Source: a virus. From it: a stretch of 64,000 nt of DNA. A program made the position numbers and the translations under genes. This document shows positions 1 to 64,000 of this stretch, in pieces. Under the pieces are notes generated by a model. That model saw only the letters and a list, made by a program, of their open reading frames with translations, searched no databases and was not told the origin of the DNA. The DNA is taken from the IMG/VR virus record IMGVR_UViG_3300028569_000030, positions 1-64,000 of that record. The stretch is one strand, 5' to 3'. Numbering within the stretch: the stretch's first letter is position 1; each line of letters begins with the position of its first letter.

Positions 1-135
1 GGGGGGGAGGGGGGTGCCCTTTATCTGCTGTAGTTTGGAGAAGTATACCCTCGCTACCAAATAATAGAACATATCTACAATACATCTACAATTCTCAGCT
101 AGTCTCGGGCTACTCTTAGCGCGTACTCGGGCTAT
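1..135. repeat. G-tract plus short phased direct repeats, possible genome end / packaging region
   Basis: GGGGGGGAGGGGGG at 1-14; ATCTACAAT at 73-81 and 84-92; CTCAGCTA at 94, CTCGGGCTA at 104 and 126; function is inference. Confidence 0.4.
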
Positions 136-175
136 GTTATTGAGTTTGCTGGTGTTTGTTAGGATTTTTGATATA

Positions 176-545
176 ACTCTCCAAAGGGAAAGGGTATTTA
201 TCCTGTAAGTCTCCCACAATCCAGAAGACATTCACATTGAGCCTAGTTACCATATAGGCAGGTATCATACAAGGTTCTGGGTTCCTCTATCCTCGTCCCT
301 TAGCTATAAAGGGTATGTCTGGATAGGGCTAACCAGATGAAGCTCCTAAAAGAGCCTAATGGCTCGTTAGGGAGGTGATTTTGCCGAAGCTTTCCTGATA
401 CCTCGGGTTCCCACGTTCTCTTCCTGTTCTAGGTAAATATCCCTAGACTCTGGGATGTGATCTTGTCTTTCTCTTTTGACTATCACACTTGTACGATAAG
501 ACTGGTCCCCTTGCCGCGTTGAAACACTAGTAGGAGCAGCCCATT
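176..545 (-). ncRNA. candidate structured non-coding RNA
   Basis: No ORF of 60 aa or more; six local hairpins plus 8-bp long-range helix 260-267/396-403; lies directly downstream of TTAACAACTTA motif at 550-560 (-); 3' boundary uncertain. Confidence 0.45.
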
Positions 546-560
546 ACTATAAGTTGTTAA
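546..560 (-). promoter_or_regulatory. putative late promoter motif TTAACAACTTA-TAGT
   Basis: exact copy of the repeated intergenic 11-mer. Confidence 0.7.
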
Positions 561-613
561 ATCCTTAAAAAAATACAAATACAAGATGTTAGGTGGAATA
601 CATGTATGGTCGG

Positions 614-976
614 CTAGGACCAGTAAGTGTTAAATCCCGAAGATGATTGAGGTTTCTCTAGGTCTTCTGCTTTACGTTTGCAGGTAGGGCAATCGTAGTA
701 CTTCTTCCTGCCAAAGCCTGTTATAAGCCATGGAGAATTGCATTTGGGACATATAATATCCCTAGGAACATAGTTTTCAGAGCCTTTGGGCATATCGTAA
801 TGGAACTTAAGGTCGGACTCACAGTAGGTTAGGGGAGGAGAAGAGAATCCTGGGTTGTCTATAATTTCAACTACATAAGTCCAGGATTTGTTTAAATATA
901 CGGATTTAGATATCCTAAAAATAATTCCAGAAGATGTTGTAACAGCGTCACCAGCCTTGAATTTGCTTGGAATCAT
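614..976 (-). CDS. hypothetical protein with C-terminal Zn ribbon
   Basis: CPKC...CPTC; tightly packed with neighbouring ORFs. Confidence 0.7.
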   Translation of the reverse strand: MIPSKFKAGDAVTTSSGIIFRISKSVYLNKSWTYVVEIIDNPGFSSPPLTYCESDLKFHYDMPKGSENYVPRDIICPKCNSPWLITGFGRKKYYDCPTCKRKAEDLEKPQSSSGFNTYWS

Positions 977-978
977 GG

Positions 979-1218
979 CTAGGACTCGATTTTAGATATT
1001 GTGTCACTATTTACTTCGGAGGCGGTAATAACGTAGAATTTGAGCCCTACAAGGGCTGGGATTAGGGCTAACAATTTGAAGGTAAAAACTATGGGAGAAA
1101 ATAGTCCAAAAGCCACACAACGACTAATGGAAAAGTACTGGGGAAAGGAGGGTTTTACATAGAAGTAATATGTGATACTACAATACATAGAAACTATAAG
1201 GTAGATAAAAAGGATCAT
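979..1218 (-). CDS. small hypothetical membrane protein
   Basis: two hydrophobic segments; ATGA overlap with upstream ORF. Confidence 0.65.
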   Translation of the reverse strand: MILFIYLIVSMYCSITYYFYVKPSFPQYFSISRCVAFGLFSPIVFTFKLLALIPALVGLKFYVITASEVNSDTISKIES

Positions 1219-1466
1219 AAGTCGGCTTCTTCTAAAATGTCTGGGGCTGTTATTAGGGTTTCAGCCTCCATAAGACCCTTGGCAGATCCTATTTCTAGGA
1301 TAATGCTTTCAGCATATAAGTACATTTCTTTAATGATGCTTTTCTTGGTGGATTCAGGGTCTAGGTAGAACCATACAGGTTTAGCCACAATACCATACAG
1401 GTACTTAGGGGCTTTACTAGGTCTAACAAAAACACAATCTTGCGGAGACATAGTTGTTGGTTTCAT
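1215..1466 (-). CDS. hypothetical protein (probably leaderless)
   Basis: ATG directly follows TTAACAACTTA-TACT; no Shine-Dalgarno. Confidence 0.65.
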   Translation of the reverse strand: MKPTTMSPQDCVFVRPSKAPKYLYGIVAKPVWFYLDPESTKKSIIKEMYLYAESIILEIGSAKGLMEAETLITAPDILEEADL

Positions 1467-1497
1467 AGTATAAGTTGTTAAGTTAACAACTTAAGGT
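1467..1497. promoter_or_regulatory. back-to-back divergent pair of putative late promoters
   Basis: CAT AGTA TAAGTTGTTAA G TTAACAACTTA AGGT ATG: perfect 11-bp inverted repeat, each arm 4 nt from an ATG. Confidence 0.8.
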
Positions 1498-1650
1498 ATG
1501 GAAGATAACACATTTAAATCATTAGGGGCGTTGTTCAAGAAGGTTTACTCAGATGAACCTATTAAAGCAGTAAAACAGCCCAGAGAAAGATCCAGACGAT
1601 TCAGAAGAATCGGGAAGAAGTTAAAGAAAGAAAAAACGAATAATGGCTAG
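1498..1650 (+). CDS. unannotated 50-aa protein: capsid-N-terminus-like segment plus basic tail
   Basis: MEDNTFKSLGALFKKVYSDEPIKAVKQPRERSRRFRRIGKKLKKEKTNNG; 11/16 identities to MCP residues 5-20. Confidence 0.75.
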   Translation: MEDNTFKSLGALFKKVYSDEPIKAVKQPRERSRRFRRIGKKLKKEKTNNG

Positions 1651-1684
1651 GATGCCATTATAAAAATATTAACAGGAGGTTGAT

Positions 1685-2044
1685 ATGGATAAAAAATCCA
1701 TTTTTAGTAATTTAATTTTAGTTCTACTAGTAACTCACATAGTTGCTTCATATTTTGTCCCATTTGACTTTAACAAGCCTGTAATTTCTTTAATTCTAAC
1801 TGCTATGGTGCTATATTTTAAACACCTAGAAAACACACAATTACCTGACATAAGAAAAGAAGTAGAATCCTCTTTAGCCAAGTATGAAAAGTATCTAGTG
1901 GAAATTGAAAATAAATACGAACATAAGATAGCCGAGCTTGAAAAAGGTCAGCAAGACTTATATAAGAATCTAAAAAATGACGTATCTAAATATGAGGCAC
2001 TCCTGACAAAAGCACACCCCACTGGAAAAGTAGTAAGGTTCTAA
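1685..2044 (+). CDS. hypothetical membrane protein with coiled coil
   Basis: strong SD AGGAGG; two N-terminal hydrophobic segments. Confidence 0.75.
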   Translation: MDKKSIFSNLILVLLVTHIVASYFVPFDFNKPVISLILTAMVLYFKHLENTQLPDIRKEVESSLAKYEKYLVEIENKYEHKIAELEKGQQDLYKNLKNDVSKYEALLTKAHPTGKVVRF

Positions 2045-2045
2045 G

Positions 2046-2402
2046 ATGGATAAGAAAGATACAGATATAGCAGGATTAGAAATACAGCTTAAAATATACA
2101 GCAAAAAGATAGCCCAACTCGAAAAAGAAAAAGAAGGACTGCTAGCTGTTATAAAAGATAATGGTTTGGAAGATGAAGTTAACTTTAATGTATCTATATC
2201 TGATGAAGAGTATATCTGCACTAATGAGATTAAAAAACTAAGAGATGCATCAGACATTAGACCATTAGATAAACTGGAAGTCTCTAACTTGGATATAATG
2301 CATAAAATACTCAGAACAATTAGAACTGGAAAAGATCCAGCAAAATCCAAAGCAAAGAAAATGGACGTTGCTGAGTTATTAAAGATAGTAGACAATGAGT
2401 GA
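2046..2402 (+). CDS. hypothetical protein, possible terminase small subunit
   Basis: helical 118-aa ORF overlapping the start of terL; positional inference only. Confidence 0.45.
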   Translation: MDKKDTDIAGLEIQLKIYSKKIAQLEKEKEGLLAVIKDNGLEDEVNFNVSISDEEYICTNEIKKLRDASDIRPLDKLEVSNLDIMHKILRTIRTGKDPAKSKAKKMDVAELLKIVDNE

Positions 2403-3867
2403 TACAGAACTTCCAAAAAAAAAATCAAAGAAACTTACCGTAAGCGAAGCCAAGAGCCGACTTTGGGCAGCAGGAGAACTAGCATCCTGGAAACTAAAGG
2501 GCGTTCAAAAAGCTATTTATAAACAAGCTGCTGATTTTAACGAAACACTAACTTGCATCCTATCGTCTAGACAATTAGGGAAAACTTTTTCTTTACATGT
2601 TCTAGCAGTAGAAACTTGCATTAAAAATCCTGGATGCATAGTAAAATATGCAACTCCTAAACAGAATATGATTAGGAAGATTACTAAAGCAGCAATGAGG
2701 AAGATCCTAGAAGATTGTCCTCAGGAATTGAAACCAGACTTTAACTCGCAAGAAAAGACTTGGGTATTTCCAAATGGATCAGAGATACAACTAGCAGGAA
2801 CAGATTCAGGAAATGCTGAAAACCTTCGAGGAAGTACCGCTATTCTCTGTATCGTAGATGAAGCTGGATTTTGTGATGAATTAGAATATGTTGTCAACTC
2901 CATATTATTTCCAACTACTACAACTACTAATGGTAAGGTAGTTTTAGCATCAACTCCTAACTACCATGACCCATCTCACGATTTTCACGAACATTTTGTT
3001 ATCCCTCTTCTTGCTGAAAACAAAGTATCTAGATTTACAATATATGAATCTCCGTTAGTTACTCCTTCTCAAATAGATAGAATTATTTCTAGATATCCTG
3101 GAGGAGCAGACAACCCAAAATTTAGATGTGAGTACCTATGTGAACTAACTAGAAGTAGTGATTCAATGGTAGTTCCAGAATTTAACACAAAAGAACTAGC
3201 TATTATTACTGACAAAATAGATCTTCCATATACGTATGATGCTTACGTATCCATGGATATAGGATTTAAAGATTTAACTGTTGCATTATTTGCAATATAT
3301 GACTTTAGAAATGCTCAAATCTACATAATGGACGAGCTAGTAATGAATGGACCATCAATGACTACCTCCATATTGGCGAAAAGAATACAAGAAAAAGAAC
3401 AAACTTCCTTTGTTGATATCCAAGGTAATTTCATTGGGACATATATGCGAGTTGCCGATAACGATTTAAAGCTAATAAATGATCTATATATGGAACATGG
3501 GCTACTGTTCTTTCCCACAAAAAAAGATAATAAAGACGCCTCCATAAACAATATGAGAATTTGGGTTCAAGAAGAGAGGATAAAGATTCATCCAAGATGT
3601 AAAACTTTAATATATCACCTAAAAGCAGCTCAATGGAATAAAAATAGAACAGATTTTCTAAGACTTAAAGATAATTTATCAAATGGAACAATGGGAGGAC
3701 ATTGTGATGCTATTCCTGCCCTGTACTATCTACTTAGAAATGTTCAAATTGGGAAGAAACCAGCAGATTATATAGGAGATTCTAGATATTCGCTGCTTTC
3801 TGGAAGCACACACAGCTCTTTATCTAATAATATTAAGCAGTTAAGTAACATATTCAAGAGAAAATAG
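2395..3867 (+). CDS. terL: terminase large subunit
   Basis: Walker A-like SRQLGKT, Walker B IVDEAG, motif III ASTP, nuclease SMDIG...HCD. Confidence 0.93.
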   Translation: MSDTELPKKKSKKLTVSEAKSRLWAAGELASWKLKGVQKAIYKQAADFNETLTCILSSRQLGKTFSLHVLAVETCIKNPGCIVKYATPKQNMIRKITKAAMRKILEDCPQELKPDFNSQEKTWVFPNGSEIQLAGTDSGNAENLRGSTAILCIVDEAGFCDELEYVVNSILFPTTTTTNGKVVLASTPNYHDPSHDFHEHFVIPLLAENKVSRFTIYESPLVTPSQIDRIISRYPGGADNPKFRCEYLCELTRSSDSMVVPEFNTKELAIITDKIDLPYTYDAYVSMDIGFKDLTVALFAIYDFRNAQIYIMDELVMNGPSMTTSILAKRIQEKEQTSFVDIQGNFIGTYMRVADNDLKLINDLYMEHGLLFFPTKKDNKDASINNMRIWVQEERIKIHPRCKTLIYHLKAAQWNKNRTDFLRLKDNLSNGTMGGHCDAIPALYYLLRNVQIGKKPADYIGDSRYSLLSGSTHSSLSNNIKQLSNIFKRK

Positions 3868-3881
3868 TCGGTACAATACAT

Positions 3882-3896
3882 TTAACAACTTATAAT
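3882..3896 (+). promoter_or_regulatory. putative late promoter upstream of portal
   Basis: TTAACAACTTA-TAAT. Confidence 0.7.
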
Positions 3897-3926
3897 AAGA
3901 TAATATATCACAATAAGTAGGAAACT

Positions 3927-6005
3927 ATGTCAAAAAAATATTTTGCAGCAGATGAAGCTTCGGAATGCGTCTCTTATTTACAAAGCAAAGCTAATAAATG
4001 GGCTAGTTATGGAGTAAATAATGGGTATGTTGAGTTAATTAAGAGATCTTGGAGGACTTATCATGGATTTACTAAGGATTCCAATCATCAAATCTCTTTT
4101 GATGGTGAGCAGGGAGAGCTTTTAAAAATAAATGTCAATCATTTTTATAACATAGCTGAACACATCTTAGTAATGATCACATCTAATAGACCTAAGTTCC
4201 AAGCACGAGCAATAAATACAGATAAAAAATCACTTGTTCAAGCACAACTAGCGAATGGCCTACTCGATTACTATATGAGAGAAAAAAGGCTAGAAAGAGA
4301 AATAAAAAGAGCAGTTAGATACGCTATTACTATGGGATCTGGTTATATTAAGATGGAATGGAATAGTACTAAGGGAGAAATATATGATTATATCGAACCT
4401 AGTAAAGATTCTATTGATTCTTATAATGAAGACGGTGAACCAGTAGATAAAAACGGAAGAGTTTTAAAAAATATACCCATTCATCAAGGAGATATTGACT
4501 TTAGAGCCTTATCTTTTTTTGATGTAGTGTTTGATTCTACTAAAGAGACTCCAGAACTTCATGATTGGGTAATTACCAGGACTATGGTTAATAAATACGA
4601 CCTTGCGGAAAAATATCCAGAAATGGCAGAAAAGATAATAAATTCAAAGGGATTAGATAGTCAAACTTCTTCTTTATTTACACTAAATCAATTTGATGAA
4701 ACTACTGACATACCAGTGTATGAGTTTTTTCATAATAAAACAGAGGCAGTACCTGACGGTAGGCATATGTTATACTTAGATGATGAAGTTATTTTAGATG
4801 ATAGCATATTAGAATATAAAGAGATTCCTGTTTATAGGATTGCAGCAAATGAAATCTTAGGAACATCTTTTGGATTTTCTCCTATGTTTAACTTAATAGA
4901 GTTGCAAGAGTATTTAGATATGCTCTACTCTATTGTTCTTACAAACCAACACGCATTTGGTATTCAAAACGTACTAAGTCCTTTAGGTGCTGATATAAAA
5001 TATACGCAATTAGCTGGAGGAATGAATTTTATTGAATATAATCCACAATTTGGTAAACCAGAATCTCTTAACTTAACACAAACACCTGCTGAAATATTCA
5101 CAACAATTCAATATATAGAAAAAGCAATGGAGACTATAAGTGCTGTAAACTCTACAGTAAGAGGAAATCCAGAAAACCAATTAAGATCTGGAAACTCTTT
5201 AGCTCTGATGGCGTCACAAGCTCTTCAATTTATGTCCGGATTACAACAGTCTTATATTCAGTTATTAGAAGATGTTGGAACTGGCGTTGTTAATCTATTA
5301 AAAGACTTTGCAGCAGCACCTCGTATCGCAGCAATCGTAGGATTAAGAAACTCTACAAACTTAATCACTTTTAAATCAGAAGATTTGTCTGGAATTAATA
5401 GAGTAGTTGTTGATGTTGGTAACGCTTTAATGTCTACACATGCAGGACGATCTCAAGTTGCTGAGAACCTATTACAAGCTGGATTGATTAAGACTTCTGA
5501 TAAGTACGTTCAACTTTTACAGACAGGAAATTTGGATGTTCTACTAGAGAACGAGATGGATGAAATAAATCTAATTAGGGGAGAGAACGAATCTATTGTT
5601 AAAGGTGATATGGAAGTAAGAGCGTTGTCATATGATAACCACGTTCTTCATATTCAAGAACATAGAGCTGTTTTAGCTGATGCTCAGATTAGACAAGATT
5701 TAGAATTAGTAACTAGATGCGATGCTCATATTAATGAACACTTACAATTAGTAAAAAATCTAGACCCAGATTTAGCTCAGATTATTGGCCAACCAGTATT
5801 CCAAAAACCACAACCTCCAATGCCTCCAGAAGCTGATATTCCACCAGATGGATCAGGTATCCCTGAACTACAGGCTAATCCAGAAGCTCAGTCATTAAAT
5901 CCAACTGATCAAATGGAAAGCGTCCCAGCAGTGCCTAGACCAGCAGGAAATCCAGAAGCTCCCATGACACCAGAAGAATTGTTCAATAAAAATGCCGTTG
6001 AGTAG
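3927..6005 (+). CDS. portal protein (podovirus/P22-like)
   Basis: 692 aa after terL; A-I-T-M-G-S-G-Y-I-K portal-type segment; Pro-rich C-terminal tail. Confidence 0.85.
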   Translation: MSKKYFAADEASECVSYLQSKANKWASYGVNNGYVELIKRSWRTYHGFTKDSNHQISFDGEQGELLKINVNHFYNIAEHILVMITSNRPKFQARAINTDKKSLVQAQLANGLLDYYMREKRLEREIKRAVRYAITMGSGYIKMEWNSTKGEIYDYIEPSKDSIDSYNEDGEPVDKNGRVLKNIPIHQGDIDFRALSFFDVVFDSTKETPELHDWVITRTMVNKYDLAEKYPEMAEKIINSKGLDSQTSSLFTLNQFDETTDIPVYEFFHNKTEAVPDGRHMLYLDDEVILDDSILEYKEIPVYRIAANEILGTSFGFSPMFNLIELQEYLDMLYSIVLTNQHAFGIQNVLSPLGADIKYTQLAGGMNFIEYNPQFGKPESLNLTQTPAEIFTTIQYIEKAMETISAVNSTVRGNPENQLRSGNSLALMASQALQFMSGLQQSYIQLLEDVGTGVVNLLKDFAAAPRIAAIVGLRNSTNLITFKSEDLSGINRVVVDVGNALMSTHAGRSQVAENLLQAGLIKTSDKYVQLLQTGNLDVLLENEMDEINLIRGENESIVKGDMEVRALSYDNHVLHIQEHRAVLADAQIRQDLELVTRCDAHINEHLQLVKNLDPDLAQIIGQPVFQKPQPPMPPEADIPPDGSGIPELQANPEAQSLNPTDQMESVPAVPRPAGNPEAPMTPEELFNKNAVE

Positions 6006-6008
6006 TTT

Positions 6009-6374
6009 ATGAAGCCAGAAAAACCAGTAGTCTACGGACGGATAATATATAGAAAAAGTAAAGTCAGAATTGGGATGTTAGAATCTTGTTTGACTTTTAT
6101 AAGTTCTTCTAGGGGAACAGAGTACAGAGTATATATAGATTTAGAAAATAAAAAATATTATATAAAAAACATGACTAGAGAGTCTTTGATTCACATGCCT
6201 GAAGATATAGGAGTTGATCATAAAAATACCCTATATATGCAAGCTAAGAACCATCTAAAAGTTTTGGGAGTGGTTTTTAGAAGAGAACTAAGAAACAGGC
6301 AGTTTGGAATATGTGAAAAGGGATATACCCAAAAAAAACACATAGAAAAATTAAATTGTACTAAAACCGAATAG
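6009..6374 (+). CDS. hypothetical basic protein
   Basis: ORF fills portal-scaffold gap. Confidence 0.6.
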   Translation: MKPEKPVVYGRIIYRKSKVRIGMLESCLTFISSSRGTEYRVYIDLENKKYYIKNMTRESLIHMPEDIGVDHKNTLYMQAKNHLKVLGVVFRRELRNRQFGICEKGYTQKKHIEKLNCTKTE

Positions 6375-6460
6375 TTTTATAACCAAATTAGTCTATACCC
6401 GAAAGGATTAGACAGTAACGTGTTATAGCAATGTCGCTACACACAATACTAGGAGTATAT

Positions 6461-7411
6461 ATGAACGAAGAAACAAGTGCACCAGCAGAGGTAGTAGAAT
6501 CTACAGAGCAACAACAAGGATCTGAGGGAGTCTCAGAATCTAGTGCGGAAGTATTACAAGATGCAGTTCAAGAAGCTGTTGCCAATGGCGCTACTAAACA
6601 AGAGATTCAAAACCTAAAAAAGAGCTTTGAGCTAAAAGTTAACGGAAAGACTTTTAAGAAAGAGTTTGATCTTTCTAATGATGCAGAAATGCAAAAAGAA
6701 TTTCAAATGGCTGCTGCTGGAAGAGAAGCCATGCAAATGAAAGCAGAGTATGAGAAAGCATTAAGGACTCTAGTTGATCAATTAAAAAATGATCCTCTAG
6801 CTTTAGCTGAAGAGCTTGGATTAAATGCGGACGATATTGCTGCTACTAGATTACAAAGAAAAATAGAAGAAGCTAAGAAAAGCCCAGAACAGCAAAAACA
6901 AGAAAAACTAGAAAGAGAGATAGAAGAGTACAGAAGAAGAGAGCAGGAAAGAGAGGCTCAATTACTAGAGGCACAAAATCATAAGATTTTACAAGAAGCT
7001 CAAGAACAGATTGACACAGAGATTGATACTGCATTATCTGGATATAAGTCTCTTCCTAGTAACAGTCCTATGGTCTATGATTTAATTGCTAAGAACATGG
7101 TATGGGTAATGGATAATTTTGAGCAATTTGGATATGCTAAGCCAGAAGACGTTAGGGTAGAGGACGTTCTTCCTACAGTAGAGCAACAACTAAAAGGTAC
7201 GGTAAATAAGCTACTTGAAGACATTCCAGAAGAGTTTTTAGATGCTTGGATCGGTTCTAAAACTATCGATAAGCAGCGCAAAAAAAGACTAGCTGGAGCT
7301 AAAAATGTCAGTAATATTAATAACATAAAGAAAACAACACAGGAAAAAGAAGAGAAAAAGGAAGATTCTCCAAAGATAAAGCTTAGTGATTGGATGAGAG
7401 AAGGCTTTTAG
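6461..7411 (+). CDS. capsid scaffolding protein
   Basis: acidic N-terminus, LKVNGK segment, long coiled coil, directly upstream of MCP; start moved to ATG 6461 after AGGAG. Confidence 0.75.
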   Translation: MNEETSAPAEVVESTEQQQGSEGVSESSAEVLQDAVQEAVANGATKQEIQNLKKSFELKVNGKTFKKEFDLSNDAEMQKEFQMAAAGREAMQMKAEYEKALRTLVDQLKNDPLALAEELGLNADDIAATRLQRKIEEAKKSPEQQKQEKLEREIEEYRRREQEREAQLLEAQNHKILQEAQEQIDTEIDTALSGYKSLPSNSPMVYDLIAKNMVWVMDNFEQFGYAKPEDVRVEDVLPTVEQQLKGTVNKLLEDIPEEFLDAWIGSKTIDKQRKKRLAGAKNVSNINNIKKTTQEKEEKKEDSPKIKLSDWMREGF

Positions 7412-7422
7412 TTTCTTTAATT

Positions 7423-7437
7423 TTAACAACTTAAGGT
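7423..7437 (+). promoter_or_regulatory. putative late promoter upstream of capsid gene
   Basis: TTAACAACTTA-AGGT followed by hairpin GTGTAGG...CCTACAC. Confidence 0.75.
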
Positions 7438-7599
7438 GTAGGAAATTGACATAAGTCACCTACACAGTTTTATCTATTTGGAACTAAGTACTCAAATTGG
7501 CTTTTCAATACCCCTAACCGGATTTGATAAATACCAGAAGAACAGAACTAGAGAACATAGAACGAAATAAAACAACACATACTTATAGGAGTATATAGA

Positions 7600-7779
7600 A
7601 TGAGTGCAAACAATACTGTTGCATCTTTAAACGGACTATTTAAAGAAGTTTATAGCGACAATGTAAAAAATTTAGTTCCAGACAGTGCAAAATTAATTAA
7701 AATGATTCCAATGATGAAGAAAGAGAAATTGATGGGTAACCAATTCAATTTCCCAGTAATCGTTAGTTTAGAAAACGGT
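7600..7779 (+). CDS. major capsid protein, exon 1 (60 codons)
   Basis: SD AGGAG; ends ...LENG at the U of a group I P1 U-G pair. Confidence 0.85.
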
Positions 7780-8592
7780 AAAATTTAACGTATTGCCGTT
7801 TTAAAATTGGGCAAAATCGGTGAAGGCTAAGGCAAAAATGAATGGTTTAGTTTACAAAGCTACAAATAAAACAAACGGAAAAGTTTATGTTGGTATTACC
7901 ACTAAAACTTTATCTGAGCGTATATTTGCACATGTAAATAGAGCCAATGTTGAAAAGAGTGTTTTTCAACGAGCTATTAAAAAGTATGGACTTTCTAATT
8001 TTGACTTTTGTGTTATAGATACTGCTAATACAAAAGAAGAGTTGTTTAAAAAAGAACAGCTTCATATCGCAAATTTAAATTCTATGTCTCCTGTTGGATA
8101 TAATCTAACTATAGGCGGAGAGGGTATTTGCAAAATGACTGATCAAATTCGAAAGAAAATATCACAAACTAAAACAGGAAAAAGTGTAGCTAAATTAAAA
8201 GGAAGAGTTCGCTCTAAAGAAGAGAGAATAAAAATCTCTAGATCATTGAACGGATCTCCAATTATTGCTACTAATATAAAAACAGGAGAAATTTTATTTT
8301 TTGAAACAATTCAAGAAGTTAAATTTCATGGGTTTAATCCAGGATTAGTATGTATGGCTTGTAAAAAAAATAGACCACAACATAAAGGATATTTTTGGAA
8401 CTATGCTAATACCGAGGTAAGTCAAGAATTAAAAACTCTTGAGCACCGTAACGCATACCAAGTGAACCTCAGTAATGAGAATATAATCTTGGCACGAGTG
8501 CCCGACAACAATTAACCTTGTTGAAAATGTATGCTGACCTTATGGGAAACTATAAGAAGTAGAGGATAAAAAGCCTTTACGATAACAAAGTG
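7780..8592 (+). mobile_element. group I intron (813 nt) in major capsid gene
   Basis: P1 AAAACGGU/GCCGUUUU with U-G at splice site; P3 TTGGGC/GCCCGA; P7-like GCATAC/GTATGC; terminal G at 8592; removal restores frame (LENG|FTYGG). Confidence 0.88.
7838..8515 (+). CDS. intron-encoded GIY-YIG homing endonuclease
   Basis: GLVYKATNKTNGKVYVGIT, GYN motif, NUMOD3-like basic repeats and C-terminal HTH-like segment; start ATG 7838 or GTG 7820. Confidence 0.9.
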   Translation: MNGLVYKATNKTNGKVYVGITTKTLSERIFAHVNRANVEKSVFQRAIKKYGLSNFDFCVIDTANTKEELFKKEQLHIANLNSMSPVGYNLTIGGEGICKMTDQIRKKISQTKTGKSVAKLKGRVRSKEERIKISRSLNGSPIIATNIKTGEILFFETIQEVKFHGFNPGLVCMACKKNRPQHKGYFWNYANTEVSQELKTLEHRNAYQVNLSNENIILARVPDNN

Positions 8593-9654
8593 TTTACGTA
8601 TGGTGGGGAAGATGGCGATGTTTTCTCTTTAGAAGCTTCTGCTGCTGCTGCTGTAAGAAATGGATCTCTTAAATCTGCTGAATTAGTTCTTAGATCTACT
8701 ATCTCTTTAGGTGCTATCTCTAGATCTATTTCTGATAAAAATGCTTTTGAAAAAGCAACTAAGCTCATCGTTGGAAACATGATGGCTTCTATGTACCACA
8801 GACTTGAAATCCAAGTTATCCACGGACAGTCTTCTACAGGATTAGGCGTTCTTGAATCTATCTCTGGTCTTGGCTTAAAAATCGAAGATCATGAATGGGC
8901 TCCAGGAATTTGGAATGGTTCTAAAGGTGCTAAAATTGAAATCTACGATGCTACTTTAGTTACTAATAGAGGATCTGCTGAAATTACTTCTGTTGATTAT
9001 TCTCTTAAGAAAGTTTTCGTTGATGCTGTTCCAGGTGGTACTGTTGCTACTGACGTTATTTTCTACAAAGGTGCTAAAGGTAAGGAATTCTTAGGGATTC
9101 ACGAAATTTCTCAAAAATCTGGTACTCTTTTTGGAATTGATAACTCTGTTTACGATTTGTTCAAAGGTAACGTAGTTAACGTAGGTACTAACTTTACTGG
9201 TGGTGAAGCTGTTCTTTCTTTTGCTAAAGCTGAAGAAGGTATTGCTGCTGCTATGGATAAGGGATTAGCTGAAGAAGCTTATACTCTTTTAGTTTCTACT
9301 AGAAGCTGGAACAACCTTTTAACTGAACAAGCTGCTAAGAGAATGTATGATTCTTCTTACTCTTCTTCTCAATTAGACCAAGGTTCTAAATCACTTAAGT
9401 TTTACGGACAAAACGGTGAAATCGAAATCATGGCTTCTACAATTGTTAAAGAAGGATATGCTCACGGTTTCGTTAAGAAAGATTTCGCAAGAATTGGTTC
9501 TTCTGATGTAACTTTCCAAATCCCAGGCTACGATGGCGAGTTCTTCAGATTGTTAAATGATTCTCATGGTATCGAGCTTAGATCTTATACCGACCAAGCA
9601 TTAGTATGTATGCGTCCTGCTACATGCGTATTGTTTAGATATATCAAATCTTAA
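8593..9654 (+). CDS. major capsid protein, exon 2 (spliced product 413 aa)
   Basis: position after scaffold, highly biased codons (GCT/TCT/GGT), followed by strong terminator. Confidence 0.85.
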   Translation, partial: FTYGGEDGDVFSLEASAAAAVRNGSLKSAELVLRSTISLGAISRSISDKNAFEKATKLIVGNMMASMYHRLEIQVIHGQSSTGLGVLESISGLGLKIEDHEWAPGIWNGSKGAKIEIYDATLVTNRGSAEITSVDYSLKKVFVDAVPGGTVATDVIFYKGAKGKEFLGIHEISQKSGTLFGIDNSVYDLFKGNVVNVGTNFTGGEAVLSFAKAEEGIAAAMDKGLAEEAYTLLVSTRSWNNLLTEQAAKRMYDSSYSSSQLDQGSKSLKFYGQNGEIEIMASTIVKEGYAHGFVKKDFARIGSSDVTFQIPGYDGEFFRLLNDSHGIELRSYTDQALVCMRPATCVLFRYIKS

Positions 9655-9674
9655 TACTTTCCGCTACTTACACA

Positions 9675-9701
9675 GGGGGCAGAGCAATTCTGCCCTTTTT
9701 T
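9675..9701 (+). terminator. rho-independent terminator after capsid gene
   Basis: GGGCAGA-GCAAT-TCTGCCC then TTTTTT. Confidence 0.85.
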
Positions 9702-9702
9702 A

Positions 9703-9731
9703 TTGACTCTCTGATTCCCACGGTATATAAT
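9703..9731 (+). promoter_or_regulatory. sigma70-type promoter
   Basis: TTGACT-17 nt-TATAAT. Confidence 0.8.
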
Positions 9732-9758
9732 AAGGAACATACACTACGAAGAGGTACT

Positions 9759-11252
9759 GTGTCTGATAAATTTGAAGAATATGCAGTAAAAAAAGCTGGA
9801 AAATACTTAGGATCTTTTACAGATTCCTACAAAAAGCATCAGTATTCTTGTAGCAGCGGACATATTTTCTCTATAAGAAGTGGTGCAATAGCTAAAAATA
9901 GCTGGTGTCCAGAATGTGCAGCAGTTACCAGAAAGCAAGACCTAGTAAAAAGAAATAAACAAAATAATACAGTAATTCAAGACTTTGAACAATTAAAAGC
10001 AGATTTACTCTCTATCCACGGAATAACCATACTAACAAAACAGGACTACTATACTAAATTAGATGTTCTCGAAGTAGTAGACATAAACGGCAAAGTAGTA
10101 AAAAAAAGACTGTCTGATTTATATAGGTTTGGAGCAGGTAGAAAAGAGAACCGATCTATAGAATTTTATAATATCCTAAAACAAACAATGTCTGATAAGT
10201 GTGTACAAAAAGGGTGGGAGTTTATAGAAATATCCCCTCTAGATGTGCTAGGAAGGGTGTACTACTTAGATAAGAATAAAATCCTATGCTCTAAGCAAGT
10301 AGCGTACTTCAATAAAAACAAACATTTAAACAATTCTAGGTGCTCTAGACAGGAAAAAGACATAAGAAACTTCATCTCTAGCATGGGATTTAAAGTAGAG
10401 GCAGGCAAGAGGTTATTTTTGTCTAATGACGAGATCAATAGTTTTGATTGGTATTTTAAACACATACCATCTACAAGTAAAAAGAGATACTGTGAATTGG
10501 ATATATTTATTCCAGATAAGAGCATAGCAATAGAGTTCCATGGGGCAATGTTTCACGATGCTTTTGGAAAAGATGGAGAAAAGCACAAAAGACTTCCTAA
10601 ATTTAAATATGAACTGTGTAAACAAAGAGGAATTAGACTAATTCAAATATATGAGTTTGATTGGACAAATAAAAAAGACCAAATAAAATCACTAATTAAA
10701 AATAGCTTAGGAATAGTAGAAAGAAGGGTATTTGCTAGAAAGTGTGAGATAAAGGAAGTTTCAAACGATGTAGCACAATCTTTTTATGCCCAGTATCATC
10801 TAAAAGGAAGATCCCCAACATCTATATTCCACAAAGGATTGTATCTAGATAAAGAACTACTTATGGTTATTAGTGTTGGAAAAGAGGGAAGAGGGGCTAC
10901 AGACAGATATTCGGTAACTAGGATGTGCGTAAAAGCAGGAATTCAGGTTGTAGGCGGATTGTCTAGGTTGACTAGTTATATCCTAAATAAATACAAAGAA
11001 CTTAGCACTTTGATAGACCTTTTGACTTTTAACGGTAATTCTTGGATTACCTCTGGTTGGAAAATCCATAGGGTAAATAGGCCAACCTACGTATACTTTG
11101 ACAAGGAAAAGAGGTGTAAAGTAGATAAGCAGAAGTTTTCTAGTGTTAAAAATGAGTCTACTGCTGTAAAAAACACCAATAAGTACTGCCAATTGTGGGA
11201 CTGCGGTAAGCTGAGATTAATTATTAGTATTGACACTAATAGTACTGTGTGA
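9759..11252 (+). CDS. Hef-like free-standing endonuclease (Zn ribbon + Vsr-like PD-(D/E)XK + GNAT/Mom-like C-domain)
   Basis: CSSGH...WCPEC; ELDIFIPDKSIAIEFHGAMFH; ARKCEIKEV...VVGGLSRL...WDCG. Confidence 0.75.
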   Translation: MSDKFEEYAVKKAGKYLGSFTDSYKKHQYSCSSGHIFSIRSGAIAKNSWCPECAAVTRKQDLVKRNKQNNTVIQDFEQLKADLLSIHGITILTKQDYYTKLDVLEVVDINGKVVKKRLSDLYRFGAGRKENRSIEFYNILKQTMSDKCVQKGWEFIEISPLDVLGRVYYLDKNKILCSKQVAYFNKNKHLNNSRCSRQEKDIRNFISSMGFKVEAGKRLFLSNDEINSFDWYFKHIPSTSKKRYCELDIFIPDKSIAIEFHGAMFHDAFGKDGEKHKRLPKFKYELCKQRGIRLIQIYEFDWTNKKDQIKSLIKNSLGIVERRVFARKCEIKEVSNDVAQSFYAQYHLKGRSPTSIFHKGLYLDKELLMVISVGKEGRGATDRYSVTRMCVKAGIQVVGGLSRLTSYILNKYKELSTLIDLLTFNGNSWITSGWKIHRVNRPTYVYFDKEKRCKVDKQKFSSVKNESTAVKNTNKYCQLWDCGKLRLIISIDTNSTV

Positions 11253-11274
11253 TAATTTGAGTTCTGGAGGTCGC

Positions 11275-11595
11275 GTGAAAAAATTATTCCCAGAACTATT
11301 GTACGAGTATGATAACACCGATAAAACAGGAGCCGATTTTAAGAAGCTTTTTTACCTGTTGCCAAAAAATTCAAAAATCCAAGACTCTGATAACGTAGAG
11401 ATCCTAGAGCCTCAGTTTCCTTTTTACGTCAGAAAAGTTCTAATAAATAATAAAGAATTTAATATAAACTTTTCAAATATAATCTTTGGAAAATCAACTA
11501 AAAACGGTGAGCTAACTAGATTTTTAAACATAGTCAGAAGCAAAGACTACCTAAATCAAGTTGCTATTGATTTGCTAGGTACAGATGTCGAGTAA
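11275..11595 (+). CDS. hypothetical protein
   Basis: GTG 11275 after GGAGG, in frame with track ORF 11230. Confidence 0.6.
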   Translation: MKKLFPELLYEYDNTDKTGADFKKLFYLLPKNSKIQDSDNVEILEPQFPFYVRKVLINNKEFNINFSNIIFGKSTKNGELTRFLNIVRSKDYLNQVAIDLLGTDVE

Positions 11596-11872
11596 CGACC
11601 AAAAGCCGTTTAAATGCTGGAAATGCGGAGCGTGTTGTAAAATATGCAACTTAATTCCTGAGTTAAATCAATTTGATATTGGAAATGGAGTTTGTAAAAA
11701 TTTATTGCCAGACAATGGCTGTGCGATATATGAAAATAGGCCCAATGTTTGTAATTCCAAATATGGATTTGATTCTACTTATAGTAAGACTATGACTTGG
11801 GACGAATACTTAGACGAATCAGAAAAAGCTTGTATAGATATAGAAGATTTTATAAAAAATAGAGAGTATTAG
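11585..11872 (+). CDS. YkgJ-family CxxCxxCC cysteine-cluster protein
   Basis: CWKCGACC...C..L...C.IYENRPNVC. Confidence 0.85.
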   Translation: MSSNDQKPFKCWKCGACCKICNLIPELNQFDIGNGVCKNLLPDNGCAIYENRPNVCNSKYGFDSTYSKTMTWDEYLDESEKACIDIEDFIKNREY

Positions 11873-11875
11873 ATT

Positions 11876-12082
11876 ATGATTGATTTTAGCTTGATTATTA
11901 TCATATTCTGTACTATACTTACTTTTATAATACTTCTTAATACTGAGAAAAAAGAAGTTAAAGTTTGCAAACCGCATAATTGGGTAAGAAAAGAAGTAGC
12001 TGATAATAGCTACCTGTGTTGCTCAATATGTAAACTGGTTCCATCGGAAAATGGACCTAGTTATGAGGAGAAAGAGCCATGA
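11876..12082 (+). CDS. small membrane-anchored Cys/His protein
   Basis: N-terminal TM, CKPHNW...CSIC. Confidence 0.6.
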   Translation: MIDFSLIIIIFCTILTFIILLNTEKKEVKVCKPHNWVRKEVADNSYLCCSICKLVPSENGPSYEEKEP

Positions 12083-12282
12083 GTGAAACATCTTACGAGT
12101 ATAGATTCTTAATCAAAGAAAGAGACTCTGGTAAAGTCGTAGAAAAACATATAAAATGTGACAATTTACAAAACACACTAGATTATCTAATGGATAAATT
12201 AAAGGCTAATAGCGTATCGTTTTCTCAAGCATATTATATAGTTGTCCTTGAATTGCTACAAATTAGCGACTTAGAACAATAG
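12079..12282 (+). CDS. hypothetical protein
   Basis: GAGGAG upstream, ATGA coupling. Confidence 0.6.
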   Translation: MSETSYEYRFLIKERDSGKVVEKHIKCDNLQNTLDYLMDKLKANSVSFSQAYYIVVLELLQISDLEQ

Positions 12283-12345
12283 CTCACACTATTCGTAACT
12301 ATCTAAAATTACATACAAAACCCCACCATTAAAAAGAATGCCATT

Positions 12346-12360
12346 TTAACAACTTATAGT
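12346..12360 (+). promoter_or_regulatory. putative late promoter
   Basis: TTAACAACTTA-TAGT followed directly by ATG. Confidence 0.7.
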
Positions 12361-12462
12361 ATGATTAAACACTATGTTGACATTTACTTTACTGCTAATT
12401 TGTTGAATGTTTTATCATTAAAATGTTGGAAGAGATTAGCTCTTAATTGAGCTTCACCCCAA

Positions 12463-12487
12463 AAGGGGGATTATGCCCCCTTCTTTA
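12463..12487 (+). terminator. terminator-like hairpin in leader of fibre operon
   Basis: AAGGGGG-ATTATG-CCCCCTT then CTTT. Confidence 0.5.
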
Positions 12488-12507
12488 TACTAAGTTAGGA
12501 TAATATA

Positions 12508-12978
12508 ATGTCTAAGAAGCTCACTGTAAATTCAACGGTATTTGAGTACCCGACTACTGGTGGGTATAACTGGGGAGAGGAGTCTTCAGCATGGGCAGAA
12601 GCAGTAACCGAAGTACTTAACACCCTATCAGGGCCGCAAGATGTCCAAACTACAGAAGCAAATCTACTAATCTCTGGATCTGGTAACGTATCAGGACTAA
12701 CTTTCAATGCAAGTTTAGTACAGCAAATATCAATCAAAGCTGTAGTTACTAGAACATTCACAGATGCTACCCCCACAAGAACAGAAGCTTTTAACTTTAC
12801 TGGAGCATATAACGGCTCTTCTTTTGTAATGTCTTATGATAGCGTTCCTGTTGGTTTAGACGTGCTAGTTGCTTTTGATATAGACAACACTGGACAAGTT
12901 AATTACGTATCAACTGCAATAGCTAATACAGACGCAATTACAATGAAGTTTAATGCTACAGCAATTACATCGACCTAG
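12508..12978 (+). CDS. virion structural protein (fibre-associated)
   Basis: beta-rich; C-terminal half paralogous to 20295..20813. Confidence 0.6.
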   Translation: MSKKLTVNSTVFEYPTTGGYNWGEESSAWAEAVTEVLNTLSGPQDVQTTEANLLISGSGNVSGLTFNASLVQQISIKAVVTRTFTDATPTRTEAFNFTGAYNGSSFVMSYDSVPVGLDVLVAFDIDNTGQVNYVSTAIANTDAITMKFNATAITST

Positions 12979-12988
12979 AGGATAATAT

Positions 12989-15900
12989 ATGACGATAAAA
13001 AGACGCAATTTCTATAAAGGGGTAAGATTAACTCCAACTACAGATGCTTTAACTGTTGATGGAGAAGTATCAGCAAATAGTTCAGATAATAAGTTAAAAG
13101 CTCAACTTGGAGGATCTACTAGAAACGTAGTAACTGAAGACCAATCTCAAACTTTAACCAATAAAACAATTAATGCAGATAATAATACTATTTCAAATCT
13201 TGAAGTAGATAATTTAAAATCTGGAGTACTTGATACAGACTTAAATGCTGTTTCTGGTGCTGACGATACAATCCCATCAGCTAAAGCGGTTAAGGCATAT
13301 GTTGATGCTCAAATTGATACTATAGATCAAGCTGCTGAAATTACTTACTCGAATGCAACTTCAGGTTTAGCAGCAACAAATGTTCAAACAGCGATCGATG
13401 AAATAGATGGAAATGTTGACAATTTAGTAACTCTTTCTGGAGTAGCTTTAGATGCTGTTAATCTAGGAACATTTACAGGAACTACAATCCCAGACAATCA
13501 AACAAATAAACAAGCCCTTCAGGCATTAGAAACGTCGGTAGAGACTAAAGCCGCATCATCCGTTGTTACAGAAATAGATGGTAACGTAGACGATTTAATT
13601 ACTCTTTCTGGTGTTGCAGAGAATTCTACAAGTTTAGGAACATTTACTGGAACTACAATTCCAGATTCTTCTACAATTAAAGCCGCATTACAAGCCTTAG
13701 AAACTTCTGTTGAAACTAAAGCAACTTCTGCTGTTGTTACTGAAATCGATGGAAATGTAAATGATTTAATTACACTATCAGGAGTTGCTGAGAATGCAAC
13801 AAACTTAGGTACATTTACTGGTACAACTATTGCAGATAACTCAACAGTTAAAACCGCTTTACAATCTCTTGAAACTTCTGTTGAAACAAAAGCTACCGGA
13901 GCAGCGTCAAGCACGGACAATGCGATTTCTAGGTTTGATGGAACAACCGGAAAAACTATACAAAATTCATTAGTTACTATTGATGATGCCGGAATAATGT
14001 CTGGGGCAACTCAACTAAATGTTGATAACCTACGTTTAGACGGAAATGTACTTAGTTCAACTAGTGGAAATTTAGATTTAACTTCTGCTGGAATAATTAA
14101 TGCCAATCAAACTATTAAATTTTTCTCAGATGTAATAGCCGATATAACTACTGATAGTGCAACTGGATCTAACGCAACAATAACTGACCCCGCTAGTAAA
14201 ATAATTAGATTAACTAATGCTTCTTTAGTTTCTCTTGGTGGTATTCCAGCTGGACTAGAAGGACAACATTTAACGATAATAAACGCTACTGGTAACTCTG
14301 TAATAATAAATGATAATACTGGAGCAACTGCTGCAAATAGAATTTTAACTGGACAAAAATCTAATATTATATTAAAAGATGAATCGTCAATTCACTTAGA
14401 ATATGATTCAACTGAAACTCGTTGGATGGTTATTGGTGGAGTTGGAAGTTCTAGTGGTCAGGGTGGAATTAATTACATCGATAATCCTGATTTTGAAGTT
14501 AATACAACAGGTTGGATTACATTTGATGATGGTGCTGCGGTTCCAGTTGACGGAACTGGTGGAACAGTTACTTCTACTTTTACAAGATCAACTAGTTCAC
14601 CATTAAGAGATACCGCTTCTGGTTTATTTTCAAAACCAGCAAGTAACGTAATAGGTGAAGGTGTTAGTTATGATTTTTCAATTGACAATGCAGATAAAGC
14701 TAAAGTTTTAGAAATATCATTTGATTATGAAGCTACTGCAAATTTTGTTGACGGATATTCACGATGTTATATTTATGATATAACCAATGCTTCTATAATT
14801 GAACCTAGCCAAAGAGATATTCTTGCTAATGCTGGACAGGCTAAGTATCTTGGTTATTTTCAATCAGCAAGTAATTCAACTAGTTATAGGCTCATACTAA
14901 TTACAGCAACTTCTACAACAACTGCGTGGGATTTAAAAATAGACAATGTAAAAGTTGGACCTTCCGATATGTCTAATAGGGGAACGTCAATTGCATTTAA
15001 AGTATATTTGAATACTGCGGCAAACCACACAGCAATTTCAGCTGCACAAAAGACACCACTAGATACAGTTCAATATGATACAGTAGGTGGATGGGATGCA
15101 ACAAATACGCGCTGGGTTGCTCCGGAAAGTGGATATTATTCACTCCAATCAACAACTACATTTGGTTCAATAGCGGACGGAAAAGTTGCACAAACAAATA
15201 TTTATGTTAATGGTGCAGTTTCTTTAAGAGGAAGTTTTGTTCCTAATGGTGTAGCAGGACAATCGGTTTTTTCAGTAGCTTCCGGTATTAGCTATCTAAA
15301 TAAGGGCGATTATGTAGAATCTTATGGGTTTCAAGATGACTCAGCTTCCGAAGCATATTCAACTGGCTCTAGTAGAACTTTTTTATCTGGAATTTTAATT
15401 AAACCTGAAACAGTATCTGCAAACTCTTTATCAAATGTAAGTTTTAGTGTTAGACCAGGAGCACAACAAACAGGAATTAACACAAATAATTCCTCAGTTA
15501 AATTAACTCAATATAGTAATATACTATACGATACTGCTGGGGGATTTGATACAACAAACAACCAATACGTTATTCCAGATTCTGGGAAATACCACTTTTC
15601 TGCTCACGTAAGAATTTTAGGAACAAATGTTCTGAACAATCTTTATGGCTTAACAATAACTCAGAATAGTTCGGTAGTAGTACGTGGCGGAGCGATTTAT
15701 CCAACTGCTGGGGCTGAATTCTATGTGTCAATTGCTGGTGATGTTGATTGTGTAAAAGGCGATATAATTGAACTACAATTAATCGGCCTTGGAAATAACA
15801 GTGTAAGCACTATTTCAACTTCTTCAACTGGATTAACAACTTTAAGATGGTCTGGACATAAAATTGCAACTTCTGCACTAATACCTCCAACTGAAAAAAT

Positions 15901-16324
15901 TGTAGCTATATATAATACAAACGCGGCTACTTCATTAGCAAGTGGCGGATCTGCTAAAATTGTGGACTTTGAAGATCGAGTTACTGATACACATAATGCC
16001 GTAACTACTGGAGTTTCTTGGAAATTTACTGCTCCAATTAGTGATTATTATACTTGCAGTTTTGGTGTAGGATTACAAAGCAGTCCCGGCTGGTCCGGAG
16101 CCGAAGGGTTCATATGCTATTTTTATAAAAATGGAGTAGTACATACTGAGTTCTATGACTATCCTAATGGTGGAGGAGTTGACATTAGAACTTCAATTTC
16201 AAATACCCGTGTTATATATTTAGCTAAAGGCGATACTGTTGATGTTAGAACATTTCAAAATAGCGGTGGAGCAATTACGTATAATCCTTCCGAAGCCGAT
16301 GTTTGGATTTCAATCAAAAACTAA
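12989..16324 (+). CDS. tail fibre / receptor-binding protein with three C1q-like domains
   Basis: 3x57-aa repeat, NYIDNPDFE carbohydrate-binding-like domain, three domains with D..GG(W/F)D...(A/I)P.SG.Y-type motifs. Confidence 0.8.
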   Translation: MTIKRRNFYKGVRLTPTTDALTVDGEVSANSSDNKLKAQLGGSTRNVVTEDQSQTLTNKTINADNNTISNLEVDNLKSGVLDTDLNAVSGADDTIPSAKAVKAYVDAQIDTIDQAAEITYSNATSGLAATNVQTAIDEIDGNVDNLVTLSGVALDAVNLGTFTGTTIPDNQTNKQALQALETSVETKAASSVVTEIDGNVDDLITLSGVAENSTSLGTFTGTTIPDSSTIKAALQALETSVETKATSAVVTEIDGNVNDLITLSGVAENATNLGTFTGTTIADNSTVKTALQSLETSVETKATGAASSTDNAISRFDGTTGKTIQNSLVTIDDAGIMSGATQLNVDNLRLDGNVLSSTSGNLDLTSAGIINANQTIKFFSDVIADITTDSATGSNATITDPASKIIRLTNASLVSLGGIPAGLEGQHLTIINATGNSVIINDNTGATAANRILTGQKSNIILKDESSIHLEYDSTETRWMVIGGVGSSSGQGGINYIDNPDFEVNTTGWITFDDGAAVPVDGTGGTVTSTFTRSTSSPLRDTASGLFSKPASNVIGEGVSYDFSIDNADKAKVLEISFDYEATANFVDGYSRCYIYDITNASIIEPSQRDILANAGQAKYLGYFQSASNSTSYRLILITATSTTTAWDLKIDNVKVGPSDMSNRGTSIAFKVYLNTAANHTAISAAQKTPLDTVQYDTVGGWDATNTRWVAPESGYYSLQSTTTFGSIADGKVAQTNIYVNGAVSLRGSFVPNGVAGQSVFSVASGISYLNKGDYVESYGFQDDSASEAYSTGSSRTFLSGILIKPETVSANSLSNVSFSVRPGAQQTGINTNNSSVKLTQYSNILYDTAGGFDTTNNQYVIPDSGKYHFSAHVRILGTNVLNNLYGLTITQNSSVVVRGGAIYPTAGAEFYVSIAGDVDCVKGDIIELQLIGLGNNSVSTISTSSTGLTTLRWSGHKIATSALIPPTEKIVAIYNTNAATSLASGGSAKIVDFEDRVTDTHNAVTTGVSWKFTAPISDYYTCSFGVGLQSSPGWSGAEGFICYFYKNGVVHTEFYDYPNGGGVDIRTSISNTRVIYLAKGDTVDVRTFQNSGGAITYNPSEADVWISIKN
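13400..13895 (+). repeat. 3 x 171-nt intragenic tandem repeat
   Basis: EIDGNV..L.TLSGVA....LGTFTGTTI.D....K.ALQ.LETSVETKA starting 13400, 13571, 13742. Confidence 0.9.
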
Positions 16325-16339
16325 TAAAAGGTATAATAT

Positions 16340-16744
16340 ATGTTTAAAGTAAGCTTAGAAAATTTATTAGACGGAAGACAATGGGAAGCCAGATTCGAAA
16401 CTGAAGAACTAGCAAACTCTTGGTTAGCTCAACAAAAACTAAAGCCAGGTCGTTTAGATATCAGAATTGTTCCTATAAGTGATTCCTATAGACAAGAAGA
16501 TGTACTAGAAGTAATTGAAACAGAAATAGACGGACAAATGATGCAAACTCACGTTAGATTAGCAGCGCAAGCTAGTTATAATGTAGAAGACATCAGTGTC
16601 CAAGTTGCTTCTGACTTAGCAAAATATAATGCTAGAAAATATTTAGCAGAAACAGATTGGTATGCTATAAGAAAAGCAGACATCGGCACAGCAATTCCAG
16701 AAGAAATTAGTGCATTACGGCAAGCAGCTAGGGACATTCTATAA
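16340..16744 (+). CDS. tail fibre assembly chaperone-like protein
   Basis: YLAETDWY...RQAAR motif, follows fibre gene. Confidence 0.65.
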   Translation: MFKVSLENLLDGRQWEARFETEELANSWLAQQKLKPGRLDIRIVPISDSYRQEDVLEVIETEIDGQMMQTHVRLAAQASYNVEDISVQVASDLAKYNARKYLAETDWYAIRKADIGTAIPEEISALRQAARDIL

Positions 16745-16746
16745 TT

Positions 16747-16944
16747 ATGAAAAGAGAATTATACCAGCAATTAATGGAAGAGTTAGAAAAAGAAGATGGT
16801 CAACCAGTTGGAATGGAAGCTCCAATTCATAGGTCCCCAATTCAAGTTCTAGAGGGCGAGTACACTAGTCCTGAAATGCAACTAAAACCAGAACCTACTC
16901 CATCAGTATTTGAAAGGATTAAGCAACGGTTAATGAACAAATAG
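16747..16944 (+). CDS. small hypothetical protein
   Basis: acidic body, C-terminal FERIKQRL. Confidence 0.6.
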   Translation: MKRELYQQLMEELEKEDGQPVGMEAPIHRSPIQVLEGEYTSPEMQLKPEPTPSVFERIKQRLMNK

Positions 16945-16951
16945 GAGCTTT

Positions 16952-17461
16952 ATGTACTATATTAAGATAGAAAATATAGATACTAAAGAAGAGCAGACTA
17001 TTTATTTTGAAGATAGGGAACAGGCAATATTGTATAGAAATTATCATTGTACTTTTGATGCCTGGGATAAGAAAGAAATGTGGGTAGTAGATAAATTTCT
17101 TAATCCAAATTTTAAAAAGCTGATAGTAGAAGAAAAGACGGTAGAGCAGCTAAATAGTAAAAAAGAAAAAATATCAATTACTTATTATAAAATTAAACCT
17201 TTGTATCGAATAATTGCAGATAACTTAGAAGATACAGAAAAATCAGCATATTGGAATGCTTTAAGAAACGAAAGAAACCAAGTGCTTAAAAATACAGATA
17301 TGACAATGCTATCTGACTTCCCTTTAACAACTAAAGAGAGGGGAATTTACAGAGAATATAGGGATTATCTAAGAAACCTACCTTTGAATTATAACGATAG
17401 TTCTATAGACAGGTTTAACATAATGAATTTCCAAGAATGGAAAGAGTTTTTTAGGAAATAA
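16952..17461 (+). CDS. phage tail assembly chaperone domain protein
   Basis: WNALRNERNQVLKNTDMTMLSDFP...YRDYLRNLP. Confidence 0.75.
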   Translation: MYYIKIENIDTKEEQTIYFEDREQAILYRNYHCTFDAWDKKEMWVVDKFLNPNFKKLIVEEKTVEQLNSKKEKISITYYKIKPLYRIIADNLEDTEKSAYWNALRNERNQVLKNTDMTMLSDFPLTTKERGIYREYRDYLRNLPLNYNDSSIDRFNIMNFQEWKEFFRK

Positions 17462-17743
17462 ATGAAAGAAAAATTTATGGAGTTTGTAAACTGGTGTAAC
17501 CAAAAAGGAATTCCAGTTCCTGTTGGTAGAGATCCAAAAACTCAAGAACCTTCTGTCTCTTTTACGTTAGTAGTAGTTAGTTCATTCTTTGTAGCAATTG
17601 GACTTTTAAATAGCGTAGCACAGATATTTAAAGGCATAGATATGCAAAGTGCTCTTTACTGGAACGGTATGTGTTTGGCTTTATATCTTAGCAGAAAAGT
17701 TAGCGGAAATGGAAAGTCTATAGAAATTTCAGATAAAGAATAA
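17462..17743 (+). CDS. small 2-TM membrane protein, possible holin
   Basis: two hydrophobic helices, charged C-terminus. Confidence 0.45.
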   Translation: MKEKFMEFVNWCNQKGIPVPVGRDPKTQEPSVSFTLVVVSSFFVAIGLLNSVAQIFKGIDMQSALYWNGMCLALYLSRKVSGNGKSIEISDKE

Positions 17744-17754
17744 TAGGAGATTAT

Positions 17755-18120
17755 ATGGGGTTTATCCTAGACGGAATATTAAAAAAAGAACTCCTAGACG
17801 CTCCAGAAACGGTAAACGCATCGTTTACTAGTGAAGTTGTAGACTTAGATAATAGAGAAGGTGAGTTTAGCATAACGGTAGCATATGACAATGGAGTGGG
17901 TCTGAATATGACTACTTCTATAGAGCTAACTAATACTCCTCTTATAGAGGGAAGTTGGACTTTACTAGAAGATTCTGATCTTATACAGACAGACGCTTCT
18001 GGGAATATTATGTATGATATTGGAGGAACAGGACTTTCCTACATGAGAATTAAGATTGTAGTGTCATCAGGATCGTGTGATGTGCAATCAATACTTTATG
18101 TCGCCAAAAGAAGACATTAA
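17755..18120 (+). CDS. virion structural protein
   Basis: beta-rich, SD AGGAG, within structural operon. Confidence 0.55.
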   Translation: MGFILDGILKKELLDAPETVNASFTSEVVDLDNREGEFSITVAYDNGVGLNMTTSIELTNTPLIEGSWTLLEDSDLIQTDASGNIMYDIGGTGLSYMRIKIVVSSGSCDVQSILYVAKRRH

Positions 18121-18134
18121 TTCTAGAGGATTAA

Positions 18135-18518
18135 ATGAGTAATCAATATAGACGATTAAATATAAGTACGCCAGGCGGTGGTGGAGGCGGAGGAGCTTCT
18201 GATGCTATTAATGTGGACTACGATCCATCTTCATCAGGACTTACGGCTATAAACGTACAGGCAGCATTAGATGAAATAGTATCAACTGCTTTTGTTCCTA
18301 GACCGCTAATAACTCTCTCTGGAGCTGATATTACCGCTGGATCAAAAAGCATAGTAATAACTCCGAATAGTCCAACTTTAGCTAGGCTAACTGTTGGTGG
18401 AGTAAGACAAACATACGGAATAGATTTTACAATATCAGGTTCAACTCTATCTTGGTCAGGATTAGGTCTTGATGGGGTATTGGAAGCCGGAGATGTTTTA
18501 CAACTAGAAATAAAATAA
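18135..18518 (+). CDS. fibre/decoration protein
   Basis: poly-Gly linker, NVQAALDEI module, C-domain paralogous to end of 18545..20218. Confidence 0.6.
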   Translation: MSNQYRRLNISTPGGGGGGGASDAINVDYDPSSSGLTAINVQAALDEIVSTAFVPRPLITLSGADITAGSKSIVITPNSPTLARLTVGGVRQTYGIDFTISGSTLSWSGLGLDGVLEAGDVLQLEIK

Positions 18519-18544
18519 TTAACCTTTCTTAGGAGGAAAGAGTC

Positions 18545-20218
18545 ATGACACAAATTTCAAAAAAGTTTATTTTAGCCAATGCAGTAGATCAATCAAAAAT
18601 CCGTCTATCCAACAATGCCTACCTAAAAGCTAGAAATGCTGCTGATAATGCTGACATTAACATGTTAAAAGTTAATGCTTCTGATAAAATTGAATTTGCA
18701 TCAGTTCCTCAAGTAACATCTGATCCATCTACTGGAAATGATTTAGTTCGTAAGTCATATTTAGATACAGTGCAACAAGGTCTTAAGCCTAAGCAAGCTG
18801 TTAGAGCTGCTACTACTGCAAACATTGTAATTGCTACAGCATTAAACTCTGGCGATGTAATTGACGGTATAACTCTTGCCAACGGTGATAGAGTTCTCGT
18901 CAAAGATCAAACTGCTTCAGAATTCAACGGTATTTATATTGTTGGAGCAACTCCAGCAAGAGCTACAGATTTTGACTCACTTTCTCCAATCGATGAAATA
19001 AATGGCGCATATACTTTTGTTCAAGAAGGTTCTGCTAACCAAGGTAAAGCTTTTGTTCAAAGTGGAACAGTAACAACTCTTGACACAGATCCTATTAGTT
19101 TTGTTTTCTTCAACTCTGCTGGAACTTTAATAGGGCAAGACGGTATTACCATTTCTGGAGCTGACGTATCAGTAGATCACGATGGTCAAGGTTTAACTTT
19201 TTCTGGGGTTCAATTAGCTTTAGAACTTGATGGATCAACTCTTTCTAAATCAGCTTCTGGTTTAAAAGTTGCCGATCTAGGAATTGGTTCTGGACAATTA
19301 GCTTCGAACGCTGTTACAACTGCTAAAATTAATAACGATGCTGTAGATAAAGATAAAATTGCTGCTGATGTTGCTGGTAACGGTTTGGGACAAAATGTTG
19401 ATGGATCTTTAGAGGTTAACGTAGATGGTTCTACATTAGAAATAAACACTGATTCATTAAGAGTTAAAGACTTGGGTATTACTTCTGCTAAATTAGCTGC
19501 TGACTCAGTGATCACTTCTAAAATCCTAGACGCTAACGTAACTAATGCTAAAATAGCTTCTGGAGTGGATGCTATTAAAATAGCAGATGGATCAGTATCA
19601 AATACAGAATTCCAATATATCAATTCCCTAACTTCTAATGCTCAAGATCAATTAGATGCAAAACTTACAAGTACATTAGCTGATGGTAAAGTATTTATTG
19701 GATCTGCTGGAAACTTAGCTGTTGCTCAAACTTTATCTGGAGACATTTCAAATACTAATGCTGGTGTTGTAACAATTGCAAATGATGCAATCACAACTGT
19801 AAAAATCCTTGATGCAAACGTAACTAACGCTAAAATTGCAACTGGAGTAGACGCAGCTAAGATTGCTGATGGATCTGTTTCTAATACTGAATTTCAATAT
19901 ATTAACTCCTTAACGTCAAATGCTCAAACTCAGATTAATGCAAGAATTCAAAATGTTGATTCAGAGCAGTTAACTTTAAACGGAACTGACATTACAAATC
20001 AATACAAAGACTTATCGTTTGCTGCATACTCTGCTTCTAGCATCTCATTAACTCCTGTTGGTGGAATTATGCAAAATAGAGGGGTGGATTATTCAGTGTC
20101 TCTAGCTGGTGGAGCCGGCGGTGTTACAAGGATCACGTTTTTAAACGATCTTGCTACAGGCGGAGCTGCTGAGTTAATTTCTGGAGATATCCTGATTGTT
20201 CAATACGCTAGATTGTAA
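18545..20218 (+). CDS. fibre protein (head or tail) with VT.AKI repeats
   Basis: VRAATTANI...IDG.TL..GDRVLVKDQT...NGIY domain; duplicated ~51-aa unit at 19502 and 19784. Confidence 0.75.
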   Translation: MTQISKKFILANAVDQSKIRLSNNAYLKARNAADNADINMLKVNASDKIEFASVPQVTSDPSTGNDLVRKSYLDTVQQGLKPKQAVRAATTANIVIATALNSGDVIDGITLANGDRVLVKDQTASEFNGIYIVGATPARATDFDSLSPIDEINGAYTFVQEGSANQGKAFVQSGTVTTLDTDPISFVFFNSAGTLIGQDGITISGADVSVDHDGQGLTFSGVQLALELDGSTLSKSASGLKVADLGIGSGQLASNAVTTAKINNDAVDKDKIAADVAGNGLGQNVDGSLEVNVDGSTLEINTDSLRVKDLGITSAKLAADSVITSKILDANVTNAKIASGVDAIKIADGSVSNTEFQYINSLTSNAQDQLDAKLTSTLADGKVFIGSAGNLAVAQTLSGDISNTNAGVVTIANDAITTVKILDANVTNAKIATGVDAAKIADGSVSNTEFQYINSLTSNAQTQINARIQNVDSEQLTLNGTDITNQYKDLSFAAYSASSISLTPVGGIMQNRGVDYSVSLAGGAGGVTRITFLNDLATGGAAELISGDILIVQYARL

Positions 20219-20230
20219 TATTTTTAAACA

Positions 20231-20256
20231 GAGGGGGCTTTGGCCCCTTCTTTATT
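20231..20256 (+). terminator. rho-independent terminator
   Basis: GAGGGGGC-TTTG-GCCCCTTC then TTTATT. Confidence 0.7.
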
Positions 20257-20294
20257 TCTCATACCAGCTTAGCTGATGATAAAACGAGAAAATA

Positions 20295-20813
20295 ATGAGT
20301 AGAATTAAACAAAAATTTATACGGTTTGGTACAGGAACTGACGACGTAAATGCTCGTCTTATCCCTGCCAACTATACAGCAGTAAATTATACACCATCTC
20401 AAGTTGCTTCCGAAGGAGCTGATAAAGTATCTGCCTATCTAAAAGGAATAGATAACGCAATTGGTTCAATTGGATCAACAACTGGCGACATTAGTTTAAG
20501 TACTTTTAGTGCGGCTAATAACCAAGCGTCGTTAGCTAACGTAACAGGACTAGCTTTCTCCAATGGAGTAGTTAGATCATTTGATGCAATAGTCTCTGTA
20601 GCAATAGATGCTACGACAGACTTATTTGCTGAATATAAATTACATGGAATACAAAAAAGCTCAGACTGGGAACTATCCTATGAATATTTAGGAGACGATA
20701 CTGGTGTGGGGTTTGACATAACTAGTTCTGGACAGGTTCAATATATTTCTAGTAACATTTCTGGATTCGTATCCAATACTGTTAAATTTAGAGCATATAT
20801 AACCTCAGTCTAA
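20295..20813 (+). CDS. virion structural protein
   Basis: paralogous C-domain with 12508..12978 (FDI...GQV.Y.S). Confidence 0.6.
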   Translation: MSRIKQKFIRFGTGTDDVNARLIPANYTAVNYTPSQVASEGADKVSAYLKGIDNAIGSIGSTTGDISLSTFSAANNQASLANVTGLAFSNGVVRSFDAIVSVAIDATTDLFAEYKLHGIQKSSDWELSYEYLGDDTGVGFDITSSGQVQYISSNISGFVSNTVKFRAYITSV

Positions 20814-20835
20814 AAGAGCGTTAACAGGATGTTAA

Positions 20836-21831
20836 ATGACTAAGCAAAACGATAAGTACATTGAGGACATCGATAGCCTTACTCAACTAGATTTTGGTGG
20901 AGTAATCAGAGACGTTCATTCCTATCCAGGACATTACCTAAGAGTAAAGAACGCTCTTACCGTAGTAAATAGTCACTATGATTATTTAGTTCCTGTTTAC
21001 GATATGTCAGGTAAGCCATTAGAAGTTAAATACTATGGCGGAACTAAGCAGCACGAAACTAATATATCAATATTAGGAGACACGGCTGGAAGTTTGAATA
21101 ATAAATACTTCTTTGTTTACGAAGGAAGAAGCGGAAGACAATTCCATATTTGGTATAATGTGGCAGGACTAGGAACAGATCCTGCACCTAGTGGAAGTAC
21201 TGGAATAGAGGTTCCTATTAGTACAAACGATAACGCTACAGTTGTAGCATACGCAACTGAGCTAGTATTAAAATCTAATTGGAGCGAATATTTTTATAGT
21301 AGAAGAGTTGCCGGATCTACTATAAATATGATAGCAGTTAAAACCGGAGAAACTAGTGATTCCATAGACAATAATACAGGATTTACAGTCCTAAATCAGC
21401 CTGGGGAATCATTATTACTACAAACAGTTACTATAGATTACGATGTGTTAGATCCATTATTTGAAGGAAGAGTTTTAAAAGGCTACTACTACGATATATA
21501 TAGTGGAGCTTTTAAAAAAACCTTAGAGGTACCTGATTCAAACTCTGATAAGGCAACAGCAGTTACCACAGCAAATGTTGCTGTAGTATTGGCAAACACG
21601 GAATATTCTTATACTTTTCCTGTAGGAACAAAGACGTTTTTACTTAGAGATAGAGATTCTGACTCAAAACTTAGAATAGCATATGCTTCTGGAGGAACTG
21701 GTACTAATTGGTTCACCAACTATCCTGGAAACATATATCCAGCAAATAACTTAAATACGCTAACTGGATTTACTATATACTTTAGATCAAATAAAGCCAA
21801 TAGAGTAATCGAGATAGAAAGCTGGCAATAA
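20836..21831 (+). CDS. virion structural protein
   Basis: internal segment resembles domains in 28345..32676. Confidence 0.55.
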   Translation: MTKQNDKYIEDIDSLTQLDFGGVIRDVHSYPGHYLRVKNALTVVNSHYDYLVPVYDMSGKPLEVKYYGGTKQHETNISILGDTAGSLNNKYFFVYEGRSGRQFHIWYNVAGLGTDPAPSGSTGIEVPISTNDNATVVAYATELVLKSNWSEYFYSRRVAGSTINMIAVKTGETSDSIDNNTGFTVLNQPGESLLLQTVTIDYDVLDPLFEGRVLKGYYYDIYSGAFKKTLEVPDSNSDKATAVTTANVAVVLANTEYSYTFPVGTKTFLLRDRDSDSKLRIAYASGGTGTNWFTNYPGNIYPANNLNTLTGFTIYFRSNKANRVIEIESWQ

Positions 21832-21840
21832 CAACTATAT
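21829..21840 (+). promoter_or_regulatory. degenerate copy of late promoter motif
   Basis: TAACAACTATAT followed by hairpin TATCAC-ATATA-GTGATA. Confidence 0.4.
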
Positions 21841-21883
21841 AACAAGAGTATCACATATAGTGATATAACATAGGGGAGAATAA

Positions 21884-22882
21884 ATGAAAGATAAATTGGG
21901 CTTTGACACGACGGATGCTAACACCATCCTTGACAGTGACAGCGTTGGGGCATTTGTACGTGCCGGAGACGACGGTACGCTCATTGGACACGTTAGTGAT
22001 GCATTAAAGGTAAACTTTAGTAACACTACTATCGGAGTAACTGCTACAGATTTAGACATCAGAGACCTCGTTTTCGCTACGGATAAGGTTGATGTTTCTG
22101 GCTCAACTAACATTGGGCTAGACGCTGCTACATTAGCTGCTTTAGAATCAATCACTGTACAAAACGGTGCTGGAGCTGCTGCTGTTAACATTCAAGACGG
22201 TGGTAACTCAATTACTGTTGATGGTACTGTAGAACTTGGTGCTACAACTTTAGCTGCTTTAGAAAGCATTACTGTTGTTGCTACTGACTTTGATATTAGA
22301 GACTTAAGTCATTCGCAAGATTCAATTAAGATTGGTGATGGTACTGACTTCTTAGCAATCAATGCTGATGGTAGTATTAATGTTAATGCCGATATTTCAG
22401 TAGTTAACGGACATGAGAAAGCTGAAGATGCTGCTCACTCTTCTGGAGACATCGGTTCATACATGTTAGGGGTAAGACAGGACGTACTAGCTTCTAGTAC
22501 AAGTGCTGATGGAGATTATGCTTCATTCAAAATGTCTGCTGCTGGTGCATTGTATGTTAACTTAGCAGAATCTAGTGCTACTATCGAAGTATCTGATGCT
22601 GCTTTAGCAAATACTGCTATAATATCTAAGGCTTTAGTTTTAGGCGTTGCTGACACTGCTCAAGCTGTTGTTACTTCACCTTTAGCTGATAGAAAATACC
22701 TAAGCATATACAACAACGATAATAGAAAAATGTTTATCGGGGGTTCTGGTGTAACTGCTGCTAACGGATTTCCTATCTCTCCAGGTTCTTATATGGAACT
22801 TAGAGCTGGTGTATCTTCTGCTGTGTTCTTTGTTGGATCTACAGGAGAAACTGCTGCTATTAGAACTTTAGAGCTTTCTTAA
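21884..22882 (+). CDS. abundant fibre/decoration protein
   Basis: ATD(L/F)DIRDL and TLAALESITV repeats, high-expression codon bias, own terminator. Confidence 0.65.
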   Translation: MKDKLGFDTTDANTILDSDSVGAFVRAGDDGTLIGHVSDALKVNFSNTTIGVTATDLDIRDLVFATDKVDVSGSTNIGLDAATLAALESITVQNGAGAAAVNIQDGGNSITVDGTVELGATTLAALESITVVATDFDIRDLSHSQDSIKIGDGTDFLAINADGSINVNADISVVNGHEKAEDAAHSSGDIGSYMLGVRQDVLASSTSADGDYASFKMSAAGALYVNLAESSATIEVSDAALANTAIISKALVLGVADTAQAVVTSPLADRKYLSIYNNDNRKMFIGGSGVTAANGFPISPGSYMELRAGVSSAVFFVGSTGETAAIRTLELS

Positions 22883-22895
22883 TTTAAATACTGAC

Positions 22896-22923
22896 GGGGG
22901 GAGGGAGAAATCCCTCCTCTTTT
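22896..22923 (+). terminator. rho-independent terminator
   Basis: GGAGGGA-GAAA-TCCCTCC then TCTTTT. Confidence 0.85.
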
Positions 22924-22924
22924 A

Positions 22925-22953
22925 TTGACTCAGTATTATTCATAGTATATTAT
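22925..22953 (+). promoter_or_regulatory. sigma70-type promoter
   Basis: TTGACT-17 nt-TATTAT. Confidence 0.65.
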
Positions 22954-22973
22954 ATAATCAGAGGATTGACTAT

Positions 22974-23198
22974 ATGGGAAATAATTTTACGGAAGACGAT
23001 AAGAAAAAATTAGTAGATTTCTTAAATGCAGTAGCAAATAAAGCATCATTCAAAGATATGAATGTACAAGACATAATAAACTTCTTTAAGTTACTATCGC
23101 ACATGCAAACTGTATTATTGCCAAAAATAGACGCAAATATTTTAGAGGTTCTACGAGTAGTAGAAACAAAACCAGAATCTGAAAAGAAGAGTGAGTAA
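22974..23198 (+). CDS. small helical hypothetical protein
   Basis: GAGG SD; TAATG coupling to next gene. Confidence 0.65.
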   Translation: MGNNFTEDDKKKLVDFLNAVANKASFKDMNVQDIINFFKLLSHMQTVLLPKIDANILEVLRVVETKPESEKKSE

Positions 23199-23506
23199 TG
23201 GCTTTTCAATTACTTGATGGTCCGTCAAAACAAGATAGAGTGGCAGTAACTACCGCCACCGTAAAAGAATTAAAAGTCGGAGCTTCTGCTTTAGCGGAAA
23301 GACAAGTAATTACAATTCAGCCCACAGATGGTAATATATGGGTATATTTTGGAGATGGAACTACTCCATCTGCAGCTACCGTCTCCACAAAAGGATTTAA
23401 GCATGTTAAAAATGCTAAAGAATCTTACGAAGCTGGAGAAAGACAACAAGTGTTTATAGTGGCAGAAACAGGTACCGTCAATGTTACTTTTGTAGAGAGG
23501 GCATAG
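23198..23506 (+). CDS. virion structural protein
   Basis: similar to C-domain of 21884..22882 (LA.R....I). Confidence 0.6.
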   Translation: MAFQLLDGPSKQDRVAVTTATVKELKVGASALAERQVITIQPTDGNIWVYFGDGTTPSAATVSTKGFKHVKNAKESYEAGERQQVFIVAETGTVNVTFVERA

Positions 23507-23992
23507 ATGAGCTTGCGTGATTTTTTTATTCAAGTTGCCAATTCTGTTTGGTTTGATAATTCAACTAATGGATTTACATCAGACAATGTACAAGAAGCAA
23601 TTGAAGAAGCTAAGCAGAATGCCGAAGGATTTCCTAGAGCAGGCATTAGATCTAACTATAACGGAACAGTTAGTGCTAGTCAGTGGCTAGGTCCTTCAGA
23701 ATTATTCCCCAATACCCCACTTCTTGTTGCTCCGGTTACTTTAAAATTAAACGAAATAACTTGGTCTAATCAAAATACTAACGTCGCTTTTAGAATACAA
23801 TTTAGGTTAGCATCAAAAGTTGGAACTATTTTTTACACATTAACTGTAACTTCTCCTAACTCTGGTTACGGGTATGTTACCGGAATTAACTATACACTAA
23901 ACGCTGGCGATATAATATATGCCCAGTATTTAGATGACGGAACTAACTGTTCAGATATGGACTTAATTCTTTGGGTATCGAGGATTCCTTAA
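23507..23992 (+). CDS. fibre-related protein
   Basis: FDNSTNGFTSDNVQEAIEE module; paralog of next gene. Confidence 0.6.
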   Translation: MSLRDFFIQVANSVWFDNSTNGFTSDNVQEAIEEAKQNAEGFPRAGIRSNYNGTVSASQWLGPSELFPNTPLLVAPVTLKLNEITWSNQNTNVAFRIQFRLASKVGTIFYTLTVTSPNSGYGYVTGINYTLNAGDIIYAQYLDDGTNCSDMDLILWVSRIP

Positions 23993-24684
23993 TGACTATA
24001 ACTAAAATAGTGAAAAATGTATCAGGAAGCACTCAACAAATTATTAATGCTGATGTAGCAAACAACGGCACGTTCAATATACCAGTTGAACTATGGTTTA
24101 TGGCAGCAAATGATACAACTCTTATAACCAAAATAAATAATGGCCAATTTATTATTAATGACGGAACTTCGGATTTATCAGCAGCTAATGGAGTTTTACA
24201 TATAGAAAGATTCCAATTCGATTCTTCTAATAAAATATCATTCGACAATACTTCAAATGGATTTACTTCAACAAATGCTCAAAGCGCAATAGAAGAGTCA
24301 AAAAATACGGCAGTAGGAAAGGCTAGATTTACAATAGTAACAACCTTTAATTCTACGGTAGGGAATAACAATTGGCTAGGGTATAATGAGCTGTTGCCTG
24401 GGAATATAACTCCAATAAGAATACCAGTTTCTTGTGTTCTAAAAGAAATTACTTTTTCTTGGAGTGGTGCGGCGGTAGATGGTAGATATGATCTATATAA
24501 AAATGGTACTGCTGGCGGTAATATTGCATATCAGACTCCTAATATAGTTAATCAAGCTAATGGAATTAACATTACTGGATTAAACTTATCGTTTGTTGCT
24601 GGAAATTTTTTTATAGGGAGATGGATCGATAATGGGGATAATCCATCGGATATGGCAGTAGTTTATTTTTTCCAAACAACATAA
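23992..24684 (+). CDS. fibre-related protein
   Basis: likely start ATG 23992 (TAATG coupling); FDNTSNGFTSTNAQSAIEE module. Confidence 0.6.
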   Translation: MTITKIVKNVSGSTQQIINADVANNGTFNIPVELWFMAANDTTLITKINNGQFIINDGTSDLSAANGVLHIERFQFDSSNKISFDNTSNGFTSTNAQSAIEESKNTAVGKARFTIVTTFNSTVGNNNWLGYNELLPGNITPIRIPVSCVLKEITFSWSGAAVDGRYDLYKNGTAGGNIAYQTPNIVNQANGINITGLNLSFVAGNFFIGRWIDNGDNPSDMAVVYFFQTT

Positions 24685-24693
24685 GGTATAAAT

Positions 24694-25473
24694 ATGAGTT
24701 CTAAGTACATACATAATATTTCGGGAGAAGCTAATACTTATCAGGGAATAGAAATTGATAATAATTCTTTTTACCAAATACCTGAAAATCTATTAATAGA
24801 GTTCCAAAATGAGTCGAACCTACTTACTGACTTATTAGCCGGAAACGTAAGAATGAGTTCTGATGGTATAACAGACTATTCTACGACACCAATAACTAAT
24901 TTTAATTTTTTAAGAAATGAACATTATCAAGTTGATGAAGAAGGGAGACAAATAACTCGTACTGCTGCTGGTAAGGCAGGGTGGGTTTATTTTGCACACC
25001 CAATTGAGTTTGAGACTGCTAAGATAGGTAGTTTATATGAAAAAGATAAATCAGGTTCAAGTAGGGGAATTAGTACGATTAAGTTTTACGATGTAAATGA
25101 TGCTGAGATTACAGACGCTCAGTACGAAGCTAATATAGTAAAAACTGTAATACTATTCAAACCATCTTATGATTACGAACTTATAGCTGGTAATATACAA
25201 CAAATAGATTCTCCGAGTACTGACATTCGTTTATGGGTCATTGGCGGATTAATAGAGCTAGGCGGAGCTTACGTTAAGGAATTTGCAGGAGGATTGAATA
25301 TGCGGTATTATGGAGCCAATGAATCAGTAAAAACAGACGGTAGGGCAGCTAAATATATGAAGAAAGATATTGACGGAGTTCCTTACCAAGCTAATCAATT
25401 GCAAATAATAGTAAAACATAACGCAGGGGTGCAACATAGACTTATGCTAACTCTTGAATATTTTAGAGCGTAA
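24694..25473 (+). CDS. virion-associated hypothetical protein
   Basis: N-domain similar to N-domain of preceding gene. Confidence 0.55.
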   Translation: MSSKYIHNISGEANTYQGIEIDNNSFYQIPENLLIEFQNESNLLTDLLAGNVRMSSDGITDYSTTPITNFNFLRNEHYQVDEEGRQITRTAAGKAGWVYFAHPIEFETAKIGSLYEKDKSGSSRGISTIKFYDVNDAEITDAQYEANIVKTVILFKPSYDYELIAGNIQQIDSPSTDIRLWVIGGLIELGGAYVKEFAGGLNMRYYGANESVKTDGRAAKYMKKDIDGVPYQANQLQIIVKHNAGVQHRLMLTLEYFRA

Positions 25474-25474
25474 T

Positions 25475-25966
25475 ATGGAAAATATGGTAATAGGATTTTC
25501 TAAGTCAAAAGGATTTAAGCCCTTTAGCTGGCTTATTAGATTATTCGAAGGCACTAATTATTCTCATGTTTATATTAAATTCAACAATACTTATTATAAC
25601 GATGTGGAAATTTACCAAGCAAGTAAAGGAATGGTTAATCATTTATTAGAAGGTCAATTTCTAATAGAGAACGACGTTCTTTCTGAATTTTTAGTATCAC
25701 TAGATGAGAAAAAACCTGTAATAAAATTTCTTAGAGAAAGACTGGGAAAGCCATATTCTAGGTCTACCGTTATTGGTATATTTTTATCTAAGGTAGGTAT
25801 TATTAGTAAAAAATTCTACGACAAAGAACAAGCATATATTTGTTCAGAGCTGGTAGCTAGAGCACTAAAAGAAATGAATAAATTGCCAAACGATATAAAT
25901 GTAGATATGGCAACTCCAGCACAATTATATAATCTATGCAAGAATAGTTTTACACAAATTAAATAG
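25475..25966 (+). CDS. permuted papain-like amidase (YiiX/YaeF, C92-like)
   Basis: YSHV...GKPY...YICSELVA: His before Cys; likely start ATG 25475. Confidence 0.8.
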   Translation: MENMVIGFSKSKGFKPFSWLIRLFEGTNYSHVYIKFNNTYYNDVEIYQASKGMVNHLLEGQFLIENDVLSEFLVSLDEKKPVIKFLRERLGKPYSRSTVIGIFLSKVGIISKKFYDKEQAYICSELVARALKEMNKLPNDINVDMATPAQLYNLCKNSFTQIK

Positions 25967-25973
25967 GAAAGTT

Positions 25974-26903
25974 ATGGATAAAAAATCAATGTTAGAGAGT
26001 TATTTGCGAGGTCTTGGTCAAGATTTATCTTTTAACATGATCGACGAAGGGGAAGCTAAGATTAGAGAATTGATTGGAGAAGGTGATTACGAACAACTTG
26101 CTGAAAAAATAAGAAATGAATATAGCCAAGCAGAATCAGATAATCCTAAAAGCTATATGGCTGGCGAACTATCCGGAACTGCCGGAAGCTTGCTCATACC
26201 AGGAGGAGCTGCTAAAGCTGCTCTAAAAGGAGCTAAAAGGTTAGCATTAGAGTCTGTAGCTAAAAATGCTCTAGGAACATATGGTCGCTCTAATGGAGAA
26301 GAATTATCTGCTGGAGATATGGCAATGGTAGCATCTTCCGGATTGCCTATGTCTAAGATATCTAATAAAATTCCTTGGAAGGTAGGTAAGGGTGTTAAAA
26401 AAATAGAAGATGGTGTTGAAGATAATTTTGGTAAGGTGACCAATAAGTTAGATCCTCTACAAGAAGCTCAGTTAAAAGTTAAAGGCAAGGTATTGCAAAA
26501 ATTAGATCCTATTCAAGAAGCTGAATTAGGCTTTGGAGGTAAGGTAATACAAAAACTTGATCCAAAACAAGAAGCAGCTCTTGTCACCAAAGGCGGAGTG
26601 CATTGGGAAGGCGGAAGTTCTCCAACTAGAAGCAAAATGAAAGAACAGGCAGAAGACTTGGCAGAAAACGAGTCAAATCGTATATCACAAGCTAAAAAAA
26701 GAATAGAAACAAGGAAAGAGCTTGAAAATACTGAAAATGCTATTTCATCAATGCAAAAAGAAGTAAAACAAGCAGAAGACACTCTTCCATTAAGTCCAAG
26801 CCTAAGAAGACAGTTTTTTGAAGAGAAATCCAAAGAATTAGGTCAATCACAGCAAAACAAAGATAAGTTATTAAATTTACTACAATCCCTAAAATCTAAG
26901 TAG
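25974..26903 (+). CDS. probable internal virion protein, paralog of 38339 N-domain
   Basis: GL.Q...FN..DEG.A...NP.SY..GE..G shared; 3x18-aa repeat. Confidence 0.6.
   Translation: MDKKSMLESYLRGLGQDLSFNMIDEGEAKIRELIGEGDYEQLAEKIRNEYSQAESDNPKSYMAGELSGTAGSLLIPGGAAKAALKGAKRLALESVAKNALGTYGRSNGEELSAGDMAMVASSGLPMSKISNKIPWKVGKGVKKIEDGVEDNFGKVTNKLDPLQEAQLKVKGKVLQKLDPIQEAELGFGGKVIQKLDPKQEAALVTKGGVHWEGGSSPTRSKMKEQAEDLAENESNRISQAKKRIETRKELENTENAISSMQKEVKQAEDTLPLSPSLRRQFFEEKSKELGQSQQNKDKLLNLLQSLKSK
26430..26582 (+). repeat. 3 x 54-nt intragenic repeat
   Basis: GKV..KLDP.QEA.L at 26430, 26484, 26538. Confidence 0.85.
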
Positions 26904-26919
26904 TTTTTAATTTGTGTTT

Positions 26920-26934
26920 TTAACAACTTATACT
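26920..26934 (+). promoter_or_regulatory. putative late promoter
   Basis: TTAACAACTTA-TACT. Confidence 0.7.
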
Positions 26935-26959
26935 ATAAACCCTCCTAGGAGTCAAGTCA

Positions 26960-27379
26960 ATGGAAAAGAAAAAAAATGCTAAAGCTATGGCATTAAAAGC
27001 AGGTTATCAAGCATTAAGAAATGATATGCAAGATATGCTCAAAGGAGACAGTCTAAAATCATTTGCTTCGTCTAATCCTAAAAAGATGATGAAAGTATCT
27101 GTAGCTGCTGATTCTGAAAAAGATTTAGAAAAAGGACTGTCAAAAGCACAGCAAATTCTTAAAGCTAAATTTAACGACATGCCTACAGAAGACTCAAATC
27201 CAATGGAAGAAGAGGAATCAGAAGACTTAGAAGAGTGTCCTATGTGCAAAGGTGAAGGCTGTAAAGCTTGTGAAAAAGAAATGCCATATACTGATTCAAA
27301 TGAAGAATCCGAAGAGTCTATAGAAGAGCTAAAAGCTAAACTAGCTTTACTACAAGAAAAGATTAAATCGCTAACTTAG
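26960..27379 (+). CDS. charged hypothetical protein with CxxC-x4-CxxC
   Basis: SD AGGAG; CPMCKGEGCKAC in acidic region. Confidence 0.65.
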   Translation: MEKKKNAKAMALKAGYQALRNDMQDMLKGDSLKSFASSNPKKMMKVSVAADSEKDLEKGLSKAQQILKAKFNDMPTEDSNPMEEEESEDLEECPMCKGEGCKACEKEMPYTDSNEESEESIEELKAKLALLQEKIKSLT

Positions 27380-27388
27380 GTAAATAAT

Positions 27389-28345
27389 ATGTCTAGACGG
27401 ATGACTTCAGACGACCTAGTTCGTGCAGTCAGAAGTAGAGGGATGATTCCTTCGGATACTTCTACATACACAGACGAGGCGATAATCAATATTCTTAATG
27501 AAGAGATAGATGTTGGGCTACTTGACTCTATTATGTCTGTTAGCGAAGAGTATTTAGTATATAGCGAAGACATAGCTGTAATTCCAGGACAAAAAGCCTA
27601 CAAAATTCCATATAGAGCAGTGGGAAACAAACTAAGAGACGTGTTTATAGTAGATTCAAGCACTTCATTATATGAGTGTACTAGAATTTCTATTGAAGAA
27701 ATAGCGCAATACTCTGGAAATACTAGCTCTTTTTCAGGACGATTGTTTGGATTTTACGTTCAAAATGATTCAATTATATTCCCTAATGCAAGCATAGATT
27801 CATATACTACAATTAGAATGTATTTTTATTTACGCCCTAATAAACTAGTACTAGAAGAGCAATGCTGTCAAATAACAGCTATAGATACGTTAACTGGGAT
27901 AATATCAGTATCTACTATAGACTCAGAGTTTTCTAGTCTACCTAATGTTGATTTTATATGCAACAAATCTCCAAATAAAATAATATCATACGACGTTCCT
28001 ATTATGTCAATTAGCGCAAGCACTAATCCAAAAACTATAACATTAGATCCTTCTAATATACCAGCAGGACTAGCTGTAGGAGATTGGATCTCTCAACAAG
28101 AGGAAACTCCAATCCCAAACGTACCAACAGAATGGCATCCTGTATTAGCTCAAAGAGCTGTTGTTTATATAATGGAAGCTATTGGAGATACAGAAGGATT
28201 AACTAACTCACTTAAAAAATTAGCTCAAATGGAAAAGTCTGTGATGAAAATGACAGATAATAGAGTAGAGGGCGCACCTCAAAAAATAAAAAATAGAAAT
28301 GGTTTGCTTTCGGGAAGAAATTCATTCAGATCTAGGGGGTTCTAA
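27389..28345 (+). CDS. head-tail adaptor (tail tubular A-like)
   Basis: size, helical N-terminus, position before nozzle gene. Confidence 0.55.
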   Translation: MSRRMTSDDLVRAVRSRGMIPSDTSTYTDEAIINILNEEIDVGLLDSIMSVSEEYLVYSEDIAVIPGQKAYKIPYRAVGNKLRDVFIVDSSTSLYECTRISIEEIAQYSGNTSSFSGRLFGFYVQNDSIIFPNASIDSYTTIRMYFYLRPNKLVLEEQCCQITAIDTLTGIISVSTIDSEFSSLPNVDFICNKSPNKIISYDVPIMSISASTNPKTITLDPSNIPAGLAVGDWISQQEETPIPNVPTEWHPVLAQRAVVYIMEAIGDTEGLTNSLKKLAQMEKSVMKMTDNRVEGAPQKIKNRNGLLSGRNSFRSRGF

Positions 28346-31300
28346 TGCCCAGTTCAAATTTACTAACCTGTGTAGGTTTAGTAACATACACCTCAGAAAC
28401 TAATGCTCCTGAAGGATCGTTAGTTATTGCAGATAACGTAAATATAGATGAGCCTAATGTCATTACTCCTCGTAGAGGGTTTGACGACTTTTTAAGCACT
28501 ATATCTCTTTTAGATGATACTAAAAGACTAAAGCAAATAATACAATATAAGAATAAAATAATAAGACATTGGGATGATCATTTAGAATATGAAGACGGAA
28601 CTACGTTCTCTCAATTCTCTGGAAATTTTTCTGAGCTTCAAGCTGGCTTAAGAATAAAAGCAAAAGAATCAAATAGTAACTTATATATAACAACTTCTGA
28701 TGGCATAAAGAAAATATCTGCTACAGATTCTTCAGATTTTACTACTTCTGCCGACTATATAGTATCAGCAGGTGCAGCAAAAGCCACAGACTTGTTTGCT
28801 AAGATAGTTCCAAGTTCTGGTGGATTTCTTCCTCCTCAATCAAAAGTAGCATACAGATGTCTATTTGGATACAAAGATGCTAATAGTAATTTGTTATTAG
28901 GCACTCCAAGTTCTAGATATATTTTATCAAATACTAGTTCTGATTTATCAGTTCCTGAACAAGATACTCTAACTATAACAGGCACCACATTCTCTGCAAA
29001 CGATTATATTCTATTTAATTCCACTACAACTAGCTACTATCTTTGGTTTGATACAACTGGTTCATCAAATATACCAGTCACTAATGATACAGTAGGAAAG
29101 ACCGCAATTAGAGTTATTTTAAATGGTTATACTGGATCAGCTAGTCAAATAGCAGCAAAAATAGCAGAGAGCATATCTTCTTCTAGTACAGAATTTGTAG
29201 TGTCGTCAAATTCCAATATAGTAACTATAGAAAATACAAAGGGTGGAAATGTTACTGATATTTCTACTGGATCATCAGGAGTTTTTAGTAGTAATATCAC
29301 AGTAGCTACATCGGTTTCCGGACTAATTGTTGAAGCTAGTGCGGCTAATGGACAGATAGAAGCAATTATCCCTACTGGAGTAGATACTAGTTATTTTTTC
29401 CAACTATATAGAAGCTCGATAATTACCGCAGCAGACGGAGTTAATGTAGATGAAATATCTCCAGACGATGAATTACAATTAGTTTACGAAACTCCTATCA
29501 CTGCATCCAATATAACATCTGGAACTATAATAGTTTTAGATAGTACTCCAGAATCTTTTAGAGAGTCTGGACTTCCTTTATATACGAATGCACAAACAGG
29601 TGAAACTATATTACAGTCTAATGACAGGCCTCCAGTAGCTACTGATTTAGAGTCGTTTAGAAACTCTATGTTCTACTCTAATACTTCTATAGCTCACAAA
29701 CTAAACTCTACATTATTATCAGTAGATGATTTTATATCAGAATCTACCCAATTTTATGTTGGAGATAGTTCTGGAATACAAAGTTACACATTTAGAGGAT
29801 CTAAAGAAACATTTGAACTAACTCCAGCTAGAAAATCTAGAACTGTTGGTGGGTCTTATTTAAATTTATACTCTGCTAATAATTTAGTAGATTATTATAT
29901 GTGGTTATACAAAGGGGCTTTTACTTTATCCTTTAACTCTACCGCAGATGTTAACGCTGCAACAGATGAAATAACAATACCATCTCACGGACTAGAAACA
30001 AATGATGCTGTTGTTGCAGGCGGAACTACTCCAGGAGGAATAACTTCTGGAACTACTTATTACGCAATTAGAATTAGCGATAATATAATACAACTAAGTG
30101 CTACCGTAAACGGATCGGCTGTGAATATAGCCACTGCAATCGGTACAGGGACTCTTTTTCATGAGGCGGTAGATCCTGCAATAGCCGGTAAAGTCGGAAT
30201 TAGGGTCGATCTATCGCTTTACCCTGACTCTTTAGCCGGAACTAAAGAAGCTATAATTGATTCTTTTTTGGAAATTACTGATTTTTCTGTATCAGATACA
30301 GTTACTACTGCATTATTGTTTACGTTGTCCTATAATGGAGATGCTAAATTACCAACATTCAGCACCCCTACTCCTGGATCTCAATGGAGTTTAGTGGTTA
30401 CTAACGAAGGAAGAGGAGAGACTAGAAGAGGATCTATTACAGCTCTAGCTCTTACAAATCCAGTTCAAATAACTGCTGCCAATCATGGATTAGAAACTGG
30501 AGATTCTGTAACACTATCTTTAAGTACTATAATTGCTCTTAATGGTAATCATACCATAACTGTCATAGATCCTAATACTTTTAGCGTAGTATATAACAAC
30601 ACACTAGGATCTACTGATACTGGATCATATAGAGAAGTTACTAATTTTGTGTACTTATCTAACTATCCATCTATTTCCCAAGCTATAGAAGAAACGGCTA
30701 AATCATTAATTAAAATGATAAATTTAAACCAAAGCTCTTCTATTATAGGATTCTACACATCAGGAGCTGATGATCTTCCTGGCAAAATGTTATTTGAAAA
30801 AAAATCTCTGGAAGATGAATCTTTTTATATAGCAATAAGTAGCTCTTCTTTATCTGGAGAATTTAATCCAGATATTCCGGCAATAGCGTCAGTATCAACT
30901 GTTACCTTTAGTGCTGGATCTGGGTCTGCTGCAAAAATTACAACTCCGTCTCCCAACGGACTATCATCAAACTCTTATTTATACGTATCTAGTCCTAATA
31001 CTACTCCATCATTTGCTGGAAAATATAAAATAACTGTATTATCTCCTACAGCTTACACTGTTCCTGTCAATATTACCGGACAAGATTTAGTAGGTACTAG
31101 TTGTTTCTATTACTTAGCTACTCAAGAATCTAGTAATGAGAAGTCTATAAATAGATTATATTTTTCTAAGTTTGGAATACCGGAAGCTGTTCCGTATTCT
31201 AATTATATAGACATTGGCCCAAAAGATAAAGCAATATTAAGAATATTAGCACTAAGAGATAATCTTTTTGTTATTAAAGAAGACGGTATTTATATAGTAT

Positions 31301-32676
31301 CTGGTCAAATAGCCCCTAATTTTAGTGTTAGATTACTAGATAGAAATGCTGCGGTAACTGCTCCTGATACGGCAGTAGTATTAAATAACCAAATATTTGC
31401 ACTAGCTGACCAAGGAGTCATATCTATCTCTGAGTCTGGAGCACCTATTATATCTAGATTGATTGAAGATAAAATAAAAGCAGTAACTAATAATAGATTT
31501 AATTATAAGTCTTTATCTTTTGGAGTAGGGTACGAAACTGATAGGGCTTATATAATTTGGCTACCTACAAAAACTACTGATGAAGTATCTACACAATGTT
31601 ACAGATATAATATATTTGAAAAAACTTGGACTAGATGGACAAAATCAGCTACTTGTGTGTTAGTAAAAGATGAAGATGATAAATTATATCTTGGAGCAGG
31701 GGATAGGGCTTTTATCCAACAAGAAAGAAAATCAAATGATAGAACTGATTATGCAGATAGATCTATTTTAAAAGCAGTCTCTACAAATGGGTACAATCCT
31801 ACGGATAGAACTATAATTTTAAATAGTGTTTTAGATGTGGAAGTTGGAGATGTTATCCTACAGGAACAAACAGTAACTATTAGTATATACAATAGACTAT
31901 TAAGAAAGTTAGATATTGATGGTGGAGTTGGGGATGCTAATTACGAAACCACTCTCTTAATGAACTCTGGAGATAATTTAGCAAGTAAATTAAATATGCT
32001 AAATGCTAAGCTATATGTCGATATAGGGAGTCCTATAGACAATTCTAGAGTGTTTACTAATGATTTTGAAGCTATGAGAACGAAGTATAATGATCTAATA
32101 GATGAGCTTAATGATATCTCAGCCTCTACTCTTTTTAAGAATTACAAAAAAATAGAAACAGAGGAGGACTATCCAACTCCTTATGAAGCTATTATTATAG
32201 AAGTGACTAAATCTATAAATAAGGTTAAAATAAGTCTACCTGCTGCTTTTGTAGAAGGTGAATTGACAATTTACAAAAACATAAAGAATGTAATTCAATG
32301 GTCTCCATTACATTACGGAAACCCTATGGCATTTAAACAAGTAAATACCGCTACTTGTATATTTGATCAGAATAATTTTTATAGCGCAACTATGTCTTTT
32401 AGCTCTGACTTATCTCAGTCATTTGTTGAGATTCCTTTTTACGGAAAAGGCTTAGGGTATTGGGGATATGGAACTTGGGGAGATGTTAACCTATACTGGG
32501 GCGGTAATGGTAATGATGTTCCTTATAGAGACTTTGTTCCACAAGAAAAGCAAAGATGTAGATATTTAAATGTTAAATTTTCCCATGTCAATTCTAGAGA
32601 ATATTGGAGAATATTGGGTATTTCATCAAATGTTAGGCCGTACTCTGACAGAGCATATAAGAGTGTTAGGGGGTAG
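28345..32676 (+). CDS. tail nozzle / stabilisation protein (P22 gp10/T7 gp12-like) with inserted beta domains
   Basis: NVNID...PRRG N-terminus, RLYFSK, LFVIKEDGIY propeller-like strands, IT...HGLETGD (FCCH-like) inserts. Confidence 0.65.
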   Translation: MPSSNLLTCVGLVTYTSETNAPEGSLVIADNVNIDEPNVITPRRGFDDFLSTISLLDDTKRLKQIIQYKNKIIRHWDDHLEYEDGTTFSQFSGNFSELQAGLRIKAKESNSNLYITTSDGIKKISATDSSDFTTSADYIVSAGAAKATDLFAKIVPSSGGFLPPQSKVAYRCLFGYKDANSNLLLGTPSSRYILSNTSSDLSVPEQDTLTITGTTFSANDYILFNSTTTSYYLWFDTTGSSNIPVTNDTVGKTAIRVILNGYTGSASQIAAKIAESISSSSTEFVVSSNSNIVTIENTKGGNVTDISTGSSGVFSSNITVATSVSGLIVEASAANGQIEAIIPTGVDTSYFFQLYRSSIITAADGVNVDEISPDDELQLVYETPITASNITSGTIIVLDSTPESFRESGLPLYTNAQTGETILQSNDRPPVATDLESFRNSMFYSNTSIAHKLNSTLLSVDDFISESTQFYVGDSSGIQSYTFRGSKETFELTPARKSRTVGGSYLNLYSANNLVDYYMWLYKGAFTLSFNSTADVNAATDEITIPSHGLETNDAVVAGGTTPGGITSGTTYYAIRISDNIIQLSATVNGSAVNIATAIGTGTLFHEAVDPAIAGKVGIRVDLSLYPDSLAGTKEAIIDSFLEITDFSVSDTVTTALLFTLSYNGDAKLPTFSTPTPGSQWSLVVTNEGRGETRRGSITALALTNPVQITAANHGLETGDSVTLSLSTIIALNGNHTITVIDPNTFSVVYNNTLGSTDTGSYREVTNFVYLSNYPSISQAIEETAKSLIKMINLNQSSSIIGFYTSGADDLPGKMLFEKKSLEDESFYIAISSSSLSGEFNPDIPAIASVSTVTFSAGSGSAAKITTPSPNGLSSNSYLYVSSPNTTPSFAGKYKITVLSPTAYTVPVNITGQDLVGTSCFYYLATQESSNEKSINRLYFSKFGIPEAVPYSNYIDIGPKDKAILRILALRDNLFVIKEDGIYIVSGQIAPNFSVRLLDRNAAVTAPDTAVVLNNQIFALADQGVISISESGAPIISRLIEDKIKAVTNNRFNYKSLSFGVGYETDRAYIIWLPTKTTDEVSTQCYRYNIFEKTWTRWTKSATCVLVKDEDDKLYLGAGDRAFIQQERKSNDRTDYADRSILKAVSTNGYNPTDRTIILNSVLDVEVGDVILQEQTVTISIYNRLLRKLDIDGGVGDANYETTLLMNSGDNLASKLNMLNAKLYVDIGSPIDNSRVFTNDFEAMRTKYNDLIDELNDISASTLFKNYKKIETEEDYPTPYEAIIIEVTKSINKVKISLPAAFVEGELTIYKNIKNVIQWSPLHYGNPMAFKQVNTATCIFDQNNFYSATMSFSSDLSQSFVEIPFYGKGLGYWGYGTWGDVNLYWGGNGNDVPYRDFVPQEKQRCRYLNVKFSHVNSREYWRILGISSNVRPYSDRAYKSVRG

Positions 32677-32678
32677 TA

Positions 32679-33086
32679 ATGAGGATGTATAGCAAATTAA
32701 AGATAAGTGCTGAGGACTACCCAGATGAGTTTCAAGAAGCAATCGGGATATTAGCAGATACATATAATCCATTTGTAGACGAGTTAGAGACTATTTTAAA
32801 TGGGAATATAGATTTTGAAAACCTAAATCAAATAACTTTCCAAATAGAAATTACTGTAGATTCTACAGGAAAGCCTATTTCTGGAGGAAAAGCTACTCTT
32901 TCTGGAAAGAATCAGCCTTTGGGATTGCAGGTTATAAAAGCACAAAACTTAACTAGTTCCAATACTTATCCGACTAGCCAGCCGTTTATAAGCTATACTC
33001 CGTCTGGAACAGGTATTATACAGTTTAATAATATCAGTGGTTTACAAGCTAATAATAAATATAGATTAACCATAATAGCCTACTAG
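32679..33086 (+). CDS. hypothetical tail protein
   Basis: position after nozzle gene. Confidence 0.5.
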   Translation: MRMYSKLKISAEDYPDEFQEAIGILADTYNPFVDELETILNGNIDFENLNQITFQIEITVDSTGKPISGGKATLSGKNQPLGLQVIKAQNLTSSNTYPTSQPFISYTPSGTGIIQFNNISGLQANNKYRLTIIAY

Positions 33087-33089
33087 GAT

Positions 33090-33104
33090 TTAACAACTTA
33101 ATAT
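33090..33104 (+). promoter_or_regulatory. putative late promoter abutting ATG
   Basis: TTAACAACTTA-ATAT-ATG. Confidence 0.75.
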
Positions 33105-35807
33105 ATGGCATACTTACAAAACGACGCAAAAAAATTATTAAATAAAGTAGCTAATTCTCAAGTTTTGAGTCAACAAGCTGCACAACAGCCAAACCAAGAT
33201 CCCAATCAACCTCAACAAGAAATTCCTAGTAACCAAGGAATTAGTGGATCACAGCCTATTGGACAACAGATTCAACCATCTGCCCCAAAAGCTCCCACTG
33301 CTTCTGGAGCATTTACTAATATTCAACAATATGCTCAAAAAAACGTGAAAGCTGGAGCTAATTTAGCCGGAGCTGTTCAACAGGGACTACAGACTGCTGC
33401 TGACGTTACTAAGAAGAATATAGACCAAACTGGACAAAAGTTTAATACTGAAGTAGAAGCTGGGTCTTTGCAAAACAGAGGTACGGCTCAATCTGAGATA
33501 CAGAAAGCAACATTAACGGCTGCTGGTGGAGTTCAAGATCCTACAGCTCAAGCTAAGCAACTAGCAGAACAACAAGCACAGTATAAGCAACTAGTCCCAA
33601 CTTATGATCCTAAAATTAAAGCTCAACAAGCTCTTTTAGACGAAGCCAATAAAAAACAAGCTCAATATAATGATTATACAAAAGCCAAAGCAGTAATAGA
33701 AGACGTTAAGAAGTATTTTTCTCAGACTAATACGGAAAATGCTTACGGAACTATTAATCGACTTAAAGATTTAAAGGGTAATCAATTTGCCGATACATAT
33801 AGTAGAAATCCTTTATTACCAACTTCTAAAGCCACAGTTCTTCAGAATGCTCTAGATAGTATATATGGAAAAGGAAAAGTTAGTATATATGGAAAAGGTA
33901 AGCAGTATTTTGACTTAACAAAAGCACTAAAAGATCCTAAGTTTGCTAATAAGTATTATGCTAGTGTTTTGGGACAAGTGGGATTTAAAAATAAAGAACT
34001 ACTTGCAGATTACAACACTGCTCCAGTTATCGGTAAGAATGGAAAAATAGTACAAGCAGCAACTGCTACTCCAAAATATACAGACCAAACAAAGCAACTT
34101 ACCGATTATAATACCGCTATAGCTCAATTAAATGCTGAAAAGAAATCAAACGAAGCGCTCTCTACATTTGCCCCAAGATCAGTTGATGTTCCTGCACTAC
34201 TAGCACAAGCATCTTCTTATACTGGAGATGTGTCTGACCAGCGAGTAAAGGACATTTTAAATGCTGCTTACAAAGGTCCAGAAGCTTTATACGAAATTAA
34301 AGGGTATGATGAGACTCTAGAGAAAGCTAGGCAAGCAGATAGAAAACTAGGAATGGTTGATAGATCTGGAGTAAAAAGTAATTTACTTCAGGATATATTT
34401 AGTAAACCAGAAAGATCCTATACTAGAGGAAGCAGGAATTTAGATTCTGCCATACTAGGACAATCTGGAAAATTAGGCGATATATTACAAACTAAAAAAG
34501 ATATTGGAAATGTGTCAGATGTTTTGACTGCTAGAGAACAAGCAGCTAGAGGATTATCAGGAGAAAGAACTTCTGAGATAGATTCTATAAGAGAAAAGTC
34601 TAAAGGCAGTTTACAAGATATTGCTAAAGCTAGAGATACTCAAATAGAGTCCAGGTTGGAGAATGTTGTTAAGGATTGGGATAAACTTCCTACTTACTTA
34701 AGAACAAGGCTAAAAGAAGGTCTAAAGAGTGGTGGAGCAGGGATTGAGCTTTCTGGAGCTGAACTATCTTTACTTGGTGCTTCTGGTGGGGAAGGTCTAT
34801 ATAATGCTATTAGTAAAGCTGGGATAAATAATGTTATAAAAACTACAGCCGCTTCTAAAGATAGATTAATAGGTAAAGATGAACAGTCTCAGTTAGCTAG
34901 ATTACAAGAATTAGCTAAAATGAGCGAAGATTATGGTACTGCTGGCCAACCACTTAATTACGCCAATAAATATAGTAGAGCTAACAGAGCAGGGACTCAA
35001 ACGTCGTTGGACGCATTTGATAGAGAGAATTTTTCCGCCCTTCAAAAACAAGAAGAAGATAAGTTTATGAAAGCTGCTAAAGCGGCTAATATTGCAGTTA
35101 CAGGCAGAGGAGAAGAGTCTACTGAAGGTGGATACTTTAGTAGTGATACTATTTCTTATGCAAAAAGAGATGCTAATGCTAAGATTAAAGACGTACTAAA
35201 GAAAATGGGATATAAGTCAGATTATATAGACTCTGCTGAAGGAAAAGATTTTGCAAAAGCACTAGCAGGATCGATGAATATGGGACATGGGGAAACGGAA
35301 GATGAGATAAATAATTTAATAGCTACTAGAGTTAGTGCTCCACAAGCTAACGCTAATTTTAAAAACATAGCAAATAATCCAATAAGCTATTTAAGTCCTG
35401 CAAATGGGTTTGGAACATTTAGCACTCCTGCTATAGCCGCTGCAACTGCTGGTCTTATTCCAAAAATTATGGGAAATAAAGCAGTATCAAATGCTGTTGG
35501 AAATGTTTTTGGTAAAGATACTGGACATGCTCAAGGTGTTGCTGCACAAAGAGCAGAAGCAGATGCAAAAAAGAAGCTACAAGCTGGAGTAGAGAAGTGG
35601 TTTAAAGATCAGGGATTTAGCAATAGATTAGTCCAAAATTCTTCTGATGCTAATACCTTAGCTCGTATGCCAGAATTAGCAAGGATATTAGCTGGACTAG
35701 ATCTAACAAACTCTAATCCCACTGCTATACCTGCTCAAAATCAATCGAATCAAGCAAACAATACTAATGATATTATAACTAAACTACTAAAATCTAACAG
35801 GAAATAA
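33105..35807 (+). CDS. probable internal virion / ejection protein
   Basis: 900 aa, Q/A/K-rich helical, podovirus position. Confidence 0.6.
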   Translation: MAYLQNDAKKLLNKVANSQVLSQQAAQQPNQDPNQPQQEIPSNQGISGSQPIGQQIQPSAPKAPTASGAFTNIQQYAQKNVKAGANLAGAVQQGLQTAADVTKKNIDQTGQKFNTEVEAGSLQNRGTAQSEIQKATLTAAGGVQDPTAQAKQLAEQQAQYKQLVPTYDPKIKAQQALLDEANKKQAQYNDYTKAKAVIEDVKKYFSQTNTENAYGTINRLKDLKGNQFADTYSRNPLLPTSKATVLQNALDSIYGKGKVSIYGKGKQYFDLTKALKDPKFANKYYASVLGQVGFKNKELLADYNTAPVIGKNGKIVQAATATPKYTDQTKQLTDYNTAIAQLNAEKKSNEALSTFAPRSVDVPALLAQASSYTGDVSDQRVKDILNAAYKGPEALYEIKGYDETLEKARQADRKLGMVDRSGVKSNLLQDIFSKPERSYTRGSRNLDSAILGQSGKLGDILQTKKDIGNVSDVLTAREQAARGLSGERTSEIDSIREKSKGSLQDIAKARDTQIESRLENVVKDWDKLPTYLRTRLKEGLKSGGAGIELSGAELSLLGASGGEGLYNAISKAGINNVIKTTAASKDRLIGKDEQSQLARLQELAKMSEDYGTAGQPLNYANKYSRANRAGTQTSLDAFDRENFSALQKQEEDKFMKAAKAANIAVTGRGEESTEGGYFSSDTISYAKRDANAKIKDVLKKMGYKSDYIDSAEGKDFAKALAGSMNMGHGETEDEINNLIATRVSAPQANANFKNIANNPISYLSPANGFGTFSTPAIAAATAGLIPKIMGNKAVSNAVGNVFGKDTGHAQGVAAQRAEADAKKKLQAGVEKWFKDQGFSNRLVQNSSDANTLARMPELARILAGLDLTNSNPTAIPAQNQSNQANNTNDIITKLLKSNRK

Positions 35808-35810
35808 AAT

Positions 35811-36857
35811 ATGGCTGTTCCTTTAATCGCTGCTGGTGCCTTAATGGCAGCAAAAATGGGCTCTGACTACATGGCAGGGCACGCAGCAAAAGACGCTGCT
35901 CAAGCTGCTGCTGATGCTAAACATCTTGCTATGTTAGAAGCTAAAAAGTTAGTTGAAGCTGTTGGAATACCAGAAGTAGAGGCTTTAAAAATAGTATTAG
36001 CTAAACCAGAATATGAAAATTTAGATTTTAGTCCAGAGCTACTTGGACAATCAGCTCAAGAAGATATTGCACCAGATGCATTAACTGAATCAACTAGAAA
36101 AAAAGCATTACTTAATTTAATACAAAGATCTGAGCAAGGATTATCTCCTCTTGACTTAGATATGGCTAGACAGATACAAGACCAAGGAGCTGCAAAAACA
36201 ATAGCTGCTGGTAAGGCTATGCAAAATAGTTTAGCTCAGCAAGGAATTAATCCATCTAGCGGATTATCTCAAATGCAAGCTCTATTATCCTCTCAATCTG
36301 CTGCAAACAATGCTGCACAGGATTCTAGATCATTATTGAGAGATGCTTATGCTAATAGAATATCTGCTCAAGAAGCTGCTGGAAGAATGGCGGAAAGTCA
36401 AGGATCTACTGATTATAGTAGAAAGTTAAATAAAGCTAATAGAAAAGACACTATTTCAGAAATTAACCAAAAATACAGTAACCAAGCTAAAGATGCTAGT
36501 AGATCGTTTAACATAGAGACGGCTAGACAAGAAGCTGATAGAAAAAATAAAGAACAGCTTTACAATAAAGATATTTTGGTAGATGATTATGGTAGACAAT
36601 TAGCTAGAGCAGAGACTATGGGTAATTTTGCTCTTGGCCAAGGAAATAATGCTGCAAATATTGCGGTACAACGTGGACAAGGTAAAGCTGATATGTATAG
36701 AGGAATTGGAAAGGCTGCTGGATCTCTTGCTGGAATAGCGGGAGGGATGTATAATCCCAATGCTGACGCTCTTACAGCAGGATTAGGGGGCGCTAAACCA
36801 AAACCAGCATCACAAATTTACGATTACAATTCTGACGATGATGGTGAATGGTCGTAA
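35811..36857 (+). CDS. probable ejection (pilot-like) protein
   Basis: hydrophobic Ala/Gly N-terminus, Ala/Gln-rich helices. Confidence 0.6.
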   Translation: MAVPLIAAGALMAAKMGSDYMAGHAAKDAAQAAADAKHLAMLEAKKLVEAVGIPEVEALKIVLAKPEYENLDFSPELLGQSAQEDIAPDALTESTRKKALLNLIQRSEQGLSPLDLDMARQIQDQGAAKTIAAGKAMQNSLAQQGINPSSGLSQMQALLSSQSAANNAAQDSRSLLRDAYANRISAQEAAGRMAESQGSTDYSRKLNKANRKDTISEINQKYSNQAKDASRSFNIETARQEADRKNKEQLYNKDILVDDYGRQLARAETMGNFALGQGNNAANIAVQRGQGKADMYRGIGKAAGSLAGIAGGMYNPNADALTAGLGGAKPKPASQIYDYNSDDDGEWS

Positions 36858-36884
36858 CTAAGGCTTTAAAAATAGGATATAGCA

Positions 36885-38336
36885 ATGGTAAATGAATATC
36901 AAAAACTACTAGATCAATGGAATAGCTTAGGAGGTAAAAAACAACTACCTTCTGAAACCTTATTGCCAGATCCAAATGCATATGATACTCCAATGGAACA
37001 ACAGCTACCAGATCAAACTTCTAATTTAGGAAATTCTAATAATTACGAAGATTTACTAAACAACTGGAATAGTTTATTAGGGACTAACTCAGCTCCTGCG
37101 TTACCTGATCCAAATAATCCCCAAATTCCTGAGCTAGAGCAACAGCCTATAGAAAATCCACCTACTATAGGATTACAAAATCCAGAATCATTTCCTATAA
37201 TAGAAAAAGATCTGGCTTCAGACTCTACTCAATCATTAGTACAAGAACCTACTAAACAAAGCGAATACGAAAGATTAATGGGAGAGTATGAAAAATATCT
37301 AACAGATAGCGATGCTCAATTAAAAGCAGCTCAAGAACAGAAATCTAGTAGCGATATGATAACTAATGTGATAAATGCGCTTGGACATGCATCTACCGGA
37401 TTAGCTAATAGAGGCGGAACTGGTAGATATGAGCACAAGGATATAGATTTCCAAAATAAAGACTTAGTAAATAATGTTAGTCAATCCATAGGATTAATGG
37501 GCAAGAAGTTTGATAAGATTGATGATTTTACAAAACTAGGAAGAGAAGCTGATTTACATAATCCAAACAGTGAGCAGTCTGTAGCTGCTAGAAAAATGAT
37601 TGAAGCTAATTTCCCAGATTTAAAAACTCAATACGGAGCTGGTTGGGAAAAAATGACCGCAGCATCTTTTGATGATATATTTAAGGTACTTAGCCTTAAA
37701 GAAAATACTGATGCTAGAAAAGAGGCAGCAATCTCTCTATCTGGAGAAAGAGCTTTAGCTAAGAAAGAAAAAGATAATGAAAAACTAGAATTGCTAAAAA
37801 CTCCTTACGGAATAGCTAGAACTAATGATGATGCTAAAAAACTAAAAGAAGCTGCTCAAAACAAAGATGATTTTGATACTTTATTAAGTGAAGCAATAGC
37901 ACTAAGAGAGAAGCATGGCGGTGGGCAAGTGCTTAATAGAGATGATCAGAAGATAGCAGATGGGCTATCAGCAGATCTATTAGCAAAATATAAAAGCTTA
38001 ATTAAATTAGGTGTTTTAAGTGCAACCGACTATAAACTCTTAGATTCTATTGTTCCTAAAGACGTTTTAGGATATAATAATCCTGTTGCTGCTATACAAG
38101 GACAAGATCCAATACTGGCGCAATTACAAGCTCTTAAAGGTAGAGTAGATACTCAATTTCAATATAGCATACCTCTAAGAATACGAGAAGGAGTTCAGAC
38201 TGATGTATTTGAAAAAGAACCGAAAGAGTCTGAAAAATCTGCTATTAGCCAGGAAGATAAGGAAGCAATTGATTGGGCTAATAAAAATCCAAAAGATCCT
38301 AGAGCTAAACAAATACTTCAGTTACATGGGATGTAA
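36885..38336 (+). CDS. probable ejection protein
   Basis: duplicated Y..LL..WNSL.G...LPDPN N-terminal unit; helical. Confidence 0.55.
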   Translation: MVNEYQKLLDQWNSLGGKKQLPSETLLPDPNAYDTPMEQQLPDQTSNLGNSNNYEDLLNNWNSLLGTNSAPALPDPNNPQIPELEQQPIENPPTIGLQNPESFPIIEKDLASDSTQSLVQEPTKQSEYERLMGEYEKYLTDSDAQLKAAQEQKSSSDMITNVINALGHASTGLANRGGTGRYEHKDIDFQNKDLVNNVSQSIGLMGKKFDKIDDFTKLGREADLHNPNSEQSVAARKMIEANFPDLKTQYGAGWEKMTAASFDDIFKVLSLKENTDARKEAAISLSGERALAKKEKDNEKLELLKTPYGIARTNDDAKKLKEAAQNKDDFDTLLSEAIALREKHGGGQVLNRDDQKIADGLSADLLAKYKSLIKLGVLSATDYKLLDSIVPKDVLGYNNPVAAIQGQDPILAQLQALKGRVDTQFQYSIPLRIREGVQTDVFEKEPKESEKSAISQEDKEAIDWANKNPKDPRAKQILQLHGM

Positions 38337-38338
38337 TA

Positions 38339-41002
38339 ATGAGCGATTCATTTAATCCAGACAAATATTTAAAAAGTAAAGCAGGCGCGTCTTTTGATCC
38401 TGATACTTATTTAAAAAAGAAATCTCCATCTTCTGATACTAGCAAACTAGAGTCTGGACTTTTAGGCTTAGCTCAGGGCGCTACGTTTAATTTTGCAGAC
38501 GAGGGAGTTGCTGGGATAGAAGCCGCTTATGATGCTCTAACTAGCGACGAGACGCTAAAAAATTCTTACCAAAAGAATTTAGAAGAACAAAGAAAAATGT
38601 ACGACGAAGCTAAAGAAGCTAATCCAGCTAGTTACCTTACTGGAGAAATAGGTGGTGGAGTAGCCTCTGCTTTTATTCCTGGAGTTGGCGCTATTGGAAA
38701 TGTGGGAAGAGTTGCTAAAGGCGCAGGACTGGCTACTAAAATTGGAGCTGGTGTTTTAGGTGGAGCTACTCAAGGAGCATTGTCTTCTGTTGGAGCATCT
38801 GAAGAAACTGATGTTCCTGGATTAGCTGTAGACGCTCTTACTGGGGGACTTGTTGGGGGATCGTTAGGTGCAGCATTGCCAATAGCCGGAGCTGGAGTGT
38901 CGCCACTAGCTTCTGGGACAAAGAACGTAGCAAGAGCAGGGGCTGATTATTTAGGTAGCCATCTCGGTAAAGTAGAAGATTTGCTTAGCGCGTATGATCT
39001 TAGAAAAGCAGGAGTTAAGGTTATTGGAAAAGAGGCAGAACAAGCAGTAAAAAAAGAGACTTCTGAGACATTAGATAATTTAGTTAGAGAATTGAAAAAA
39101 AGCGTTGGAAAAGATAGTGAGGTTATTGGAGCTGCTATTAAAGACGTCAAAGCTGGAAAAATATCTACAGCAGACTTCCTTAATGAAATAGAGGACGGCA
39201 TTTCTAAAAAAGAAATACCAGAAGGCGCAATTAGAAGTGCAATAAATAAAGTTAAAGCAGAGCTTTCTACTACAGAAAAAATAAAAGATGTAGAAGGAGC
39301 TATGGCCGCTGCTAAAAATTGGCAGACAGAGCAACAAGATTTATTTCCAGATATAACTGTAAAAGATCCTTATGTAGCTAAAAGTGGGGAAAATGTAATA
39401 GCTGAATTAGAAAAGCCAGGATCGCTAAAAGAAAAGGTTAAGGCTTTACAGGTAGAAGTTCCAGAAATAGATGGAGAGCTTTTGCCTGAGTCTGCATTAG
39501 CTAGAGCTAAAAAGCTACTTGGTAAGGGAAAATTAAAATCTGAACTACTAGAAGAGCAATCATATCCATCAAAATTATCAATGGCTACAGCAGATGATGG
39601 TACTAAGTATGTGCAAAACATTGTGACTACATTACAAGAGGCTGAACCAAAAGAAGCTAAAAAACTATTTAAAGTACTAGAAAAAGAAGTAGTTAAGGCT
39701 GCTGACGATCTAAGTACCAACGATGCTTATGATTTATATAAAAAACTAAGAGATAGTGCCAATAAAGCTAGAGGAGCTGGAGGAGAAAACTATCTTGATA
39801 ATTTGGCTAACAGCCTATTAGTTAAAATAGAAAAAGCATTGCCAGAGAAAAGCAGAGAAGCATTGTCTACAGGCAGAGTACAAATGGCTACAAAAATAGG
39901 CCAATTAGAGCAAATGCCTAAGTTTAAAGATTTATCAGATTGGCTATCTAGAAAAGAAACAAGTGGATTTGTTGAGCCGGTTGAGGAAGTATTGACTAAA
40001 GGTAAAATAGGACAAGATTTATTTGGAGATAGTGACCACAACAAAACACAAAGAGAAGCTGTTTCTAAATTAGAAGAATTGCTAACTGGAAAACAAGATT
40101 ACTCTAAGAAACTAGAAGAGTTAAATACTAGAGATAGGCTTTTAAACTTGTCAAATAGAGATTCAAATTTGGGACAGGATTCCTTTTCCCTTACTGGGCT
40201 AGCTAAATCAGTGCTTCCAAAAGCATCTATTCCTGGATACGCTGGTAACTTTGCTGGATGGACTGCCACGCTAAAAGATAGTCCTATGGGCAAGCTTATA
40301 AAAAGTGTTTCTGATATTCTTGATGGCCCAACAAAGAATGTGGCTATTAGAGAGCTTGCTAAGTATGCAAATATTCCAGAAAGCGAAGCTATTGAGTTAG
40401 TTTCACAATATAAAACAGATGAGATATCTATACCAGATTCAGGTATAGCAAAAAAGAAAGACTATGAATCTGAGTATGATACTATAGATCCTATTGAATT
40501 TTTAGAGGCTTCTGAGGGAAGTGCAGAAACTGCTTTACCTGGTAATGTAAAAGTTCCAGGAAAAACTGGGTCCTATGATGATGGTAAAGGTAACATAACT
40601 CATGGACCATTTGGAGCCAATCAAAACTCTCTTACTACTAAAAAAGCGTATAAAGATTTGGGACTAGATATAAACAACTCTACTTATGATGAACACGCTA
40701 AAGCTGCAAGATACAATTGGCAATTACACAGAAAAACTATGCAACAATCTTTAGACAATAAAAAAGTTAATCTGGATGCTGTTCCACAAGAGAAAAAAGC
40801 ACTAGTAGATTTTCTCCTTACAGACTTAGTATATAATGGAGGACTAGCTCCTATCAATAGTAGTAGCGGAGCTAAGATGCTAGACTCTATTAAACAAGGC
40901 GATATTCCTTCTTTTGTTCAGCAATATCAAAGATTTATAATGGCTAAACCTGGGGCTGGTCCTAGAAAATCTGAAATAATAAAAGTACTAAAACAATTGT
41001 AA
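38339..41002 (+). CDS. large ejection protein with C-terminal lysozyme-like motif
   Basis: F(N/D)PD.YL repeats, Gly/Ala hydrophobic segments, SEG...YDDGKGNITHG...DLVYNGG. Confidence 0.6.
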   Translation: MSDSFNPDKYLKSKAGASFDPDTYLKKKSPSSDTSKLESGLLGLAQGATFNFADEGVAGIEAAYDALTSDETLKNSYQKNLEEQRKMYDEAKEANPASYLTGEIGGGVASAFIPGVGAIGNVGRVAKGAGLATKIGAGVLGGATQGALSSVGASEETDVPGLAVDALTGGLVGGSLGAALPIAGAGVSPLASGTKNVARAGADYLGSHLGKVEDLLSAYDLRKAGVKVIGKEAEQAVKKETSETLDNLVRELKKSVGKDSEVIGAAIKDVKAGKISTADFLNEIEDGISKKEIPEGAIRSAINKVKAELSTTEKIKDVEGAMAAAKNWQTEQQDLFPDITVKDPYVAKSGENVIAELEKPGSLKEKVKALQVEVPEIDGELLPESALARAKKLLGKGKLKSELLEEQSYPSKLSMATADDGTKYVQNIVTTLQEAEPKEAKKLFKVLEKEVVKAADDLSTNDAYDLYKKLRDSANKARGAGGENYLDNLANSLLVKIEKALPEKSREALSTGRVQMATKIGQLEQMPKFKDLSDWLSRKETSGFVEPVEEVLTKGKIGQDLFGDSDHNKTQREAVSKLEELLTGKQDYSKKLEELNTRDRLLNLSNRDSNLGQDSFSLTGLAKSVLPKASIPGYAGNFAGWTATLKDSPMGKLIKSVSDILDGPTKNVAIRELAKYANIPESEAIELVSQYKTDEISIPDSGIAKKKDYESEYDTIDPIEFLEASEGSAETALPGNVKVPGKTGSYDDGKGNITHGPFGANQNSLTTKKAYKDLGLDINNSTYDEHAKAARYNWQLHRKTMQQSLDNKKVNLDAVPQEKKALVDFLLTDLVYNGGLAPINSSSGAKMLDSIKQGDIPSFVQQYQRFIMAKPGAGPRKSEIIKVLKQL

Positions 41003-41025
41003 CGTCTTAAAAAAGGGCTAATCGT

Positions 41026-41295
41026 ATGAAGCAGCAGTTGGATAAAATCGAAGATAAACTAGATGGATTGGATAGGCGATTAGATAGTGTAGACATTACA
41101 TTAACAAAACAACACTCTTCTCTAGAAGAGCACATGAAAAGAAGCGATCACTTAGAAAAAAGAATTGAATTACTAAAACAAGAACTAATCCCAGTTGAAA
41201 AACACGTAGCTGCTGTTGGAGTTATTTTAAAGGCTATAGGAACTTTGTCTATATTTCTAGCAATTTTCGCGTCAATAAAACAAATAATGCGTTAG
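41026..41295 (+). CDS. coiled-coil protein with C-terminal TM (XhlA/holin-like)
   Basis: LDKIEDKLD...C-terminal hydrophobic helix. Confidence 0.55.
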   Translation: MKQQLDKIEDKLDGLDRRLDSVDITLTKQHSSLEEHMKRSDHLEKRIELLKQELIPVEKHVAAVGVILKAIGTLSIFLAIFASIKQIMR

Positions 41296-41688
41296 TCTTT
41301 CTCATCTCTAGTAACCTTGCCTTCATTTATTGGAGTTAGTTCGCATAGAGATGAAGCGCTTTTCTTTCTGTTGAATAAACAGCGATTTCTAGCGTTATTT
41401 TCTTGATAAATCTTTACCCTAGCCTTTGCATCAGTATAGAACCTAGCGTCTCTAAAATCGGCATTTATAGCTTCTTTAATGAACTGATTGTAGTATTCAG
41501 CAGCTTTTGGATTATTTGCTAGGTCTTTTAGGAATTTTTGGTCTATATCAATATAATCATGTCTAAGCTTAATGTTTCTAGCCTTACCAATATATGGGTA
41601 CTTTCTTAGCATTTCTGCTACGCTCATACTTTTGGGTTTTTTTGATTTGGTCGAAGTAGTCTTTGGCTTCTTTTTTGATTTCATCATT
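41292..41688 (-). CDS. hypothetical basic protein
   Basis: AAGGTG upstream of ATGATG; overlaps upstream gene by ~100 nt; start uncertain. Confidence 0.6.
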
Positions 41689-42021
41689 AACACCTTTTTC
41701 TACCGAAAAAAACCGCCTTCTACCCCAGCGACCCTTTCCTAACATTCTTCCCATTTCTCTAAATAATATATACCAGTTAACTTTATCTACGTCTTTTACT
41801 TTAGTGAATTTTTTAAAATACAGATATGCTATTATTCTAGGTTCTATTTTAGCAGAGGTTCCAGGAACTAAATCAAATTCTCTTAAGAATATTTTTAAAT
41901 GAGAGAGGTCAGACTTCCGTTTTCTGACCCCCTTATTCGACCTATCCTTGATCTTTGTAGATTCTTCCTGAATCTTAATCTCTTGTAGCACAACATTTAG
42001 AGCAGTTTCTAGTTTTTTCAT
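41584..42021 (-). CDS. hypothetical basic protein
   Basis: ORF packing. Confidence 0.6.
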   Translation of the reverse strand: MKKLETALNVVLQEIKIQEESTKIKDRSNKGVRKRKSDLSHLKIFLREFDLVPGTSAKIEPRIIAYLYFKKFTKVKDVDKVNWYILFREMGRMLGKGRWGRRRFFSVEKGVNDEIKKEAKDYFDQIKKTQKYERSRNAKKVPIYW

Positions 42022-42024
42022 ATT

Positions 42025-42813
42025 TTAAAGAATAGAATTACCATTAGTTTTACTTAGCACTTTCTGTGGATTAAACAAGTCAAATATTGCCGACTCTACC
42101 GCTTTAGTTAACTTTTTGCCTGAACTAGAGGTAGCGCTTATTGGAGCTGTAATTAATGGGCACTTAGAAAATGTAACATGAAAAGATCCAAACATACTAG
42201 CAACGGTTTGAGATTCTGTAGCCTGTAAGCTCTCTCCACAATTAATACTAACTACTGCATCTGAATGTCCATTAGCTACAGCAGCATCAGATAGTAACCA
42301 CAATTCGTTTACAATAGACTTTTGGTAATCGGCTAGTGATTTACCAATTCTTTTTGCAACAGCTTTATCCATCAAAGTAGTTAGTCCAGTCAACCACTCT
42401 AACCTACTATTGGCTTCTCCTGGGATCTGACCACTAAGTCCTCCAATTGCTGCTCTATGGCTCATTAATACTCCACTGCCAACAATAAATCTATAGTCTA
42501 GTGATTGAGCTATGTGGTATCCCATTGATGCTGCAAAAATAGTAATAGTGTGTACTTTTCTATTTAGTCCTTTAGCTGCCTCAATAAATAAATTACCAGC
42601 GTCAATAGATCCACCTGGAGTATATAGGACGACATAAAGAGGTACATTTTTTGGAAGCTTTGAGGACTTGGCATATAATTCTCTAGTTTTAGCTGACATC
42701 AGCTCGCTTGTGACAACTCCCCTAATAGAGATAGTGTTGTTGTCCTCAAGAGCAATAATTGCAGAGTTAGCATAAGATGCAAATAACATGGTTAAAGTCA
42801 GTAGTAATTTCAT
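42025..42813 (-). CDS. ClpP/crotonase-like serine protease with signal peptide
   Basis: TPGGS, FAASMG, LMSH motifs; N-terminal MKLLLTLTMLFASYANSA. Confidence 0.8.
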   Translation of the reverse strand: MKLLLTLTMLFASYANSAIIALEDNNTISIRGVVTSELMSAKTRELYAKSSKLPKNVPLYVVLYTPGGSIDAGNLFIEAAKGLNRKVHTITIFAASMGYHIAQSLDYRFIVGSGVLMSHRAAIGGLSGQIPGEANSRLEWLTGLTTLMDKAVAKRIGKSLADYQKSIVNELWLLSDAAVANGHSDAVVSINCGESLQATESQTVASMFGSFHVTFSKCPLITAPISATSSSGKKLTKAVESAIFDLFNPQKVLSKTNGNSIL

Positions 42814-43211
42814 TTTTTCTTATTCCTTTTTCTTTCTTCTTGTTCCAATCTAGTTTTTTTCTCAGAGCATTCTGAGCAGAGGAGTTGAAATCCTTCCTTA
42901 GAACAAAAAAGTTGGTTTATATATGAATCCCAAGTCGTAAATCCTTCCATTGGAGGGACCACAGGATATATGTGATCCATAACTGTCTTACCCATTATAA
43001 CACGAGAAGTTGTTTGATTGCAAATATTATCGTAATTTTCTTTCGAAGAGCCTTCGTAAACTAGAATTCCACAACTTTTGCACTCGAAAGTAGCAGGAAA
43101 TCTTTTTGCAGCAGCCTTCACTTCATTTCTAGGATACCAAGAAAATGATAGTCTTCTAAGTGCTGCAATTATTCTACCTTTAAATCTATTTGACTCGTTT
43201 TTTGTTTCCAC
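42810..43211 (-). CDS. HNH-like nuclease
   Basis: CKSC...MDHIYPV...QLLCSEC. Confidence 0.7.
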   Translation of the reverse strand: METKNESNRFKGRIIAALRRLSFSWYPRNEVKAAAKRFPATFECKSCGILVYEGSSKENYDNICNQTTSRVIMGKTVMDHIYPVVPPMEGFTTWDSYINQLFCSKEGFQLLCSECSEKKTRLEQEERKRNKKK

Positions 43212-43674
43212 TTTCCTTCTTTTTAAGGTCAGAAGACGTAACTCCAGTCACCTCAGTGTTGTATGGCTTTAGTTTAGTTCTGTTTTGGCACTTAGGAGAG
43301 TTGCACGCTCTAAAATAAAAATCTCCATCGTGTCTAGGTAGGATTATCAGCTTCATAATTCCAGTACCACAAGAATGACATTCCCATTTTTTTATCATAT
43401 CGTCTATAGTATCTTCTTTCTTTTCCTTAGCTTCTTTTAAAGTTAGATCGTTTTTAGCTGCTACTATAAGCTCTTCTACGGTCAAATCTTTTGATACGCC
43501 TTTTAAGAACTGTACATTCTTATGGAAGGCATCTGTAAGAGTTTTAACTTCAGAAAGAAGTTGTCTTTTGTCTGATTCTAATCTTCTTATGATACTTTTT
43601 AACTTTTTCTCTTCTGAAGATTTTGGTTCTTTATCTCTGTATATGTACTTATCTTTACGTATTTTTCTTGCCAT
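43186..43674 (-). CDS. coiled-coil + Zn-ribbon hypothetical protein
   Basis: CHSC...C....C; likely start MARK at 43674 after GGAG. Confidence 0.6.
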   Translation of the reverse strand: MARKIRKDKYIYRDKEPKSSEEKKLKSIIRRLESDKRQLLSEVKTLTDAFHKNVQFLKGVSKDLTVEELIVAAKNDLTLKEAKEKKEDTIDDMIKKWECHSCGTGIMKLIILPRHDGDFYFRACNSPKCQNRTKLKPYNTEVTGVTSSDLKKKESGNKKRVK

Positions 43675-43684
43675 GTCATCTCCA

Positions 43685-44098
43685 CTAATTATTTGAAGAA
43701 CCGAATCCTTTGTCACCGCGATCTGTACTGTCTAATGAACTAGCCTCTACTATATCAAATCTTTCATACTTAACAATAACAAGCTGGGCAATCCTTTCTC
43801 CTGGAATGTATATCCCATCTCCTTGAGTCTTTTTAAATCTAGCTTTAATCTCGCCTCTATACGACTCATCAATAACTCCAACACAATTGCCTAACATCAA
43901 AGAAGTATTAGTAACACTAGATCTAGGAAACAACAATCCTACATGGTCTTTTGGAATTTCTACAGCAATCCCAGTTCCGTATTCTATGTAGCTATTAGCT
44001 AATTTTATAGATACTGCTGTAAGATCTAGTCCAGCATTTCCATTACTGTAGTTTGGAATTATTGCGTCTGGATGTATTTTTTTTATTTTTAGTTCCAT
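43685..44098 (-). CDS. dut: trimeric dUTPase
   Basis: AGLDL, PRSS, GVIDESYRGEI, ERIAQLV, RGDKGFGSS. Confidence 0.95.
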   Translation of the reverse strand: MELKIKKIHPDAIIPNYSNGNAGLDLTAVSIKLANSYIEYGTGIAVEIPKDHVGLLFPRSSVTNTSLMLGNCVGVIDESYRGEIKARFKKTQGDGIYIPGERIAQLVIVKYERFDIVEASSLDSTDRGDKGFGSSNN

Positions 44099-44294
44099 TA
44101 GTTCTCCGTATTAAATCACGTTCTAAACATAGCTTTAGAAGAGTTTTATTGGTATATCCCATGTTTTTAAGCTGAGTGTAGCAAATGCTTTTGAATGGTT
44201 CTTGTTGGTTAAATAAGCCGTCTAATAATCTATCTATTCTATCCATTAGATCTCCTAGTAAATCCAGTCTATCAGCTATTTGATATATGGTCAA
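44043..44294 (-). CDS. hypothetical protein
   Basis: ATGA coupling with upstream ORF. Confidence 0.5.
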   Translation of the reverse strand: MTIYQIADRLDLLGDLMDRIDRLLDGLFNQQEPFKSICYTQLKNMGYTNKTLLKLCLERDLIRRTNGTKNKKNTSRRNNSKLQ

Positions 44295-44602
44295 TCATCA
44301 TTCTCGGTATATTTTTTATCATTATATGCATAGTAACTAGGATCGTTTACGTATTCCTTTTTTCTTATTTTTTTTACCTCAGATGGACTACATACGAGTA
44401 ATCTATATCCAAAATCTATGGTAATTACAGGTATTTTTTTTCCTCTGTATTTTTGCAATTCTTTTTTGCAAATTATCCCTACGTCAAATTGACGAACATC
44501 AGAATCTTTATATTTATCAGTATATATCCTTATGTACGTACCTTTTCCTGGAGTTATAAATAATATAAACCATTCTATTAACATCTGTAAATACTTTTTC
44601 AT
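44291..44602 (-). CDS. hypothetical protein
   Basis: likely start MKKYLQ at 44602 just after upstream stop. Confidence 0.55.
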   Translation of the reverse strand: MKKYLQMLIEWFILFITPGKGTYIRIYTDKYKDSDVRQFDVGIICKKELQKYRGKKIPVITIDFGYRLLVCSPSEVKKIRKKEYVNDPSYYAYNDKKYTENDD

Positions 44603-44603
44603 T

Positions 44604-45119
44604 TTACCTGCTTGCTTTATATTTTTGTATGAGTTGTTTATGTTTATTAATCTGTTCTTCGTCAGTAGGAAACTCTGCTGTTTTATAGTACACTTCGTAT
44701 TGCCATATGTCAAACTCTGCTGCCATCTCAATTTTCCATTTAGGAATCTTTATGTCCACATCTTTTACAATAATGTCCCAATATTTAGCGCTCTCTACTT
44801 CTAAATTGTATATTTTTTTTCTCAATTTTTTAGGCATCTCTTTAGTGATAGGATACATCAATGCTTCCTCTATTTTAAGATCTGGTTGACGCTCTTTTTC
44901 GTATATGAACCAGAGATGGTGCCCTAGTTCGTGGATTAGAGATAGGATTGTGTCGGTTTTACTGTGTGATTTATTTACGTAGATAGTAATATTAGATCCG
45001 TCTGTTGTCCAGGATGCTGCAACTGCATTATCGCTAGTTTGAGTAGATAGAGTTACTTTAACTCCTAAAGCAGTTGCATATTTCTTAAGACGATCAATTT
45101 CTCTATCTCTTATATGCAC
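44604..45119 (-). CDS. HExxH zinc metallopeptidase-like (ImmA/IrrE-like)
   Basis: LIHELGH plus downstream LEVESA. Confidence 0.7.
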   Translation of the reverse strand: MHIRDREIDRLKKYATALGVKVTLSTQTSDNAVAASWTTDGSNITIYVNKSHSKTDTILSLIHELGHHLWFIYEKERQPDLKIEEALMYPITKEMPKKLRKKIYNLEVESAKYWDIIVKDVDIKIPKWKIEMAAEFDIWQYEVYYKTAEFPTDEEQINKHKQLIQKYKASR

Positions 45120-45123
45120 TTAA

Positions 45124-45766
45124 CTATTCCTTATTTGGTATATCAACATTAAATTGAAATTTAACAATTTTACTAATCCACTCAAAAAACTTTTTATAAG
45201 TGTGTGTACCTTTTGCTATGTTACACTGCTTACAGCAAGATAGTACATTCCCTTCTACATACCCTAAATCGCTATCAATTCTATCAATTCCATTATAAAC
45301 ATAAGACGGATCTGTACCTTTAGTCCTAGATTTCCTAATCTGTCTGGGCTCTAATCCACAGTAATGACAATTTGCCGTGGTTAAATATAAAAAAGTTTGC
45401 TTATCTAACTCAAATTTTAAATCCCTATCTTTAGCTCCGTTTTTATACGATTGCCAAACAGCTGAAAACGTACAATAAGAGCTTTTGGTTTTGTGGGCTA
45501 TATTGTGAGCAATAGTAGCTTCTCTTTTGTGGCATCCACAAGACTTAGTCTTTGCTCCTAAATCAGAGCCTCTAACTAAAGTAGTAGTTCCACAATCGCA
45601 TTTTACTTCCAATACTGATTTATATTTGTGTTTAGGTATGGTTTGAACCAATTCGCTTCCAACATATTTAACTGCTACTAATCTTCCAAATCTTTTACCA
45701 GTTAGATCTTTTCGGTTATTAGCAGCGCAAGTAGTTTGTATAATGGGATTTTTTATAACAGCCATG
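45124..45766 (-). CDS. HNH homing endonuclease
   Basis: DLTGKRFGRL, CDCG, CHYCG, GIDRIDSDLGY..GNV..CCKQCN..K; likely start ATG 45766. Confidence 0.85.
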
Positions 45767-45767
45767 A

Positions 45768-46931
45768 TTATTCCAAACACACTGGAAAACTGTGATAAAA
45801 TGGGTCAGTCCTATCTTTAGTCTCTATATAATAATTAATTGTTTGAGATGCTTCACTATCGTACCCATTAATTTCACTATACCCATCTTGTCCAGCTAAA
45901 GATGCGTTTACTATAATCCTACCTCTACCAAAACTAGTCATTTCATGGTAGTGACCTAATCTAAAAAACCTAATAAGTTTACCGACTTGTTTACTTCTTT
46001 TCGAAAGATGCGCCTCGCACGACTTTCTAGTGACTCCACCTTTCATATGGTCCCCATGCTCATATAAAACATCACTTCCGTATATGTTTAAAACGTGATA
46101 AACTCCTTCTGGTATTATAAATTCTATATTCTTGTATCCAGCAAGTCTGCACATGTCTGCTAACATATTATATATTATCCAAGTTAAGTTTTCTTTACCT
46201 GGATCTTGGTATGTATTTTCATGACTAAGCCTATCGTGATTTCCAGTAACACAAATAAAAGTACATTTTTTTCCAGTAGAAACAATTGGAACAATGTAAT
46301 GTTCATATATAGATTTAATTGCATGCACTACTTGTTCGCTATTTCCAAATTCGCAAGCTCTTCTAGACTCCATTCCGTGAAAATCCGAATTTTCAATCAT
46401 ATCTCCGCCCATAAAAGTTACAATTCTCTCAACATTGTATAGGCTATTATATCTAGAGTATTCTGATAATACGACTCTTCCAAGTTTCTCCATTCTTTTT
46501 TTAGCAACAGCTATGTTAAACGTCTTGCTTTTTTTCCCGTAGTGAAGGTCGGTTAGCATTACCTCCATAGTCATCTTTCTTTTGGTTTTATCAAGACTAG
46601 CTTTTTGAATAACTGGCTTAGTAAATCTAATTTCTGATATTAAATCTTTTATTTCAGTTAATAAATCCTGTCTTTTTTCTAAATACCTAATTACATCTAA
46701 ATTTTGCTTTTGGGCAACACTCTTTTGTTTTCTTGCCCTATCTGTAGCTTTTAAACTCTCAACTAAAGGATCTACAGTTTGTTCAATTCCGTCATATCTA
46801 TAAAAAGTTTTACGAAGAGCATTTGCAGTAAATCCTGGAAAGTGTTTTGTTAGTTTATCCCAACTAAGTCCTTCTTTTTGTCGTAAACTAATTAATCTAC
46901 TAATGCTAGTTTCTGTCCATTTACTCGACAT
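45768..46931 (-). CDS. calcineurin-like metallophosphoesterase with N-terminal HTH-like domain
   Basis: TDLHYG, GGDMIE, GNHDR, HGD, GHYH. Confidence 0.85.
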   Translation of the reverse strand: MSSKWTETSISRLISLRQKEGLSWDKLTKHFPGFTANALRKTFYRYDGIEQTVDPLVESLKATDRARKQKSVAQKQNLDVIRYLEKRQDLLTEIKDLISEIRFTKPVIQKASLDKTKRKMTMEVMLTDLHYGKKSKTFNIAVAKKRMEKLGRVVLSEYSRYNSLYNVERIVTFMGGDMIENSDFHGMESRRACEFGNSEQVVHAIKSIYEHYIVPIVSTGKKCTFICVTGNHDRLSHENTYQDPGKENLTWIIYNMLADMCRLAGYKNIEFIIPEGVYHVLNIYGSDVLYEHGDHMKGGVTRKSCEAHLSKRSKQVGKLIRFFRLGHYHEMTSFGRGRIIVNASLAGQDGYSEINGYDSEASQTINYYIETKDRTDPFYHSFPVCLE

Positions 46932-46942
46932 AATGCCTCCTA

Positions 46943-47299
46943 TTATCTAGTAGATTCTATAGCAACTTTTGCGCATAGTCCAGTAATTACTGCTCCTAAT
47001 GCAAAAAATCCCACACTACTCCAAAATGTTTTTCTTTGAGAAGAAGAGAGGTCTTCCCTGACCGTTTTAACTTCCTGTTTGTATAATTCTATACGTTGAT
47101 CGCTAATATCTGCTAGATCCTTTAGCTTAATATTTTGCTGCTCAAGTAATTTATTTTGCTCATCTGTTTTTCTAAACTTTGCCATTTGCTCTTGGTTTGA
47201 TAAAATTCCATCAAAAGGAGCTTGATCTCCTTTTTTTAGAATAACCATATCATTTGCTAATACTGAGAAAGATAATAGTGCAAACATTAAGTATTTCAT
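46943..47299 (-). CDS. exported coiled-coil protein with C-terminal TM (spanin-like?)
   Basis: signal peptide, coiled coil, C-terminal TM; next to endolysin. Confidence 0.45.
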   Translation of the reverse strand: MKYLMFALLSFSVLANDMVILKKGDQAPFDGILSNQEQMAKFRKTDEQNKLLEQQNIKLKDLADISDQRIELYKQEVKTVREDLSSSQRKTFWSSVGFFALGAVITGLCAKVAIESTR

Positions 47300-47505
47300 T
47301 TTTTACTCCAATAGGCTAATTCATCTTCCAAGCTTTTAGAAGTTGTATCTTTTTTACTCTCTTCTATTTTTTTGTCCAACTCTTTAATTTCTGTTTTTAA
47401 AACTTCTTGGTTTTTTTGTAAACTTGTTTGTTTAATTTCTTGTTGTGTTTGCTTACGCTTAAACAAGCTTAGTATAAATTTTATGATGTTAGAAAAAAAA
47501 CTCAT
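47296..47505 (-). CDS. small protein, amphipathic N-terminus + coiled coil (lysis accessory?)
   Basis: SD AGGAG; MSFFSNIIKFILSLF. Confidence 0.5.
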   Translation of the reverse strand: MSFFSNIIKFILSLFKRKQTQQEIKQTSLQKNQEVLKTEIKELDKKIEESKKDTTSKSLEDELAYWSKK

Positions 47506-47512
47506 AATACTC

Positions 47513-47896
47513 CTATGGATTAAATACTCTAGTTCTTCCTTTTACTCTAGACTTAGGTTCCCTAGTCTGAACATGAACCCAAGTTTTTGCAACTTCTGGA
47601 TTCTCCATCCAAAGTCCACACTGTTCCAGTATATCGTCAGTGCAGAAGTTTGTCAAATCTCTGGATTTATCAGCAAAATCAGCTGCTTCGCAAGTTAAAT
47701 GACATGACCTACTTCCCCCACCAACCTTAGTATTAATAGAAGGTGGCCTATATCCAGAAGAAACTATCATTTGCTTTCCGTATAAAGCCCTTAGTTTATT
47801 AACTGCTATAAGCAACTTATCCAAATTACTCTCTTGTTCTTTTGATAGTGGCTCTGCTTTCTCTCTTCCCATTAAAATCTCATCTCTAGTAATCAT
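47513..47896 (-). CDS. peptidase M15 endolysin
   Basis: SSGYR...N..VGG...S.H....AAD...WVH. Confidence 0.88.
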   Translation of the reverse strand: MITRDEILMGREKAEPLSKEQESNLDKLLIAVNKLRALYGKQMIVSSGYRPPSINTKVGGGSRSCHLTCEAADFADKSRDLTNFCTDDILEQCGLWMENPEVAKTWVHVQTREPKSRVKGRTRVFNP

Positions 47897-47910
47897 ATGA
47901 TATCCTTTTG

Positions 47911-50900
47911 TTAATGAGCGTCTTTTAAGTTAGTTCCTATAACTGCTGGAGCTTTTAGTGCGATAGATAGTCTGTAGTTGTTTTCCATAATGTCTTGAAC
48001 AATCTGTCTACATTCTTCTGCCTTAGATTTAGGAGCATCTATAACCAATTGATCGTGGATATTTAAAATAACTAATGCATCTATACTTCTTTTTTTGAAC
48101 TCTCTATTAATCTGTATTGCTGCCATATTTACTATGCTAGCAGCCAGTCCTTGTATTTGTACGTTCTTAGCGTTATTTAGCCCGTTTTTGTAATCTTTGT
48201 ACCATCCCTCAACTATCTCTGGCTCATACTTTTTCTTTAGTGCATTTTTGTATTTATAATCTAGAAGCTTATCACCATGTATCCTATACAATTCTTTAAC
48301 TGCTGGAAGATGTCGTATTCTTCCTGTTTCTATTTTTATATATCCATTGGCTTTAACAAAATACTCTGATTTTTTCATCCATTCTTTTAGCTTAGGAAAT
48401 CCATTTAAGTAACCATTGATAAGAACCTGGGCTTCTTCTGTAGTTACGTTTAGAGTTTTACCTAGAGCATACGCGCCCATTCCATACGGGACCCCAAGAC
48501 TGTAAGCTTTTGAAAACGATCTTTTTGGTTTATTTACTTTTCCTAAATAATTAGGGGCGTTTTTATCAGCACTAACATCTTTTAATTTTTCCGTGGCTAT
48601 AGCAATTGTAGAATAAAAGTCATATCCTTTTCTAAAAATATCTCGTAGCCCTTCGTCTCCAGAAACGTGAGAAAAGCAATTATGAACTCTTATGTTATCG
48701 CATATAAACTCTTCTACTCCGTCTACCGTAATATCTACCATGTCTCGCTGTTCTTTTTTATTTACTTCCAAAACTATAGCATCTGGAGATTTTAACTTTC
48801 CAATTTTTGATTTTGTAAATATTTTTTTTCTTTCACAAGCAATAAAATTGTATAACTTATAATCTACTAGCTTATTAATACTAATAGCTGTAAATCTAAT
48901 TTGGTACACTTTATGAACACCTTTGTGAGCTTTACCTATTCTGCCATCTAGTCCTAGAGTATTACCTAAACTACAAATGTCAGATGCTAATTTTGCAGAT
49001 TTAGTTGATATAGATAACTCACTCTTTTTTTGATTAAAAGTTCCGTCGGTATCTATAAGTCCCGCTAAAAAAGACAGTCTATTAGCTATACTAGATGTCA
49101 TTATATAATCTGGTATATGAAATTTTTTACTCCTATCATCCATCATATCAAAAGTTTGTTTAAATATATCCACCAACCAAGAATCATGGCATACGCAGGA
49201 CTCCATTCCATAGGTTCTACGATCCAAGTAGTCTTTTGGTTTTGCCCCAAAAGATTCCATTATTTCTTTAAATTTAGTAGTAACCATATCAGCTTTTAGT
49301 CCGCATATGCCTACATACTTAGAGGTTGTCGTACATGCAACTCCGTCTCCCAAAAAAGCACCAAGCATCCAACATAATTCTGCAGATAGTGGTAAATATG
49401 AGAACGGTTTATTTGCTCCCTTTAGATATACATTTAGTTTATTGGAATTATTTTGAATTACATTAGTGTTAAATTTACACTCTTCTAGAATGTCTCCTGC
49501 AACAATGTCCTCCGCTTTTTTCCAACCAGTTCCATTTACATAAATTTTATGGTCGGGAGAGCATCTCACTACTCCTTTTTTAGTAATTATTTCTAGCATG
49601 TCTTTTTTTGAATTCCACTTATTAACCAGTTTCTTCCAACCATGAACAGTATTAATATAGTCTCCTACTTCTACTTTAGATATTTCTAAAATTCCTTTAT
49701 CTTTTATTTCTACTTTTGAATCTATACATACACAATGAGGCTCTAAAGCTTCATAGTCATTATCTATAAACACTCGTCCTTCATCAGCTATAAAAAATTC
49801 CCTAATTACATTATTATACTTTAGAACAATCTCATCCAACTCTCCAGTTTCTTTTGGTCTAGGTAATTGTTGCAAGTTAGAAGAGTATCTACCGGAGATA
49901 GTTCTGTGTTGCTGAAAGTTAGGATAAAAGTATCCATTCTCTGATTCATCTAAAAACCTATCAATATAGGTGCCTTTTATCTTTATTAATGAATTATAGT
50001 TACTTAGGTCTCCGGCCCATTTAATGTTTAATACTTTAAACAAATGATCTATCATATCATCATTAAATTGGGCATTACCTTTATCCGTAGTACTTAGTGG
50101 CTTAATTTTCATACACTTAAATACTAAGTCTGCCATTTGTTTTTTAGAGAATATATTTATCCTATTAGTTCCATCTTTTTCGGATAATCTCTGCGCTATT
50201 TCTAGATGATGATTATGCTCTAAGTCTACGTTATTGATAAAATAGTCTCTAACTATATCAGTTTCTATAAGTAATATAGATTTTTCAGTTAGTGAGTACT
50301 TTCCATTCTTAGTTTTTGTAAGGTATTTTCCACAATCAAAGTACTCAATAACTTCCTGAGAAAAAGACCCAGATCTTGTTTGTGGGTAATCTACAATAAG
50401 ATTTTCATTTTTCCAATTTCTAACATCTTCGTTTGATTCTATAGCTGTAACTATTCTATCTTCTAGCATTGCTAGATCGCTCTCAATATTCGCTTTCGTT
50501 TTTAAAATAAGCGGTATGTCTAACTTTATTGAGTTATTTTCCATAGGAATAGTCACTTCTTTATATAGAGGCATAACTTCCTTGTCATAGAAAAATTCTT
50601 CTAGTTTATCCTTAGATAGACGATCTCTAACTAGGATAGCTAGTCTTAGCGTTAAATCAGCATCAGATGCAGCATACTTTCCCATTACTTCTAAATCAGC
50701 TTTATACATTTCATAATTTGTTTTAGTTATGCTACCGCCATTCATTTTTATATTATGCTTAAGTTCTATTTGCTCCTCATTAGCATCCGATTCTACATCT
50801 AATCCTATTTTTGATTGGTATTGCTTGGCAACTTCTTTCAAAGCAAAATTACCCTCTTCCTCTACAGTGTGTTTCATTAACATAATATCGGCAAGCAACG

Positions 50901-51249
50901 AGTCTATCAAATCAACTTTTAAATCATTTTTAACAATGCTTATATCGTAAGCAGCGTTCCACATTAACAATTCTTTTTTAGATAAAAGATGCAGAAGCTC
51001 TAATATGTCCGAATCAGGAAGAACTTGCTCTAGCTTTTCTGTTTCTTTATTCCAAGAAAATCTAGGGGCATAAAATGATTCTCCAGGACTTCCGCAAAAA
51101 GAAATACCAATAACCTGAGACTTTCTTACATTTAGTCCAGTAGTCTCTGTATCAAATCCTAAGAATAGACTTTTTTCTATGTGAAGTTTTGCTTGTGTTA
51201 ACTGTGCTTGTGTGGTGATTATAGTGTAGTTTTTATTAGTATGTGTCAT
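47911..51249 (-). CDS. polA: family A DNA polymerase (3'-5' exo + pol) with intein
   Basis: FDTETTGL, SGRYSS, DYEALEPH, YGMG, IQG.AA, IHDQ. Confidence 0.95.
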   Translation of the reverse strand: MTHTNKNYTIITTQAQLTQAKLHIEKSLFLGFDTETTGLNVRKSQVIGISFCGSPGESFYAPRFSWNKETEKLEQVLPDSDILELLHLLSKKELLMWNAAYDISIVKNDLKVDLIDSLLADIMLMKHTVEEEGNFALKEVAKQYQSKIGLDVESDANEEQIELKHNIKMNGGSITKTNYEMYKADLEVMGKYAASDADLTLRLAILVRDRLSKDKLEEFFYDKEVMPLYKEVTIPMENNSIKLDIPLILKTKANIESDLAMLEDRIVTAIESNEDVRNWKNENLIVDYPQTRSGSFSQEVIEYFDCGKYLTKTKNGKYSLTEKSILLIETDIVRDYFINNVDLEHNHHLEIAQRLSEKDGTNRINIFSKKQMADLVFKCMKIKPLSTTDKGNAQFNDDMIDHLFKVLNIKWAGDLSNYNSLIKIKGTYIDRFLDESENGYFYPNFQQHRTISGRYSSNLQQLPRPKETGELDEIVLKYNNVIREFFIADEGRVFIDNDYEALEPHCVCIDSKVEIKDKGILEISKVEVGDYINTVHGWKKLVNKWNSKKDMLEIITKKGVVRCSPDHKIYVNGTGWKKAEDIVAGDILEECKFNTNVIQNNSNKLNVYLKGANKPFSYLPLSAELCWMLGAFLGDGVACTTTSKYVGICGLKADMVTTKFKEIMESFGAKPKDYLDRRTYGMESCVCHDSWLVDIFKQTFDMMDDRSKKFHIPDYIMTSSIANRLSFLAGLIDTDGTFNQKKSELSISTKSAKLASDICSLGNTLGLDGRIGKAHKGVHKVYQIRFTAISINKLVDYKLYNFIACERKKIFTKSKIGKLKSPDAIVLEVNKKEQRDMVDITVDGVEEFICDNIRVHNCFSHVSGDEGLRDIFRKGYDFYSTIAIATEKLKDVSADKNAPNYLGKVNKPKRSFSKAYSLGVPYGMGAYALGKTLNVTTEEAQVLINGYLNGFPKLKEWMKKSEYFVKANGYIKIETGRIRHLPAVKELYRIHGDKLLDYKYKNALKKKYEPEIVEGWYKDYKNGLNNAKNVQIQGLAASIVNMAAIQINREFKKRSIDALVILNIHDQLVIDAPKSKAEECRQIVQDIMENNYRLSIALKAPAVIGTNLKDAH
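48679..49734 (-). mobile_element. LAGLIDADG intein (352 aa) in DNA polymerase
   Basis: EPH|CVCIDS...IRVHN|CFS; LGAFLGDG and FLAGLIDTDG. Confidence 0.92.
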
Positions 51250-51527
51250 TAATTTTTATGCTCCCCATATCCAATACTGTAGAAGTTTACATAACACTCT
51301 TCTAACTTTTGTCTATCTTCTGGAGAAAGCGCTTTTTTTTTCATGTATTTTTCTATTACGTCCATGATATCCAAAGGAAGTACATCTATTAACTCTTCTA
51401 GTTCTTCCATAAGAGACTCATTATCTAATCCAGAACACCCTATCGTATTATCCAATACAGATAGGGAGCTTACATAGGATTCTAACGTAGTTGTGTTATT
51501 CATAGCAAGTAGTATATGTCTAGTCAT
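51249..51527 (-). CDS. hypothetical protein
   Basis: TAATG coupling to polA. Confidence 0.6.
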   Translation of the reverse strand: MTRHILLAMNNTTTLESYVSSLSVLDNTIGCSGLDNESLMEELEELIDVLPLDIMDVIEKYMKKKALSPEDRQKLEECYVNFYSIGYGEHKN

Positions 51528-51542
51528 TATTTGCCTTCTGCC

Positions 51543-54500
51543 TTAGAATGAGCTGTCGTCTTCCATTTTTGCACGATTCTTCGAATCTCGCAAGTCTTTT
51601 AATTCCGATGCTTCAATAGCTTCTAGCGGCCTAATAGTTCCAGTTAGTCCATCCCAAGCTAAATCGCAAGAAAACAAAGCTCCACTTCTATTTTTTACAC
51701 AATCAATAGAAAAGTATCTGTCATTTTCTGGAGTTCTTGAGCTGTATCCTGGCCTATGTACAGTTAACATAGCAGTTAAAGCTTGTGCTATAGACGAACT
51801 ACCTTTAGCGGCATTATAAGACGTTATTGGCTCGTCAATAGATCCTAGAGCTTTAGACGGCTGTAACATAACAACTACGGCTTTATTAAGATTAATAGCT
51901 ATTTCTCGCAGTCCTTGAATAGCCTCCATGCTAGATTGAGTAGGGTCAGAAAATCTAGACTGTACTAGCTCTAAATAGTCAACTATGACTAATCTGATGT
52001 TAACTCCTAGCATCTTTTCTCTTTCGATAATTGTGTTCTTTATTTCTTCAATTGTTTGCCCTGTTTTAAACACAAAGCTGCACTTTTGATAATTATCTTT
52101 TAGAATAGTTCTGAACTGATCTTTCTTTTGCTCATCTCTATTTTTGAAGAATTCGTACAAAGAATTTCTATTTAGTCTAGTGTGTCTTTGTATTAATTTT
52201 TGATATACATCAAACTGGGACATATCATAACTAAAGAACATGCTATGTTCGCCCATTTTAGAGGTATTATTTATCATAGTAATAGCGGTAGAAGTATTAT
52301 GCGTTACTGTAAAGTCTCCCAATAAGTACCTATGATTTCCATCTAACTCAAACCCAAAGTAATCTCCTACTTCTAATTTTTCTACCTCTATTTCAGTTAA
52401 ATCCTGGTATCTTTGTCTGTCTTGCGCTAAGGCTTTTTTTCTACTCACTCTATTAGGTATGTCGTTTAAATTATCTCCGCTAATGTACAGTCTAAACGCT
52501 TCTGAGTACCCTTCGTACCATTTTCCCCTAGTAAAAGATTTATAGTGTTTCATTTCTCTTGATTTAGTGGCTTTAAATCCTAAACTGCGTATTAAAAACA
52601 AAACCTGATCTGTCGTTTTTTCATTAGATTGGGAAAATTCATACGTTCCTTTTTTATGGTCATAGTATCCATCAGTATCTAATAGACCAGCCAACAACTT
52701 AAGCCTGTCTTCTCTATTAGAAGTAAGATATTCGTTAGGAATATATTTTCCATTCATTAGATTTTTTTGTTTTAAAAAAGTTCTAAAAATGTTATTTTCC
52801 CCAGTTATAGAAATAGTATACACCTTATCTGATCCCGATTCATACTGCTTTAAATTAGCTTTTAGGTTTTTAGAATCTGCCCATCCTTGAATATCTTCAA
52901 TTAGCTCTACATCTTGCTTTGCTATAGTAAACTGTGGTTTACTAGTTGTGCCATCTCCTATCCATACACCTAAGATGTACGGATCTATTTCTAAATGTTT
53001 TTTAGAAAACTCTACTGGAACTTTATATCCCTTTACTCTTTTTTTAAAATCTACACCCTTATTTAAGTATTCCAATAACGGAATGTCAAAAACCTGGCCA
53101 TATTTATACTGATCTTTTGTAGCACTACTTCCTTTAAGACTTAGTATGTGGCTTTCATTAATAACGTAATCATCTCCGTTTTTTTGGTTAATTTTATACA
53201 AAGTTTCTCGTCCTCTAGCTAACGATAAAACTGTTCTAGGAGAAGAGTCATCCCCCATTAATAAATCACCAACACAAACGTCTTCTACGTTTTTTATAGT
53301 TCCATCAAACATTAAAATTTTAGTGCCTTTTCCATGGCACTTGCCCGAGCCAGGGCTCCCTAAAATTCCATATAATCTTCCTACTTGAACTTGCAATTTT
53401 TCATCTAATTGAGGTATTCCAAACTTTAGAGTGTTCTTATCAATGTCTTCCGCATACGATATAAAAGAATCAAATCCTTCGTTAATAGTAACTACTTCTT
53501 TTGAGCTGGTAGCTTTAATGGATTCTGGAATCAATATACTTAATGATTTTAGTAATGGATCATCAGCAGTTGAATAAGTCCCACCTAGCCAATTTGGCCC
53601 AAATACTTGGGATATAATATTATTATATATAAGTTCTTTCGAAAACTTATCAGATCCTGTTCTTTTTGATTGCAGCTCAGCAGCGGCTTTTAAAAAATGA
53701 TATGTGTGAGTTTCGTTAAACCCTTGATTCTTTAGTGTACTAGCCAATATCATCAATGCGTGATTTCTAATGCCACTCTCAAAATAGCCTAAAGAAATTA
53801 AGTATTTTTCAGGAGTAAAGAATTTTGGCTTTATTGACCAATCTACTTCTGATAAATCTAAGCTTAGTGGAACTTTATTTTTCATAGTCTTAACTATTGT
53901 TGGGGTTTTATTCTTTAGTTCTACAATCCGTTCTGGTAGATTTACAACTTCCCATGCGTCTTTTATATCAGAATACTCAAAAGTAGTTTTAGCTAGTTCC
54001 ATAATTCCATCTATAGTAAAGTCCGTTAGTTCTGAAATAGATAAAGGAATTTTGTATAGTCCAGACTTTTGGTGCTTAGTTAACGGTAGTCTTAGTATCC
54101 TAGTTGCATTGTATATTACAGGGTCAGCAGTAGTAAGTCCCTCAGCTAGGCTCATACAAATATTTTTTAATTGATTTGGAGTTAATTGTTGGTCTAGGAT
54201 TTCTACTGAAATATCGAATCCTTTATTCCCACTAAAAAAAATTCGTATGCTACTAGCAGGAAATCCAGAGTCTATTAGTCTGTTAACTAAAGATATTGCG
54301 TCTTTTTGAGCTAATCCTAAGTCATCTTCTGAATCAAAATCCCATACTAATTTTTTACAAACAACGTCAGTTATTCCAGCCACGCTACCTTTGTCTTTAA
54401 AAATGGCTTTATGGGAGTCGTTAAACTGATATATAGATACGTAGGCTTCCTTATCTAAAGAAATTCTGTTATATATATCAGACAAATCTCCGTCATTAAA

Positions 54501-54557
54501 TGGAACTAATGTGCCTTTATCGGCTAAACTAGTGCATAATCTAACATAATCAGTCAT
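51543..54557 (-). CDS. AEP-type primase fused to DnaB-like SF4 helicase, with intein
   Basis: WDFDSED, SGNKG, RILRLP.T.H.KSGLYK; GSPGSGK|T, VIVDYL, KNRSG; start near 54557-54560 after GGAGG. Confidence 0.9.
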   Translation of the reverse strand: MTDYVRLCTSLADKGTLVPFNDGDLSDIYNRISLDKEAYVSIYQFNDSHKAIFKDKGSVAGITDVVCKKLVWDFDSEDDLGLAQKDAISLVNRLIDSGFPASSIRIFFSGNKGFDISVEILDQQLTPNQLKNICMSLAEGLTTADPVIYNATRILRLPLTKHQKSGLYKIPLSISELTDFTIDGIMELAKTTFEYSDIKDAWEVVNLPERIVELKNKTPTIVKTMKNKVPLSLDLSEVDWSIKPKFFTPEKYLISLGYFESGIRNHALMILASTLKNQGFNETHTYHFLKAAAELQSKRTGSDKFSKELIYNNIISQVFGPNWLGGTYSTADDPLLKSLSILIPESIKATSSKEVVTINEGFDSFISYAEDIDKNTLKFGIPQLDEKLQVQVGRLYGILGSPGSGKCHGKGTKILMFDGTIKNVEDVCVGDLLMGDDSSPRTVLSLARGRETLYKINQKNGDDYVINESHILSLKGSSATKDQYKYGQVFDIPLLEYLNKGVDFKKRVKGYKVPVEFSKKHLEIDPYILGVWIGDGTTSKPQFTIAKQDVELIEDIQGWADSKNLKANLKQYESGSDKVYTISITGENNIFRTFLKQKNLMNGKYIPNEYLTSNREDRLKLLAGLLDTDGYYDHKKGTYEFSQSNEKTTDQVLFLIRSLGFKATKSREMKHYKSFTRGKWYEGYSEAFRLYISGDNLNDIPNRVSRKKALAQDRQRYQDLTEIEVEKLEVGDYFGFELDGNHRYLLGDFTVTHNTSTAITMINNTSKMGEHSMFFSYDMSQFDVYQKLIQRHTRLNRNSLYEFFKNRDEQKKDQFRTILKDNYQKCSFVFKTGQTIEEIKNTIIEREKMLGVNIRLVIVDYLELVQSRFSDPTQSSMEAIQGLREIAINLNKAVVVMLQPSKALGSIDEPITSYNAAKGSSSIAQALTAMLTVHRPGYSSRTPENDRYFSIDCVKNRSGALFSCDLAWDGLTGTIRPLEAIEASELKDLRDSKNRAKMEDDSSF
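52296..53339 (-). mobile_element. LAGLIDADG intein (348 aa) in helicase Walker A
   Basis: GSGK|CHGKGT...VTHN|TST; LGVWIGDG and LLAGLLDTDG. Confidence 0.93.
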
Positions 54558-54571
54558 CACATCATCCTCCA

Positions 54572-54602
54572 AAATAAAGGCAGGATTGAAAATCAATCCT
54601 GC
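54572..54602 (-). terminator. terminator-like hairpin upstream of primase-helicase
   Basis: GCAGGATTGA-3 nt-TCAATCCTGC followed on - strand by CTTTATTT. Confidence 0.65.
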
Positions 54603-54634
54603 TGTAGAGATTCTAGAATTAGTAAAGGGGATTA

Positions 54635-54931
54635 CTAATCTTGATTGATAGATACGTTTAGTTCGTACTTGACATAAGAGGGGAGCTTCTCAAGTCTTTC
54701 CTGGGCAGCATCTTCTGTGATGTAGCCTTTTTCCGCTAAACGCTTAATCGACTCTCTTGGGTCATCTAAATTAAGAAACTGTGTTGTTACTTTTCTAGTT
54801 CCACTTTTATCTTTTACTACAAATTCTACTGGCTCACTAAGTTTAATATAAAATTGCTTATCATTATCTTTTCTTTTTAGAACAGATCCGATTTGTCTAG
54901 TAATTGTTTTCTTTTTTGTAATCTCACTCAT
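54635..54931 (-). CDS. hypothetical protein (possible ssDNA-binding)
   Basis: beta-rich basic ORF in replication cluster; function positional. Confidence 0.5.
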   Translation of the reverse strand: MSEITKKKTITRQIGSVLKRKDNDKQFYIKLSEPVEFVVKDKSGTRKVTTQFLNLDDPRESIKRLAEKGYITEDAAQERLEKLPSYVKYELNVSINQD

Positions 54932-55256
54932 TTGCGCTCTCCTTGTTTTGGGCTTCTGAATCAGAAGCTTTTAGTAATGATATTATTGTATCTAGTGCTA
55001 CTATTTCTGTGTAGGTCTGCATATATACCATTCCTGCCGCAACAGCTAGTTTTTCATCTTCTTTTTCAATAAGCTCAGAAGTTGGAAATGGATAATCTAA
55101 AACAGCTCTAATTACTCTATCTTTTCTTCCGTCCATTTTAATCTTCTTTAGCAGATTAACGTAGTTCTTGCTAGACTCATCGCTAACCTTTTTTAATTTT
55201 GCATAGGAATCATATAGCTTATCTAACTCTTCTTTGGTATTGTTAGTTTGTTCCAT
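54924..55256 (-). CDS. hypothetical protein
   Basis: ORF packing. Confidence 0.6.
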   Translation of the reverse strand: MEQTNNTKEELDKLYDSYAKLKKVSDESSKNYVNLLKKIKMDGRKDRVIRAVLDYPFPTSELIEKEDEKLAVAAGMVYMQTYTEIVALDTIISLLKASDSEAQNKESANE

Positions 55257-55772
55257 TTAAAAATCCTCTTCTTTACTAGCCACAACTACTGCCGGTCTTC
55301 TAAAAGAAGAGGACGCCGGAGCTTTTGCTGCTGGTTGGTCTTGTTTTGTAGCTGTTACTTTTTCTGGAATTGTATTTCTCCCTACTGCCGTTTCTCCATC
55401 ATTATCAGTATCACCTAGGTTAACAAGGGCTTGTAGTCCATATCTTCTAGCATATGTAATACCTCCACCTTGCTGCTGAGCATCGTTTTCTTTTGCAGTT
55501 AGTATCTCAGTTAGGCTAGAAATAAACTCTCCAGATTCGTGTAATAATAGAGTTTGTACGTATTTTTTCCCATCAACTACAACTGTTGGTTGAACAGCAG
55601 ATATTCCGTATTTATTTAGAGCAGGAAGACACGCTTCTCTAACTGAATTTAGATTAGCGTACGTATTTTTAAAAAATGGATTCCTAGCATCCTTTACTGC
55701 GTTACTCATTTCTGATTGCGCTTTTACTAGGGCTGAGGCTACTTTAGCAATAGTATCACTTGTTAATTTCAT
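55257..55772 (-). CDS. erf: ERF-family ssDNA annealing protein
   Basis: KDARNPFFKNTYA, LLHESGE, QQQGGGITYARRYGL...DNDG. Confidence 0.92.
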   Translation of the reverse strand: MKLTSDTIAKVASALVKAQSEMSNAVKDARNPFFKNTYANLNSVREACLPALNKYGISAVQPTVVVDGKKYVQTLLLHESGEFISSLTEILTAKENDAQQQGGGITYARRYGLQALVNLGDTDNDGETAVGRNTIPEKVTATKQDQPAAKAPASSSFRRPAVVVASKEEDF

Positions 55773-56254
55773 ACAATCTCCTTATTAAGTTTAGAAGCAA
55801 TTTCTAGTAGTCCTTTGAGTGCTTCATTTTGAGCTTTATTTGCATCTAAATTAACGACATTAAAAGATACCTTACTTAGTGTAGTAAGCTTTCCATTAAT
55901 AAGATCAAATAACTCTAATTTTCCAACTACAATAAAGCTATCGTCTTTTTGTGGAAATGGTTGAGAGATTGCAAAATCATAACCAACTCCCTTTTTAGAT
56001 AAACTAGATAGTATACTGTTGTCTAGTAGTTTAGTTATTTCTGAAACAGAAGTGTCTATTGCCTTTTGGATATCGTCATTTATTCCTCCAACTAGCAATT
56101 TAATCTTTGGAAGAAGTTTTCCTTCTGAGTCTAATGCCAATCCCTCTAATTTAAACTGGACTAAAAACTCTCCGCTAACCAGTTCTTGAGGAGAACTCAT
56201 TGCTAGATCTGCTCTAAGTTCTAAAGATTTTAATCTGTCTAAAATACTAATCAT
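55769..56254 (-). CDS. hypothetical protein
   Basis: ATGA couplings. Confidence 0.6.
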   Translation of the reverse strand: MISILDRLKSLELRADLAMSSPQELVSGEFLVQFKLEGLALDSEGKLLPKIKLLVGGINDDIQKAIDTSVSEITKLLDNSILSSLSKKGVGYDFAISQPFPQKDDSFIVVGKLELFDLINGKLTTLSKVSFNVVNLDANKAQNEALKGLLEIASKLNKEIV

Positions 56255-56583
56255 GTTAAACTCCTAAGTTGATCAATCACTGATTGACCTAATGTTGTTT
56301 CTAATGCAAGTCTTGCCATATGCCCTAATCTTCCTTTGTTTTCTACTTTAACTACCTTAGCTGCCAAAGTCTCGGGATTATATTTTATCTCTACGTAACT
56401 ATGTTGCAAGTCTTTATCGATATAAAGAGCTACTCCAATGTGAGTTAAATCGTTTTCACTGGGATTATTTTGCTTCGCTGTGTTTTTAGCTTCGAGCAAT
56501 TCCATTTTCATATCCTGAATTAATTTAATTAACTCAGCTTTTGTAGCACTTTCAAAATTAGCAACTTTTGATACAATACTCAT
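56251..56583 (-). CDS. hypothetical protein
   Basis: ATGA couplings. Confidence 0.6.
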   Translation of the reverse strand: MSIVSKVANFESATKAELIKLIQDMKMELLEAKNTAKQNNPSENDLTHIGVALYIDKDLQHSYVEIKYNPETLAAKVVKVENKGRLGHMARLALETTLGQSVIDQLRSLT

Positions 56584-57581
56584 TTGCGTTCTCCTAGTTT
56601 AACTAAACCATCCATAGATCCTTCTTTACATATTCCGAAGAAGGGGCATTTCTTACCAAAGAAATTATAGCATTTTTTATGGTTCTTTTCAAAAATACCT
56701 TTTTTTATTATATCTAAGTCTCTTTGATAGTCAAGGAATATTTTTTCCATTAATTCATTAGTAAGCTTACCTTTTAGTATTTGAGTCCTAACTCTAGGTT
56801 CATTTTTTCTTATCTTTTTTTCTAATACCAAATAAGCAACGTATGGATTTTGTTTATATTCTGAGTATGTAGCTAATTGTTTTGAGTTGTAAAGATCAGA
56901 TTCTTTATATGGAGTTGAGCTTGTTTTATTGTCGCATATATAAATAATATCGTCGTCTTTAAATTTAATAATAGCGTCTATAACTCCAACTAAAATATCA
57001 CCACTATCATTTACCAGCTCAACTTTTTCTTGGACACTTACCACATAATCTATTGTTGGAAGTATGTCTTCTCTGTATGCAGATAATAACATTAGTCCTT
57101 TTCTGTATAAACACATCCAGCCTATTTTAGAAAATAACCTAATTTCATTTTCTTCTAACTCGCCTTTGTAATAGTGGCAAGATTGAACGAAATCACCTAT
57201 TTCTGAGGATATTTCTTTTGAAAGTTCGGCTATATCATCCTCAGTCAATAAATCTAGATCAAAATCACCTTTTGAATAAGTTATAAGAGTTAGTCCCTTT
57301 CCTTCGTGTTTTACGTCATTTATTTCTATAGTAGACATTGATTCTAAAAATACTTGTTCTGGTGTTTTGTTTGTGAGAATTGGCGATAAGAGCTTTTCTT
57401 CTAGCATAGTGTTGAGAGCATTATCTATTGCTGATCCGAATATTAAAGCAGATCCAGTAGTTTCTGGGCGTATTCTATCTACATATTGGAATTTGTAATA
57501 TTGTTGACAGTCGGATAGTGCGTTTGTAGAACTATTTGAAACTCTAATTGGAGCTTTCTTAGTATCTCCAGGATTTTGCAT
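56580..57581 (-). CDS. PD-(D/E)XK (RecB/Cas4-like) exonuclease
   Basis: S.S...DCQ, GVIDA, ICDNKT, QLATY, C-terminal C...C....C. Confidence 0.85.
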   Translation of the reverse strand: MQNPGDTKKAPIRVSNSSTNALSDCQQYYKFQYVDRIRPETTGSALIFGSAIDNALNTMLEEKLLSPILTNKTPEQVFLESMSTIEINDVKHEGKGLTLITYSKGDFDLDLLTEDDIAELSKEISSEIGDFVQSCHYYKGELEENEIRLFSKIGWMCLYRKGLMLLSAYREDILPTIDYVVSVQEKVELVNDSGDILVGVIDAIIKFKDDDIIYICDNKTSSTPYKESDLYNSKQLATYSEYKQNPYVAYLVLEKKIRKNEPRVRTQILKGKLTNELMEKIFLDYQRDLDIIKKGIFEKNHKKCYNFFGKKCPFFGICKEGSMDGLVKLGERK

Positions 57582-57873
57582 AGATGGTTCCTAATTGTTT
57601 ATACCACTGTCTTTCTTCTTCAACTGAAATAGTTCTATGTACTTTCTTTTTTGGAAACTTTACTCGATTTTCTTCTTCATTTATAAAAACTATTCTTTCA
57701 GTGTACTCGTCTTTATCGTACACTACTTCTCCTATTTCCACAACAGAAAGTGGATCAACTCCCTTAAAAAAAGTTCTAGAAACTTTAAACAGCTCTTTAA
57801 ATTCTGCTATAGTGCCTTTTTCCAAGTTATCGAATATTAGTACTAGCTCAGCATGTGTGCGTTTCTTTATCAC
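57559..57873 (-). CDS. hypothetical protein
   Basis: GTG start after AAGGA. Confidence 0.55.
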   Translation of the reverse strand: MIKKRTHAELVLIFDNLEKGTIAEFKELFKVSRTFFKGVDPLSVVEIGEVVYDKDEYTERIVFINEEENRVKFPKKKVHRTISVEEERQWYKQLGTIYAKSWRY

Positions 57874-57874
57874 G

Positions 57875-58027
57875 TTATTTCCTTAATTTAGACATTACAA
57901 TTTTAACAAAGCAAGCAAACCCCAAGCCAAAGAACAAAGTTGCATAATATGGATTTTGATAATAGTTAGCTATCCAACCAGCAATTAAAAATACCCAAGC
58001 AAATATCCTAACTTTAAATAGTTCCAT
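57875..58027 (-). CDS. unannotated 50-aa two-TM membrane protein
   Basis: MELFKVRIFAWVFLIAGWIANYYQNPYYATLFFGLGFACFVKIVMSKLRK; TAATG coupling, fills gap exactly. Confidence 0.65.
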   Translation of the reverse strand: MELFKVRIFAWVFLIAGWIANYYQNPYYATLFFGLGFACFVKIVMSKLRK

Positions 58028-58245
58028 TAGTTTCTTCCTTTAGCTGGAGAGCATACAACAGCATATTCTCTATCTGCCCTTTTATAGAACGTACTTAAAC
58101 AAGGAGTATCTGTGTATCTAGGATCTGTTGAGCAGACTTTAGCCGCTCTTTTTAGGATTACTTCGTCTTGATGTGTCCATGGAACAGATGATTGGTCAAT
58201 TATTTTAACTTTAGCGCATGTTATAAACAGGATAAAAGTTATCAT
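58027..58245 (-). CDS. small exported/Cys-rich protein
   Basis: hydrophobic N-terminus, 4 Cys. Confidence 0.55.
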   Translation of the reverse strand: MITFILFITCAKVKIIDQSSVPWTHQDEVILKRAAKVCSTDPRYTDTPCLSTFYKRADREYAVVCSPAKGRN

Positions 58246-58859
58246 ATTTTAATCTCCATAAGTTTTGCTCTAAGATCCTCTAAAGATCCGTTGTTGTCGA
58301 TAACTACGTCTGCTAGTTCTTTTAGAGCAGTTACTCCAGTCTCGGACACGTGACTATCAGAAAATCCAGTATCTCTTTCTATATAGACGACTACAGAGTC
58401 ATTTTTAAAGAAATCAACTTCATTTTTAAAGCGACAATCGGAAATAATAGCTGGAAACTCTTTACTATTTTTTAAAAATTTACAATGTACGTCTGGATCA
58501 AAGTTTCTTAGAACCTCAGTCCCTAGGAACTGCAGCATTTCTCTTATGTTCTTAACATCTGTATGAACCACTCGACTTGCAATAGCTTCTGTATATGGAG
58601 AAAATTCTTCTACTCTATACCCAAACAAGGTAAATATTGCATCTATGTGTGGTTTTTTAAACCTAATAGGAAATCTAAATGGTTTTTCTTTGTATTCCTG
58701 GTCATTAAAATGAATGAGCGGTATTGAGGTAGTTAGTGCACATGCTCTCTTTAGCGCGTCAGCTAAAGCCACTTGTTTTAATCCGGTAATCTCACACAGT
58801 ATGTCAGAAGCAGTTGTTTTACCACTACCCTTCTGTCCGCATATTAAGATTGTTTTCAT
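58242..58859 (-). CDS. deoxynucleoside monophosphate kinase
   Basis: GQKGSGKTT, LADALK, REMLQFLGTE, ISDCRFKNE, HVSE. Confidence 0.9.
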   Translation of the reverse strand: MKTILICGQKGSGKTTASDILCEITGLKQVALADALKRACALTTSIPLIHFNDQEYKEKPFRFPIRFKKPHIDAIFTLFGYRVEEFSPYTEAIASRVVHTDVKNIREMLQFLGTEVLRNFDPDVHCKFLKNSKEFPAIISDCRFKNEVDFFKNDSVVVYIERDTGFSDSHVSETGVTALKELADVVIDNNGSLEDLRAKLMEIKI

Positions 58860-58867
58860 ATTGTCCT

Positions 58868-59221
58868 TTATGGAAATCTATAGGATAGAGAAGCTCCGAC
58901 TTGGAAAGACTCTTTTCTTATATTGTATAGCATAATTGGTCTGATTTCAAGTTTAGTGCTATCTGTATATTTTTTATACTTAATGCCCTTAAATGTTGAT
59001 ATATCTAGTTTTCCAGTAACTACTGGCAGTATTCCTAATAGATAGGTTTCCGTTTTTAGATCGAGGCCTAAATTAATCCTAATCTCTTTTCTTAGGGAAT
59101 TCTTAAAGTCTCTGTATCCTTGGTAATGGCTACCGGCTTCGTCTACTTTTTTTATTATATTTTCTTGTGTTTTAGTCCACGCTATTGTTGACAGGCATGT
59201 AAATATAAACCACTTTATCAT
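58868..59221 (-). CDS. exported hypothetical protein
   Basis: signal-peptide-like N-terminus; C-terminal alternating strand ending SYRFP. Confidence 0.5.
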   Translation of the reverse strand: MIKWFIFTCLSTIAWTKTQENIIKKVDEAGSHYQGYRDFKNSLRKEIRINLGLDLKTETYLLGILPVVTGKLDISTFKGIKYKKYTDSTKLEIRPIMLYNIRKESFQVGASLSYRFP

Positions 59222-59466
59222 TATTTTAAAGTCAGTATTACTTTAGACTCTATAATACCCCCTCCGGCTTTATAGTCTCTTTTATATGATATGGCTTTTA
59301 CCTTTTCTAGTTTTCTAAGAGATTTTCCCACTCTGCTTGTATCACTTCGTAGAATACTTGAAAGTTCCTGTTGGGTATAGGATAGCTTTCCTTTATTTTG
59401 TTGAGCCAATAAGAGAATCCTAAGTTCTAACGCTGTAAATATACAAATAGCTTCGTCCACTAACAT
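59221..59466 (-). CDS. winged HTH DNA-binding protein
   Basis: TQQELSSILRSDTSRVGKSLRKLEK. Confidence 0.7.
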   Translation of the reverse strand: MLVDEAICIFTALELRILLLAQQNKGKLSYTQQELSSILRSDTSRVGKSLRKLEKVKAISYKRDYKAGGGIIESKVILTLK

Positions 59467-59475
59467 AAGATACTC

Positions 59476-59934
59476 CTATTTTTTAAACATCTCGTCTACA
59501 TACTCATACCAGTGATCTTCTAAGCATTTAGGAGATAGGATTTGATAGTGCATAAAGCTAGCTGGACATCCGTCTTCTAGTACTGTAGTGGTATGCTCTC
59601 TGTCATATAAGCAATGAAGACTTTCGTGGAAAATAAGGTTACTTTTTTCTACTTCGTCTAAATATGACCAAACCTTCCTATCTATTTTTATTAGTCTCTT
59701 AGTTACTACTTTAGATATGTTATTTACGTATCTAGTACATTCTCCTGCTACTCCAGGAGAAAGATCTGCAAACTTAATAACTACGTGCTTATCAGCATAA
59801 GAACATTTGCATAACTTACTAAACTCTAAAGCATGTGGAACAAACTCACTAGCAATATCAGTAGATACTGGAACCATAGTCAGTGCTATTACCGATAGTA
59901 AAAATATAGAATAAATCATAATGCGTTTTCTCAT
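59476..59934 (-). CDS. exported zinc metallopeptidase (metzincin-like)
   Basis: signal/TM N-terminus, HESLHCLYDREH, PASFM Met-turn-like. Confidence 0.7.
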   Translation of the reverse strand: MRKRIMIYSIFLLSVIALTMVPVSTDIASEFVPHALEFSKLCKCSYADKHVVIKFADLSPGVAGECTRYVNNISKVVTKRLIKIDRKVWSYLDEVEKSNLIFHESLHCLYDREHTTTVLEDGCPASFMHYQILSPKCLEDHWYEYVDEMFKK

Positions 59935-60386
59935 TTCTTTTTGCCTTTTTTCACTACCTTAGGTGGCATATCTTGCGTAATAGTGTGTTTGTATATGTAA
60001 GATTCTGTTGGAGGATGTGGAATGTAGTTGGCATCATAGTATGTCCTATAGTCATATGATTCTCCACAAAGCTTAGCTTTTAGTTTTTGAAGGTCTGACA
60101 TTTTACGTTCAAGTTCTCCAATTGGAAACTCTTCTTTAACAATATCTACACCGAATTGTTCATAAAAACGAAGTACTCCTCCTGTAGTACTATAATCAGC
60201 ATATTTCATTGTGTTTTTATATGTTTCTATATATGGTCGTTTTTTTTCTATTAAGTCTTGTAGTTGTTGCCTCCTTAGGTCGTCTATATAACCTTGGATA
60301 GACTGTACGTCTAGCTTTAGGGAGTAAAATCTCCAACATTGTATTAGAAATACTGCTGTTATAAGGATGTATGTTATTATTTCCAT
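59931..60386 (-). CDS. membrane-anchored hypothetical protein
   Basis: SD AGGAG; N-terminal TM. Confidence 0.6.
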   Translation of the reverse strand: MEIITYILITAVFLIQCWRFYSLKLDVQSIQGYIDDLRRQQLQDLIEKKRPYIETYKNTMKYADYSTTGGVLRFYEQFGVDIVKEEFPIGELERKMSDLQKLKAKLCGESYDYRTYYDANYIPHPPTESYIYKHTITQDMPPKVVKKGKKK

Positions 60387-60396
60387 GGTGCTCCTT

Positions 60397-61437
60397 TTAT
60401 TTTAAGACATTTCCTATTGGTCTTATGTAATTCATTATATACTTATCATGTCTTCCAAGTAAATAGGGAAATATTGCATCTGAGTGAACTATTCCAGTAT
60501 TTTTACTTACGAGGAATATTCCAATAGCTTTTTTCCCTTCAGGAGTAAGTTCTGTAGTGGGTAAGATCTTTAAATCATTTTGTATTTCTGAAATTACTTT
60601 TTGATAGCTATGTTCTAGGGATTTTTTAATAGGCTCCCATTCATTTCTGAATTCCTCCGGTATTTGACACAAGTACTGGCTCTCAACTATACCAGACTTC
60701 ATGCATTCCCACAAAGAAAGTGGACTAAGGTGGGATAATAGCTTAGCAATTTTCAAATACTCATCGCCTTTTATTTTGATCCTAAGTCCTGATTCAAATC
60801 TAACTACCCACCCCTCTTTGTCTTTTGGTATAGTTTTTTTTAACTTTACACAGTCTTCAATTGTCCCACCGTAAGAATGGGCAATTGGAAAACAAGTAGC
60901 AACTTCTAGTGGGTGCATATCCCTATAGTGGATATCAATTGCGCCAAGTAGTACTAGCTCTTCTTTGTTTTCGTAATTTACAATAATTTTATTACTGGGA
61001 TAAATAATCTCAACTAAGTAAGTAGTTCCAGGAGTTAAAATGCTAGTATTGTATTTTTTTAAAAGTTCTGCACCTTTGATTGCTTGATCTGACGTAAAAG
61101 CTCCTCTAGTAGCAACATTCCATTTATTATTGTAATAATAGACTATTCCCAAAGATCCATCCATTTTTTCCCACACGGAGTATAACTCATCAGGCAAATT
61201 ATCCAAGGTAACATTTTCCATTTCTCCAAGATTAAAAAACTTGGGAAACGGTCTAGCAATAATCTCCCCAGTATCTTTTTCAAAGATAATACCTCGAGAT
61301 CTTATAGTATATTCATCCCACGCTCTTTCAAACGTGCATTTGTCTGTGTAGTTATATAGAATAAGACCGTCTTTCTCTACTGATCTAAGCAAGCCTAGTT
61401 TTACTCTATCATTGTATGGAACTAGTGATGGGTGCAT
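60397..61437 (-). CDS. T4 Rnl1-like RNA ligase
   Basis: RGIIF, RPFPKFFN, EKMDGSL, EGWV, KIKG..Y. Confidence 0.92.
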   Translation of the reverse strand: MHPSLVPYNDRVKLGLLRSVEKDGLILYNYTDKCTFERAWDEYTIRSRGIIFEKDTGEIIARPFPKFFNLGEMENVTLDNLPDELYSVWEKMDGSLGIVYYYNNKWNVATRGAFTSDQAIKGAELLKKYNTSILTPGTTYLVEIIYPSNKIIVNYENKEELVLLGAIDIHYRDMHPLEVATCFPIAHSYGGTIEDCVKLKKTIPKDKEGWVVRFESGLRIKIKGDEYLKIAKLLSHLSPLSLWECMKSGIVESQYLCQIPEEFRNEWEPIKKSLEHSYQKVISEIQNDLKILPTTELTPEGKKAIGIFLVSKNTGIVHSDAIFPYLLGRHDKYIMNYIRPIGNVLK

Positions 61438-61821
61438 TTAGACCTGCTTATTTTGTAAATTTTTATTTAAGCTTTCTATTTTATTTAAATAATCTATTTG
61501 GTTATTTTTTTGTACTTCTAATTCTTTTGCTTTAATTTCTAAAGCAGCTCTAATTGCCTCTTCATTAATATTTTTTATTTCATCTCTTTTATATAGTCCC
61601 GGAAATGCACAAAAATCATCACAGCTTACATCAGCAAATGTAAGTCTTCCCCAGCCGGCAATACAACGATCTCCAGTGCATGATGATCCATCTGAAAATA
61701 CATAATTTGTAATATATGCATCATTTAAAAGTTGCTTCATTTCTTCAATTGAAACGGCATTAACTTTTTCAAAGGTATGGTTCTCGAACATAATCCAAGC
61801 AGTAAATTTAATAGCTTTCAT
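61438..61821 (-). CDS. hypothetical protein
   Basis: abuts both neighbours. Confidence 0.6.
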   Translation of the reverse strand: MKAIKFTAWIMFENHTFEKVNAVSIEEMKQLLNDAYITNYVFSDGSSCTGDRCIAGWGRLTFADVSCDDFCAFPGLYKRDEIKNINEEAIRAALEIKAKELEVQKNNQIDYLNKIESLNKNLQNKQV

Positions 61822-62685
61822 TTAAAAGTCTCCTGGGGCACATTGAAGGCAGACAATACCTCGCCTTCTCCATAGGTCAACCACTTGTTTACGGTCGTCT
61901 ACAGCGAATAAGACATCATATCTCGTATGAATTTCAAAATCAAGTAAAATTTCTTTGATTATATAATCTTGTCTAAAATCATTACTAGATCTCATAAATA
62001 AATCAGCATGTTTTCTATTAACATGGTGTTGTAGCCATGATTTAGTCTGAGGCATATGGCTATCGGGCCTTCCAGAACAGAAAACAATATTCCACGGCAT
62101 GTTATTAACTAGTTCTAAGCACCATAGATTAGGTACATCTGATACTAGTTCATCTAAAAAGCTTTTCCAATTCTTTTTTCCTTCTGTTCTTATGTGGTGT
62201 AGTCTATGATCAATGTTACATAAAGTCCCATCTAAATCCACTATGATACATCCTTGCTTCTCTATATTATTGTTGTAATATTCAAAATCAGTATCACCCT
62301 CGTCTTCGGTAGGACGTTCAAATTTACTAAAAAAAGTACGTAGTGCAGCTTTAGCGGAGATTTCATCTTTTATAGTAGGATGGTTCTCTCGTTTTAAGCA
62401 CCTTTCTAAGCATATATCATATGGAACAAACAAAGTTTTTACTACAATCTCATATCCTGCTTCTTTTGCTGGCACGATGTATCTAGCTCTTTGTTCTTTG
62501 TTAAAATTCATCCTATCCACGACTATATCTAAACCTTTTGATAGAGCTTCTGCAAAAATAAGCTTATGACCTTCTTTACCTTGATCATCTTGACTAACAC
62601 GCACAAATCCTTCACAGTTGGAAGCTAATTGGCTTTTTCCTGAGCCAGGAGGTCCTACTAAAACTGTAAGCCTTCTATTTGACAT
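61822..62685 (-). CDS. pseT: polynucleotide 5'-kinase / 3'-phosphatase
   Basis: GPPGSGKS P-loop; HAD DLDGTL, SGR, VDDR. Confidence 0.92.
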   Translation of the reverse strand: MSNRRLTVLVGPPGSGKSQLASNCEGFVRVSQDDQGKEGHKLIFAEALSKGLDIVVDRMNFNKEQRARYIVPAKEAGYEIVVKTLFVPYDICLERCLKRENHPTIKDEISAKAALRTFFSKFERPTEDEGDTDFEYYNNNIEKQGCIIVDLDGTLCNIDHRLHHIRTEGKKNWKSFLDELVSDVPNLWCLELVNNMPWNIVFCSGRPDSHMPQTKSWLQHHVNRKHADLFMRSSNDFRQDYIIKEILLDFEIHTRYDVLFAVDDRKQVVDLWRRRGIVCLQCAPGDF

Positions 62686-62787
62686 TTAAGACCTCTTTTT
62701 TATAAAGGGATACATACTTTCTCCATTGGCATATTTACACCATGCGTTGTTGCATGGAGTTGTGTAAAATGGACATTTATTAGGCAT
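62686..62787 (-). CDS. unannotated 33-aa Cys-containing peptide
   Basis: MPNKCPFYTTPCNNAWCKYANGESMYPFIKKRS; TAATG start overlap, stop abuts pseT ATG. Confidence 0.5.
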   Translation of the reverse strand: MPNKCPFYTTPCNNAWCKYANGESMYPFIKKRS

Positions 62788-63152
62788 TATTCCAACGTAT
62801 TTTTATATATTCTATGTATTCTTGCTAAAAATTGTCCTTTACATAAGTTTGATTTTAAAAAATTACATTCAGTACAGCAAACGGCACAGTTTTTTTTTAA
62901 ATAGCCCTTGGTATTATCTAATCTATCTAAATAATAACCATTTGCTTTTTTACCATGCGGTATCCACGGAATTGAGTCTCCACAATAAGAACAATCTTTT
63001 TCTTCAGTAAAAATTAAATAATCTTTATAAGTAATATCGCATTCTAAATTCTTTAATCTAACCGATCTTAATAATCTATTATAATTTCTTTTATATGGAG
63101 TTTTAAAATGTCTAGCATTTAATTTTTTAGACCAATCATTATTATATTCCAC
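62787..63152 (-). CDS. HNH endonuclease
   Basis: CSYCG, LDRLDNTKGY..NC..CCTECN..K; SD AGGAGG. Confidence 0.8.
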   Translation of the reverse strand: MEYNNDWSKKLNARHFKTPYKRNYNRLLRSVRLKNLECDITYKDYLIFTEEKDCSYCGDSIPWIPHGKKANGYYLDRLDNTKGYLKKNCAVCCTECNFLKSNLCKGQFLARIHRIYKNTLE

Positions 63153-63164
63153 AAACTCCTCCTA

Positions 63165-64000
63165 TTATTTTAACTCACATTTATCGCCAGTGCAAGCATA
63201 ATTTCCTTGAGATTCAGTATTGTCTTCTTGTTCATAATTAATCAATTGTGAATAATCAATTTTTATTTCTAAAGATTTCAATTGATTATATTCATTTTCA
63301 GTAATTTCTTCATAGGGAGCTTGTTTGTAAATACCTCCATCATAGGGAAGAAACGATAGACCTCCAACATAATCCCAATTTTCATATACCCAATTCCCGA
63401 CTAAGAACCATTCATTATCTTTAACATATATTGTACAAGACGCATTGTGCTCACACCAATTTTTTTGGATTTTCTTATAATATTCTAATTGCTCTAAGGC
63501 TGAAACATTATGCCTGGTAACAGCACTTTCTGGAGATTTTACTGCGAAACTTAAAACCCAAGTAGTAACATCCTTTGTCTCTAAATGTTCTTGACCATTC
63601 TCCGGAAACATAGGAACTTTTTGATCTTTTAATAATTGAAATAATGAATCCGTGGCTGATATTCTATATCTTCGTATATAGAAAGGAGAGTATCTAACGT
63701 GTAATCCTGAAGCCGAATTTACCAATTGCGACACAGTTCCTGACGGTTTAACACAAGTAATTGCTGCGGGCATGTTTATTTCGAGAATAGCTGATGCTTT
63801 TTTAGCAATTTTTATAGCTCTATTTTTCAATGCTTTAAAAGTACTTTCAGTCATTAACGATGGATTATCCATTTGTCCAGTTAACGATACTCCCAACAAT
63901 CTCTCTTCTTCACAGTTTTTTTTCCAATTTTCATTTAAATATGGAAAGTATGTAAAAGTAGACTGTATAGTCCCGATCCAAGTTGCACATTCAACTTTTT
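63165..64000 (-). CDS. nrdJ: class II (B12-dependent) ribonucleotide reductase, C-terminal part; runs off window
   Basis: EERLLGVSLTG, ITCVKPSGTVSQL, QAPYEEI, terminal CTGDKC; frame open to 64000. Confidence 0.92.
   Translation of the reverse strand, partial: KVECATWIGTIQSTFTYFPYLNENWKKNCEEERLLGVSLTGQMDNPSLMTESTFKALKNRAIKIAKKASAILEINMPAAITCVKPSGTVSQLVNSASGLHVRYSPFYIRRYRISATDSLFQLLKDQKVPMFPENGQEHLETKDVTTWVLSFAVKSPESAVTRHNVSALEQLEYYKKIQKNWCEHNASCTIYVKDNEWFLVGNWVYENWDYVGGLSFLPYDGGIYKQAPYEEITENEYNQLKSLEIKIDYSQLINYEQEDNTESQGNYACTGDKCELK

What the first reader, a model, noticed from the sequence alone, without database searches (positions are those of the whole stretch)
176..545. Candidate ~370-nt structured ncRNA driven by the late promoter motif near the genome end
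Seen: no long ORF; GC-rich for this genome (33/60 G+C at 361-420); hairpins 241-259, 297-313, 318-337, 343-374 (nested GAGCC/GGCTC), 428-447, 456-487; long-range helix AGGTATCA 260-267 / TGATACCT 396-403 closing a multibranch junction; GGGTTCC repeated at 279 and 405; motif copy at 550-560 points into it and the first ATG gives only 5 codons. Inference: a late RNA (packaging-RNA-like, protein sponge or new structured class), possibly a partner for the basic peptide at 1498. It could instead be a structured ssDNA origin.
Basis: partly seen in the sequence, partly recalled or inferred. Interest (0 to 1): 0.7.

Follow-up and report, generated by a model that had tools for sequence, protein, structure and literature searches.

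The report
New structured RNA in lake phage
The GC-rich, gene-free stretch at 176-545 is a real, roughly 350-nt folded RNA gene on the minus strand of an uncultured lake phage; three distant relatives carry the same fold with compensating base changes, it matches no catalogued RNA family, and its job is unknown.

Summary
The observation largely holds. Window 176-545 has no credible ORF. Its G+C is 46% against 34% for the genome, the second highest of 427 windows, with 30% G+C flanks. A phage-specific promoter-like motif at 547-560 on the minus strand points into it.

Thermodynamics alone is weak. The decisive evidence is comparative. A covariance model built from the window's own minus-strand core (260-500) found homologues in three related phage contigs (L096, L028, L092; terminase 45-50% identical), each in a non-coding gap about 1.9 kb upstream of the terminase gene.

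On the structural alignment, 97% of pair cells are standard pairs (76% when shuffled, 31-45% when slid). 29 of 71 pairs change on both sides. The conserved parts are:
- a closing helix (263-273 with 488-498);
- a hairpin with an invariant CAGAG/ACA internal loop (422-455);
- an AGAGAA junction strand;
- further hairpins.

The "genome end" is an assembly cut. In the relatives the RNA follows a sigma70-like promoter and sits directly before the late operon. Here it is inverted and uses the phage motif, which argues for a stand-alone RNA gene.

Rfam 15 has no match and the function is unknown. There is no support for a packaging-RNA role or for a peptide partner.

The parts
547..560 (-). Phage-specific promoter-like motif TTAACAACTTATAG. 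The predicted start is at or next to G547.
   Evidence: There are eight oriented intergenic copies in this genome. The same motif (TTTAACAACTATAG) sits at syntenic late-gene positions in relatives. Its role as a promoter is inferred, not shown.
200..547 (-). Predicted extent of the RNA, about 350 nt. The ends are inferred from the G+C island, the motif and the length of the relatives' element.
   Evidence: G+C island with sharp flanks; alignment with the 350-nt elements of the relatives.
260..500 (-). Core multi-helix junction domain, the part with comparative support.
   Evidence: Models R1 and R2 match L096, L028 and L092 over their full length.
488..498 (-). P1, 5' strand (UAUCGUACAAG). It pairs with 263-273.
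   Evidence: 11 bp. 6 of 11 pairs change on both sides across the four sequences, with one broken cell.
263..273 (-). P1, 3' strand (CUUGUAUGAUA).
456..487 (-). P1a hairpin. Its length varies among homologues.
   Evidence: All 6 pairs of the closing stem change on both sides (helix 2).
422..455 (-). P2 hairpin: outer pairs 453-455/422-424, invariant internal loop CAGAG (448-452) / ACA (425-427), and stem 442-447/428-433.
   Evidence: This is the most conserved part. The stem covaries (UCUAGG/CCUAGA, UUUGCG/CGCAAG, CCUAGG/CCUAGG) and the outer C-G becomes G-C in L092.
416..421 (-). Conserved purine junction strand AGAGAA.
   Evidence: It reads AGAGAA in this genome, L096 and L028, and GAGGAAG in L092.
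372..420 (-). P3 arm (418-420/372-374, 411-414/375-378, 400-406/384-390). The distal hairpin is specific to this genome.
   Evidence: Helices 6 and 7 covary. Helix 8 is present only here.
345..371 (-).
   Evidence: Helix 9 has 7 of 10 pairs changed on both sides. L096 versus L028 shows two adjacent compensatory pairs (CCU/AGG to CUC/GAG).
276..337 (-). P5, a three-way branch specific to this genome. L096 and L028 have a simple hairpin here and L092 has none.
   Evidence: High pair probabilities in the single-sequence fold. No comparative information (helices 10-12).
201..259 (-). 3' hairpins (255-259/241-245; 232-236/204-208 with 222-229/209-216). The AAUGUCU...GGGA segment is shared with relatives.
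   Evidence: The alignment of this part is poor, so homology is tentative.

Best explanation
Window ~200-547, minus strand, is a gene for a structured non-coding RNA of about 350 nt. It belongs to a small, previously uncatalogued family found in a group of ~80-kb aquatic phages.

Shown:
- The sequence is non-coding and is a sharp G+C island.
- It has homologues in three related phage contigs.
- A multi-helix junction (P1, P1a, P2, P3, P4) is kept through compensatory changes.
- The pairing is specific to this strand.

Inferred:
- Transcription starts at the phage motif TTAACAACTTATAG (547-560).
- The RNA acts as a free-standing molecule in trans, because the gene has been inverted, moved and given a different promoter type relative to its homologues while its fold was kept.
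- The invariant unpaired nucleotides (internal loop CAGAG/ACA, junction AGAGAA) are the likely site of a tertiary fold or of protein binding.

I commit to a protein-binding or scaffold RNA made during infection. Its partner and its effect are unknown.
For: 1. No ORF and no protein relative. The stop-free frames give no PHROG hit. The longest frame (58 aa) gives only one repeat-driven weak hit among 1.84 billion proteins. tblastx against 80 related loci finds nothing.
2. G+C is 0.459, second of 427 windows, with 0.30 flanks. The other covariation-supported RNA of this genome (~75,060-75,380) is 0.449.
3. Model R1, built from this window alone, hit L096 at 35 bits (E 5e-8) and L028 at 28 bits (E 1e-5) over the full model. 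All hits lie in non-coding gaps about 1.9 kb upstream of the terminase gene. Model R2 (this genome plus L096) then found L092 full length at 37.6 bits, E 1e-8. nhmmer independently links L096 and L092 at E 2e-4.
4. Pair counts on alignment A8: 97.4% of cells are paired, against 75.7% shuffled (0 of 500 shuffles reach it) and 31-45% slid. 29 of 71 pairs change on both sides. A hand table of P1, P2 and P4 agrees.
5. L096 versus L028 (87-91% identical in the flanking genes): of 6 changes at paired positions of the P1-P1' core, 5 keep the pair. Two of these are adjacent double compensations.
6. The minus strand folds better than the plus strand (z -2.67 against -0.41) and its helices are well defined.
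7. A same-strand promoter-like element precedes the element in all four genomes: the phage motif here, and TTGTCA-17-TACAAT with an extended -10 in the relatives.
Against: - There are only four sequences from three lineages, and alignment A8 was fitted to a structure derived from this window, so the counts lean towards that structure.
- One P1 pair is broken in L028 (C-G to A-A).
- The 5' and 3' thirds of the RNA (501-547 and 200-259) have no clear comparative support.
- P5 and the distal part of P3 exist only in this genome.
- No intrinsic terminator marks the 3' end.
- Closer relatives (58-61% terminase identity) lack a detectable copy, so the RNA is dispensable or replaceable within the group.
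- Nothing tested here speaks to trans action or to a protein partner.
Confidence: 0.7

Rival explanations
1. It is a cis-acting leader rather than a free RNA. The structured element sits at the head of a long transcription unit and modifies the polymerase or controls read-through, as in processive antitermination or attenuation.
For: In L028, L096 and L092 the element lies between a sigma70-like promoter and the first late gene, on the same strand, only about 90 nt before the start codon. In this genome it also points towards a long co-directional array: the minus-strand genes that begin at G000 78,455, about 700 nt downstream. No terminator follows the element in any genome.
Against: Here it precedes a different gene arm than in the relatives. 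It is separated from that arm by about 700 nt that hold a head-on sigma54-like site and a G-run. The late operon of the relatives has its own motif copy between the RNA and the first gene. Known antitermination RNAs are much smaller.
Confidence: 0.2
2. It is a DNA-level element (replication origin, packaging site or protein-binding array), and the transcript, if any, is incidental.
For: It lies in a 1.2-kb non-coding region with direct repeats (CTCGGGCTA x2, ATCTACAAT x2, GGCAATAGCATA x3), an AT-rich patch at 136-175, the minimum of cumulative GC skew, and a conserved G-run. In T7, promoters without genes lie next to origins and genome ends (own knowledge).
Against: The repeats and the AT-rich patch lie outside 176-545. 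A five-way junction kept by compensatory changes, with about 8% G-U cells that are mismatches on the complementary strand, fits RNA and not duplex DNA. The homologues sit far from the G-run, for example about 5 kb away in L028.
Confidence: 0.05
3. It is a decayed or frameshifted small gene, or foreign junk DNA without function. A 58-codon stop-free frame (543-370) starts 1 nt off the ATG at 544.
For: The ATG follows the motif at the spacing seen for leaderless genes at 1466, 1498 and 12361. The G+C by codon position in that frame is 0.55/0.52/0.38.
Against: No relative among 1.84 billion proteins apart from a repeat artefact. No PHROG hit. The homologues conserve helices rather than a reading frame. 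L096 and L028 are about 93% identical over the RNA (309 nt), against 87% and 91% in the flanking genes.
Confidence: 0.04

Closest known systems
Large phage-associated structured RNAs of unknown or recently emerging function (ROOL, GOLLD; Rfam)
   Same: Ornate multi-helix RNAs of hundreds of nucleotides, carried by phages, recognised by covariation and not tied to an obvious neighbouring gene.
   Different: No Rfam model matches at E up to 10. This RNA is smaller (about 350 nt) and has a different architecture. The family is tiny (four sequences) and confined to one phage group.
phi29 packaging RNA (pRNA)
   Same: A phage-encoded structured RNA with its own promoter, located upstream of the packaging genes.
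   Different: No match to the Rfam pRNA model. This is a terminase-type packaging phage and not a protein-primed phi29-like phage. Loop-loop pairing between copies was not examined. Any role in packaging is untested.
Lambda 6S leader (pR'-tR') and HK022 put RNAs
   Same: In L028, L096 and L092 the RNA lies between a host-type promoter and the late operon, like a leader that governs late read-through.
   Different: This RNA is much larger and branched. No terminator follows it. In this genome it is uncoupled from the late operon and inverted.
The second RNA family of this phage group (starts GGACCGUNAAAAAAUGG; this genome's copy at G000 ~75,060-75,380)
   Same: Same phage group, similar size and G+C. 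It also follows either the phage motif (in the relatives) or a sigma70-type promoter (in this genome), and it is supported by covariation.
   Different: The sequence and helices are unrelated. The hallmark GACCGU motif is absent from 176-545. The two families coexist in this genome.

Membership tests
Any Rfam 15 family | Match to a curated covariance model | tested here: not met
   cmscan at E up to 10 on window 1-3000 gave only noise, with best E 0.11 outside the region. L002, eight related loci at gathering score, and L096 plus L092 gave no relevant match.
phi29 pRNA | Rfam pRNA model: a three-way junction with loops that pair between copies | tested here: not met
   No hit in the Rfam scan. 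Pairing between copies was not tested.
phi29 pRNA | Binds the portal and is needed for DNA packaging | not testable with these tools
   Needs prohead RNA extraction or a packaging assay.
tRNA / tmRNA | Cloverleaf or tmRNA model | tested here: not met
   ARAGORN finds none in the window, L002 or L083.
GGACCGU-type RNA family of the same phage group | 5' motif GGACCGUNAAAAA pairing with AGCGG, plus an outer helix | tested here: not met
   The motif occurs once in the genome, at 75,068, and not in 176-545. blastn and nhmmer show no similarity.
New family defined here (this genome, L096, L028, L092) | P2 hairpin with the internal loop CAGAG/ACA, followed by a purine strand AGAGAA | tested here: met
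   Window 416-455, minus strand. It is identical in L096 and L028 and is a variant in L092.
New family defined here (this genome, L096, L028, L092) | P1 helix (core UAC/GUA) closing a junction that holds P1a, P2, P3 and P4 | tested here: met
   263-273/488-498. The full-length model matches all four sequences. 6 of 11 P1 pairs change on both sides.
New family defined here (this genome, L096, L028, L092) | Non-coding gap about 1.9 kb upstream of the terminase gene, with a same-strand promoter | tested here: met
   Distance to the terminase start is 1.9-2.1 kb in all four. The orientation relative to the terminase gene is reversed in this genome.
Cis antitermination / leader RNA | Acts only on the transcript that carries it, so downstream read-through depends on it | not testable with these tools
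   Needs transcript mapping and deletion analysis.

The most novel reading that the evidence does not exclude
The RNA is the founding member of a new functional class: a phage RNA that folds into a compact junction and either reprograms a polymerase (host or phage) or is catalytic. It would be interchangeable between early and late expression, and it would be functionally replaced in sister phages by the unrelated GGACCGU-type RNA at the analogous position behind divergent promoters.
Probability: 0.15. Interest if true: 0.8.

Novelty: new variant of a known kind. Interest (0 to 1): 0.55.

Why it matters
Few phage-encoded structured RNAs have a known function, and most known large RNA classes were first noticed in the same way as this one. 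This RNA is about 350 nt, sits behind a defined promoter, and has a defined conserved core (CAGAG/ACA loop, AGAGAA strand, five-helix junction). That core can be synthesised, probed and used as bait.

The RNA occurs in a phage group that also carries a second, unrelated structured RNA. The same RNA gene is driven by a host-type promoter in some members and by the phage-specific motif in another. This gives a natural handle on when and why the RNA is needed.

For annotation, the result shows that G+C islands in AT-rich phage genomes are worth screening with single-sequence covariance models even when BLAST finds nothing.

Tried and rejected
- BLASTN (distant mode) of window 1-1500 against 50,697 phage records: no match.
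- blastn, nhmmer and tblastx of the region against 80 and then 160 related loci: only the 13-nt motif and two sub-threshold hits appeared. Those two later proved real (L028, L096).
- Exact 21-22-mers from the region in IMG/VR: none.
- P2-motif patterns in IMG/VR: only L028's contig, the rest being chance. In 185,579 prokaryote genomes: none.
- A search with the protein downstream of the RNA in L028, L096 and L092 found only L028's contig.
- The scan's own notes, searched by sequence: nothing.
One genome search failed. A model search with filters off failed.
- Sequencing runs: no RNA holder is listed. The runs with small shares (X3-X5) covered only short pieces outside 176-545 or nothing, and gave no variants.
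- MAFFT alignments misplace the long-range strands, so a model-based alignment and a hand table were used instead.
- A possible pairing between the P2 loop and a 3' tail (AUUUA/UAAAU) is seen in this genome, L096 and L028. It is not compensated in L092 and is AU-rich, so I do not claim it.
- No complementarity of 12 nt or more between the RNA and the rest of the genome.
- T7-type RNA polymerase (PF00940) and sigma70 region 2 were not found in the genome. The PF00940 search had no positive control. Large ORFs without Pfam hits remain.

Full report
**Context.** The window is the first 64 kb of a 79,099-bp virus contig from lake water. The genes include:
- a large terminase at 2395-3867 and a portal at 3927-6005, followed by structural genes on the plus strand up to about 41 kb;
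- replication genes on the minus strand, among them a family A DNA polymerase and a DnaB-like helicase, both with inteins, and an RNA ligase.

The two contig ends repeat 134 nt at 99% identity. A 17.8-kb contig of run X1 covers window 1-1600 without a difference and continues 4.6 kb upstream; X1 may be the source sample. The 'genome end' is therefore an assembly cut inside a G-run. The region of interest lies in one continuous non-coding stretch of about 1.2 kb (G000 ~78,456-78,965 plus window 1-613) between minus-strand genes.

**The observation.**
- No ORF above 43 aa lies inside 176-545.
- G+C is 0.459 against a genome mean of 0.343 (sd 0.034), second of 427 windows. The flanks at 136-175 and 546-613 are 0.30 and 0.29.
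- The motif TTAACAACTTATA occurs at 548-560 on the minus strand. The other copies are all intergenic and point at genes.
- Folding energy is only suggestive. The minus strand gives -115.4 kcal/mol with z = -2.67; the plus strand gives z = -0.41.
- After regression on G+C over the whole genome, the minus strand ranks 10th of 854 windows. That is comparable to the capsid intron region and to the other RNA candidate.
- Scans with 150-nt windows show nothing beyond what 62 tests would give by chance.
- Minus-strand helices have high pair probabilities and include 13 G-U pairs.

**Finding relatives.** Sequence searches failed at first. Terminase homologues gave 160 related loci from IMG/VR and metagenomes at 38-61% identity.

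A covariance model built from the window alone (R1: 260-500 minus strand with its predicted structure) matched, over its full length:
- L096:869-1061 at 35 bits, E 5e-8;
- L028:6102-6354 at 28 bits (the same contig as L098 and L168);
- locally, L092:1807-1838.

A second model from this genome plus L096 (R2) matched L092:1728-1896 over its full length at 37.6 bits, E about 1e-8. It also re-aligned L028 in register with L096. nhmmer independently links L096 and L092 at E 2e-4. All matches lie in non-coding gaps 1.9-2.0 kb upstream of the terminase gene, the same distance as here. The neighbouring small minus-strand genes of L092 and L028 are 40% identical, so that locus is syntenic.

**The fold.** The shared architecture is as follows.
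- P1 closes the junction (here 488-498 with 263-273; core UAC/GUA).
- P1a is a hairpin of variable length (456-487).
- P2 (422-455) has the invariant internal loop CAGAG/ACA, followed by the strand AGAGAA (416-421).
- P3 and P4 (345-371) follow.
- P5 is a variable arm. Here it is a three-way branch at 276-337; in L096 and L028 it is a simple hairpin; in L092 it is absent.
- 3' hairpins complete the RNA.

On the model-based alignment A8, 97.4% of 191 pair cells are standard pairs. The figure is 75.7% after shuffling partners (0 of 500 shuffles reach the observed value) and 31-45% with partners slid by 1-3 columns. 29 of 71 pairs change on both sides. Changes on both sides, per helix:

| Helix | Pairs changed on both sides |
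|---|---|
| P1 | 6 of 11 |
| P1a closing stem | 6 of 6 |
| P2 | 5 of 9 |
| P3 base | 4 of 7 |
| P4 | 7 of 10 |

A hand-made table for P1, P2 and P4 gives the same picture. It shows one broken cell, C-G to A-A in L028.

The close pair L096 and L028 is informative. They are 87-91% identical in the flanking genes and about 93% over the RNA. Of six changes at paired positions of the core, five keep the pair, including two adjacent double compensations in P4 (CCU/AGG to CUC/GAG).

Caveats: there are only three lineages, the alignment was fitted to a structure derived from this window, and the outer thirds of the RNA are not supported. Segment 396-403 belongs to a hairpin found only in this genome.

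**Strand and promoters.** About 8% of pair cells are G-U, which would be A-C mismatches on the other strand. This fits the better folding of the minus strand.

In L096 a sigma70-like promoter, TTGTCA-17-TACAAT with an extended -10, points into the RNA. It stands back to back with a leftward promoter for the minus-strand genes. L028 and L092 have the same arrangement. A copy of the phage motif follows the RNA, just before the first late gene.

In this genome the RNA is inverted relative to the terminase gene. It lies at the far end of a short block of minus-strand genes and follows the phage motif itself. The motif (TTTAACAACTATAG in the relatives) is conserved at syntenic positions before late genes in many relatives. 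It resembles the -8 to +1 part of T7-group promoters (own knowledge). No T7-type polymerase or sigma factor was detected.

**What it is not.**
- No Rfam family matches.
- No tRNA or tmRNA is present.
- There is no protein-coding remnant.
- It is not a member of the group's other RNA family.
- It is not repeated elsewhere in the genome and has no evident antisense target.
- The P2 motif occurs in no other IMG/VR contig and in none of 185,579 prokaryote genomes.

**Mechanism.** The fold has been kept through inversion, relocation and a change of promoter type, and it is independent of the neighbouring genes. I therefore favour a free-standing, trans-acting RNA whose invariant unpaired nucleotides form a tertiary core or a protein-binding site (confidence about 0.7 for 'structured RNA gene'; the trans-acting scaffold part is inference). 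A cis-acting leader at the head of a long operon is the main rival (0.2). A DNA element (0.05) and a decayed gene (0.04) are unlikely.

**Novelty.** This is a new, small RNA family within the known kind 'phage-encoded structured RNAs of unknown function'.

Noticed in passing
G000 ~75,060-75,380 (+), outside the window; L004:2270-2580, L007:2212-2492, L009:2614-2890, L014:1437-1718, L015:910-1232, L016:819-1085, L050:9482-9755: A second, unrelated structured RNA family starting GGACCGUNAAAAAAUGG. In the relatives it follows the phage motif TTTAACAACTATAG; in this genome it follows a sigma70-like promoter. RNAalifold finds an outer helix with 3-4 double changes per pair, plus ACCGU/AGCGG pairing. 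Not in Rfam. G+C is 0.449.
   Followed up: partly
G000 78,946-78,961 then window 1-14; L004:3628, L007:3426, L009:3944-4040, L014:2718-2790, L015:2311, L023:1980-2140, L028:952-1150, L061-L063, L067, L070, L071, L080: Sequences that fit the sigma54 -24/-12 consensus exactly (TGGCAY-N5-TTGCA) are conserved across the phage group. They are often in clusters on both strands and arranged as palindromes, and the last one is followed by a G-run. In distant relatives plus-strand genes follow directly. They could be promoters, protein-binding sites or a packaging signal. This contig was cut in the G-run.
   Followed up: partly
window 560, 1481 (-); 1483, 3882, 7423, 12346, 26920, 33090 (+); many loci: The motif TTAACAACT(T)ATAG is conserved at syntenic late-gene positions in relatives with 38-61% identical terminases. 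In those relatives nearly all copies lie on the late-gene strand. It resembles the ACTATAG core of T7-group promoters, yet no single-subunit RNA polymerase or sigma factor was detected.
   Followed up: partly
window 1-135 and G000 78,966-79,099: The contig ends repeat 134 nt and differ only in the lengths of the G-runs. A Logan contig runs through the junction. IMG/VR's label 'linear' is therefore an assembly artefact, and the map is circular or terminally redundant.
   Followed up: yes
L096:763-813: Back-to-back sigma70-like promoters share a palindromic -35 (TTGTCAA/TTGACAA). One points into the RNA and one into the minus-strand genes.
   Followed up: no
window 47911-51249 (-), 51543-54596 (-); relatives P0022, P0038, P0049: Inteins with LAGLIDADG homing endonuclease domains interrupt the DNA polymerase and the DnaB-like helicase. 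Several relatives have terminases of about 845 aa with LAGLIDADG or intein domains.
   Followed up: no
window 370-544 (-): A 58-codon stop-free frame begins 1 nt off the ATG that follows the motif. It has no protein relatives. It is probably chance, but a one-base error in the GGG run at 540-542 would create a 59-aa leaderless ORF.
   Followed up: yes
G000 78,477-78,512; window 72-92, 104-134: Short direct repeats lie in the non-coding region outside the RNA: GGCAATAGCATA x3 in tandem, ATCTACAAT x2 and CTCGGGCTA x2 (with a third, imperfect copy at G000 ~78,799). They could be iterons or protein-binding sites.
   Followed up: no
window 614-976 (-): The 120-aa protein next to the RNA has a CxxC...CxxC zinc ribbon. 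It hits a Lar-like restriction alleviation PHROG weakly (E 1e-4) and DUF5817 below the cut-off.
   Followed up: no

Follow-up and report, generated by a model that had tools for sequence, protein, structure and literature searches.

The window analysed here is taken from a 79-kb IMG/VR virus record of lake-water metagenomes, of which it covers the first 64 kb; the record is 93% complete and has a G+C content of 34.6%. Directly past a divergent junction, the plus strand opens with a small gene whose product, P0001, contains 16 lysine and arginine residues; an in-frame TAA two codons 5' of its ATG makes position 1498 the earliest possible start. The genes that follow in the 3' direction are orf119, orf118, terL, a P22-like portal gene, a 121-aa ORF, the scaffolding protein gene and the major capsid protein (MCP) gene. 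Pfam matches of orf119 (119 aa) are weak and sub-threshold, orf118 (118 aa), which is kept just 5' of terL in relatives, is a putative small terminase, and TerL carries a Terminase_6N domain. The features on which the analysis bears are the following.

1483-1497, plus strand: promoter-like 15-mer TTAACAACTTAAGGT, directly abutting the ATG of the small ORF
1498-1650, plus strand: small gene, 50 aa, ATG to TAG, product pI 10.6, first plus-strand gene past the divergent junction
1507-1554, plus strand: N-module (residues 4-19), a copy of the MCP N-arm helix, with K14 and Y17 invariant or near-invariant
1594-1635, plus strand: C-module (residues 33-46), a basic amphipathic helix, F-x-(K/R)-(L/I)-x-K-K-L-K-K, with F35 invariant
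6431-7411, plus strand: scaffolding protein between portal and MCP, 326 aa, acidic (pI 4.9)
7600-7779, plus strand: MCP exon 1, with the copied N-arm helix at 7612-7659
7780-8592: MCP insertion, containing a GIY-YIG endonuclease ORF at 7820-8515 (Pfam GIY-YIG)
8593-9654, plus strand: MCP exon 2, following the 813-nt insertion
16747-16944, plus strand: second C-module ORF of the window phage, 65 aa, in the tail/fibre region, ending in FERIKQRLMNK

The phages that carry the small gene are uncultured tailed phages of lake and marine origin, with a P22-like portal and long contigs of ~75-90 kb. No near relative of the window phage was found in the INPHARED phage collection, and its only cultured relative, Silvanigrella phage MWH-Nonnen-W8red 1, is distant (27% identical in MCP and 32% in TerL). 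The window phage also has an unusual load of mobile elements. Its family A DNA polymerase and DnaB-like helicase genes, at 47911-51249 (minus strand) and 51543-54596 (minus strand), both contain intein/LAGLIDADG homing-endonuclease insertions (Pfam Hom_end, Intein_splicing, Hom_end_hint), and a 497-aa HNH-type homing endonuclease ORF (phrog_3339/559) lies directly 3' of the MCP gene at 9759-11252 (plus strand).

The MCP belongs to phrog_14242, with 688 homologues and an HK97-fold model. Uninterrupted homologues are ~412 aa long, and the sequence across the junction of the two exons reads LENG or LEHG followed by FTYGG. In the window phage the interruption follows LENG, and with a cut-off as loose as E <= 1 Rfam did not recognise the inserted sequence as a group I intron. 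Many relatives have MCP fragments of 352-357 aa that begin at the same FTYGG, which marks a recurrent insertion point. A second insertion of ~900 nt is present in the MCP gene of the L009 clade (about 9100-10000 in L009), where it interrupts the codons of the N-arm helix between SLNGLF and KEVY, within the motif that is copied by the small ORF; the same split occurs in L032. The N-terminus is strongly conserved across the MCP family as N-T/D-x-x-x-L-N-G-x-F-K-E-x-Y-A-D, with a K and a Y that vary seldom or not at all. Modelled with AlphaFold2, the MCP of a relative (P0043) has the HK97 fold at a pLDDT of 86, with the copied motif in an N-arm helix at residues 7-18; its best PDB matches are the SU10, Pa223 and A-1(L) capsids.

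P0001 matched nothing in Pfam, PHROGs (E <= 0.01) or the ESM Atlas. A search of 1.8 billion representative proteins returned one full-length homologue, P0002 (49 aa, 52% identical, E 1.6e-5), and a profile built from six members recovered 13 more, 35-55 aa long, among proteins predicted from JGI, ENA and Logan assemblies. In metagenomes the family counts about 30 members. The ORF had been described in the original prediction as hidden, which is not wholly so, since it is already a called protein in the public JGI/IMG collection. Approximately 130 related-phage loci were then taken from IMG/VR by means of MCP and portal alignments. Distinct loci extending 1.5 kb or more upstream of terL numbered 48; the family HMM located the small ORF in 15 of them, and in these relatives it lies on the plus strand, 650-1500 nt upstream of terL, as it does in the window, with a single exception (L138). 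The window ORF itself matches the family HMM with an E value of 9e-20, and dN/dS values for close variants in two subfamilies range from 0.05 to 0.16. Neither TerL alone nor P0002 gave a match when viral contigs were scanned, a metagenome scan gave 11 mostly short contigs with the small ORF on L063 only, a duplicate of the L049 contig, and contigs of four lake metagenome runs at 80% likeness left positions 1498-1650 uncovered and provided no natural variants. By these measures of conservation the ORF is a true protein-coding gene under purifying selection. Because about two thirds of the relatives lack it, the gene counts as accessory and not as core. Its GC3 is 0.41, compared with 0.20-0.30 in neighbouring genes, a value that is drawn from only 51 codons and might point to acquisition from a more G+C-rich relative.

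The resemblance between the small protein and the MCP N-terminus reported in the original prediction was confirmed in its details. Residues 4-19 of P0001 (NTFKSLGALFKKVYSD) align without gaps to residues 5-20 of MCP exon 1 (NTVASLNGLFKEVYSD, nt 7612-7659) with 11 of 16 positions identical; at these 11 shared residues the codon is the same in two and different in nine, and nucleotide identity is 26/48. When P0001 was compared with all six-frame segments of the window, the best local score was 62, at the MCP N-terminus, whereas shuffled sequences scored 41 +/- 4 and none of 2500 reached 62, so that the match cannot be put down to chance. With only the first 22 residues, one shuffle in 4000 attained the score. 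An in-genome HMMER comparison of the small protein with the MCP gave E = 0.0048. At the family level HHalign aligned columns 1-27 of the small family to columns 5-32 of the MCP family, N-terminus on N-terminus, at a probability of 94.7% and E 6.2e-8; one family member, P0126, also matches the major-head-protein family phrog_14242 at positions 3-41. The N-module consensus is M-S-x-x-N-T-x-x-S-L-K-P-I-L-K-E-x-Y-(A/S)-(D/G), and across the small family it retains the two residues, K and Y, that vary little or not at all in the MCP arm.

The differing codons, the HHalign E value and the low dN/dS together bear out the proposal that this is a protein-level copy and not a recent DNA duplicate. It most likely originated when the 5' end of the capsid gene was duplicated, the most economical account because the copy includes the protein start. 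The differing codons and the age of the family show that the N-module has since been maintained at the protein level. The peptides nevertheless differ from the MCP, in that most have replaced its Gly, Ser or Ala by Pro and a near-invariant MCP Asn (N11/N12) is lost, so the peptide and MCP helices are not interchangeable in detail. As judged from these alignments, the small peptides are a distinct orthologous family and not repeated fresh copies of the MCP. AlphaFold2, run on the small family with a 17-member alignment, predicted helices at residues 3-17 and 28-49 with a pLDDT of about 70-80 and no confident tertiary packing. The protein has none of the HK97-fold body (P domain, A domain, E loop), and with 50 aa and only two predicted helices it cannot be a capsid subunit. 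That the ORF is a real gene and that its first helix is homologous to the capsid N-arm helix is, in our assessment, highly probable.

The ATG of the small gene is immediately preceded by the 15-mer TTAACAACTTAAGGT, whose last base is 1497, in agreement with the earlier statement that the ORF has its own copy of a promoter motif. A mirror copy at 1467-1481 (minus strand) abuts the ATG of the divergent ORF at 1215-1466, and an exact repeat of TTAACAACTTAAGGT is found at 7423-7437, ~160 nt upstream of the MCP start. Allowing up to 3 mismatches, the window contains 13 matches to the 15-mer against 5.5 +/- 2.4 expected. The corresponding intergenic motif, TTAACAACTTA(N4), is present in eight copies, at 546-560 (minus strand), 1467-1481 (minus strand), 1483-1497, 3882-3896, 7423-7437, 12346-12360, 26920-26934 and 33090-33104. 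Half of these eight good copies directly abut an ATG (at 1466 on the minus strand, 1498, 12361 and 33105), the last of which begins a 900-aa gene of the window phage, and a related copy, TTAACAACT, lies upstream of the small ORF in the relative L023. The motif copies that abut an ATG suggest a phage-specific promoter that gives leaderless mRNAs.

The presence of the same 15-mer before the small ORF and before the MCP leader would also be expected if the locus were a non-functional relic of a duplicated capsid promoter and 5' gene end. This explanation is extremely improbable and is already contradicted by the conservation data, as about 30 diverged members retain an unbroken ORF with the two modules, its position is syntenic in 15 loci, and dN/dS is 0.05-0.16.

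Co-variation between each peptide and the capsid protein of its own phage, which the original prediction had offered as a check, is not established. In the four nearest pairs (window, L008, L023 and L049) each peptide scores best on its own MCP, a result that ranks first of 24 permutations, and in L023 the string NDFET occurs in both peptide and MCP. Across 10 clade representatives, however, similarity to the own MCP versus other MCPs did not reach significance (identity, p = 0.085; BLOSUM62, p = 0.25). Peptides of the L075 and L102 clades still have the ancestral YADK, whereas the MCP of the same phages has diverged. Taken together, the co-variation data fit selection for a conserved partner surface.

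The second half of the protein was characterized in the original prediction as an Arg/Lys-rich tail, and its composition agrees with this description (16 K+R in the protein, pI 10.6); beyond low complexity, the tail carries a conserved motif. Members of the small family are 35-57 aa long and consist of the N-module (NT-x-x-S-L-x-P-I-L-K-E-x-Y), a variable linker of 0 to ~20 residues, and the C-module, with the family consensus F-x-K-L-R-K-K-L-K-K; the window ORF fits this architecture. A regular expression for the C-module gave 16 matches in six-frame translations of the window and ~60 related loci, versus 3.5 +/- 1.7 in shuffled sequences (~4.5-fold), and the matches are mostly the C-terminal ends of small plus-strand ORFs in structural modules. 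Besides the 65-aa ORF in the tail/fibre region of the window phage, the C-module occurs on a DUF5872-like ORF and on a 64-aa ORF between portal and scaffold in another clade. From this distribution the C-module is a modular C-terminal tag common to unrelated small ORFs of the structural module. Similar basic tails were also observed on unrelated small ORFs of relatives, for example at 8399-8590 in L026, 6507-6656 in L035 and 8515-8769 in L039. In some relatives the small gene is adjoined by small ORFs of phrog_16759 that start with M-P-x-K-S-K (L008 660-812, L009 804-974, L035 6507-6656). A separate candidate, that the C-module is a copy of the scaffold tail or of its ERLRKKRL helix, is kept as a lead: when the small family was aligned to the scaffold profile with HHalign, the top-scoring stretch lay at the extreme C-terminus of the scaffold (D-F-F-x-N-L versus F-x-K-L) and covered 7 columns at E 0.17, a likeness too short for significance.

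The recurrence of the C-module on unrelated small ORFs of the structural module raises the alternative that the product is a packaged internal (ejection-type) protein, in which the C-module would serve as a head-loading or DNA-binding tag of a small cargo set and the N-arm copy would be the payload, acting in the capsid or in the next host cell. The phrog_16759-like ORFs are consistent with this explanation, as they carry the same basic tag at the C-terminus and resemble, over their first ~40 residues, the N-termini of two families annotated as virion structural proteins (phrog_25121 and phrog_22033), and so is the combination of patchy distribution and fast divergence, which recalls the T4 internal proteins, alike in nothing but their targeting sequence (PMC3012670). 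Among the head-module ORFs, on the other hand, Pfam and PHROG searches matched no prohead protease, and the explanation supplies no reason for a payload to copy the N-arm. We regard it as unlikely.

We favour, tentatively and as something short of a probable outcome, the proposal that the small protein is an accessory head-assembly or head-content peptide that makes use of the binding site of the N-arm helix. By analogy with other phages, the free N-arm helix would engage the surface that normally receives the N-arm helix of the capsid protein. This surface would be the capsid-binding element at the C-terminus of the scaffold, for which P22, T7, phi29, SPP1 and 80alpha provide the best precedent, or alternatively the N-arm socket on a neighbouring capsid subunit. 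Docking would bring the peptide into the assembling procapsid or allow it to modulate assembly, and the basic helix could then bind the packaged DNA or the acidic scaffold (peptide pI 10.6 versus scaffold pI 4.9). Since roughly two thirds of the relatives manage without the gene, such a peptide would be an accessory rather than a core assembly factor.

The expectation that a free N-arm helix should bind the scaffold or a neighbouring socket follows from the P22 and 80alpha precedents. In P22 a helix-turn-helix of the scaffold (R293/K296) binds D14/E15/E18 of the coat N-arm, and contact of an N-arm or N-helix with the scaffold is a theme in P22, phi29, SPP1 and T7 (10.1101/2022.12.13.520362). 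In 80alpha the C-terminal amphipathic helix of the scaffold packs on the N-arm helix alpha1, and CpmB of SaPI1 mimics that scaffold helix and competes with it (PMC5644958). The scaffolding protein encoded at 6431-7411, whose C-terminal elements ERLRKKRL and DFFxNL are kept in 27 relatives, is accordingly named as the candidate partner of the N-arm helix. A complex prediction with the MCP, scaffold residues 190-321 and the peptide, all from L008, returned a score of 0.01 and is counted neither way.

The same interface could be used by a non-structural regulator of assembly, which would be absent from virions. In such a case the free N-arm helix would titrate the capsid-binding site of the scaffold, or cap capsid subunits, and so hold back or restrict the nucleation of procapsids while portal and terminase are not yet ready. 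The position of the small gene at the head of the late structural operon, with its own promoter-like motif, would suit a regulator, as would the pairing of an acidic scaffold (pI 4.9) with a basic peptide (pI 10.6), and competition at this interface is known from CpmB and the 80alpha scaffold (PMC5644958). Most relatives assemble without the small gene, which counts against a regulatory role, and we consider it unlikely.

The location of the gene upstream of the putative small and the large terminase genes, together with the strongly basic predicted helix, is also compatible with a small DNA-binding accessory of packaging or genome condensation, for which the likeness to the MCP would be a trace of origin from a duplicated 5' gene end and not a present function. 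This is improbable, as the N-module, including its K and Y, is kept family-wide at a dN/dS of ~0.1, which argues that the N-arm-like helix is itself functional.

Sensors of the CapRel or Lit/Gol type recognise capsid proteins, and the original prediction had accordingly listed a decoy function among its options. The mimicry itself is the one observation that speaks for a decoy against host immunity of this kind. As the known sensors are activated by binding of a capsid element, a mimic would trigger the defence and not block it, and the copied segment is an assembly-interface helix that is conserved across the whole phage group; the decoy explanation is thus very improbable.

Head assembly in tailed phages is generally regarded as a well-catalogued process, with the capsid protein, scaffold, portal, protease, and decoration and internal proteins as its parts, and a conserved peptide that copies the scaffold-docking helix of a capsid has no description in the literature searched. 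If the peptides bind the N-arm site or the scaffold, they would offer a new handle on the tuning of procapsid nucleation, scaffold release or DNA anchoring, and a natural short tag for loading cargo into HK97-fold shells. Even if inert, they would remain a family of small genes under selection, now documented, which routine annotation labels 'hypothetical'.

Among known systems, the basis for the proposed partner is P22. To our knowledge, a free-standing copy of the N-arm has no counterpart in P22 itself. The N-arm helix of the P22 coat protein is the scaffold docking site of an HK97-fold coat that assembles with a separate scaffold (10.1101/2022.12.13.520362). CpmB of SaPI1 resembles the window protein in placing a short helix from one side of the N-arm/scaffold interface on a small separate protein, which in the case of CpmB acts in procapsid assembly (PMC5644958). 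The two differ in that CpmB copies the scaffold side, is encoded by a satellite and redirects capsid size, whereas the window protein copies the N-arm side and is encoded by the phage, with no size redirection indicated. T4 encodes a diverse set of small, often basic head-associated proteins (IPI-III and Alt) that share only a short encapsidation peptide (PMC3012670). The appearance of the window C-module on several small ORFs follows the same logic as this capsid targeting sequence, with the difference that the T4 sequence is N-terminal and removed by the prohead protease, while the peptide shared in the window phage and its relatives is C-terminal, a candidate tag, and has no known protease.

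The closest parallel in design is T4 gp61.1 (NP_049649.1), a 54-aa protein annotated as hypothetical for which no functional paper was found in the literature searched. Residues 2-38 of gp61.1 align with residues 57-93 of gp23 with 17 of 37 positions identical (E 6e-9; in-genome E 1.4e-5), and the protein ends in a Lys-rich (Lys/Glu-rich) tail. Like the window protein it is small and combines a copy of an N-terminal segment of its own MCP with a basic tail, an analogy of design and not of common descent. The copied part of gp61.1 spans the region in which gp21 cuts gp23. The differences from the window family are several. There is no sequence homology between them, as P0001 has no PHROG match at E <= 0.01 and the family members P0124, P0126 and P0133 have no match to the gp61.1 family; gene 61.1 lies beside the primase gene, whereas the small gene of the window heads a structural operon; and in the window family the copy begins at residue 1-4, the scaffold is separate and P22-style, and the head-module ORFs scanned contain no protease match. 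Because the two share no sequence and belong to different types of assembly, the window family represents an independent occurrence of the design.

The small gene is of interest chiefly because its design recurs in T4 and the unrelated lineage to which T4 belongs. Free N-arm copies with a basic tail may be a general type of head component in phages, with more than one evolutionary origin, that docks in N-arm sockets or on the capsid-binding site of the scaffold, an extension that we put forward as speculative and rather doubtful. Its members may be the window family, in phages with a P22-like portal and a separate scaffold, and gp61.1 in the T4-like phages; such peptides could, for example, occupy the vacant sockets at the portal vertex and anchor packaged DNA to the capsid shell. 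The occurrence of the same design in gene 61.1 suggests an overlooked player in head assembly, and T4 makes the question testable at the bench.
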